A DNA stretch of 64,000 nt from Paraphysomonas bandaiensis (Eukaryota > Protista > Chrysophyceae). The position numbers were made by a program, and so were the translations under genes. The stretch lies in NCBI GenBank assembly GCA_965644295.1, contig CBFFRP010000363.1, forward strand, positions 372,001-436,000. The letters run 5' to 3'. Numbering within the stretch: the stretch's first letter is position 1; each line of letters starts with the position of its first letter. The notes beneath the pieces were generated by a model that made no database searches, had not been told where the DNA came from, and saw only the letters and a list, made by a program, of their open reading frames with translations. Of the stretch, positions 1 to 64,000 are shown one piece after another.

Positions 1-11795: not shown

Positions 11796-13633
11796 GCTTA
11801 CAAAGCCATCTTCACGGATGGATCCTTCACACGCACACACCTCACCCCTGCTCACCTACTCGGCAACACCCACACACAGCCCAATTCTCACGACGGAGGA
11901 GCTGCAATTGTATGGCTCCCGCCCAAGAACACCTGGGGTCACAGACAAACCAAAATCCTACAACTTACGGCACCACAGTACACAGCGCCTGGCCTCAACG
12001 CATACACCTACGAAACCCTTGCAATGTCAGCAGCACTGACATTCTCCAATGTACTCCACTCTTCCGTGCCAATCTGGACTGACTGCCAGGCGGTACAGAC
12101 GCGGACCAAAGAGGCCCTCTCACACAGACGGCGCGCCCTCGGAACAAAGCCCCAGGGAATATTTTACGAATGCCTCGCCACCACAGCTCTTAAACAGCGC
12201 CCAATACAATGGACGCGTTCGCACCCCGAACGTAGAACACAAGATCAAAGCAACTGGACCTACACTGACCACGGCATTTATATAGCTGACGCCGCCGCCA
12301 GCGGCGACTGGAAGACACTAGACAAAGTGCTCGGAGCCTCCAACTACAGTGTTGTCACAACAGACGCTACGCACATACTGGAAGAATTCTTCACCACGGG
12401 TCAATGGCACTGGCGTAGATACGATACACACCTCCTCACAGACCTCGGTCCTATGCTAGGAGACGTTACAGATCTCCACCACCAGTGGGACCTCCATCAA
12501 TACACCCTCCGACGAGATAGCATGTATGCTGCACAAACGCAACGAGACCCGCAGTATTGGACACGCAGCGGAACAAGGCTCCCACACAAGCTCCATCCCC
12601 TCCGTACCCATAACTCCTCCAAACACTACATCCCCCTCGCAGAGCGTATACGCGAGACGGCATACGTATGGGACAAATCCTTTGCAATGGGTAGAAACCG
12701 AGCCAAAGGAAAATCCGGACACGATCGCACAACGGCTTCCACATGCGCAGACTGTGCACACCCCACAGACAACATGGCACACATGCTTCTCACCTGCACT
12801 CACCCTGACATCATTCACATACGTGAAGATGTCCACCAAGCACACCACAATAAGCTTGACAAACTTCGCACGCGCACGCTCCCCCATCCCTGGTTTTACA
12901 CCGCCATAACCAAACTAGCCAAAGCCGCATGGAACCCAGCCACCCCCAGGTTGAGCGCTACTGGACCGGCCACATTACTGCCACACAAATGGCCGACGCT
13001 TTCGGACGCCACATATCCAGCTCACTGCTCGAACATCAATTCCACGCCCTAGAAAAATCCATCGCCTCTATCCTACTCCCCCTATATGATGGAGGGCTCC
13101 GCATGCTTCGCAATAGGGGACACAGACACCACAACGTAGACACGGCACCGGCGACACCGGTCCCGACACACGCAAAGCCCCGCCAGCCCCAGGATACCCA
13201 CCCGACACCAAAAGTACTCCAGCTACTCCAGGCGACATCCACCCCACGAACTACACTCTCTGCAAGAGCCCAGACCCGACAGAGGCAAGCGCAACCACTC
13301 CGGAAACAACTTCTCCTTACTTGTAGCCGAAACCCCACCTCAACAACCAGCACCATCTCCACCACCGACTTGCACTCTCATATACAACTCGCCTCACCCA
13401 CCCCCCACATAATCCATGGCACAGGTCCGCCAGACACATTGCCCAAAGGTAGACCCCCCGACTAACCTCACTACAAGGGACGGTTGCACCATGGTGCTCG
13501 CAGCGATGCACAAGCAGTCCCGAGACGGTTGCCCGCCACTAGTAGTATATAGCAAATCTAGTTATTAGCTAGTCTATAGACATAAACTAGTTTCTGTACG
13601 CAACCGTACTCATGTAATAATCAGACTTTCATA
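11796..13633 (+). mobile_element. 5'-truncated LINE encoding RNase H and a C-terminal CCHC zinc knuckle
   Basis: RNase H motifs AIFTDGS, NAYTYETLA, IWTDCQ, WTRSH and GIYIADAAA; CADC..H..LTC; one frameshift at ~12935; stop at 13465; perfect 14-bp TSD TAGCCTCTCCGTTC at 11782-11795 and 13634-13647; A/C-rich composition shift. Confidence 0.9.
13477..13521 (+). ncRNA. Conserved 3' structured RNA motif of the LINE, shared with the short retroposons
   Basis: GGGAC-GGTTGCACCATGG-TGCTCGCA-GCGA-TGCACAAGCA-GTCCC; the outer stem covaries in the other copies. Confidence 0.7.
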
Positions 13634-14706
13634 TAGCCTCTCCGTTCAAAAGGTGATGAATAACTACTTGCATTGGCACACCTTTTTTCTCAACAACACA
13701 ACGCAAGAGAATCTCGCGAAAAACTTTGTATGAAATGCGCTTTCCATGTATTACTCCACTGTTGTATTCCGGACATTTCTTCGAGCTCGCTTTCAACCGC
13801 GCTTTCAGAAAACACAGTTCCACATCAACACCAGTGAAGGACTTATCAATAATGCCGCAATCACGGCACATTTTTACAAATTTGGAAAGCTGCATTTCAC
13901 CAGTTCGACAAAACTTATTGAAGAATCTTTCGAGAACAATCTCTGTATCAGAATCCTTGGGTGCTGGCTTGTCAAAATCGTCTTCCTTGATTATATTAGC
14001 ACTACTGCATATCTGACGACATCAGCAAAGTGATCTACAGAGCATTATAGATTAATTGTTTTACCTCTTTGAGTCCACTAACGTATCTAGATGCCATTTT
14101 CATACGAGAACAACTTTGAATTCGACGAGCGGCTTGGTGTTGTTGTGGGGTTCCCACTGACTGGACTGACGCAGTATCATCATCATCGTCAACATTCTCC
14201 GCTTGCACATGCACAACCAAATCCCCTAAGTCAAAATCGTCCTCCTTCTTACGGAGCAACATCGGTACACGTGCTTCAACGCGTGATAGTTTAAATATCA
14301 AGTTGTCGACATGGATTTCTTTCTTCGCAGCGATATCGGGAACTAGTAGGTTTCTGAATGTACTGTAGTTAATATACGCAATTTTCTCTCCTTTGTCAAT
14401 GCTTGCAGTATTTCTAGACTTCTCAAATACACGAACAGCATCAGCAATAGTGAATGTCTTCTTATGCAACAACTTCGCTGCTTTACATAATCGCATAAAT
14501 CCTGGAGAATCCAACTTCCCATCTGAGGCAAATTTGCAGTACAAGTCATATACTTCTTTTTCTTGACCAGAAAATGCAGCTGCAATTAACATTTCTTTGT
14601 CGACAAGTCCCTCTGCATCCTGGAAGGAGATGTACATTTCTTCGCATACTTTGTACAGGTCATCCTTGCTGAGTTTAGACGGCATGCTTGAAGCCCCAGC
14701 ACCCAT
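13629..14706 (-). CDS. Multidomain p25alpha/TPPP-like protein with IQ motif and N-myristoylation signal; C-terminus truncated by the LINE
   Basis: MGAGASS start; two p25alpha-like repeats (LDSPGFMRLCKAAKLL..; MQLSKFVKMCRDCGIID..T..DVELCFLKA); IQ motif AARRIQSCSR; intron 14013-14064 joins the two ORFs in frame. Confidence 0.8.
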
Positions 14707-15183
14707 AGCAGATCTTTTCAAGTCCAGTACAGCACTACTATGAGTTTCCACCCCTTTTATTCCTATTCCTTATGTTACTTCTTGTGACAGTGTACCGTTC
14801 CAATGCACCTCACGGAATCTTGTTCCAATGCACCTCAACGGATGGTATGGTATGCCGTGTACACATACTGCCTGGATATCATACATACCAATAAAATGCC
14901 GTTATGTGTGTATTACGTATTATTGTACTACAGTGTATTTTTTTCTTCTGTTGTACTTTGGCGAAAATTTTAGAAGAAAAAAAGTTCAACATAAAAAGTT
15001 TAGAAGGCTGAAAGTATTTGTGACCGCTCGAGATACTGACAGCGGCAACCATCAAATCTTCGTCATCGCTTGTCTCCACATATGCGAAATTTCAGCATCT
15101 GCAGAGCTGCAGCTTCCTGCCATAGCGCCATATTAATATTAGACTCGTATTAATACATAACTTTTGAACCAAGTTATTGCAAA

Positions 15184-16265
15184 ATGCCTGGCTTTTCTTC
15201 TCTTATGATGCCTACCTCGGCAGTTATGCCATCCATCTCTCGTCACTTTGTTGCCGATAACAAAGTCGTTGCTACATCTGCCGAGAAGAATTACGACCTT
15301 ATGTACTATCTTAAGGGAGCTCTGGCCGGCGGAATATGCTGCTCTATTACCCACGGAGCTTTGACCCCTGTTGATGTTGTTAAGACCCGCATCCAGTTAG
15401 ATCCTATTAAATACAACAGAGGTTTGATTGGTGGCTTCAGTCAGGTCATTGCCGAGGAGGGTGCAATGGGACTTCTCACTGGATTTGGCCCCACCGTTGT
15501 CGGTTACTTCATTCAGGGTATGATCGTTCATACAAATATGTATTCTGTATAATTTTTCCCACTTTTATAGGATGGTTCAAGTTTGGTGGTGTTGAATTCT
15601 TTAAGATTAACATTGCCCAGACTCTAGGCGAACAGGCTGCCTGGGATAACCGTACCGGCATTTACCTTGGTGCTTCTGCTATGGCTGAGTTCATTGCTGA
15701 TGTCTTCCTTTGCCCTCTTGAGGCTACCCGTATCCGCCTCGTCTCCAACCCATCTTTTGCAGATGGACTTGCCTCTGGGGCTGCCCGTTTGTTGAAGGAG
15801 GAGGGACTTATCAACGGATTTTACTCTGGATTCGGCCCCATTCTCTTCAAGCAGATCCCTTACACTATGGCCAAGTTCGCTGTTCAAGGCGCTGCCGCCG
15901 AACAGATTGCCAGTGGTCTTGGTAAGACCACAGCTGAGTTGACTGGAACTACCAAGCTTGGTGTTGCCCTCGGTTCTGGTGTGATTGCCGGTGTTGCCGC
16001 TGCTATTATCTCTCACCCTGCCGACACCCTGCTTTCCAAGGTTAACAAGGCCGGTGCTGGTGGAACTGGATCTATCGCATCTCGTCTCGTCAACATTGCC
16101 TCTGAGATTGGATTTGTCAAACTCTGCACTGTTGGACTCGGCCCCAGGTGCGTTATGATTGGTTCCCTGACTGCCGGACAGTTCTTGCTGTTCGATCTTG
16201 TTATGGACATCACTGGGGCCCAGAAGTTCCACTTCCACAACCCCGCCGACGAGGCGGCTCACTAG
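15184..16265 (+). CDS. Mitochondrial phosphate carrier (SLC25A3/MIR1-like), 2 exons
   Basis: CCSITHGALTPVDVVKTRIQ, GYFIQG|WFKFGG, EFIADVFLCPLEATRIR, KQIPYTMAKF and SHPADTLLSK; intron ~15519-15570. Confidence 0.95.
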
Positions 16266-16886
16266 ATATCTTTTCTAGTCTAGATTGCGATGTAAGGCAT
16301 TTGTTCTCATGGTGTGACGCAGCAGCGCAACCCAATACACGTTCAATATATGTTGTATGTGGGGTATTCTAGAGTCTGTGTTCACTATGTGAATGTAGAG
16401 GAGAATTTTGTTAAGGATAGTTTTCTTTCTAGTGGTGACTGTTGCAAACTGTTAATAAAGCAGTATTTTGGTTCAAGCTAATATTTTCTTGGCAGTTACA
16501 ATGTTATTATTTACACACATAATTAGCCCTGTTATATTGTTATATATTATATACCACCAGACTATCACGCGTATTAGGAACGCCTGTTAGCGCAGTTATG
16601 TTTGTTACTTCATTCTTCGCTAACTTATGCATATCGCTACACATAATATAAAATATGATGCTGCCTCTGAATGCTGTTTGATACTTGTGGTCCGCTGTAT
16701 GATGCATACGTATTATATATTCAATTAATTTTGAATTAACGTGATGATAATGAAGACATCAGTGATGATTCAGAGGATGAAGCAGTATGATTACATAAGT
16801 GGTAGGTAGTCTTTGTTCTTTGTTTGGCATCGTGTGGCGTGTGGGATAGGTTTTCATGTGGTCTTGCTTAATAACTTGTATTAAAA

Positions 16887-17000
16887 TGGAATATACGATG
16901 TGGTATTTAGCTGCTGCTGAATAATACTAAAATATTGTAATAGCATTCTTGGACCACTTAGAAATGTATTGCAATACTATTGATGGGACGCTACCTTGCA
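16887..17000 (+). repeat. Dispersed AT-rich repeat (family B), copy 2
   Basis: Aligns with 5383-5510. Confidence 0.65.
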
Positions 17001-18034
17001 ATAATTTTGCAACAACTTTTTCCTCAATCATATATTTTCGTGAACGTGATCAAAACATTGAAGTATTTGTTTCATCCCAAATATGAATTGCAAATAGCTG
17101 ATAATCATTATCTAATATACTTCCTCCAGTACGCCTCCCTTATATAAGAGTAGAAATTTTAAGAAAGTGTTACTTTAGCTGCGTTTACTATATTTTCACT
17201 ATCTATCACTTAAAGCAGTCCATTTCACAAAGATATCTAGTATACTAAGAGGAAATCACACACTAATCGGGATGAAGTATTATAGTAACTCCTAGAAGTG
17301 TTCGCAATAGAAAGGATGTATATTGGTCAACAGCTCGAATTGCAAGGTATCATAGCAACGTCAAACTTTTGAAATAAGAGTTACATGATTCTGTTCGGCA
17401 TGGACTATATGAGTTCTCGTTTACGTGCAAGATATACAAAATCTCGAGGACGACATGCACATAAACCTCCTCTCTCTACTAAAGAATCATGTCGATCATC
17501 TTGAACTAGAGTAACCTCTGTAAATTATTAGCGAATGTGCACTGGTTTGCATCGTCATTGCAGAACTCTGAGTGTCTCACATATCTAGATATCTTATACT
17601 GGGATCAACTGGATCTCGATCTTACCTACTCCTGCAGTGTTGCACTACAGATACAGTGGATTGTGTTTTGTGTGTTAAGAATTGGAGTTTCATAGCAGAA
17701 AACACTAAAATAACATGTTTTTATACTAAAAATAGGGTTTTAGAAGCTATTGGTACAGTAGAATCGAATATTTCGGAAAAATATGAAGTGAAAGCAACAC
17801 CTGTTTCTGAGTCGTGTATGTAGGTATACATATACATGTACTGTATGTGTCGCCGCATCACTTGTATGTATTTCCTTATTTTAGTACAAGTGACTTGCAT
17901 GTATACGCAGCGTGTATTGGATGTGAAGCGTATTGGGGGACAAATATCACGCACATCTGTCGTATTAGATACATAACTGGCACCGCAATTAGTTCCGACT
18001 TCTATCTCTGTGCGGGAGTGTGTAGCCGTCAATA

Positions 18035-21000
18035 ATGCGCAGGAGGAGATCGTCCAGGAGACCCTCAGTGACCTCTCTAGCTCCTCGCGCTGCTAAACAT
18101 GAAGTTGAGGCGATTGATATCGGCGGCTTGTTTGTTTGTGCGCATTGCAATAGAAACCGAGTTGATATTATTAGTTGCGATGAAGGGAGGTACATACAAA
18201 CGCTTCATGAAGCAGATGCCAGTCTTGTGGCATGGAGCTTGCGCACCTATCACTTGGCTGTGCTTGGATCGAGTAATATTGTCAGTTTGTATGACTGTAA
18301 CATAGACCAAGTGTCACTCAAACCTTACTGGAGTAAGCATGGTGTTATTGATATTGCGTCTAATTCCAGCACCGTTAAAGGTGATTATGTCACGAGTATT
18401 TCCTTTCAGTTCCCATATTTGAGCATTGTGCAAGATGGAAATATTACCCTCCACAATTGTGTCTCATCCGAAGTTCACACCTTAAGTAGTGCCAGTGGTC
18501 TACCGAGTATAGCGAAGTTAAGTTATAGTAGTCGCACACTAGCTCTTTGTTCTGTTGGATCTTCACGGATTGATTTCATGAATGTACACAAATCCGGCTG
18601 CTCTAACCTGTGTCACAAAGATCATTCGGCTGAGATCAAAAGTTTGGTTTGGCGACCTGCCTTTTCTACCAGTCGAGATATGGTTCTTGCTTGTGACGTT
18701 ACGAATCTTGTACGCATATGGGCGGTGGAGTATCGATTGCCCTTTAGAGGAGCGGAGCTACATGCTGATGTGCATCTCTTATTGGAGCTAGGGGATTACG
18801 TCGGCCGCTCTACTTTGTTTTCGTGGGTGCAACATGGGCTTTCCACTCAAGCTGAGCTGTCTTATCTTGGCGACGCCCTAGGTCGCGATACTTCTAAAAT
18901 TGGGTCCTTTGTGGGGTCAGGAATGTCGCCCCACCAACTTCAGGCCCACCCTTCAGGGTCCTGGTTGGCTGTTCTCGACGAACGCGGTGTGGCCCGCTTA
19001 TGGTGTATTCACGCACACGGAATTTCTAACCACATAGAATGCAGCCTGAAAGGCCACGGTCCAGCCATTAACACGGCATCTTATGATGATAAGTTAGCAT
19101 TTTATAGTTTTGCCATGTGTGGTCGTTTCACTGCTATCGGAACAGACAGGCCCGTCACTCTGCATATGGTTGCTGCATACAGCATGCAGACAGCACAAGG
19201 GAATACAACCTCATCTCCCACCACTCTAACTCGAAATCTAATTAAAATCGTTTCGGCGGAGACAATGCAGCGGTCGAACGCTTTCGTGGCTGTGACGAAC
19301 AGAACACTCGAGTTTTTGATCACAGGGAGAACACAACAGCAAGAGGATGAAGACACACCGGTAATTATGAGGACCACTGATATCCTTCCCGCTAGAGTGC
19401 CGTCGAAATGGCAGTTAGAAACTTGGGACGTTTATCAGATAGAAGACGAGACAGATTCTATGAAGGATAAAATCATCCCGAAGTCATTTCGGGCATTGAG
19501 CACGCCTTGGGCAGGGACGGAAGCTTTCTTATGGTGCTACGCCAACCGACACCGCCCGATTACCGGCAGACCATGTGTGGCGTCTGCCCCACTGTCATTT
19601 CTTTGCCACGAGCCGGTAGAGGTGACTGCAGCTGCCCCTGGATATGAAGTTTCCCATGAACTTCTAAGAGCTCTCTGGTTGCCGCAACCTGCAGAGCTTC
19701 TTTCTCGAGATAATCTATCGGAATCCGCCCATAGTGATCAAACTAATGCAAATGAAGATGGCCGTAGCCATATGCTTCTCACACTCCAACAGCCTCATCT
19801 AGGGAGCTACATTGTGGCTGTATGGATTGCTGTTCCGGCCGCTGCACAGACAGTTGCCACAGGTCGCGCTGAAGAAGTCACTGAATACGCCGGCAGATTC
19901 TCGCATGTGTGTTTGGCACCCCGGGATGAAGATGTCAATCGACTGCATCCCTTCGAAATTGGACTCAAGCGGACGAGCTCTATGGGACTGGCAGATAGAA
20001 GTGATACGAAGATATCGCCATCAGCTGTTACAGGAGGGTTTGAGTTTTATGATGTCAGTATTATTCCGGATCCTCACTTTGGGCTTGGGCTTCGGCTAGA
20101 TGTGGACGAAGGAAAAATACTTGTGGAAAGTTTCAAGAGAAACCCACTTACCATGAAACCAATGCCTGCAGAAGAATGTGGAATTATTGGAATCGGGGAT
20201 GAATTGGTGTCCGTCAGCGGGAGTAATTTAAAGGGCCATTCTCTTGCAGATGTCATTCAGACAATTCGGCAGGTGGTTCAGAGTGCCCGTGGAGCAGCAG
20301 TGACCCTTCAGCTCCGTGCAGCAAAGCATCACACCTCTGATACTCCTACCCGTACTTTGAGCACCAGCAACACCTCTGGGTGGTATCGCACTGAGCAGGA
20401 GTCTCCAGCCGCTATTGGAGAGATGCTTCAAAGCGATCGTACCACACCTACTATTGAGAGTGGCCTGGGAACACCACCGAAAGACTCTGATGACCTCATT
20501 GTTCGCGTACCCTCGACTAAGTCGTGGAAATTAATGACATCATGCCCTTTTGATGATGTGATAGCAATGGATATTGCTTTGGGTGGACTCGGTACTGCCC
20601 TCTCTCTGGGGAACCTCGGCCTGTCAAGCTGTGGGTCTGTCGTTGCGGTAGGAGTCGCTTTGCGTGAGCTAAAGATGCCTCAGGGAAGTCGCATGGAGCT
20701 GTGCGTATTTGAAGTTATTTTTAGCAAAGGAGGGACCGAATGTGGGTTCATTCAGCGTGCGACCTGTCCATGGTTTGAGGCAGAGCCTTATTCTCTTCAG
20801 ATATGGCAGAGCTCTCCCCACACTTTCACTGTTGCCGGCATGTGTCTATCCGAGGCGGAAGAAGCAGAGCACTCCCACTCTGTCACTCTGTGTAAAGTTC
20901 ACTCTGTTCCAGATGCCCCTTACTCATCCGATAATGACTTAAAAATTCGATTCCAAAATGAAGGCGGGATTGCTATGAATCGTGCTGTTTCAAGCGACTC

Positions 21001-24000
21001 AACAGAGTTGTCCTGGACTATAACACCAAACATCACTGTTCCAATCAATCTTGAGGCGCCAAAAGATTCAAGCTGCGGTGTTCCATTTGGAGTGAACTGG
21101 GTACTCATGTGCTGTCCACTGCAAGACGGTAGCCGAAATCTCTTGTTAGGAAGCACCTCAAGCGATACTCTCCTAGATATGAAAATAATGGGTAGCTTTT
21201 CCATGTCCACTATGGATGTAGTAGAGCAAGATAATAAAATTCGGCGAGACCGTTCTGGAAGTTTTACAGCCCCTTCAGATATTACAGCAGGCCCACCTAT
21301 TGCCAAAGCCAGTGTGAAGTGTATACAAGTGCTCCCTTTCGAGTCAAATATCAAATGGACGCGTTACCTTAATGATGACACATTGGAGGTAGCAACAGAG
21401 TTTTCCGTGGAATTATATACGCGTAGCCACTCCACCGGAATGTGGGAAGGCACTAACACGGCGCATTTCAACGGTAACGACTGTCCTCAACCATTATCTG
21501 ACCGGCTTATTGCGACACCTTCTCCTTGGTCATACAGGGGAATTTCAGGTGTGTCAGACTCTGCCGCAAACGGTTCTCGGTGTGAATATGCTCCCGACTG
21601 GCACCCAGTTTATGTAGCTGTAGATTTGTTTGCGTCATTGGTGGATGAAGATATGTATTGCCGGCATTTCCCACTTACTGGAGAGCATACGAGGCACACA
21701 GTTCCGTCTAGAATACCAGTGGGTTGTGGAAAGGCTATGGACTGGTCGGGGGATTTAAGCCTAAAGCATGCGCTCTATTCAGCTCTGTGTCGTCTTGATT
21801 TGTTGAACAAATCGGTGCAGAGCTCGATGAATAACCCATACTCGTGTTACGCCTCGAAGATGCTTGAAACTCCTACAAATCTGTCACGAGAGACACTTGA
21901 TGCCGTGCTCACTTTTTTGAAGGACACCGCTGCCAAGCTTGTAGTGGGGTCATCCTCCTCTTCAGCAGTGCAGATGGCAATGAAGTTTATGCCAGCCCCT
22001 CTTCAGTCGTTAAAGCCACACGAACTGGTTTTGTTGTGCGTACAAAGCGTGTTTTTGAAAGAAACTATTGCTGAGCCAAGCGACTTTGAGGCTGTTGCGG
22101 CGTGTGACAAACCTGCTATTCAAGCTACCTCTTGTGGTGCGAGCGGTAGTATATCGACATTCATTGGCATGGATGAGTGGGCTGTCCGATCGTTCACTGC
22201 TTACAAATGTCAAACAATACTTGAGACCTTAGGGTCAGAAACGAGTTATAATGAGCATGCTGTAGCCAGTGGGGCGGTTGTACTGAACGCGCTCGTTTCA
22301 GAATCCCAGACCTCCCTCTATGATACTTTTGTCGGGGCAGATGTTGATGCCTTCACATCTCAAATGGAGAGCACAGGTCCCGTGAGGTCGAAGGATTTTC
22401 ATTTTGGGATGCTGTGGTGGGCTCGGAATCAAGTTGGGAAGGATTCCGAGAATGGAAATGCAAACGAATATGATATTCTAAGAGCCCTTACTCAAGTAAT
22501 GACCCCTATGTGGTTGCGCGACATTTCTCCACTCTTTGACCTGATTGAAAAGCTCTCGACGTATCAATTTAAGCACCATCGTGACACAATGAAAATATTT
22601 ATGGAGATGGTTGTTATTGGAAAGTCAAACAAACTCCTGCAGTTGGCCAAGACTGACAGAAATATAATGGGAAAACAGCTCTTAAATTTGTTGAGTATCG
22701 ATTTTACTACTGAAAGAGGGCGAACTGCTGCACACAAAAATGCTTTTGCTTTGCTTCGACTACAGAGATATAAACACGCAGCTGCTGTTTTTCTGTGCAC
22801 GGAGCCACCTATGCTGAAAGAAGCTGTTCGTGTGATAACAAAACACCTCAAAGATCCATTTTTGGCTTTGCTTATCTCAAGATTGGTAGAGCACAGAATG
22901 GGTCCACGAACCCGAACAGGCGGGCTTGTTCTGGGTCCTATTTCAAGAAAAATTATTTCAGAAGACATTCTACCAGCTCTTCATGCCGCCATCAAATCAC
23001 CCGATGGCCATCGCGACGTACCGAGGAGTAAGAAAGATGGTCCATTCTCCCACTGGGGTGCTGATGCAGCTTTGCTGGCTCTGAGTTGTAATCTGTGGCT
23101 TCAAGACAAGTCTGGGTTTCGCGAAACAGTCAGTTTGTGCTCTCAGTGGAACATCTTTAATTGCGCTGCCCAGTGTTCGAATCTTGGGAAAGCTCAACAA
23201 GTGATCGCAGCGTGTGGTTCTGTGCGGTGGCTTACCCGACAGAGGCTGTGTGTGGAAGGTCGAGAAATATTTGCCTATGCCATGGATAGTATGTTTGAGC
23301 AATATGGGGTAATGGATATACGTTATGCTGGTCGAGATATTGTGTCGACAAAGAGTGAGGAGGGATGTTCAGAGAATGCAGTTAACAATCCCTCGTCTTC
23401 TGCCAGTACTTTGAGTGCCTTCATGCGATATTGCGAGGAATCAAGAAAGATGTGGCTGGAAGATGTAAATAAGTTCAATGCGGAGCAGAAGCGTATTGCC
23501 ACTATTGCTAAAAATCGTGTGATTGAATCTAAACAGCAGGCAAGCAGTGCCGAGAATGAAGATGATATAGACGAAATCTCTGCTGCAATGAAAAAGTTAA
23601 ATGCACTGAAGAGTGCATCCGATGAAAGCAATGCCGCAGAGGCTGCTATGAATTTGCAGAAGCAATCAAAAGGATTTAATTTATCGATGGCTTCATCGTC
23701 GACGACGTCGCCGCCGAGTGCATTGGATATGTTCGATATGGCCCCTCCTCCGAAGCCGAAACCGAAGCCAGCAGAACCACCAAGTGCATTGGATATGTTC
23801 GATATGGCCCCTCCTCCGAAGCCGAAACCGAAGCCAGCAGAACCACCAAGTGCATTGGATATGTTCGATATGGCCCCTCCTCCGAAGCCGAAACCGAAGC
23901 CAGCAGAACCACCAAGTGCATTGGATATGTTCGATATGGCCCCTCCTCCGAAGCCGAAACCGAAGCCAGCAGATCCACCAAGTGCATTGGATATGTTCGA

Positions 24001-27000
24001 TATGGCCCCTCCTCCGAAGCCGAAACCGAAGCCAGCAGAACCACCAAGTGCATTGGATATGTTCGATATGGCCCCTCCTCCGAAGCCGAAACCGAAGCCA
24101 GCAGAACCACCAAGTGCATTGGATATGTTCGATATGGCCCCTCCTCCGAAGCCCAAAACTTCGTCTGCACAGCCTGCTAATATGGCAGACACAGCTCCTA
24201 TGCAACGTCCAAAGCCTTCAAATGTAGCGAATTTAGTCGATGGGTCAGATGGCAGCTCCTCGGGTGTAAGAACCCCTGGGGGAGAATCACCGGGACTGCC
24301 TCTGAAGGAGCCTGAAATTCCACAGATATCAGGTAGGTATCAATCTAATGTGACAATAGTGATTAATTGCTTACATTGTTGCGTTTAGATATCGAAAGTC
24401 CTTTAATTGCCAAATTCTTGGATGCAACTGTCTCGGCTGCTGCTGTCAAATGCCCGCCGACTGATGTCAACTACGGGGCTCTTGACATGACGAGAGACTC
24501 TGACATGTGCTCTCTGTTGCTACGCGTTTCAAGTCGTTATGCGGTTGTCAATCGTGCGATGGCGGAGCTTCAGCTAAGTATAGGGCAGCTTCCCACGATG
24601 GGACACCCTTTTTCCATAAGTGGACAGTCGCGTGATCTTTTCAAGGTATATATAATTGTATGATACATATTCTGATTCGTGCGTGTGTATGTAGCTGCAA
24701 GCGCAATTTAAGATATGTACACTTAATATTGGTTTTGATATGTTACGCAGTTGGTATTGGACGATATGCACAAGGGTCTGGGGTCTGATATTGGCCGGCT
24801 TGTTAATTTCCGGAAATGTTTGCGCTCAATATCTATCCGTTACCATGACCTTGTAGATCAGCACTTCAAACATAACTCTCGGTTCAGTGGGGAGATCGTT
24901 GCGCTGCTTCCCAACAGCGAAGATTCTGTAACGTTATCTGGTGCGGCCTCTGCAAATGGTGGAGCTATTTCTTCAGACTGCTGTATGGCCATTTTTCTTC
25001 TGGAGTCTTTGGATTACCAGTGGTCTCCTGACTGTTTGGTACTTCAAGTATTATTAAACTGGGCCGCCGGACGTTATCAAGATGCGCAGAAGGCCGTCAT
25101 AACAGCTGTTGTTTCGCTTTTTGAAGTCTTTCCGTTGTCTAGTATTTCTAGTCAAGGCAATGGTGAGTCCTCCACAGGCTTGCCTACAGCTGCACTCTCT
25201 TACATTATAACAATGATTCGCCAGCTGCAGCTAGTTTTGTCACTTAATTCCGCTCCAACTACTTCCCACCTCTTGATTGCTCACTGTCGACTGGGGCCGG
25301 CTGTGGTAGCCTTACTGGGAGTCGCTATACGACTGGGATTAGCGTTTGCGTCTCTAGAGTACCGGTATGATATAACTCAAAAGATATTAAAGTGTCCCCC
25401 AAAATTCCCATTTGCATCCTTTGGCACGAAGGGTGGACATTCGAACGTCGTACTGGACGAATACGAGGAGTGGCTATCTCAAAACCCGATTGCAAAAAGT
25501 GACCCAGGGCATCTCTACTTCCGTCCGCTATCACGCAACGATGCCATCAATGCGTTGAAAATTCATCCGAAAGGCACATTTCTCATTCGCCCACACGAGT
25601 CTCAGAATGATGTTGTGTTTTTGAGTTTTGTGACTGGCGCTTCTGATGGAGTCAAACATGCGATTATCAGGAACGAAGGGACAGCCGAGCAAGCTAGTTA
25701 TCGTTGTGGTCGAGTTGGCCCTTGTGCTACTATTGACATCACGCTACGTAGTATCTCCAAGATCCTTCCTTCAAGCCTTAGATTTGATCCCGATGTTGTG
25801 GCGGGGGGGCCTTCTAGCTTTAAGTCGAATAAGAGTACTTCAGGTGGAGTGGGAAATACGCGCGATCTAGAAGAGGAAGATGAAGGTGGATTTGCAGCCT
25901 TATCGAAATTCGGAGCATTCTCTGGTGACATTCCTGTGGTTAATGTTGACAGTATACCAGTTGCAAGGGGAGCAGGTGAACTGTCTTGGGATCCTAATGG
26001 AGACATGTGGTGGGAAGTACTAATGGAGGAGGACGAAGATGACCCGGCCTCTAATATTAGCTATGGTGCTGCTATGTCTATGATGTACGGAGCCGAGTCG
26101 GGCGATCGGGAGGTAGATGGGGTACAGCTGAATAGTGTGGCTGAGAGTGGACGAGCAGGTGGTGAGTCATTCCTTGAAGCTATTGCCGCTGTTCGCGATG
26201 CAGAGAGCAGAAGGGGCTCGGACGCCAAGCTGAAGAGCACAGACAGCAAGCCAGACGAATCTCTGGTGAAATCCGATGACGCTCCAGAGGATGATGAGGC
26301 AGATATATCCGAGGAAGTGAAGAAGCGGTTGAATCAACGATTACAGCTCTACGAGCAAAAGGAAATAGAGTCGCACTGGAACATCCCACTTGCGTCGGAT
26401 ATGCTTGGTGGCTTAGTACGAGGGATTACACACATGCTATCCATCAAAACAGTTTACAAACAAATAACCGGCCATATGGATATCTTGAAATCAGCGATAA
26501 GCGATGATAAGGTAGCAGAAAGCAGCTTGCGGCGCTTGGTGTTGACACGTATGCTTGGCAAAATTCCCGTCGAATTAATGCCGTACTCTGTTTCAGATAA
26601 ATCATCTCACTGTAATACCACACCTGCTCTGAGTAAACAAACGTCAGAGAGACTCAAACACAGTGCGAGTTTTAACACCAATGGCAACGACTCGTTATCC
26701 ATTTTGGAACAAAAGGATGATGCCTGCGCTCGCCTGACGGCAGTGGAATCGCTATTTTCTTCGCTTGCCATGTTTGTGTATACTTGCGAACGAGTAGTTA
26801 TGAGCAGCTTATGTCCTGCTCTTCCACTGGACCCAACCTCCTTTATATCAGTAGACATATCTGCCGGAGAGTCACTTATGGAGCAGATTCTGCATGAACG
26901 TTTAGGCGTACCGTTACGCCACGTGAGACTACCGTCTGCTGTAGGCGTGTCTGGCGCAGGTGTGGTCGGTACTAGCCATCCCGCTTTACCCCCCGCTGCT

Positions 27001-28690
27001 TCTCCTAATAGCTCGCTAGGGGAGCACGTCGTCGAGTGCATTGAGAGTGGTGATGTAATGGATTGGATAGGAAAGCACGCTGATGAGGCTACTCTTCAAA
27101 CTATCATGCACACAAAGTCCGGCGATGTATTGAAACCAGAACATGTTTTGAAGTGGCTCTGGGATAGACGCATCGTTCAAAATGTTGTACTTGAAGGTAC
27201 AGGTGTGTACACTTCGAAGCAGCATTTCTTTCGGTACATCGATCCGTGGGAGGTGTCAATCGTACTGGATCAGAGCACAGTGCTCTCTTCAGCACGCCTT
27301 GGGCGCGGGTGGTATGGCCCAGTGTCGGCCTACAGTGCGGTGAGTATGGTCGACACGGTTAGTCGATACATGCGCATGAAGAACAACGGCTCAGATGGGG
27401 GATTTGTTAGGTTGTGGGAGAGTCTTCGGGCTGAGGCGTGGCTGGTTATGTCCATCAGCACTGCGCATGAACAGGGTGAGCGTGAAGCTGGTGGGCCGGC
27501 CATCACAGAACTTACCTCCTCTACACTTGGAGCCTCGGATCCTTACCACTCTTGTCTCGCCCGACATTTATATCGTAATGCCCTTTTCAGTCGACTGTGC
27601 ATGCCTCATAGATTTGTGGCCGTTCTTCAGATTGATACTTTTGCACTGAAGGATTTAGCCCCACAAAAATTTATGTCGGGTGTTGCTAATACTCCGATTG
27701 AGGTGTATGCTGTGCTACGACTCGTGCGGTCTGGCGGACGGGCAAAGTCTGACAATCGCAAAAACTTAGCAGACACACTTGTAACTCCTGCCCGCAAGAT
27801 TGAAGCTAACAAACAGCTGGTGACGAGCCAACCATCTGAGTACGCTTGGAGAGAGCAAGCTGTGATGAGATTCCCTTTGCCCGATAGAGTTCTTACCATT
27901 GGCCCCTTCGCTGAGGGCGGAGAAAGAAATATGCGCCAGCCTCCTCGAAAATTGCAACTCTCTATATATGAAACCCGCAGTTTTTTTTCCGACACGAAAA
28001 TTGGAGAACTAGAGTTACCGCTATCTGGCTTGTCTGATGACCGACCCTTCCGTGACTGGCTGCCACTTAGTAGCGAGAAGGGTGCTGCATGGTTTGTGCA
28101 TATACAAATGCAGCTCCGATTTCTACTAATGACGAAGGATTCTTACCGTGATTCTACAATTCGGTGGGTAGATCGATAGCCATATGTGTGTAGTTATAAC
28201 TAGTATTGTGTATATTTTAGGTCAAGTAAAGGAAAAAGCAAAAAGGTCAAGAAGGTAGACTCCGAAAGAAAAGGGGTGAGTATTGTAGTTTTGCATTGTT
28301 ATGTGCCTTATTGTTATATAATTGTGATGTTTTGCTGTTAATTTTGAGCAGAGTATACTTGGATCTAGAACCGGAAGTCCAATGCCTGCTAAATCCTCGT
28401 CAGGGAGAAGTCCCCTCAGTGCATCACCATTAACAACACCAGACGTTGACGAAAAGTTAGTAAATATCATATCTTGCTCGGCATTATACATATTTGATAA
28501 TGCGATTTGATAGTACTGATTTTACTCACACGCTTATCGCAGGGCGCCTAAAGTCCCCGTTGCTGCGCCGGTGATGTACTCCGGCCTGTCGAAGGCTTCT
28601 CGGACAACGAATACTTCTGGAGGAAACGATGGGACTGAAGTGGAGGGAGTAAAAGAGTCCCGACTTGATGAGCTTGGAGATTTCTTTTAG
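18035..28690 (+). CDS. Very large Rav1/DMXL (rabconnectin-3alpha)-like protein with WD40-like, PDZ, Rav1p_C, SH2, DEP-like and C2 domains; multi-exon
   Basis: Rav1p_C motif PMWLRD...DFTTERGRTAAHKNAFALLRLQRYKHAAAVFL; PDZ FGLGLRL..GIIGIGDELVSVSG; SH2 LSRNDA..GTFLIR..VKHAII; C2 LQLSIYETRSFFSDTKIGEL. Extra in-frame exons ~28221-28275, ~28352-28455 and ~28542-28690 end in DELGDFF*. Confidence 0.8.
23710..24155 (+). repeat. Coding minisatellite, 66 bp x ~6.7 (PPSALDMFDMAPPPKPKPKPAE)
   Basis: Near-identical in-frame 66-bp units. Confidence 0.97.
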
Positions 28691-29523
28691 AATATATATT
28701 TTGATATCGATCTGTGAAACGAAAGGAACTTCGTAAATTTGCGAATAATATACGTATTGCTTCGGAGTAAATAATAAGTCCACATATGTATTATATTTAA
28801 TGCTGTTGTATGCTATATATTTTAAAATTGCCTGGAGTTGGTATGAAGTGCGAATATGAGTATATATGATGAATATATATCGTTACAAGTGTTGAGTTTT
28901 GCTTATTAGGAAGCTGCCAAATAATATAGTTGTTGAAATACACCGTTGATGGAATACCTTTGTTAAGGGTTGTATTATCTGAACTCAATGATGAGTAGCG
29001 GTTATTAAAACCTTAATTGACAGTTCAGACTTACTACTAAGGGTCAATTTGTGTTCAGACTGGTAGTTACTACCTAACTTTGATCAGTTTGGAGTCGTAG
29101 ACTTCACCAATAAGAAACTAAAGCAGAAACCATGTAGGGGACAAGTGAAGTGACCACCTGCTAGTGCTTTAGAAGCGGTTTGGAATATTTATGAAGAAAA
29201 CTTGGATATATGATTGAAGAAAAAAATCCCGCACCAGTCCAATGTTTGAAGCAGTGTAGTTTGTGGCGGTGATGCTCGAAATTATAGATCAATATTTTAA
29301 GTGAAGGATATGAGAAAATATAGTTTCAAAGTATCTCGTTCTTATCTAGAATGAGTGAATGTGAACAAGCAATATGCACGGTTCAATAGTTTTCATAGAG
29401 AGTCAGCATGTGCGGCTATCGGTCGCCTGAGCGGAAATACACGAAACATGACGGAAACTCTCGCTTTGTACTTCTTGATTGTTATATTTTTACTTATACA
29501 CTTATCCAGATTTCAGAGGGCGT

Positions 29524-30030
29524 CCATCAACAAATTCGGACTTGCACTTTTTCGTGGTGTTCTGGGTTCTGGGGGATAAGTGCCGGAGACATTTCTTCGG
29601 GAACTAATGTGAGCCGCATATATAGTCAGCAGATATTGTTCTGCCCACTCATAGCCTAATGCTTTTGTTGTACAAGGGACACTAATATAAGCGTCACTTG
29701 TGTACACGTCTTTGGGCCTTGACAAATTAACAGGCATCCGGAAATGAGCCCACCTCAAGGACATCCGGGGTATTGAACTGCCTGCTGCTGAAGTCAAGCG
29801 TCCGGGCTGTTCACCTCAAGGACTCAGAAATCCTGAAGTTAGCAGATGTCAGGTATATCAACACTCTTCTTACTCGCTGCGTTTGCTTTGAGTAATAGTG
29901 CGAAAGTGGTTGCAACTTGGAGCTTGCGGTGACGCACAAGCAGCTTTCGTGGCGTTAAGTTAAGTATAAGCTACTGAAATTGTTTCGCTACATTAGTTCT
30001 GACTCTTACACGCCTATTGCTAATAATAAT
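29524..30030 (+). mobile_element. Short non-autonomous retroposon, copy 2
   Basis: Same 5' head (HDV-like, 29524-29616), internal repeats, 3' motif (29901-29949) and (TAA)n tail; candidate TSD AGAGGGCGT (29515-29523) / AGAGGGTGT (30031-30039). Confidence 0.8.
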
Positions 30031-30817
30031 AGAGGGTGTAATATAAGCGGAAATATATCAAGAAATTCATGGCGAGACTAATGTACTCAGCTACTTCTTA
30101 CTTAAGTATTAAATATAAGGCACTTTGAATCAATATTCTGCTATTGTAGTGTTAATTAAGCTCCTATTGTACTGTTCTCCTATCAAGCTTATCCATTAAC
30201 TCTCCACTGCATGGAGATCAAGACGTACTCTGACTAAGTTATTGTACTCACCGTTAATATACAACTTTAAATTTTTCATTATTCTATTATAGACTTTGCT
30301 TCATTTACAATCGATATATTCTCTGTGCTTTCGAAATGGGAACTTAGGATTTATATGCAGAAGTACTTTAATATCTATAAAATGTAAAATATATAAAATA
30401 TCCAAGATATCTAGTACAAAGGATGTTATACAAATGGAGCCCTTAAGTCATAGCGACTTTGCAAAGCTTGGTGAAGAATCTACTCTCAATACTTGTAATT
30501 CTAAACGGTTCCCAGATCAGGTTATCTACTTCAAAGTAGCTATAGAACACATAATTACGAAAAAAATCCTGCAATGAGTTCTAATTATTTGCTACAAGAA
30601 ACTATACATCCATCGCGTCAAGCTGCAAAGTACAGCCTTCTAGTAGATGACTCATAAGGACACAGATTTCCACTTGAGTAGAAAATCTGTCAAGCCAGGC
30701 TAATAATTCTAACATAACATATCTACCACGAACACATCAAGATATAAAAAGGAGTAAAAATGACGATTCTGCTCAGGATTATGCATGATCACAGCACAAT
30801 TAACATAACAGATGGCA

Positions 30818-31879
30818 CTACTTAAACATGGATATAAAATTATCCAATTCTGGCGTATGCCCTCCCGTGGCTCCACCCAGAGGCAGGTGGCTGGGTCGCA
30901 GGATATCCACGATCAGAACAATCCGGTCATTATTTTGACTGGCTCCAGTGGAACCTGTACCAGTAAGTTCATCTTTTCCATCCAGAACAGTCAGAGGTAC
31001 ATTGAAGGCTTTGTGTATTTTGCTATCATCAAAAACAATAATTTCGCCGACACGGTGATATTGCTCTTCCATATCCACCCATAGACCAGACATGTGCTCA
31101 GGTGGAACAATAAGGCTAATATGACAACGAAGGACATGGTTGGCCAGATCCGCCCAGCCAGTGTGCGGGGAAATCTGTTTTAATAATTGTCATAATGATG
31201 TTCATGATATACCAAACATAACAACACAAATTTGTATCAGAACATATGATTCTCCAGGGACATAGTAATATGCTCGGTACATACCTGTGTACCACTGCCG
31301 AGTCGACTGAACAAGGCTGTCCTAATATTAGGGACTTTGCGAAGAAGCTCCGCAGTACGAGGGCAGTGGGCACAAGTTGAGGGGATCCAAGTCTGTCGCG
31401 ATGTATCAAGTGCTGGAAATGTATGTAGAAAAGGAAATACGGTCCAGTTTACCACCCCATTCCTGGCAAAGTGGTCTTCCGGCCAAGGAGTCCACTACAA
31501 GAACATCACACACGTCATGCACGCTTATCATCACGATTAGTAAGAATGAGAATATAAAAATCATAAGTACTAATCCATTGAATACATGAATACACAGCAC
31601 AGCACAGCACATCACACGACAGGACAGCACAGCACAGGAGAGGGCAGGACAGGGCAGAAGAGATCTCAATAGAGCGTCTCGTCTCACATTATGAACAGTC
31701 TTGGCCTCCTCAGTGATCACATCAAGATTATCTAGAAACATCTGCAGGTCAGGAAATAACTCCCTCCAGTTATAATAAGACGGTCCAGATCCTGGAGGAC
31801 CCACAGCTGCCGCCTCCACAGGGGTCTGCATACTATTCAGATGGTTATCGTATGTTTCAGTGCGCTGTATATCGCTCAT
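30818..31879 (-). CDS. Aspartyl/asparaginyl beta-hydroxylase domain 2OG-Fe(II) dioxygenase, multi-exon
   Basis: WTVFPF..CPRTAELL..IRTALFSRLG, PHTGWADLANHVLRCH, VFDDSKIHKAFN and DRIVLIVD. Confidence 0.88.
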
Positions 31880-32696
31880 GCCACTACAAGGAGTGGTAAT
31901 GATGGTAATGATGGTAGTGAGATATTCTGTATGTGTGAGTGTGTGTTGGTGCTGTGGGGAGGTTAGTTGGATGAGTCAGTGTGATGCTACACATACACGC
32001 AGCAGTGCTACACACACACACATATATACAACACAGCTGTGCAGAGTGCGTATATCCAACTGCAAGTACACAGCATACAGCAGTATCCAACATACGGTAT
32101 AATTTGTATACAGCCAGAATACAGTACCATTTCTCTCAATTGGAAAATACAGAAGCTGTATTTTATAGTATTCCTCTGAAAATACGTCGAATAATTTATG
32201 AGAAAAATTATTTAGCCCGCACCGCAGGTGCGGGATCCCGCACCCTTGTTTTTACACAAAGGCCGCACAGCAAGTGCGCCCATCGAGTGATCCAATCAGC
32301 AGAGTGCATCATAGCATAGTGCATCATATCACATGCATCGAGTATATGTATATAGTAATATGACGAGGCAGCCATATGCAGCAGATACACGTTAATGAGT
32401 GCTTGAATGATAGGTGATAACATGTTGCTACCATCTTATTTCATGAAACTGTGAGATGAGATATGCAGTTACTGGACGAGGTTTATAAGGCTGTATGGAG
32501 AGGAACTGTGAAGGGCTGTATATTATGGTATGAAGTGATATGATATGGATATCAATGATTGAATTCCAGGTGGGAGCATCATGCTCCCATCATCCTATTT
32601 AAAGTGTCAGGTATGCAGAGAGATGAGAAGTGGTACATTTGAAGGAATAGAAGGCTGTATATCATGCATGCACTATGTTGTGTGATGGTATATGAG

Positions 32697-33630
32697 ATGC
32701 TGAATGTTGTCATGGTTTATTATGCTGTTGTAGGCGCAATGACGTTTATACTTACCGGTGCAAGAGGGATGCCTAAGCGACACAAGCGCCCGGCTGCCCC
32801 TGTACCATCTTGCAGTGAATATGTGTCATGTTGTGTAAGGGTATGCAGTATGGCTGTATGTGATAAGAATTCTGAACGGTGTGGAATAATAAAATGCTGA
32901 AGGCTGTGATGGTTTATTATGCTGTTGTAGGCGCAATGACGTTTATACTTACCGGTGCAAGAGGGATGCCTAAGCGACACAAGCGCCCGGCTGCCCCTGT
33001 TCCATCTTGCAGTGAATATGTGTCATGTTGTGTAAGGGTATGCAGTATGGCTGTATGTGATAAGAATTCTGAACGGTGTGGAATAATAAAATGCTGAACG
33101 CTGTGATGGTTGATTATACTGTTGTATGCTCTGTAAATAATGATACGATGTATTCCAATTACTAATGAATCATTAATTATAAGGGTACAGTATAAAAAGT
33201 TGATGGAGTGGTTATAAATGAATACATATAGGCATTCTACAGATTACTAACATCAGACTGTGTCGAATAATAAAATGCTGCACGCTGTAATGGTTGATTA
33301 TACTGTTGTATGCTCTGTAAATAATGATACGATGTATTCCAATTACTAATGAATCATTAATTATAAGGGTACATTATAAAAAGTTGATGGAGTGGTTATA
33401 AATGAATACATATAGGCATTCTACAGATTACTAACATCAGACTGTGTCGAATAATAAAATGCTGAACGCTGTAATGGTTGATTATACTGTTGTATGCTCT
33501 GTAAATAATGATACGATGTATTCCAATTACTAATGAATCATTAATTATAAGGGTACATTATAAAAAGTTGATGGAGTGGTTATAAATGAATACATATATT
33601 GGCATTCTACAGATTACTAACATCAGACTG
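32697..33630. repeat. Composite tandem array: 2 x 197-bp A units + 3 x 184-bp B units sharing a ~50-bp leader
   Basis: Unit starts at 32697, 32894, 33091, 33275 and 33459, each beginning ATGCTG(A/C)AnG(C/T)TGTnATGGTTkATTATrCTGTTGTAkGC. Confidence 0.93.
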
Positions 33631-33707
33631 AAGTTTCCTTTTCTTTGTCCTTGGAATAATGTTACCATCACTGTCCCTTCGTGCACTCATTGCATCATAT
33701 ATACTGT

Positions 33708-35865
33708 TTATGTATTTATTAGAGGCTTTTTTTTGGGGTGAAACTTGTCGTAATTTTCCTGACCAAATAAATCAACAATAACACGCAATTCAACCTTTTC
33801 AGCTATGCATTTTAAATTACTCTTCCATTCTCTGTACGAAGTAGACTGACTTGCCATACAGGGTTTCGGCTCATCAAGAAAACGTTTCTCGTCATCGTAC
33901 AATAGGCCGAGTCCTTTAGTCAATACTCGATTTAGTTTTTTCTGTTTGTTGACGTTGTCTACCATAGGGTATCTCTTTCCTACAATTTCATGTAATTCAT
34001 AATCAAAATAGTCAATAATAACTGTTGATAAGCATAATTTTTCGAGAGTTTTATATTGAATGAAGGATATATGGGGCATGCGCTGCATGTTAACTCTCAT
34101 GTATTGAAAAACATTTGTCGTAGTAGTGGATGGACCTTTGGAAGGTCCTTCAGTAATCGGAGGCAAGACTGTAGGCGATGTAGGTATCCGTGATACAGTC
34201 TCTGAAGTTGGTATAGTGGTATCCGTTGGAATATTTTTCAAGCCTTCTAGAATATCAGCCACAGCAGTGTCTAATTTCTTGTGCAGATCAGCTATTGCAA
34301 TAGTTTGGGTGTCACACTTTCTATGAAGCTGTTGTATTTGGTCTCGAAGAATGCGATTCTCCTGGTAAATTTCGTCTACATTTCTTGTGTCTACAAAATT
34401 AAGGCGAAGCCATTCCTCCTCAATCGCAGCACTCCATTGCATTATGTCATTCCAAGTGAAATGGTGGCGCATCATGTTGTGCTTGAATTTACAAACCACT
34501 GCATGTTGTGCCGTGTATTTAGAAACAAATGATGGTAACCTCATAAGGAATGTAGCAAACACAGAGAGTTTAAATTGAAATAGACAGCCATCAACCCCAA
34601 ATTCTGGGTAAGTGAGTGGATAACATGTTTCGATTAACGCCATCACTTGTTCTCGGTTTCCATTGTTGATAAATACACACTCGGGTGGATATATCTTATT
34701 CCTGGGATTAGAGTAGCCACTTAAAATTTTTCCACCCACAGCAATAGTGACATCTAGTCCCATGATATACTCAAAAATGCTGCACTCTCCGGAGAAGTCC
34801 CATCCTCCACGCATAATCGCATGGAAGATGCCGCCTGACTGACTACTGGCTATGTCAGTTGCAGCCCCGACTCTAAGACCCTTGCCTGTTGTTTCCTTTG
34901 TAACTCCAGGTACCTTCCCGATCATTTGTTTTAGTAGCTTAGAAACAAATTGACTAGCGCTTGATGTAGTCAATGCTAGATCTGGAAAGACGAAGTCACC
35001 GTTGAGATCTGCTGCAGTACAGGACATCCAGTACATTGAATAAGCGAAGAAAACACAAGTCTCTAGACAAGAGTAGTCGGGAAAAAAGTTCATTGTTTTG
35101 ATAGAAGCCACCTTCAATTCTGTCCAATCAAACGTTAAGTATCCATCGCAGTGCCACATTGCATTATTATACGAAGCAAACATTGCTTCAGACACCCGAC
35201 CAACAGCAGCAAACGTGAAAACCAAATAGAGATTGTACAATGAATACTTCTTCACTTCTAAATAAAGTTTATTAGCATACAGTAAATCATAGATATGTGA
35301 AGTATGTCCACTTACCGGAGAAATCAGATGCCCGATGTATAATGTATTCACCTATGCGCTTCATTAGTTCTTTCCCCACTGGACTTGTTTTCTCTGATAT
35401 ACGCACTCCTTGTGCGATACACCGCTTGATAATATGCTTTGATACTGCCGCTCTCACATCTTTGTACCACAGCTCATTGGAGCTGCTTAATAACTCATTT
35501 CTTTTAAATCGCTTCGTCAGCGCAGTCTTCGTGTCTGACAAATACTGCCAAGCAGTACCTAGGGTCAAAGGCTTCTTCGTTGTTCCATGGACGGCGTGAT
35601 CGATCAAAAAGCCACCGAAACATTGAAATAGTTCTACATTTATATCACTGTCTATGAGTTCCTTATACCTCTTCTTCCCGTCGAACCGCATCTCCAAGTA
35701 CTTCGCAAACTGAGCTAACGCAGAGGAGTTACGATTTTTGGTTTCCCCATCACCGACTTTTCTAATGCCCCCTGTGGTAGTTGATTCCGTGGTAGTTGAT
35801 TCCGTGGTAGTTGATTCCGTGGTAGTTGATTCCGTGGTAGTTGATTCCGTGGTAGTTGATTCCAT
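33708..35865 (-). CDS. Tyrosine recombinase (Crypton-type), 2 exons
   Basis: Intron 35258-35315 (GTAAGT...TTTAG) joins the two ORFs in frame (DFS|EVKK). Catalytic-like motifs GRVSE (R), ELKVA (K), GKGLR (HxxR variant), RGGW (W) and IFEY (Y); N-terminal T..QYLS..K core-binding-like region. Confidence 0.82.
35774..35863 (-). repeat. 15-bp coding repeat x6 (ESTTT)
   Basis: GTGGTAGTTGATTCC x6. Confidence 0.95.
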
Positions 35866-36373
35866 GCTACTATGATATGTTCTCGCTGTTATTATGTTCT
35901 GTATGTATGATACCATGCTGTGATGAGAGAGCTCCTCCTTCAACACCCACCTCCCTGGATCTATTACTCACCAGCAACACCATACATACCACTGGTCACT
36001 CATCATCACCACTTATATAGTTCCACACCATTATGGTGCGGGCTTGAGTACGGTACCTTCCACATTTTACAGAAAATACGGTGCGGCGTGGGACTCTTCT
36101 TCATGGTACTACAGTACACTGCAACAGTACAGCAGGAGTATGTGCGGTATGTACCTCTGCTGCTGTGTCTCTGTACAGAGTATACAGTACAGCAGTATGG
36201 TGGGGTGTGTGGCGGTCTCATAGTCTCATAGCGAGCTGAGGATTCCTTCACCGCCTATCAGAAGAGAGACTCACAGCGCTGCTCTCTGCTATTAATAGTC
36301 AGAGTCTCCTTATGTCTCCGTAGCCGCATAACACACACATAAAGACTCCCATTCGCTGATTGATATCAATATA

Positions 36374-39300
36374 ATGCCACCCAAGCAGCACCAATCAAAG
36401 AGTGACAGGAAGCAGAAGGCTTTCAAGGGAACAGCTAATGTTGAGGCCTCTGGCTTTATATCCTTTGCTGATGTTGCTAGACCAACCCACTCTCATCAGG
36501 AGGACTCATCGTCTAATCTTCAGACTGCTAGTCACACTCCAGTATACACAGGGTCCGATTCTGATCTTGGAGTGATATGCAAGAAGCTGGCGAAGAGACA
36601 CACTGTTACTAGATTGAAAGCACTGAATGAGTTGAAAGAAGTGCTTGAGGTACGTGTGTAGACAATAGTATACGACAACTCCTTAGTGGTTGTGTAGGAT
36701 CGTGGAAGTGAAGTTATAAAAGACCTCCTTCCCTACTTCGTGTTTACATATCACCGCCTGATTCATGACAACAGCCGCACCCTCCGCGAGGAACTCAATA
36801 ATGTACTACTCATTCAGTTACGAATCGATCGTAAAGCTTTTGCTCCCCATATGAAAAGTCTTATTGGTCCGTGGTGGATGGCCACGTGTGACACTACCCC
36901 AGCAGTTAGTACGGTAGCAGTTGCCGCACACGAATTTGCCTTTCCTGCACATAAACGTGCTACCGTTATGACGAATCACTGTCCTGCGATCCTCCGATAT
37001 CTGAAAGAAAACTTTAACTCTAAACCTGAAACTCTGAGTGATATGAGTACCTGCACAGCTGAAGAGGCTGACGAACGGTTCGAGCGAGTTATGGTGTCAT
37101 CTCTTCTTTCGTTGTCCAAGCTCATGGCTCTCCTTCCTAATCTACCAGCGTCAACATACGAAGAAGTGCTTGGTGACAGTTTTTGGAAAAAGACCTCTAG
37201 CAAACGATGTGCTGTTAGGGGGGCAGCTTTGCAGGTGCTCACAGCTACGTGTACGCATACACCTGATATCATTCGTGCGACCAATCTCCAGCGACTGACG
37301 AATATTGTGTTAAACACTCTTGCCAATGAACGATCCGAGCTCAACATTCCTCATATGCTATTAGCTGTAGTAACCTTTCTCAAATCTTTTTCTGAATGCT
37401 GGTCGTTTATCGATATTCCTAAGGGTATTATTTCGAAAGTTTCTCAATTGATTAGGCACTACCCCTCCAGTGCTTTGGATTCAGTACTCCCTATAATTGC
37501 TGCAATGCCGAATATACTTGAACACTCGGACAATATCACTGGATTATTAAATCTTCTCATGGAGTGTGGGGCAGCTGATGGAGATAATGCACAACTTTAC
37601 GCGACTGCCGCAGAGATATGTACGTATCTCCTCGTGCGTATCACGGATTCCTCCAGCCCTGAGACCAATCCACTAGGAGAGTGCGACTTGAAAGGAGAAG
37701 CATTTAACGAAACACTCGTTCATATTTTGTCTGATTGCGTTGTTCATCTTGTTCAACAGTCCGATGGGACTGACTTAATTCCGCTTCTAAGAGCCCTACA
37801 CCGATGCAGAGAATTACGGAATCAAAATAAGTCGAGGGTATCGTGGGTGAATGGCATAAACTCAACTCTACAGACGGCATTCATAGAGAGCCTATGTTCA
37901 TCAAGTCAGCATGCTGCAAGTATCAAGTTTATTAACTCTACAACTGACCTGCTTTCAGCGGTTGTACAGCGAGAATACACAGAAGAGTGGACACCAGATA
38001 AGCAGTCGACCGAGACTGATAAGGGTGTGTTGGAGATTATTGTGGCTCTATTTAATCTGTGTGTCTCTCATATCACGACATTATCTATGCTGAACAGTCT
38101 GGCAGACGATGGAGAATCTGCGATAATATGCTGGCTATATGCTGTTTTGAAACTAGGCCATGTTGTAGCATACATAGACCACGTAGACGGCGGTCTATTG
38201 TCTATAGAGACATCTCATGTACTGAACGTACTGATGGGTACAACAGGCATTAGGTGTGCCTTTAAAGAACTGACCTTATTTGATGAGAAAACGAATAGCC
38301 ATAAATTTCCATCAGGGTTTATCAGGGATTTTGTCGTGGAGTTGCTGTCCTTTATATCCACCGTATCGCGTAAACAATTTGACGAAAATGCTATTATCGG
38401 GGATGTTGCCAACAGTATTCTTTGTGTTGCTATTAAAGTGAAATCACTCATTGCATTTGTTTTGTCATTAGAGTGCGGATTATTGACTATTTCTTCACCA
38501 GTGCATGACGATGTGGCTAAATGTGTGCGATACTGTGTTGCCTACTTGCAGCAAGAAGAACAAGCCTTCCAGGATGTGTGTGACACGTATGATGACATGA
38601 TTGCCAGATCCAGCGACGCAACTAAAGTAATGTTCTTAGTTCATTGCGCTAAACACCCAACCATCAGTTCTCATTCTTGCGTGGGTGACCTTAAACTAAA
38701 TTCTTGTGGTATTATTGGGATATGGGCGCAATTGACATCATATTATCAGCAAATCAATAGCTGTTTGAGTAATTCAAATATCAACTGTGCTGATGTTAGT
38801 GAGAACATTTCAAATTTAATTTGTAAGGCATTTCTCGGAAGAGAAAGCAATTCCTGTATATTGAGTTGGCAACAGTGCGATTTGGTGCTCTGCTGGGCAG
38901 ATGTTAGAGGCAAATTTTTGCCACGTGTATGTGACTCCACGAAGGCACGCGCAGCAGTGTGCATAGCTGATGCATTATCTGAGCTTATCATTAACACAGA
39001 TTTATGGGAGTACCAAGAAGAGGATAGAAAACACATTTCAACTAGTCAGATGCAACCTAATGTGTGGGCACGACACGTCTGTGTGTTACTGTCGCTCACA
39101 CTCACGCATGAATTCGGACCAGCAACGATCGAGAGTGTTTCCGACGCCATTGGTGTATTCACATCGTCTCAGTGGCAGCAGTGGTACGCATCAGCACTTC
39201 GATTGGTATCTGATACAAGTGCTCGTGTTAATAACAAATACACTCGGCAGCTTCGATATGTCATTCACTGTTTGTTTTTGCTGGACGATATCTGGGAGTC

Positions 39301-42300
39301 TTCTCATTGCTCTAGAGATGAGTTACCAGTTCGAGGAAGTGTTTTACATAGTATATTTCCTGTAGCCTTAAATACAACGTTTTGTATAGATGTCTTTCGC
39401 TGTCTTGCTAGTTACAATGCTTTTGTCGACAGCAAACGCCGCTCAAAAAATCTAGTGTGTCAATATGAGTCGAAACCTATACAAATTGATGACAGCACAC
39501 AATCGAGTGAAGTCGAGTGTTTGAGTGCCGACTTGACAGATGCAATGGCGTGCTGTGCCGCCCTGTTGCAATCGACTGTGATGGCTCCGTTGGAGACTCG
39601 TTGTATGTTCTTTTCAGAAGTGACTCAAGAGTTGTGGGAAATTTTGTCGGCTTTGAGCTCCTGCAACAATGCTAATGAGATCAATATCCTGCTTTCTGCA
39701 GCTGATGCGCTTTTAAAGCATATTACGTTTCCTGACAAGGCGACCTGTGTAGATTATTTGACTAATAAACGGTAGGATTCTGCACGTGCACTTAATCGGC
39801 AATAGTATAATATTATTTTTGTAGGAGATTAGTGATTGATACACCACGGTACGATGACGTTCTTCCTCGAAACACGCCAGTGCAGTATGTGACACGTGTT
39901 CAGGAACCTGACACGGGCCTTGTCAAGATAGAGTGTGAGAATGCCGTTTTGGTGGGTATACATAAGCATGGGCCTGACGAGGAGCCCTTCTACACATTGC
40001 TCATATCGCCCAAAGGAGATAGTTCCGATGCAAGGGAGGTACAAACTGAAGGACACAGGTAGAGAATAGTGTAGCTGAAGTAGTGAGAAGTAATTGTATC
40101 TGATTTAAACATGCCAGGGTAATCATTGGTTGCACTGATTCTTCTGGAAGTCTTGGCACTGATCCTCTTGATATTCTGGGAGGCGACACTATTGACTTTG
40201 TCGTGAATAGTCCAGTAGAAGTGAATAACGAGGTCTCGAGTGATATTTCATCTGTGGCCAAACTTCTTAAACTTCTGCGGACTATAACGCGTGACTTACT
40301 AGCATCTATCACTGACCAGTCCGACACCCGTCCATATAATGCGTATGAAGTTTCGTTTTTTGAAACTTGTATTCTGCATGTTGATGCAGTGGTAAACTCC
40401 ATATGTGTATACTCTGCAGATAAGGATAGTGCGGATGTATTAAAGTCGCTTGTTGCTGAATACACGGGTCCTGTACGTGCGCTAGTCTTACGAATGCTGG
40501 ATGCACATCCTGTTCAGAACATGAGCATTGTGTGCGGTGGCCTCCGCTTGCTTAAAACACTATGCACATCACCGTATATTCGAGGGTGCGGTTTATGGAT
40601 TGTAGGCACACTGAAGCCTAAGTTGCATTCGATTCTACATTCTGTTCGGTCCACGAAGCTCGTTTTATCAGACACAGAACGAGCACAATATTCGGCATTG
40701 CTTGTCCGTTCACTGGGTGCCGTAATAGATATCATTCAGAATAGAGACCTCTGCATGGAAACTATTCGAGGACTGGAATATGCCTCTAACTTTGTATCTG
40801 CGTTAGGAGATGACACCAGCGACAAGGAGGTTCTTCAGTGTGCCTTGTTTGCGTGTATGCGGAGTGTCTGGATCTACAGGGCCACGGTTGATACCCACTT
40901 TTGGTCCGGAAATCTCATAGGAAACATTTCTGTGAAAGAAGAGGCAGAACCTGGAGTGCTCGCAGCTCGAGCAGCAGAAGGAAGGATGTCTCAAGTTCGA
41001 GCCTGGGAGGGTCCTTGTGTTCGGCTCTGCCTGGGACGTATATTAGCTGCCCTTGCGGATGGCTTGACCTGGGGCATGCCATCAGTGGAACCAGTCGTGG
41101 CTGCGTTGGAGTCACTGGACAGTGCACTGAAGAACAGATCAAGGGAGGAATGTTGCCAAATGTTACAAGATGCTGGGGTGGGCACCGATTACAGCGAAGA
41201 GAATTTGTGGGAGGTTGTCGGTGACCCTCATATACACGCCGCAGTGCGTGTGGTGATCGCAAAAGTATTGGACGTATGGTGTTCACGAGCAATGGAACCT
41301 TTGGTGGAGTTATCAGATAGTACAAAAGATGACTTATCAGGCACTTTGCCGCATGCATGTAAAGCTGAATGTGATGAAAGTGATATCGCCACTGGAAGGG
41401 GTGTCTTGACTGCTATTCTCGGCGAAAAGTTGTATGTAGCTTTTGAATCTTATCTACAGAATTACTCAGATTATTCACTCAACGTTGTTGATCGAAGTGC
41501 GAGTTCCCAATTGCGTTTTCGATGCCCATGTGGAGATGAAAACAGTATGCTTATTGATACATTAGATGCCGTGCCGGATGCAGAAAACTCCAGGAAGGGT
41601 ATCACATCGTCACTTCGGCATGGTGTAGGGAGGGAACATGTGGATGCTGTTGGCATACTTCTCCAGTGGCTATTGGTCCTACAAAAAATCGATACACACT
41701 GCACATCTTCATCACAATGGGCTGTGCGTGCTGTCATTGGAACGTATTTTACCCAGTCAAGAGTGTTAACTGTACTGTTCCGTGACATGATTCGATGGCA
41801 GCAGTACCTTCAGAGTACGCTTGGATACTTTTCGGGAGACCTCTCAGGCTCTTTCAGTGCGCTCAATCTCATGCAGTCTTTTGTGGGAATCGATTCTGAC
41901 GGATTATCCACTCTTGCGTCCTATGCACTCTATCGCACTGTATGCTTTCTCCCTGCTGCAGTGAGGCTCTATTGGAATGATTCTTGTAACCGAATGGAGA
42001 GCATAGCGCTAGAAAGGTTTGTTGAGGAAGCAGTCAATGATTCGTTGGTGCGACGAGAGATTGCCATTGTAATGTTAGCAGAGAAGAAAGGCCGTTTGAA
42101 AGCGCCATTAGACAAAGATGAAGAGGACCTTGCGGTTAGATGTAGCGCGGTTGCGCGAGAGATATCGACCACATATGTCGCTGACGAAGTTTCTATTGAA
42201 ATGGTGATTCGAATGCCGAAGCTCTATCCATTGCGAAATGTGGAGGTGGAATGCAAAAAACGTATGGGTATTTCAGAAAGCCGATGGCGGCGATGGACAT

Positions 42301-42560
42301 TACAAATTATTCAGCTGCTCTCACAACAAGATGGCTCTGTGCTGGATGCTATACTGCTGTGGAAGAAAAACGTAGATAGGGAATTTGAAGGGGTGGAGCC
42401 GTGTCCTATATGCTACAGCATTTTACATCCCAAGGCCCTTACTTTACCATCTTTAGTTTGTCCAACATGCAACAATAAATTCCATTCGTCTTGTTTGTAT
42501 AAGTGGTTTCAAACTTCAGGGAAGTCAAAATGTGTTCTGTGTCAACAGTCGTTCTTTTAG
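36374..42560 (+). CDS. LTN1: E3 ubiquitin ligase listerin (ribosome quality control), multi-exon
   Basis: N-terminal KKLAKR..VTRLKAL, L..DNSR.LRE, GPWW and ETLSD...ERFER; C-terminal RWD domain (YPLRNVEV, WKKNVDREFEGVE) and RING CPICYS..CPTCNNKFHSSCLYKWF.TS.KSKCVLC. Confidence 0.93.
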
Positions 42561-43614
42561 AGAGTTTGATACTCGTAATAGTGAGTATAATAGAACGTAA
42601 TTATTGTTGCATATGTTATTAAACACATTGTGAGGACTAGCTACATCTTCGATATATGTATACTCAGTTACAGTTATATTTCTTGGTCAGCAATCTTGAC
42701 CAAGAGCATAGGCGATGTGGAATATATTAATAAATATGATACCGTAACTTGTAAGATTACCAGAAATCGTAAATACAATATAGAATGTGTTCAACGAAAC
42801 ACATCACTAATCCTCCCGTTCTTTAATGCTTGAATTACCGCAGCGCACAATAGTACGTAATGAGACGGTATTTAAATTGGGTGTTATCTAAGAGTTAAAG
42901 AGCAGGAGTCACAAGAGATTGACAAATGGCCATTAACGAAAATATATATAACACTGATATTGATATATGAGGTATTTTGATCTTGCCTTGTACCCAAATC
43001 GATTATAATTTTACCCCAAGGAGATTGATAACAAAATAAACACTTCCCATGCAACATCTGGCGACCATCATATGTTATATCGGTCAGCAGTGAGCCTTGG
43101 ACCTCTTTTTATGGTTACATTACACAGGGAAACACTGGAGTTATTTTGTTCGTTTTCATGGGCATCTACCTCTTGATGTGTAAGATGACACTTCGCAAGT
43201 CAACATCTTCACACCCAGTATACAATAATATTCAAGCTCTGAGATAGGATTTAATTGATTGGTTTACCGGGTGTTCTGCCTACCCCAGCCCCGCATAAAA
43301 TTAAACTTTTACAAATCAGTTTATTACTTACTTCTCGGTCATCAGCCTGCAAGATAATTTTGGGGCCGCATTTTAAAATATTTTTTTGGTAAGTTCGAGG
43401 CCCGTTTTAATATATCTGACACACTAATCACCGCCAGGCCATAGATTACTAATACTAATACCGAAAATAACATATACTGCAATAAATTCTTGTAAAAAAG
43501 CCCACATGTCACAACATTGAAAAAACAGCAACAATTATGTTGGATGGTTTAGAGACACAACAAGCTAGTTATATCAGTGTAGCTCACAATACGTAGTTGC
43601 AATTATATGTCATA

Positions 43615-44093
43615 GTTGTGACGATATTAGCAATAGCCGTGTAAGAGTCAGAAGTCAGAACTAATGTAGCAAAACAATTCACTAAGTGCTTAACTATGAT
43701 ATCCTACTATTTAGCACTACGAAAGCTACTTGTGCGTCACCGCAAGCACCAAGTTGCAACCACTTTCGCTGTAGCACTCAAAGCCAACGCAGTAGGCAAG
43801 CAGAATGTTGATATATCTGACAGCTGCTCTCTTCAGGATTTTTGAGTCCTTCAGGTGAACAGCCCGGATGTTTGGCTTCAGCTGATAGCCCAATTCCTCA
43901 GATGCCTTTCCATTCGTCAGAGGCTCAAAGGCGTCTATATACACAAGTGACACTTATTAGTGTGCTTGTACCACGCAAGCATTTGGCTATGAGTGGGCAG
44001 AACAATAGTTCCCGAAGAAAGATCTCCGGTACTTATTATCCAGAACACCACAAAAAGGTGCGAATCAGACTTTGTTGAGGGTCTCCTCTCATG
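43615..44093 (-). mobile_element. Short non-autonomous retroposon, copy 3 (minus strand)
   Basis: Reverse complement begins CCCTCAACAAAGTCTGATTCGCACC; 3' motif at 43720-43768; deletion across P2'. Possible TSD TATATG(T/A)CATA at 43604-43614 / 44094-44104. Confidence 0.78.
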
Positions 44094-44111
44094 TATATGA
44101 CATATAACTCT

Positions 44112-44577
44112 AAACAAAGTCAGAGTCGCACTACGGGGGATAGTGCCGGAGAGATTTCTCCGGAAAACTAACGTGAGTCACTTATATAGTACTGTTATGC
44201 CCACTCATAGCCTAACGATTGTATGGTACAACGGCACTTGTGTAGACGTCTTTGGGTCGTGATGAATAAACAGGCATTCGGGAATGGGTCCACCTCAAGG
44301 CCATCCTGGGTATTGGACTGCCTGCTGAAGTCAAACATCCGGGACTGGGCCCACCTGAAGGCCATCCGGGGTATTGGGCTACCTTCTGAAGTCAAGCACC
44401 CGGGCTATAGCACTAGGGAGCAAAGTGGTTGCAACTTGGTACTTGCGGTGTTACGCACAAGCAGCTTTCGTAGTGTGTTAAGTAGTAGGATATCAGAGTT
44501 AAGTAGTAGCTAGTTAAATTGTTCTGCTACATTAGTTCTGACTCTTACTTATTACGCCTATTCCCAATAATCAGATA
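44112..44577 (+). mobile_element. Short non-autonomous retroposon, copy 4
   Basis: AACAAAGTCAGAGTCGCAC head with P3 deleted, CTAACGTGAG, internal repeats, 3' motif at 44419-44470, tail AATAATCAGA as in the LINE. Confidence 0.78.
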
Positions 44578-45130
44578 TTTACTACATAAAGAGTGATAAG
44601 AGATTCACCTCTGGCCACGAATTAATTCACGTTACCAATGACATGCAATTTATGAGATATCATGCAATGACTTTTAACTTACTAGCTAGTTATATATATG
44701 ACCATCGAAAAAAAGCTGTCTGAGACACCGCGTATCATGATTGATCCAATACATTTAGCAATGATGCTATGTGGTGGATTCTAGGTTACGCTAATCTACA
44801 AACGATTTTATCCGAAACACTGCTAAGCACAACGATCTCGCCGGGCTTCTTTATAGGTGATGTCAATATTGTATTGCAAGTCATAATTTATGGCTCTATA
44901 TATGCAAAAGTAGTTGTTGAGTTAATTTATACCACAGAAGCTAGAAAGTTAGCACTTTATCCGTTAATTTCTAACGGCATTTTTAGCTATCAGTCGTACA
45001 TACAGAAAAGACAAAATATGTCGCATCACAAAAGCTATCGATTTGCCATGCCCACAACTATAAACTATTGAACATCATACAGGTACCTATGCACAACTGC
45101 AGCCATTTCGAGCTAGATTTCAGTTAATAA

Positions 45131-48100
45131 CTACGTTTGGTCTCGCTGAATTCCTTGCGCTCTACATATTCCTGAACAGCGAGCCTTGCACAGCGGGCAT
45201 GTTCTTAACTGTCCCTGGCCCTGCATTTGTAGCGCGTGCATATAGCAAAGGCACATATGTCCGCAGTTCAGTACAACTGTGTCTGCAGTATAGGCCTGGC
45301 ACACAACACAAAAAGGGGCCTGCATCACTGCTTCATGACTTCCATCTACATGTCTTGTAGTTTCTGTGGCCCGTAGGGGTGTCGAAGGACCAGGTCCAGA
45401 CATCTTAGGCGCGCTTTCCGCAGTCGGGATAGTAGATGATGGCATATTTGATGGCCGCACGCCCTGTGTCCCCGACATGAGAGGTGCTGTGACTCCTCCA
45501 ACATTTAAGAGAGAACCTACACCACCTATTGCACCACCCCCATTTGTTGCATTCAGTAGACTGTACAATGGGGCCATAGCTTGCATAAGTACAGCATTCG
45601 CGTTTTCGGCCTCTACTGCACGTGCCTGCATCACAGATACTGTGCTCTCCAGAGTACGCACCTTTTCTTCAAGCCGGCTTCGGTCGCTATTCCAAAGCCG
45701 TCGACATTCCATTTCCTTGGCAAAGCGGCGGTCGAACTTTCGTACCAATATGACACACTCCTTTTCTTTCTGACGTACTTTCTCACGAGTTGAGTTAAGT
45801 TCTGACTCGAGAGCACTGACTTGTTTCTGTAGCAGTCTCACTTGGTGCACAGATGGCCCTGGGACAGATGACGCCAAGTCGATATCTTGTCTGTTCTTTG
45901 CCGCACCAGTGGACCTTGCTCTTTTCCGAGATTCACCTTTGGTAGCGATATCCACAGTACCCTCGCATTCTTCATCAGCGGGAAAAAGCTCCGTGCCTGC
46001 AACTCCAAGAGGGGCCGTCGAAAGAGAAGAAACGTTGTCAGAAGTCTTACGGCGCTTTCCTCCTCTAACATCATTCCCAGTTGCCGTAAGTGGCCCCTTC
46101 TTGATGTTGCTATTTCTACTAGTGTTCAGCCCACTGAGGTCTACGTCATCTCCACCCACACTGCCTCCATCATCATGCCCCTCATCATCACTGCCTTCTG
46201 CAATCAATTCCGGCCAGTGACTTATGTTTGCACTGCCGCACAGCCAGCACCCTTTCCTAGCACTTGACACACTTGATGAAATAGGTCCAGAACAGTTTCC
46301 AATTGCTGAACTCGCTAAACCGATTCCTGGCTTAGCTATGGTCAAATCAACTTCAATTTCACTTTTCTTCGACAAGACGGGCGATTGCCTGGTGTGAGGT
46401 AGACACAATCTGTCTGCTTTTAGCACCCCCTCTCTGGAGTGATTCGAATAGAGCGGCCACCACCCTGTCAATACCAATACAGACGACGGGTGCCTAATAC
46501 CGTTAACAGCCCCGTGTTCAGCCATCCACTGTGCCAATTCATCACTTTCACCGCTCATCACAGCATTGGTTGGGCTATCTGTGTAAGAAATACTCACTCG
46601 AAATCCAACGGTGTCAACCGCCTGATACCATAGTGTAACAACTCCTGAAAGGGGTGTAGCGGATGACGGAGAAACTGAATCTGGAGATTGGCGCTGCTCG
46701 ATTCGAACAGGACCTATCCCAACACCAAACACATCCACTGCACTATAATACGCCAATATTCACAATGATAGAAAAGGAGTGAGAAATGTTATTTTTCAGT
46801 GATATATTACAAGTCTTACCTATACAGAACTACGGCACCGTCAGAGCACCTTATCACAGCATAATTCCCGTCTGGCGTACAGCTTATTTCTTCTATCTGT
46901 CGTAAGTGTCTTCCACCTCGCCTACTTGGTCCACTCTTTCCTCGACACGTAGACGACAGTTCCGACAAGGAGAAGCAATGTACCTCACTGATATCCAGCG
47001 CTTTCACATCGCCTTCACTTATTGGGAATGAGGAACACCGTCTCGATAACCTGTATATCCATCATTTGATGGGTTAAGTGAATACGGCTTGTATCAACAC
47101 CTACCTGTATATGACAAGTTCGTCTAGTCCGGTAAAAAGCACAGTTCCATCTTCGGAGGCCGCATGTAGACTGGATATTCCCCTCAGAGTGCGATGTTTA
47201 TGTTCAACCGCTGCTGCTTGTATGTCCACCACACCATTCGCATCCAACGAAAGCGGAATTTGATGCACACGAGCATCCTTGCCGATACCTTGAGCAATGT
47301 ACTCCAGCATCCTACTGTTAGCTCTCTCACCGTTATCACTTGATCGCAATACTACTCCACAAAGCACGGAGGGACAGTTCATTGATGCCGAATACAGAAC
47401 AGACCATGCCTGAGTATACTTGAACGCCACGTCATGACTACTGCCAGTACTCCCTCGCCCTCCCGGAGAGTCGTGTAGGACACAACTAGGAGTGGCAGTA
47501 AAGACAACTTGCCAAATGCTGAATACCCCATACCCAGCCCCACAGAGCAGCCTATAGATGGCCGTGTATCCACGCTCCTCCCTACACGAGGCACACAGTT
47601 GATCGCACTGGCCTTCCTGAGTCTGTGGTGGCGACCAGTTAAGAGCTTGAGACACAGTACTTACACTACAGAAACCGCGCAGGCGCAGGTCTGAATGCTT
47701 GAAAGTCTTAACGTCACCACCCGCCATCGTAATAAAGCCGCGCTTCTTCTTAAGTCTGTGAAGACTTTGAATGTCGGTCGCAAATACGGATGTTGATCCC
47801 AATCTCGCTCCAGCAAACACATGCGAACTTGGACCGCTGTCAGTGGTAGCTGGGGCGCTGCCAGCCTCTACATGTACCCTCAGAGTTCCCTGGTTGGACG
47901 AGGTATTCATGTACCCTAGCAGATAGCCAAACCTATCCTCAAGATCGGTGTTCCCTGAACAGGAGAGCTCGAACAATTTCACAGCACCAGATGCAAAACC
48001 CGCCACAACATACGATCCACAGCTGGTTGCAGCAACAGATGTGACCCTTCCGTCCAAAGAAAAGCACATGGAGGATCGAGCCGCATCCTCGTCGCTTACA

Positions 48101-49101
48101 CTCTCCTGCGGAGCGGGTGCGGAAGGAGCTGCAGGAGAGTGTGATGCGAGACTGGAATGTACTGAAAGGTCAGTGGCACCGTTGTCTGGTGCAGACGAAC
48201 TCACAACTAGTTCATCTGGACCAGCCGCACCATGCAGGCTACAAACCTGTCGGTCATTCATACTATTTTCAATCACACGCAAACCAGGAGTGGGATCTCT
48301 GCTGGCAGGTACGTTGGACACAGAACCAAAGCTGACATTGTGTGGAGAACCCTGTGACACAGCAGTAACCGGAGACTCAGGAGACAAAGTCGTAGTATTG
48401 GTAGATATACCAAGATGTAACTGCCCTACTTGCTCCATTTGAATAGCCCTGACATGAGCATAAAGAGGAAGTTTCTCAGTTGACGACTTCCCTGTCACAG
48501 GCACGCTCCTGCTTGAAGCCAGCGAGGGGTGAGAAGATCCAGCTGAGTCTTCGCATAAAATAGTGTTACTGTCACCCTCCTCCACAGCATCGTAGCTTGA
48601 ACTCGACATATCAGAATAAATTGGGACCCCTCCTGCAACATTCCCCCGTGAGCGATTACAGCGTGGTCGATTTTCACCGTCCACTTTTGACAATGGTAAG
48701 TTGCTGTGCAACTGTTGCTGCGTGCTCGAAATCTTCTTGAATTTGTTCATGCGCGACGAAACCATCGACTTCTGTGACATGGGTATGCTCTGATTGAATC
48801 TATCTGCGCCCGATTCACTCACAGTGGAAGAAATGAAGCGCGTGCTGCCGCTAGAAGGAGAAGAGGACTGATTTCGCCTGCCTGGAAAAGACGTTGACCG
48901 GTGTATGGACTTGAGAGGTTTGGGTTCACTGGATGTTGTTCGATCTCCGATATTGCCCACAAGTGCATTCGCCCGTTTGGATCCTTTTAATCCAGTGTTT
49001 ACCTTAGACGATGCGCCTGAGGACTTACTGGACGGCAAATCCTTAAAAGACAGCAGAGAAGGAAGCACTTCGCTGTCCTCCAGCGACTCTGGAGCTTCCA
49101 T
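45131..49101 (-). CDS. WD40-like, coiled-coil and C-terminal RING (C3HC4_3-type) protein, 3 exons
   Basis: VTSVAATSCGSYVVAGFASGAVKLF and ISCTPDGNYAV beta-propeller-like blades; CVVC..VVLNCGHMCLC..H..CPLC; introns ~47051-47104 and ~46744-46819. Confidence 0.75.
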
Positions 49102-49515
49102 AGTGTGCTAGTATTCTTTAGGCTGGACTATAGCAGATTAATCAATACATTGTAGTGTACTGGGCTGTCATGTATATGTTGGCTTAGGTTTACACTAACA
49201 ATTAAAATATTTAAACACGACTGCAGTGGGCTCTGCTGGATGTCTACATAGAGACATTCGAATGTATTCACCAGATACAGGCACCATACAGAAACATACG
49301 GGACATATAGCTATCTACCTGTCCAACTGAGGGCCGAGTGACTATCCGGAAGACCCCCGTAAACGGGCTACTTGGGCTTGGTTTGTCCTATTGGTTGTGA
49401 CTGCAGTGCTGTGAGACGAAGTGAGTAAATTGCTGAAGTGAATGCAAATTAAAGTAAGTGAAACCCCTCTACTCACTTCATCGCTGTCATATAGTTATAT
49501 AAGTGGACCGATGTC

Positions 49516-51217
49516 ATGGTTCGGTGTGTAGGCAGCTGTAGTTATAGTTATAGGTATATATGCGGGATAAGGAGGAGTATCTCCACCGCTCATAGATCTG
49601 CCTACACATGGGTGGACAGACACGGCAATGAGCACCGCCATACTGCTGACTTACACAAGTTAACCAATAGCATTGATATTATATCGTGGAATATTCTAGG
49701 CATGTAGGGGATGTGTGTGGTGCCTGTCTGATGGTGTGTTGTATACAGGGCCCATACAAGGGGAGTCATCCAAACACACCTCTTATGCAACACTGGACTC
49801 CACTGCATGGACGAGACGGAGAGAGCGCATTGTCAGAGAGTTACTGACACTCAAGCCGGCTGTGTTGTGTCTACAGGAGGTTACGTCCTTGGCCTTGAAT
49901 GAGACTCTGTTAGGCGAGTTAGCGCAGGTTGGCACAGCTATGAGCTATTTGTGTGTGTCTAAAGGGCATATTTTTTCAACAGCATGGATATCAGTGTGCA
50001 GCATTTGCACCGAATAGTGATGCTATTAATTCAGTGAAGCGTCACTCCGCTCTAGGGTGTGCTATTTTTACAAGGAACGATAAGATCAAAGTACTTGCGT
50101 CGAAGCGTCTCTTTCTGCGGTACATTTTTATCCTTATTTACAATCGTGATGATTATTTGCACAGTAACTTCGTACCTCTTCACAATTGTAAATCAGCGGC
50201 GTACAGCCAGAGTGTTATGAGCAAGAAACACTCTATGGCTGTGTGCGTAGTACAAATCGTCGGCACGAATAATTGGTTCATATTGGTACTCGTCGCATGA
50301 AGAACTTACTGGTACATTGACATTATAGTGGCAGGGTAATTCTCACTTGTACTGGAACCCCAAAAGACAAGATATTAAAGCGTTACAAACGCAGGCTATA
50401 GTGAATAGTCTCTCAGCCTTCATTAATAGCATGGTACGTTGTTTTGAAGTCCTTCATTTCCTCCATTTCACTCTCAGCCTTATAGTTTCCTCGAGATAAG
50501 CCACTCCGGTCGCATCCTCTTGGAGTTGTCGTCTGTGGTGACTTTAACTGTATGCCTTACATGCATCACCATGATTCTGGGTTACCTGCTTATCCTCCAA
50601 TTCGAACCGCGCCATTCGAGATAATGCAACAAGGATATCTTGGTGTCGATCATCCAGGTATATCGCTGCAGTGAACGTTGTGTGGTATGTTTACTTTCCT
50701 CTTAGAGCACCCGGATAGCTGGTACAAAAGATTGGACGAGGTTTCCTTTAAACCAGATATTGGTATTTGTGCGAAGTTGTTTGATACTTGCGTGTTAATA
50801 TGTAAAAAAGGTCCACTTAATACACCGCATAGTAAATTGAAGTTCTCGAATATATATGAGTTAGCTGAATTCAGGGAACATGAACCGTTGTTTACAACTA
50901 AGACAAATGACTTTCAGGGATGGATTGATCATCTGTGGGTAAATAGTGACATACAGGTCCAATACATACATACATCGTGAGAACTGTTTTCATTGTGTTT
51001 TTCTGATAATCAGGTGGAACGCGTACTTTCTCCCGGAGTACGTGCTAGATCAGCAGACGTCAGAGAGCAAAACGAACGATTTCCGTTTATTCCTACTAAG
51101 GTGGGTTATAATACTCGGATTTGTGTCTCTTTAATAATGTACTTGTAGGTGTATCCTTCTGATCATCTTCCAATTGGTTGTGTTCTGTCTATGAAGCAAA
51201 ACAGAAGTGATACGTAG
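49516..51217 (+). CDS. Endonuclease/exonuclease/phosphatase (CCR4/nocturnin/PDE12-like), multi-exon
   Basis: ISWNIL, VLCLQEV, GCAIF, NSHLYWNP, VCGDFN, WIDHLW and YPSDHLPI. Confidence 0.88.
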
Positions 51218-52925
51218 ATTTAGCATACAGTATTAGCCAGACGAATGTACCCCTGAAACACTTTGTCAGTGTTTGTAAGATAAAGTGTGGATCAGGGGTT
51301 TATATGTAAAGAACATATGAAACATTACTACTCTAATATGGCGAAGGGCTACTGTGCAGGTGACTGGTGGAGAGTGGTTTAGTTTCTACGTTCTACAACC
51401 ATTACTACGTGCGGAATCCTAATTTTAGTACATATTGTATGTAAAATACATCTCCACGCAGTGTATTTTCGCCACTCACATGCTATAGAATATTTAGCTT
51501 TTCTTAAGATAAATATCGTCCTGCTACTTACTGTACATACATATGATCGAAAAAGTTACCAAGATTACGACGATACGTTTCACTCATACTGTATGTACAT
51601 CCTGTGCTGTGTGTTGTTGGGATAGTATCATGTTTATAAATTATAAACTGTATAAATGAATAAATTATGAGTTAACATACACAAAAACGACAAAGTAGGG
51701 AGTGATAAATGCAATTTGTTGTCGTTGTGTGTGTAGCTATACTTATAATTAGCGCGCAGACCAATTTCGTACTTCTTCTATATATACTAATAGAAATACT
51801 TAAGAATCTACATTTTGATGAAAACATTCGAAATTGTATATAAACGACAACATTTGTGCGTCATCACCGGGCAAATGTAAATGCTGGCAAGTTCATAATT
51901 TTTATTTTATACCCTAAGTATCCAACACTTTTAATAAGCATTATCCACATACAGAAAAGCAAAGATATAGAGTTAGACAGTCAGTCCAAGCGAGCAAGGG
52001 CCGAATCGAGACAAATCAGCTTCAAAAATAGTCGCGTCATATTGATCTAAAGCGAAAATAGTTTTTTTCTACCCATTCAAGCGTTTAGAATAGGCAATCG
52101 GCATTCGTTCTTCAGGAAGTCTTTACTTGAGATTTTTGGCGGTTTATTACATCCAATCTTCCAAATTGCCTCAGACATTGACCTTAAGTGTTTAAAATAC
52201 TCCAACAATTATCCTTTTTCTCTTTCACTTCGAAAGATATACAAGACTCCGTCCATCTGGATTCGAATTTACAGCTCTCTATCAAGAGATTAGATCCTGG
52301 GGAATAAGAGGTGCTTCCGATATAAGTACCCACATGTTCCTCTTCAGGGATTCAATACTTGAACTTCTGATTTCCAAAACAAATATCCAAAACCTTAACG
52401 TAAGACTGGTTGCACCATTGCTGAGAATGAGAGGAGTTGCTGCGTTTCACAGATACGTAAAACGAATTCGATTCTTGATTAAGTCTTACATGCAGCTATA
52501 GGTCACTTGGGATTCTGTTGCATTGTATGCCATGCACAATATATATTCCATTCGAAACAGCCGCCTTATCCCCCCAGTGACACTGATTGTCTGCATGATA
52601 TGCATTCTTACTGAAGATATCTGGCGGCTGCCGACTCTGTATTCCTCTGTATTCCGGTTATCCTGATATCATACTCTCTGATCTGTACTGATATCGTTGC
52701 GTACTGATGGACTGATATCATTTCATACACAGCAGTACACACTACAGTATACTGTACGTATACCCTGCTATACACATATGTATGTACTCGTCATAGCATC
52801 ACACAGCTGCAGTGCACTAACTGGAGAATTCATACTTAAGCTCCTGATACCGCCATTGCTATTGATATTAATACACTCGAATCACATCACCACCGCTGCC
52901 ACACCTGTGCCCCACTCAACAGGAA

Positions 52926-55113
52926 ATGAGCACACTATTATTTCGCACATGCTTGCATGTGTTGTGCCTGTGTCTCGCTATGGGGGCCATCGAGCTGTCA
53001 TGTGATGACGCCAGAGACGTCGATGTTAGTTTCTGTGATATGGTAAACTGGCAAGCGGCTCACGCATACGATGCGTCCAATTTCTCTCTGTACTATCCCG
53101 GCAATCCTTTAACAGCGGCGGAACAGGATTCATATGCGCGCGCGCTATATAAGTCCATGAGAAGCGAAGTCACGAGCACCAGACCATCCTGCAAGAACGC
53201 ACTCAAGAGATTGGCTTGTGCCAACGTCTTCTCAGAGTACGTAGTCGCCAGCCTGTCCTTTTTGGGTGTCTTATTATGTTGTTACTTTCCAGGTGTCCTG
53301 AAAGTGGCGACTCGATTTCTAGTATATCATATTTCCCCACTTGCGCCCTGCAATGTCAACTGGCAGAGAACTTCTGCTCTCAGGCTATGGACTGCTCCAA
53401 CTATACCACTGGCAATTGCATGGTCATCCTCCCTCCAGGGTTTTTCGTACTTTCTCAAGAGCAGGTGGGTACACTGCGTTAGTAAAAATACTGATAGCGA
53501 TTTAACGTTTTCTCGTACAGGGTCCTTACTACCAGCTGCCGGGGATATATGGCGCCGTGCTTGGAGCTTGGATCATCATCACTACCTACTGGCACGTAGC
53601 AGCGTTTATACTGTACAAAGACTCCTCTGTAGTGATTTGCAAGGCTATATCTACAATTCCCGTTGTCAAGGTTTGGACAATGGTTTCCGCACATGACTGT
53701 TGTTGTAACAGTTTTATTATAACGTAGGTACTGGTTCTGATATTAGGTGTGTCCTTTTGGGCCACGTGTGAGAAGTGGAAAATGTGCTCCTTCTGGCTAG
53801 GTGTCTCGCTTATCAATACACATCTTGTGTTTGAAACTGGTGGGATCATTTATAGCTGCCAGTGCTATGAATGATATAATTTTGTGTTCATGATTGCAGG
53901 CATGATGGTGTGCTTCTTACTAATTGCTAAGGGGTGGAGTATCACTAGGGACAACTTTAGCGCCAATGAGTGGCGTGGCATAATTATGTCAATGTCTGCG
54001 TTCTATATGTGTAACTCTATTATACTGGTGGGTGGAAGCGAAGCGCTACTATTCCGAATTCATAGATTGATGCATGTTTATCGTAACACAGGTTCTAGAA
54101 TCATCGGTACTTGATCAACGCGGGTTCTGGATAGCTAATACTCTGTTATATGGACTGATGTATCTCTATATTATTTTAAATGTTCAGAGCCAACTCCGTC
54201 TTCTGACAAGCCAGGTAGGTCGTTGTTGAGTATGTCATTGGCGTATTAGCTTCATAAATGTATGCTTGCTTTAGGTGCAACTACTGGGAGATGATGTACC
54301 ACAACCTATTGCTGGGCCATTGCGTATGAAACACCGGATGTACATATTTTTCCTTGTGCTCGTACTACTGAACATTTCGTTCGAGGTTCATCTGTCTCTT
54401 TGCTTAACATTCGTCCCTCATAGCCAATGTGCACCAGGTATACCTCCACTCCTTGTTGGCCTCTTCTGGGAAGATGTGGAAGGTGCTCCTAGTATATGAG
54501 GTATGAATATTGGATTTTTTGTATACCGCTCAGTTGTCAAAGGTGTCGAATCTGCTCATCTTAGGCACTGTGGGCTATATATTTAGGCCAAGGTATGTGG
54601 TTACGACTGCGTTGTATGTAGTACAGAGACTGATGATCACAGTGGCATGATTTCTGATGTTTTTTTATGATAGGGAGTATTCACCTTTCTTCTTTATGGT
54701 ACAGGCCACTATGAATGATAACAGAACAAGGTACGTGACTGTGTTTACATCTTGTGGTCGACGGTGTATGGCATACTGATTTAGTAATACGGTTGAGCAA
54801 TAATCCTGATATCTTGTATAGGCCAATACCTTTAATTGAGGGCACGGAAGACAGTGGCAACGATGCTGAAATAGAACTTTCTCCCCTTCTGCAGTCTCAG
54901 AACTCTGATCCCTCTCGTGTGTCTCCCAACACAGCGAAGATGGTTCTGATCAGAAATCCTAACAATACAATGACGGTAGGTGTCTCTGCTGCGAATTCAC
55001 ACTCCAGAGGCCCATCATTTCAACCTATGAATGTTACTGGCCCCCCGCCTCCTCCTCAGTCAGAAGAGAATAGAGGTGGTTCTAATGTAATGGATTTAGA
55101 ATTTATGTATTAG
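52926..55113 (+). CDS. Signal peptide + Frizzled-like cysteine-rich domain + GOST/GPR180-TMEM145-like 7TM protein, multi-exon
   Basis: Cys pattern C..FC..V, C..AL..LAC..VF..CP, PTC..QC...C; FLLIAKGWSITR; YIFRP near the last TM helix. Confidence 0.65.
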
Positions 55114-55787
55114 GGTTAGATGAGGTAGCAGACAGACCGAATTAGTCGTTGTTGTATTCTAGCAGTTATATTTTGATATGGTAGTAGTGCACTTCGTGTG
55201 TTGGTGAATATATACTAACTATTTAATATATGTTGTGTTCTTCCTGTAAGGAACTTTTCTTTCACCAAAATATGACTATACAGAAAATGTTTTTCATGCA
55301 AAAAAGACTTCAACGAAATAGAGAATGCGAAACAAACAAGTGAGTAGGATTTAAGTCTATATTATTATTTTCAAATTCGGATTCATGAGTAGAAGGTGGC
55401 AAAAATTTGTAAGATTGAGTAACTATCTATACTAAAACAACACAGTTCTCATATCACAGTACACTTCAGCAGTCTATCTACGGCAGATTATACTATGGTA
55501 TCGTACAGTGTATAATTTAACACCAGCCACAATACTCAACACCACACAACGAGCTACTATTGCTGGGATATATAACTGCAACCATGTAGTGTCCCTACGG
55601 TTGTCTGCTGAGCAAACAATAAATGTCTCCTTACACAAAGGAGAGAGAAAAAAGTAAAATCTAGAAGTGCATGCAATTTCAGGCACCCATAATAAGTAGA
55701 AGCACCAGAAAAGTACAAGTACATTGGTCAGCAACACTGCCAAGCTTGTATTGGAATAAATGACACAGATATGCTCGAAACCATGGC

Positions 55788-57998
55788 TCAGCGAGAGAAG
55801 CCGGGTTTGCCCTTCGGTCCCGAAAGAAATTTGTTCTTCAGGGTCCCATACGACGATTTGTTGTTGCCGCTCTGTCCATGAGTCGTGCCACTCAATCCTC
55901 TTGAAGTAGTTCGATTACTGGGAGTAGGGGCGTCACCACTTGTCCCCGCGCTCCTTGGTCGCCCACCATCTGCCGTCTACATGCAACTATGAGAAAAACA
56001 TCTGACCCGACATAGTATTACCTTTCTGCTCGCATGTCCCGACTGACCTTTTTTTCTCGCCATTCCGCCGCTCCTCTCTTCAGTACCTCGCGGCTGTTGC
56101 CGTCCGGACATAAAGAAATTGTTAGCCCAGCGGGTATGACTTCCAGATCCTCCTACCCCAGCAGATGGCTGTCCTTGTACCCTTGGCCCTGTATCACCGC
56201 GAGTATACCGGTACTGCATCACTGCTCGAGCTCCAGCGACAACGTGCTCCTTGTCCTCCTGTAAAATGTCGCACCTCAGTTACAATCCATTAGTTATACT
56301 GACCGTATGGTGCATACCTCGTTGCCATGACCCCCGTGGGCAGTATGTGGTCGTTTATCACCTCCATAGGGTCGGTTACCTGCACTCCGAGTGGTAGTTG
56401 GCGTTTTTTCATAATCTCTGTCAATTGGGGCGCTATCCACACGCTGCATAATACGTCGTACATCACCAGCAGGAGGACCCTGCCCAGGTGAAACCCACTT
56501 GGCGGAGTCTTCCCCCGCTTCCCGCGCTTTACCGGAGGGCACAGCATTACGTGAATCTCCCGCATCGAAGCCCCCTAAGTTCTTTCCTATATCGTTAGAC
56601 CCCGAGAGGCCCTGTGAAGCAGCAACGAGTGCAGCACTTGTGTTAATATCGCCCGTGCCGCCCCCACCAACCATGGTGTCAGCCTCCGCACTATCCCAGT
56701 CCCAAACTTTGCCCTACACAAAACACAAAAGCACGAATTAGAAACCTACATACGATGTAATCTGCGGTACAAGCTACAGCATACCGAATTAGCGCATCCC
56801 TGGGAGTGATATAAATCCCTGAACATTTTACGTAAAAAGGGGATATCTGGTTTGGTGTCGAACTTCAAGGCGCGTGTATATGCCTGATTACATCAAACTT
56901 AGCACGACACACTCCAAAATCAGAATTTCTCATACCAGAAACTCTCCAAACTGCGAAGGGCAACCCACACATAGCTGGGCAATCGACACCTGTTGCTTCT
57001 TTTCGAGGATTAGTTGGTACTTCTTGTGCGCACTCTTGGCCTTGAGCCCCTGCCAAGGCAGACTCCCCTTAAGGAAGTAAACGAGCACATAAGCTATTGA
57101 CTCCAAGTCATCCCGTCTGCTCTGCTCTATACCCAAGTGGTTATTAATAGATGCGTAGCGGGGTGTACCAGTCAGTGACCGCCCGTCTCGGTGTGGAATG
57201 TGTTGAAGGCTCTTAGGGTGCCTATAACGCTTGGACAAGCCGAAGTCTACACAATACACGATATTCGCCTGATCACCAGTTCCGATTACGAAATTTGCCT
57301 ACACATAGTTGGTCACATCACGACACTGAAACTGAACAAACAATCAACAAAACAGAGCGGATGTAACTATACGACTACACGACACAAACGCACCGGCTTT
57401 ATATCTCGGTGAATCAAGTGCCGCGAGTGGAAGGTATCGATCCTCTCCAGCATTTGGTCCGCCAGCTGGAGCACTGCATCACATTTACCAGTAACTCATC
57501 GCACAACTCACAGTGACAGTTGCATACATATATTTACTCAAGCACGCACCAGTTTTTAGACTAAACCGTCGACCACATCGGTTGAATAAGTCCTCCAATG
57601 ACGGGCCCAGTAAGTCCATGACCATGACATTATAATTATCTTGTGTACCGTAATGATGGACCTATAGTTATCTTAAACCCACGACTATTTAACTATACAT
57701 AAAACGTCTAACAGAAGAATAGCAGACAATGAAATAACACCAAACAGTAACGTACTTTGCAGAACCCATGACAGGAAGCGACCTCACGGTAGACTTTATA
57801 CTCATGTCGTAGCTGCGGGCAGCGGGAACCATGTTTCTCGAATTTAACTGCGACCTATACGGACCATGAAGAGATGCATGCAATGTGATGTGATACCACC
57901 TTCTCATTAGATGGTCCAACCCCTAAATATATTTCACCGAAACTTCCCCCTCCGATTCGGCGTGTTATTCGGTACTTGTTATTCACAATACTCGTCAT
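55788..57998 (-). CDS. Casein kinase I, multi-exon, with long disordered C-terminal tail
   Basis: [68 protein letters not shown] and LPWQGL. Confidence 0.95.
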
Positions 57999-58709
57999 TC
58001 AAATGCACTTTTATCAACAGTAGGTGCTATAGATACTGCTCGAACATCAACACCTTATATAGTCGGTGACGTCTAGGTTCTGGTGAGTGGAATTTAATGT
58101 GACAAGGCAAGGGTGGGGACTCAGCCAGTTACAGTATGTGGTACACAAAATGAGGGTCGCTAAATTGGTGCTATAAATTAGCATTTTTGCACTGAAATGT
58201 TTATATTTCAGAGTTTTAGCCCCAAGGTATACGTAATATCTTCAGTAGACAATTTTTATTTCAGTTGATCAAGTATGGCTGAAGATGGGCACATTGCTTC
58301 TTGCTTTCGTAAATTTTGGGAACCAAATTTCGTCCAAGAAGACATTTTTGGTATGTTCTACACTGACTCATACAGCAGTATCCGCCCTCTTCATTTTTGA
58401 GTTTCCTGCCTGGTCTTTTGAGTCCCTTTCTGAGATATGTCCATACGATCGTGGTGCTCAGCTCTTGTGTATATCTAGATATCTACATCAGTACACAGCA
58501 TTCCATATTGTTCTCATTTCACACGCCACTGCTGTGGCCGCACCATATCGTCACCCACTGGTTCCTTCATCAGCACCTCTCATAAGTACCATCTCGAGCA
58601 TGGCTGCAGCTGACATAAGCACAAAGAGGGGCTGTACTATTACGGGCCAGAACACCCCATGAATAGTCTGATAATACGCAACCGTATAGTCTGATTGCTG
58701 AGAGGTGTG

Positions 58710-59470
58710 TATTGCGGTCAGAATTCATCAGCTGCTGGCGTATGGATTATATGGAAAGATGGAAGTTGATGCGAGCAGAAACAGAAGCGTAATAATGAAC
58801 AACAGAAGACTTGGTTTCACTCTGAAGACTATGAAGATTTCCTTCAGAGAATCTCGCCCGATAATATGAAGGTGGGCTTAGAATCTTTCTTATTATATAG
58901 TTATATGTATTCGCCGCAGCAACATTCAAGATTACCTAGTCTTTGACGAATTATTTGAGTTCTGTCAAACTTATACAGGTAGTATATATTTGACTGCGAT
59001 CACATCTCGTTGACCCAGTTGTTGTTCTTAGGATGCTCCGTGAACAGGGCCTGACAGATATTGCAACCAATATCAGGCAATGCAATAACACTGCCAGGCG
59101 GAGTGCATCACTCTAGAAAAATGAGCCCGTGGGTTCTGCTACATTAATGATATTGTGCTTGCCATTTTGGAGCTTCTCAAGCACCATCCTAGAGTACTTG
59201 ATGGGGAGGAAGAGGCATTCTACACAACCCGTAGATAATGTGCATATGATATATTTTCGTGTTCACTCCTGTTGTATTTTGTGGATATCGAAGTTTAAGT
59301 TGTGAATAGATATTTATCTTTTTGGGGATGTTGATGCTCGCACCGATTATTGCGTCACGGACTGAAACTTCATGAATACTGTCGTTGTTAACATAACTCT
59401 GTGTCGAGGAGTGATGACAATATCATTTTATAAATAAGTGGACATTTTTCCAGATACAGGAGACATTCGG
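58710..59470 (+). pseudogene. Class I histone deacetylase (RPD3/HDAC1-like) pseudogene
   Basis: Remnants [69 protein letters not shown] and FFP.TGDI, with frameshifts and deletion of the DIDxHHG motif. Confidence 0.85.
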
Positions 59471-60779
59471 TAAGTATCATCATGGTAAATAGGCAACTGC
59501 TGTACAGCACGACGTGACGCAAACCCTGAAACGGTTAGGTGCCACTGCTCCAATCACCTTCAGTATCAGATGTAGCATCTGTACTCTCCATTAATATTCT
59601 TGAACTATAGTTTCAAAGCCATGGCTATGAAGATAGATCACTTGCAGTGACATCATTATGATCTTCTACATCAGACGAAGAAGATAATACAACTTGGAGA
59701 TTTTGATGTCCTGCTTTCGAAAGTTTACTTATCATTGTGGTTTCTCTCTACACTCTAATGTAATGTAATATAAAATGTAATTACATTCAAATGACTGTTG
59801 ATATCATAATTAAGATGGAAGATCCAAAAATTCAAAGTTTATATTTTTCTGCTGCAAATATGAGCTTTCTGCTGATCTTAAAAACACTTTTTTTGAGACG
59901 AAACGGGGATACTGATATAGCTATTAAAAGAAGCATCATCTTATGCTGTGATAAATAAGTTAGACTGATTAATAATTATTTAAGAGCCATATTACATATA
60001 GCTTTCCTCACTAAATTGAGTGCTAATACATGGGTAGATATCAAGATATAATCACGTTAGTATATCTGACCATCGTGATGTAAAGTTACTTTAAGTGTGA
60101 CTAAGCAATGACTATTATATCTCGAAATCCAGTAAAATGAAAAAAAACTGAGGTGGGTCATGTGAAGGTATATCAAGTATATTCTAGTTAGTAACTTACG
60201 AGCGGCATATATCACACTGTACACATAGGGTTCAGGCTACTGTGTCATGAAAGCAATCACCAGAAACTGTTTCTCAACAACATGAGGTCATTGTGAAGAC
60301 ATGTCCATCATTATCGGACATAAGAAATTCGTGTGTTGCAATGCAGACTGAGATATATATAATATCAGAGTACTTTTTATCCCCCAGTTTCAGTGGTGTG
60401 GTTAGCCCTCATGTGGACATGTAGCACCCATCCCATGTGATCATCTCACGGGACACATCCTTATGTTGCATGTCATACTATCCCAGGTCGCTTCAGGGTA
60501 AGATCTACCCTGGTGTCTGTTGGTTAGGGCGTTAGCAGCATGAGTTGGAGACTTGTGATTTAAAGTCCATACAAGTGTGTCTCTCTGCTGTGCAAGGACT
60601 CGGAATACAGTGATGTATTGTATTGTACAGTATATATACAGCAGTCTGCTGTATGTATACACACACAGAGTGTTGTATACTGCTGTAGTTCTATGCTGTA
60701 CAATGAAGCCTGAACCAGCAGAAGCGAGCGCTCAGCTTCCATAGAAGCCCCCCGAGACATCAATCCCCCTGCTGGTGCC

Positions 60780-63700
60780 ATGGAGGCCTACTTGAAATGG
60801 TTTGAAGAGGTGTGTGAGCAGTTTAATGTACAGCCTGAGGTGACGACCAAGACACTACAAGCGTTTCGTGAATCTGAAGACGCTCTGACCATATCTCAGT
60901 ATGTGCTAGGTACATATATAACCCAACCCGCTCTTATCACGCCTCACTGTAATGATCATGTGGTGTGATATATTTAGATGCATCTGACTCTGAGCAAGTG
61001 CAGTATCAAGCGCTGTCTGCTCTGCAGTACTCCTTCTTGAAGCACTGGACCAGTCTCGACAGAGTACGCCGTTCTCTTGTGTATTATTAATTATGAATCT
61101 CGTTTATGGCGCAGGAGCGAGTCTTGGCTATCCGAAATTATATATGGAGCTTAATTACATCAACAACTAAGCAATTTACTACAAGCGTCAGTAAGAAATT
61201 AATCATGGTAAGTCAGTGCATATGACAGAGTGAAATTCAGAACGTTATACGTTTTGCTCAGGTCTTTGCCATTATTCTGAAACGGAATTGGCTAAATGAT
61301 AGTCCAGACATTCGGGCTGAAGTATTTAATATGGTAAGTTGTATTATAAAATGACCACATGTACAGCCGTCTGTGATCGTATTGACAGATTTCAGCATTC
61401 ATATCTGACAACCGTCATTCACCGTCCCATATGTCGCAAGGGGCTCGTATTCTCTCTACTATAATCGAAATATTTTCGAAGAAATTTCGTGCCAAGGAAC
61501 AAATTCTTGGGTTCTCTCCAGAATTGATTATTTCTATTCACACGTCATTTCAAAAGGATCCTACGTTTAGTGGTTTAGCTGCTGTGTACCAACTCACATT
61601 GATGCTATTATCGACGTGCTTTGAGAGTACAAGGGCGGGACTGTTTTCTCATAACAATGGACTCGTAGTCTTTAATAGGGCGGTTGCTGATGCGGCAGCA
61701 GAGGTAAGTGTAGCCGATATAGTGTATGCTTTGAAGTGTGCATACTGAGTGCACTGACATCTTCTGTATTGAAAAGTGAAGGGCTTATTTGATAGTAGTT
61801 CTGGAAGTATGTATGCTTCGTGATATATTGTGTGTGGCGTATCGGCACTATCGACGACAGTATAGTACGCTGCCTGATTATTCAGTACAAGTACTATTGT
61901 CTTTATTCGACACACCATTATGTGAACGTAGATTGCACTCACCGCTGTGTTACATTGCTCTCCTTAGAACAAATTGCCTGTATTATGCTGTATTATGTAT
62001 CACTACCATCTTATATTCATGATGTATATACTCTAATTGCAGTTTTATTGCAGATATGTCTATTGGCTGTGGAGCTTTTCAGTTGGGATTTCAGCTCGAG
62101 CACTTCCACTGTCGTCGACGAGAGTTCAATGGCATCGGGTTCTTTTGAAACTAGTTCTGTCAATTTACCTAAGGAGTGGGTTGAGATTGCCGGTGGTGGT
62201 AATGTTTTTTTCACTATCCTCCAATCAGCTGTAGACAGCTACATCCAACTTCGAAATCCTATTTTAAACCCGGAGGTATCATCACATGTATGGTTTTGTG
62301 ACCTTGCAGACGGTAATGGAGGGGTATCGGATGGTACGCCTTCAATGCAGTCGATTTCAACTGCTCGACAATACTTATCCGCATTCCGACAGCTGATCCT
62401 TTCGTTGGTATCATTATCTACTTCTAATAGCGCTATATTTCCATCTAATGAAGAAAAAACTACCTATGTGGAGACTGCTATGTCCACAGTCACTCCACTT
62501 TTGAGCCACTCGATCAAAGTGGCTATCCAACACCCTGCTGGCGAGATTGGTCACCCCACTAGAGTTCCTTCCGAGTGGTTGACAGATGTTAGAGCCGAGG
62601 AAATAGAGCATATTATATATATACTGATACGACTACTGGGTAAGGACTTTGCAGTATTTTAATTTTCTAACGCTTTTATACGTTTGATCTTACCATGGTA
62701 ATCTCTGCAGTTATATATATACGTATAGACATTGCTGATAGTCGTATGAGCAATCATTGACTCAGTGTTATGTGAGAGTGCTGAGATCTTGTGTGTTGGA
62801 AACAGGCAATTTCCATTTATCCGGCGTTGGAAGTGCACCAAGCTTTGAGCCCTTCGTATTGTCATTGGGTGATGTAACCTACGGTCTTGCTACTGATATG
62901 GGCACCATAACAGAGCATAGAACTTCATTGGTCACTCAGTGTTGTAACCCGAATGCAAGTCGGAATATTACTGATGCATCAGAAATGGAATGTGAAAGTG
63001 TGTTGGATGGATGGAGGGGAGATATATTAACACAACTGCTTGATTTATGGGCTATGTTACTGGGTAAGTTCAGTGTCCCGCACTGACAACATAGTATCTA
63101 AAAACTGACCCATATTTCTGGTTCCTCGTATTGCAGCCGTGTATTTGAAATATTTTGCCCTTGTGTTAGTGAGCGTCGTGCGTTTTGGAAGTGAATAACT
63201 CGTATCGTGTAGATGACCCTATGATGCATGGTGGGGGTGACGCATCCGCTGCTGGTGGGGTGGTGGCTAGACTGAGAAGTGGCTTGACTGATATGGCAGG
63301 GCAGGTGAAAGAATGTGATGCATGTACTTTCTATCTTTGTTGTACGTGTTATCAATCACTGGGGTATATTTTTCAAACTAGTTTGTTTGAAAATCAGTTG
63401 TCAATGACAATATTTGGTTCGCGAGCCTGTTGCGTGCAGTTATATTGTGGTAGTTACTCTGTGTGTGGCTGGACAATGCCGTATATATACCACATATATC
63501 ATGTATATACAACATACACCGTAATTTGATGCCGGCTTCAGATATTTGCCAGGCTGTTCGACTGCATTATGCTGATAGCTTTACAAGACCTCATTGCCAC
63601 AGAGGACGAGGATTTAGATGAAGATCACGAGGATATTGCTCTCAGGTCGTTACAAGCAAAGATACTTTTCTTACTGGATACTTGGCTCGCACTGTTGTTG

Positions 63701-64000
63701 CATTGACTATGTTGGAAGCTACTGTTTTGTATTATCTGGAACAATAATGTGTAGATTATCATGTATATAAGTTTCATTCTCTGAGAATATTACTATAGGA
63801 ATATGGACGAGCTTTTGGGAGGTATATCGCTGATTGGTAGATCTTTGGCTCTCTGGCCGTGTCTGAATCATGTTAAAAGCCATCTGGAGCGCGCAGCCAC
63901 CGATTTCGACTCAATTTTGCACAGAATACTGTCTGGCGATGGGGGTGCTATCAGCATCAGGGAGTGTAGTCGCTTGCTAGAGATACAGAGGGTGTGCGCA
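60780..64000 (+). CDS. Importin-beta/exportin-4-like HEAT-repeat protein, 5' part (runs off window)
   Basis: F(R)ES..AL.ISQYVL..S...VQYQAL.AL.Y..L.HW and VFAIILKRNWL resemble the exportin-4 N-terminus; multiple short introns. Confidence 0.6.

Follow-up and report, generated by a model that had tools for sequence, protein, structure and literature searches.

LINEs of the chrysophyte Paraphysomonas bandaiensis carry behind their stop codon a Y-shaped RNA element of 45-49 bases, a three-way junction whose fold is conserved and covaries among LINE families and across species, and the same element recurs in the tails of short non-coding elements of this genome. On our analysis, the LINE copying enzyme most likely recognizes its template by this Y element. 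We describe it in a 64,000-nt stretch of P. bandaiensis DNA (the window; the genome comprises 62.6 Mb in 669 contigs), which holds one 5′-truncated copy of a LINE family, LINE-A, and four copies of a SINE-like element. Other loci, genomic or metagenomic, are given by L numbers. The features of the window that bear on the element are as follows.

11781-11794: 5′ copy of the LINE-A target-site duplication, read from the sequence, with the 3′ copy at 13634-13647
11795-13635, plus strand: 5′-truncated LINE-A copy, recognized by its ORFs and its similarity to genomic copies
13477-13521, plus strand: Y-shaped 3′ element of LINE-A, 11 nt after the stop codon
13616-13635, plus strand: conserved terminal box, common to LINE-A, LINE-B, the SINEs, L075, L077 and L096
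4038-4570 (3′ end approximate), plus strand: SINE-like copy 1, Y element at 4431-4479, outer stem CGGAGGC/GCCTCCG
29524-30033 (3′ end approximate), plus strand: SINE-like copy 2, Y element at 29901-29949, outer stem CGAAAGT/GCTTTCG
43620-44081 (3′ end approximate), minus strand: SINE-like copy 3, Y element at 43720-43768, head to head with copy 4
44095-44580 (ends approximate), plus strand: SINE-like copy 4, decayed, Y element at 44420-44470

The LINE-A copy in the window has an RNase H-like region together with a Cys/His knuckle at the C-terminus, which is frameshifted. The last base of its stop codon is 13465, and the 3′ UTR that follows measures 170 nt and lacks poly(A). The duplication flanking it measures 12-14 nt, as the terminal TA of the LINE overlaps the first two bases of 13634-13647. 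Searching the genome with the LINE-A 3′ end, we obtained 414 first-look candidates, 40 of which were scored and proved 98-100% identical. Across the scored genomic copies (at least 40), to which the window copy is 99-100% identical, every end falls at 13633-13636 with no A-runs, and the 10 copies that we fetched are 5′-truncated, with lengths from 276 to more than 4,700 nt (to 4766). Poly(A) marine metatranscriptome contigs carry the empty site of the window insertion, with approximately 11751-11780 joined straight to 13634; the locus that LINE-A interrupts is transcribed, and the presence of this empty-site allele in the marine metatranscriptome indicates that the insertion is polymorphic in nature and recent. 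Together, the 98-100% identity of the copies and the empty-site allele in the sea indicate that the elements are active now. A single public-run contig joins 13523 to 13609, representing a LINE-A tail variant that lacks 85 nt of linker. Upstream of the insertion, 8257-10090 contains exons of a gene resembling sarcosine/dimethylglycine dehydrogenase (Pfam DAO, FAO_M, GCV_T and GCV_T_C), and a tRNA gene lies on the minus strand at 6511-6582. The window also has tandem repeats that are unrelated to the Y element, at 11051-11326 (two units of ~140 nt), 23645-24238 (seven to nine units of 66 nt) and 32692-33624 (five units of 184-197 nt).

The first-pass annotation of the window had reported a motif at 13477-13521 with four further copies in the short elements and with outer stems that change in a compensatory manner; all five copies are present at those positions, and the outer stem pairs in every one of them. 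With a covariance model derived from these five copies, they score 64.9-79.6 bits (E 1e-16 to 1e-20), far beyond chance. Scanning the genome with a covariance model yielded about 9,600 rough candidates, of which 150 were scored, all at 72-83 bits, and the 330 kb of sampled loci contained 104 distinct motif copies; all comparisons used natural copies only. The motif resides almost always inside retroelement 3′ ends: the terminal box lies within 260 nt downstream, mostly at 110-140 nt, in 83 of the 104 copies, compared with 3.75% of random stretches. We also confirmed that the terminal AATAATCAGA is common to copy 4 and the LINE and that poly(A) is absent from all copies. A GNRA loop had been described as kept in all but the decayed copy 4. 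The window copies do have GCGA or GTGA there, save copy 4, where the loop has a 2-nt insertion and the outer stem is one base short, but relatives from other species have CCCC, GACC or GCTC; the GNRA loop is, on these sequences, specific to families of the P. bandaiensis genome.

The three-way junction proposed in the first-pass annotation proved real, covarying and common to LINEs and short elements, although its helices are not those originally drawn. In LINE-A, they are arranged as follows, all on the plus strand.

13477-13481 with 13517-13521: helix P1a
13482/13516: 1 × 1 mismatch
13483-13485 with 13513-13515: helix P1b
13486-13489 with 13494-13497: helix P2, loop 13490-13493
13500-13502 with 13507-13509: helix P3, GNRA loop 13503-13506
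13510-13512: junction strand ACA

The closing stem of the fold is long, its outer part being hypervariable yet always paired and followed by the 1 × 1 mismatch and three further pairs; the other two arms are a 4-bp hairpin with a tetraloop and a 3-bp hairpin with a GNRA loop. For LINE-A, this topology is the unconstrained minimum-energy fold. The original drawing had a long third arm with a fixed CA bulge; cross-species comparison favors instead the separate 4-bp hairpin plus the 3-bp GNRA hairpin, with ACA as a junction strand.

Covariation is most apparent in the outer stem, which reads GGGAC/GTCCC in LINE-A, CGGAAGT/GCTTTCG in LINE-B and CCGGAAC/GTTCCGG in LINE-C, and CGGAAGT/GCTTCCG, CGAAAGT/GCTTTCG or CGGAGGC/GCCTCCG in the SINEs. 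It differs between lineages at almost every position, yet pairs in each, and one position in the SINE series goes from G-C through G-U to A-U, the classic route of compensatory change. In a larger set of 44 distinct genomic copies, both bases have changed in six of the seven outer-stem pairs, with none of 500 shuffles reaching the observed values; 92-93% of cells are paired, compared with 88% after shuffling and 30-54% when the partners are slid. We counted three models on these 44 copies, an extended single hairpin and two versions of the three-way junction, and all three score alike, with an interior that is too invariant to separate junction from extended hairpin. Because dead copies decay neutrally, the informative differences are those between lineages, which are few in number.

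The comparison between lineages separates the models. When 10 lineages are aligned with MAFFT without supervision, 90.2% of cells are paired (73.6% shuffled), the covariation score is 0.482 (0.219 shuffled, 0/500 reaching the observed value), and RNAalifold returns the three-way junction. Each lineage's own strands pair at 36/36 positions in P1a, 35/36 in P1b, 47/48 in P2 and 35/36 in P3, whereas strands swapped between lineages pair at a fraction of 0.5-0.7. P2 covaries, being GCAC/GTGC in P. bandaiensis, GCCC/GGGC in L077 and CGCC/GGCG in L075 and L095, and this covariation in other-species relatives rules out the extended hairpin, a parse that would have to use the same bases. P1b covaries as well (G-C to C-G, and U-G to U-A). 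Lineage-specific departures include L077, in which the 1 × 1 mismatch has turned into a pair to give one continuous 9-bp stem, and the GGTC lineage variant (copy 1 and others), in which the last P1b pair is broken. Single-sequence fold energies of the P. bandaiensis copies are ordinary (z -0.6 to -1.7). A resemblance to the SRP Alu domain or to a hammerhead-type junction was considered and rejected, with no Rfam match and loops that are not complementary.

The element extends over several LINE families and beyond the species. In at least three LINE families of the genome, whose proteins are 37-50% identical, the motif lies 9-47 nt past the stop codon, and folds of the same shape are found in marine metagenome contigs encoding LINEs that are 34-42% identical in the RT region.

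L051, LINE-B: ORF ends at 1456, motif at 1504-1552 after a 47-nt spacer, element ends near 1688
L025, LINE-C: ORF ends at 734, motif at 744-792
L075 at 5954-5999, L095 at 3539-3587, L077 at 11959-12005, L076 at 6922-6966 and L096 at 4168-4217: Y folds 9-12 nt after the stop codon, by minimum-energy folding
L092 at 7988-8035: Y fold further downstream of the stop codon, by minimum-energy folding

LINE-B is ~43-50% and LINE-C 37% identical to LINE-A in protein, and LINE-B-like variants carry the motif too. Only about four positions of the ~35-nt motif core differ among LINE-A, LINE-B and LINE-C, making the core much better conserved than the neighboring coding sequence and linker. The metagenome folds are unconstrained minimum-energy structures. 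Using a three-way-junction model built from P. bandaiensis copies alone, we found that the post-stop element of L077, a LINE of another organism with ~41% protein identity, is the top match in 69 kb (E 0.0016), so that this relative keeps the Y element. Eight of the 10 lineages have the base of the fold 9-12 nt past the stop codon. Comparable Y folds occur elsewhere in the same loci at 0.63 per kb, and at this background rate, chance would not be expected to put one so close to the stop codon (a few tens of bases) in most lineages. The two-stem and ten-lineage models leave the post-stop elements of L072, L073, L092, L093 and L096 undetected, and for distant relatives such as L092 and L096, the likeness is one of fold and position only, with helices picked from each sequence. 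L072 (9950-10005) and L073 (10252-10310), relatives at ~40% identity, share with each other another conserved post-stop element whose closing stem differs between the two and which the Y models miss.

A second conserved sequence, the terminal box, marks the point where copies end without poly(A), and it is also recognizable at the ends of L075, L077/L078 and L096. Motif and box are joined by a linker of variable sequence and length. It is shorter in some SINE subfamilies, the contig described above has lost 85 nt of it, and a compact family has a simplified fold only 3 nt away from the terminal box and without an adjacent ORF (L007:566-636, minus strand); these observations suggest that the linker is dispensable. 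The compact tail variant (L007 and L055:1057-1103) has a 9-bp closing stem and a hairpin with a GCAA loop, no second hairpin being clear, and may represent another non-autonomous family.

The SINE-like element is non-coding, ~514 nt long and forms a family of thousands of copies. Its start position is fixed, and young copies are flanked by 13-nt target-site duplications (for example, L054). In the window, copies 3 and 4 (43620-44580) form an inverted pair with heads ~15-30 nt apart. The first-pass annotation had coupled the short elements to the window LINE as a mobilizing pair. The two do share the 3′ module, but the tails of young SINEs (L035, L036, L040 and L047) are collinear with the whole 3′ UTR of the sister family LINE-B, at 117-119 of 137 identical positions, and not with that of LINE-A. 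The LINE-A linker is unlike the young SINE tail; motif and terminal box are shared nonetheless. The last dozen bases of the SINE are slightly closer to the end of LINE-A than to that of LINE-B, and the SINE tail may be a mosaic or may derive from an unsampled LINE-B-like family. For a common head at the 5′ end, a check proposed in the first-pass annotation, the result was negative: by blastn, the LINE-A 5′ end (L071:409) has no similarity to any SINE copy. The SINE head can be drawn by eye in a nested P1-P2-P3-P4 order, as an unscored sketch, and Rfam contains no HDV-like family matching it. A 6-nt complementarity between SINE head and terminal box was set aside, as it looks like chance.

The LINEs that carry the Y element are large. 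An intact homologous LINE-A ORF of 1,669 codons (L068:223-5232), the longest genomic LINE-A copy examined, encodes an APE endonuclease, RVT_1, an RNase H-like region and the knuckle, with Pfam matches to RVT_1 and Exo_endo_phos. Metagenome contig L071, 99.6% identical to LINE-A, reaches further upstream through a SET domain of the lysine methyltransferase type, which precedes the APE endonuclease in the giant LINE ORF (L071:548-5872; also in L072, L073, L077 and L093). Relatives of LINE-A have ORFs of 2,000-2,830 residues and, in some cases, an upstream ORF of ~350 residues. We placed the full-length LINE-A 5′ end at L071:409, where four genomic copies begin exactly, giving an element of ~8.7 kb. 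For the LINE RT, Pfam shows only RVT_1 and Exo_endo_phos, and a PDB search returned only distant matches to R2 and L1. A metagenome search with the C-terminal protein alignment found only relatives at 24-32% identity, with ORFs running past the fetched flank, and a full-text literature search found no paper describing a SET-domain LINE. The ORFs of LINE-A, LINE-B and LINE-C end in KGRPPD or KGRPSD, and those of their subclade, which also includes L075, L077 and L095, end in Pro-Pro/Ser/Ala-Asp-stop. Such endings can be read in the sequence at three places.

Window, 13448-13465: LINE-A ORF end
L051, 1427-1456: LINE-B ORF end
L025, 717-734: LINE-C ORF end

We consider it reasonably probable that the 3′ module has two parts and that the Y element is its structured core, to which the LINE ORF protein binds before priming at the terminal box. 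The host clade would be giant protist LINEs with a SET domain, an APE endonuclease, an RT and an RNase H-like region. The first part of the module would be the Y RNA right behind the stop codon and the second the short terminal box, usually 110-140 nt on. The LINE ORF protein would bind the Y element, reading the outer stem as shape only and the junction and the two hairpins by sequence, and target-primed reverse transcription would start at the terminal box, which would explain the 5′-truncated copies, the target-site duplications and the missing poly(A). The ~514-nt non-coding element, bearing the same module, would be copied in trans.

Alternatively, the Y element could serve the LINE's own mRNA by pausing or organizing the terminating ribosome or through RNA stability, export or localization, with the SINEs carrying it as a passenger of a borrowed tail. 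In 8 of the 10 lineages, the fold base keeps a near-constant distance of 9-12 nt past the stop codon, which speaks for such a role, as do the Pro-Pro/Ser/Ala-Asp endings of the subclade ORFs; this placement suggests a link with termination. However, non-coding SINE subfamilies keep the fold intact with their own outer stems still pairing, the LINE-B spacer measures 47 nt, and the compact family puts the fold beside the terminal box, away from any ORF. We regard a role in the mRNA as unlikely to be the main explanation, and it need not exclude RT binding. A more speculative version joins the two functions, as the near-constant 9-12-nt spacing from Pro-Pro/Ser-Asp-stop suggests a connection with translation termination: the Y element might be a co-translational capture device. 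With the fold lodged at the entry channel of a ribosome that is slow to terminate, the newly made ORF protein would load onto the RNA that encoded it (cis-preference); priming would follow once the distant box had been recruited, and the two-part signal would be an ancient hallmark of the SET-domain LINE clade of marine protists. We hold this version to be somewhat less likely again.

The remaining alternatives carry far less weight. If the resemblance reflected mere shared descent, or a recent exchange of 3′ modules between families, the fold itself would be without function; template switching can move tails among retroelements, and the interior varies so little within the genome that most interior pairs are uninformative. 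Against this stand an outer stem that has diverged at almost every position and always pairs, a core whose conservation greatly exceeds that of the neighboring coding sequence and linker, and the retention of the Y element by the other-organism relative at ~41% protein identity, all of which make a functionless fold very unlikely. From the small three-way junction with its conserved core, in elements whose 5′ head had been proposed to be a ribozyme, one might imagine an RNA that forms the transcript's 3′ end by self-cleavage or processing. Searching Rfam over the whole window at gathering thresholds, we found no match except one tRNA; over 3950-4600, which includes a motif copy and the SINE head, matches at E up to 5 were at chance level with no ribozyme family among them, and a scan of L071 gave nothing. 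Moreover, the Y element usually lies 110-140 nt upstream of the copy end; cleavage at the motif would remove the sequence beyond it, yet copies always keep that sequence. We therefore give a processing role almost no credence. The reading of the Y element as the protein-bound core of a template signal remains the one that we prefer.

That reading places the P. bandaiensis LINEs among known strategies of template choice. The ORF2 proteins of stringent LINEs bind a cognate 3′ stem-loop common to their partner SINEs, with recognition described as "general stem, specific loop" (PMC4176376, PMC1636434). Several features expected of a stringent pair are found here, namely a 3′ tail shared by LINE and SINE, a conserved structure within that tail, and duplications with 5′ truncation and no poly(A). 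As in the L2-clade pairs (eel UnaL2/UnaSINE1, zebrafish ZfL2-1 and ZfL2-2), there is no dependence on poly(A), and the combination of free outer-stem sequence with a fixed core in P. bandaiensis fits stem-general, loop-specific recognition. The systems differ in that the L2-clade structure is a single stem-loop, whereas here it is a three-way junction that abuts the stop codon, usually 110-140 nt from the 3′ end; its distance from the priming site exceeds 100 nt and is greater than in the L2 type. The L2-clade elements end in short tandem repeats, in contrast to the unique conserved terminal box of this group, and the present LINE belongs to an uncharacterized protist clade with a SET domain, its binding being a prediction.

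Two other systems invite comparison. In trypanosomatids, L1Tc/NARTc and ingi/RIME share a Pr77 head with an HDV-like ribozyme (PMC3185411, PMC3383444). The P. bandaiensis elements are similar in pairing an autonomous RNase H LINE with an abundant short non-coding partner whose head has been proposed to be HDV-like, but the trypanosome pair shares the 5′ head, whereas here the 3′ module is shared and the LINE-A head is unlike that of the SINE. Because the LINE-A and SINE heads are not shared, a Pr77-style shared-head system does not appear to apply, at least for LINE-A. The protein-binding RNA of the R2 3′ UTR is likewise a multi-helix 3′ UTR structure that defines the template of target-primed reverse transcription without poly(A), and the solved structures closest to the P. 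bandaiensis LINE RT in the PDB search are those of the R2 and L1 ORF proteins. R2, however, is site-specific and uses a restriction-like endonuclease, whereas these LINEs are of the APE type with dispersed insertions, and R2 has no similarity to the Y element in sequence or model.

Template choice by LINE RTs is understood for few animal elements only. What we describe is probably a known strategy, that of the stringent LINE/SINE pair, in a new shape and a new lineage; the novelty lies in the fold and its covariation, its occurrence in several families and species, its distance from the stop codon and the terminal box. At ~45 nt, the Y element is compact; its helices are clear, its junction is nearly invariant and compensatory variants of it exist in nature, so that it offers a small and defined substrate for binding and structural work. 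Because its distance from the stop codon is fixed, the idea of co-translational template capture can be tested directly. It also provides an annotation marker by which these retroelements can be recognized in protist genomes and metagenomes.
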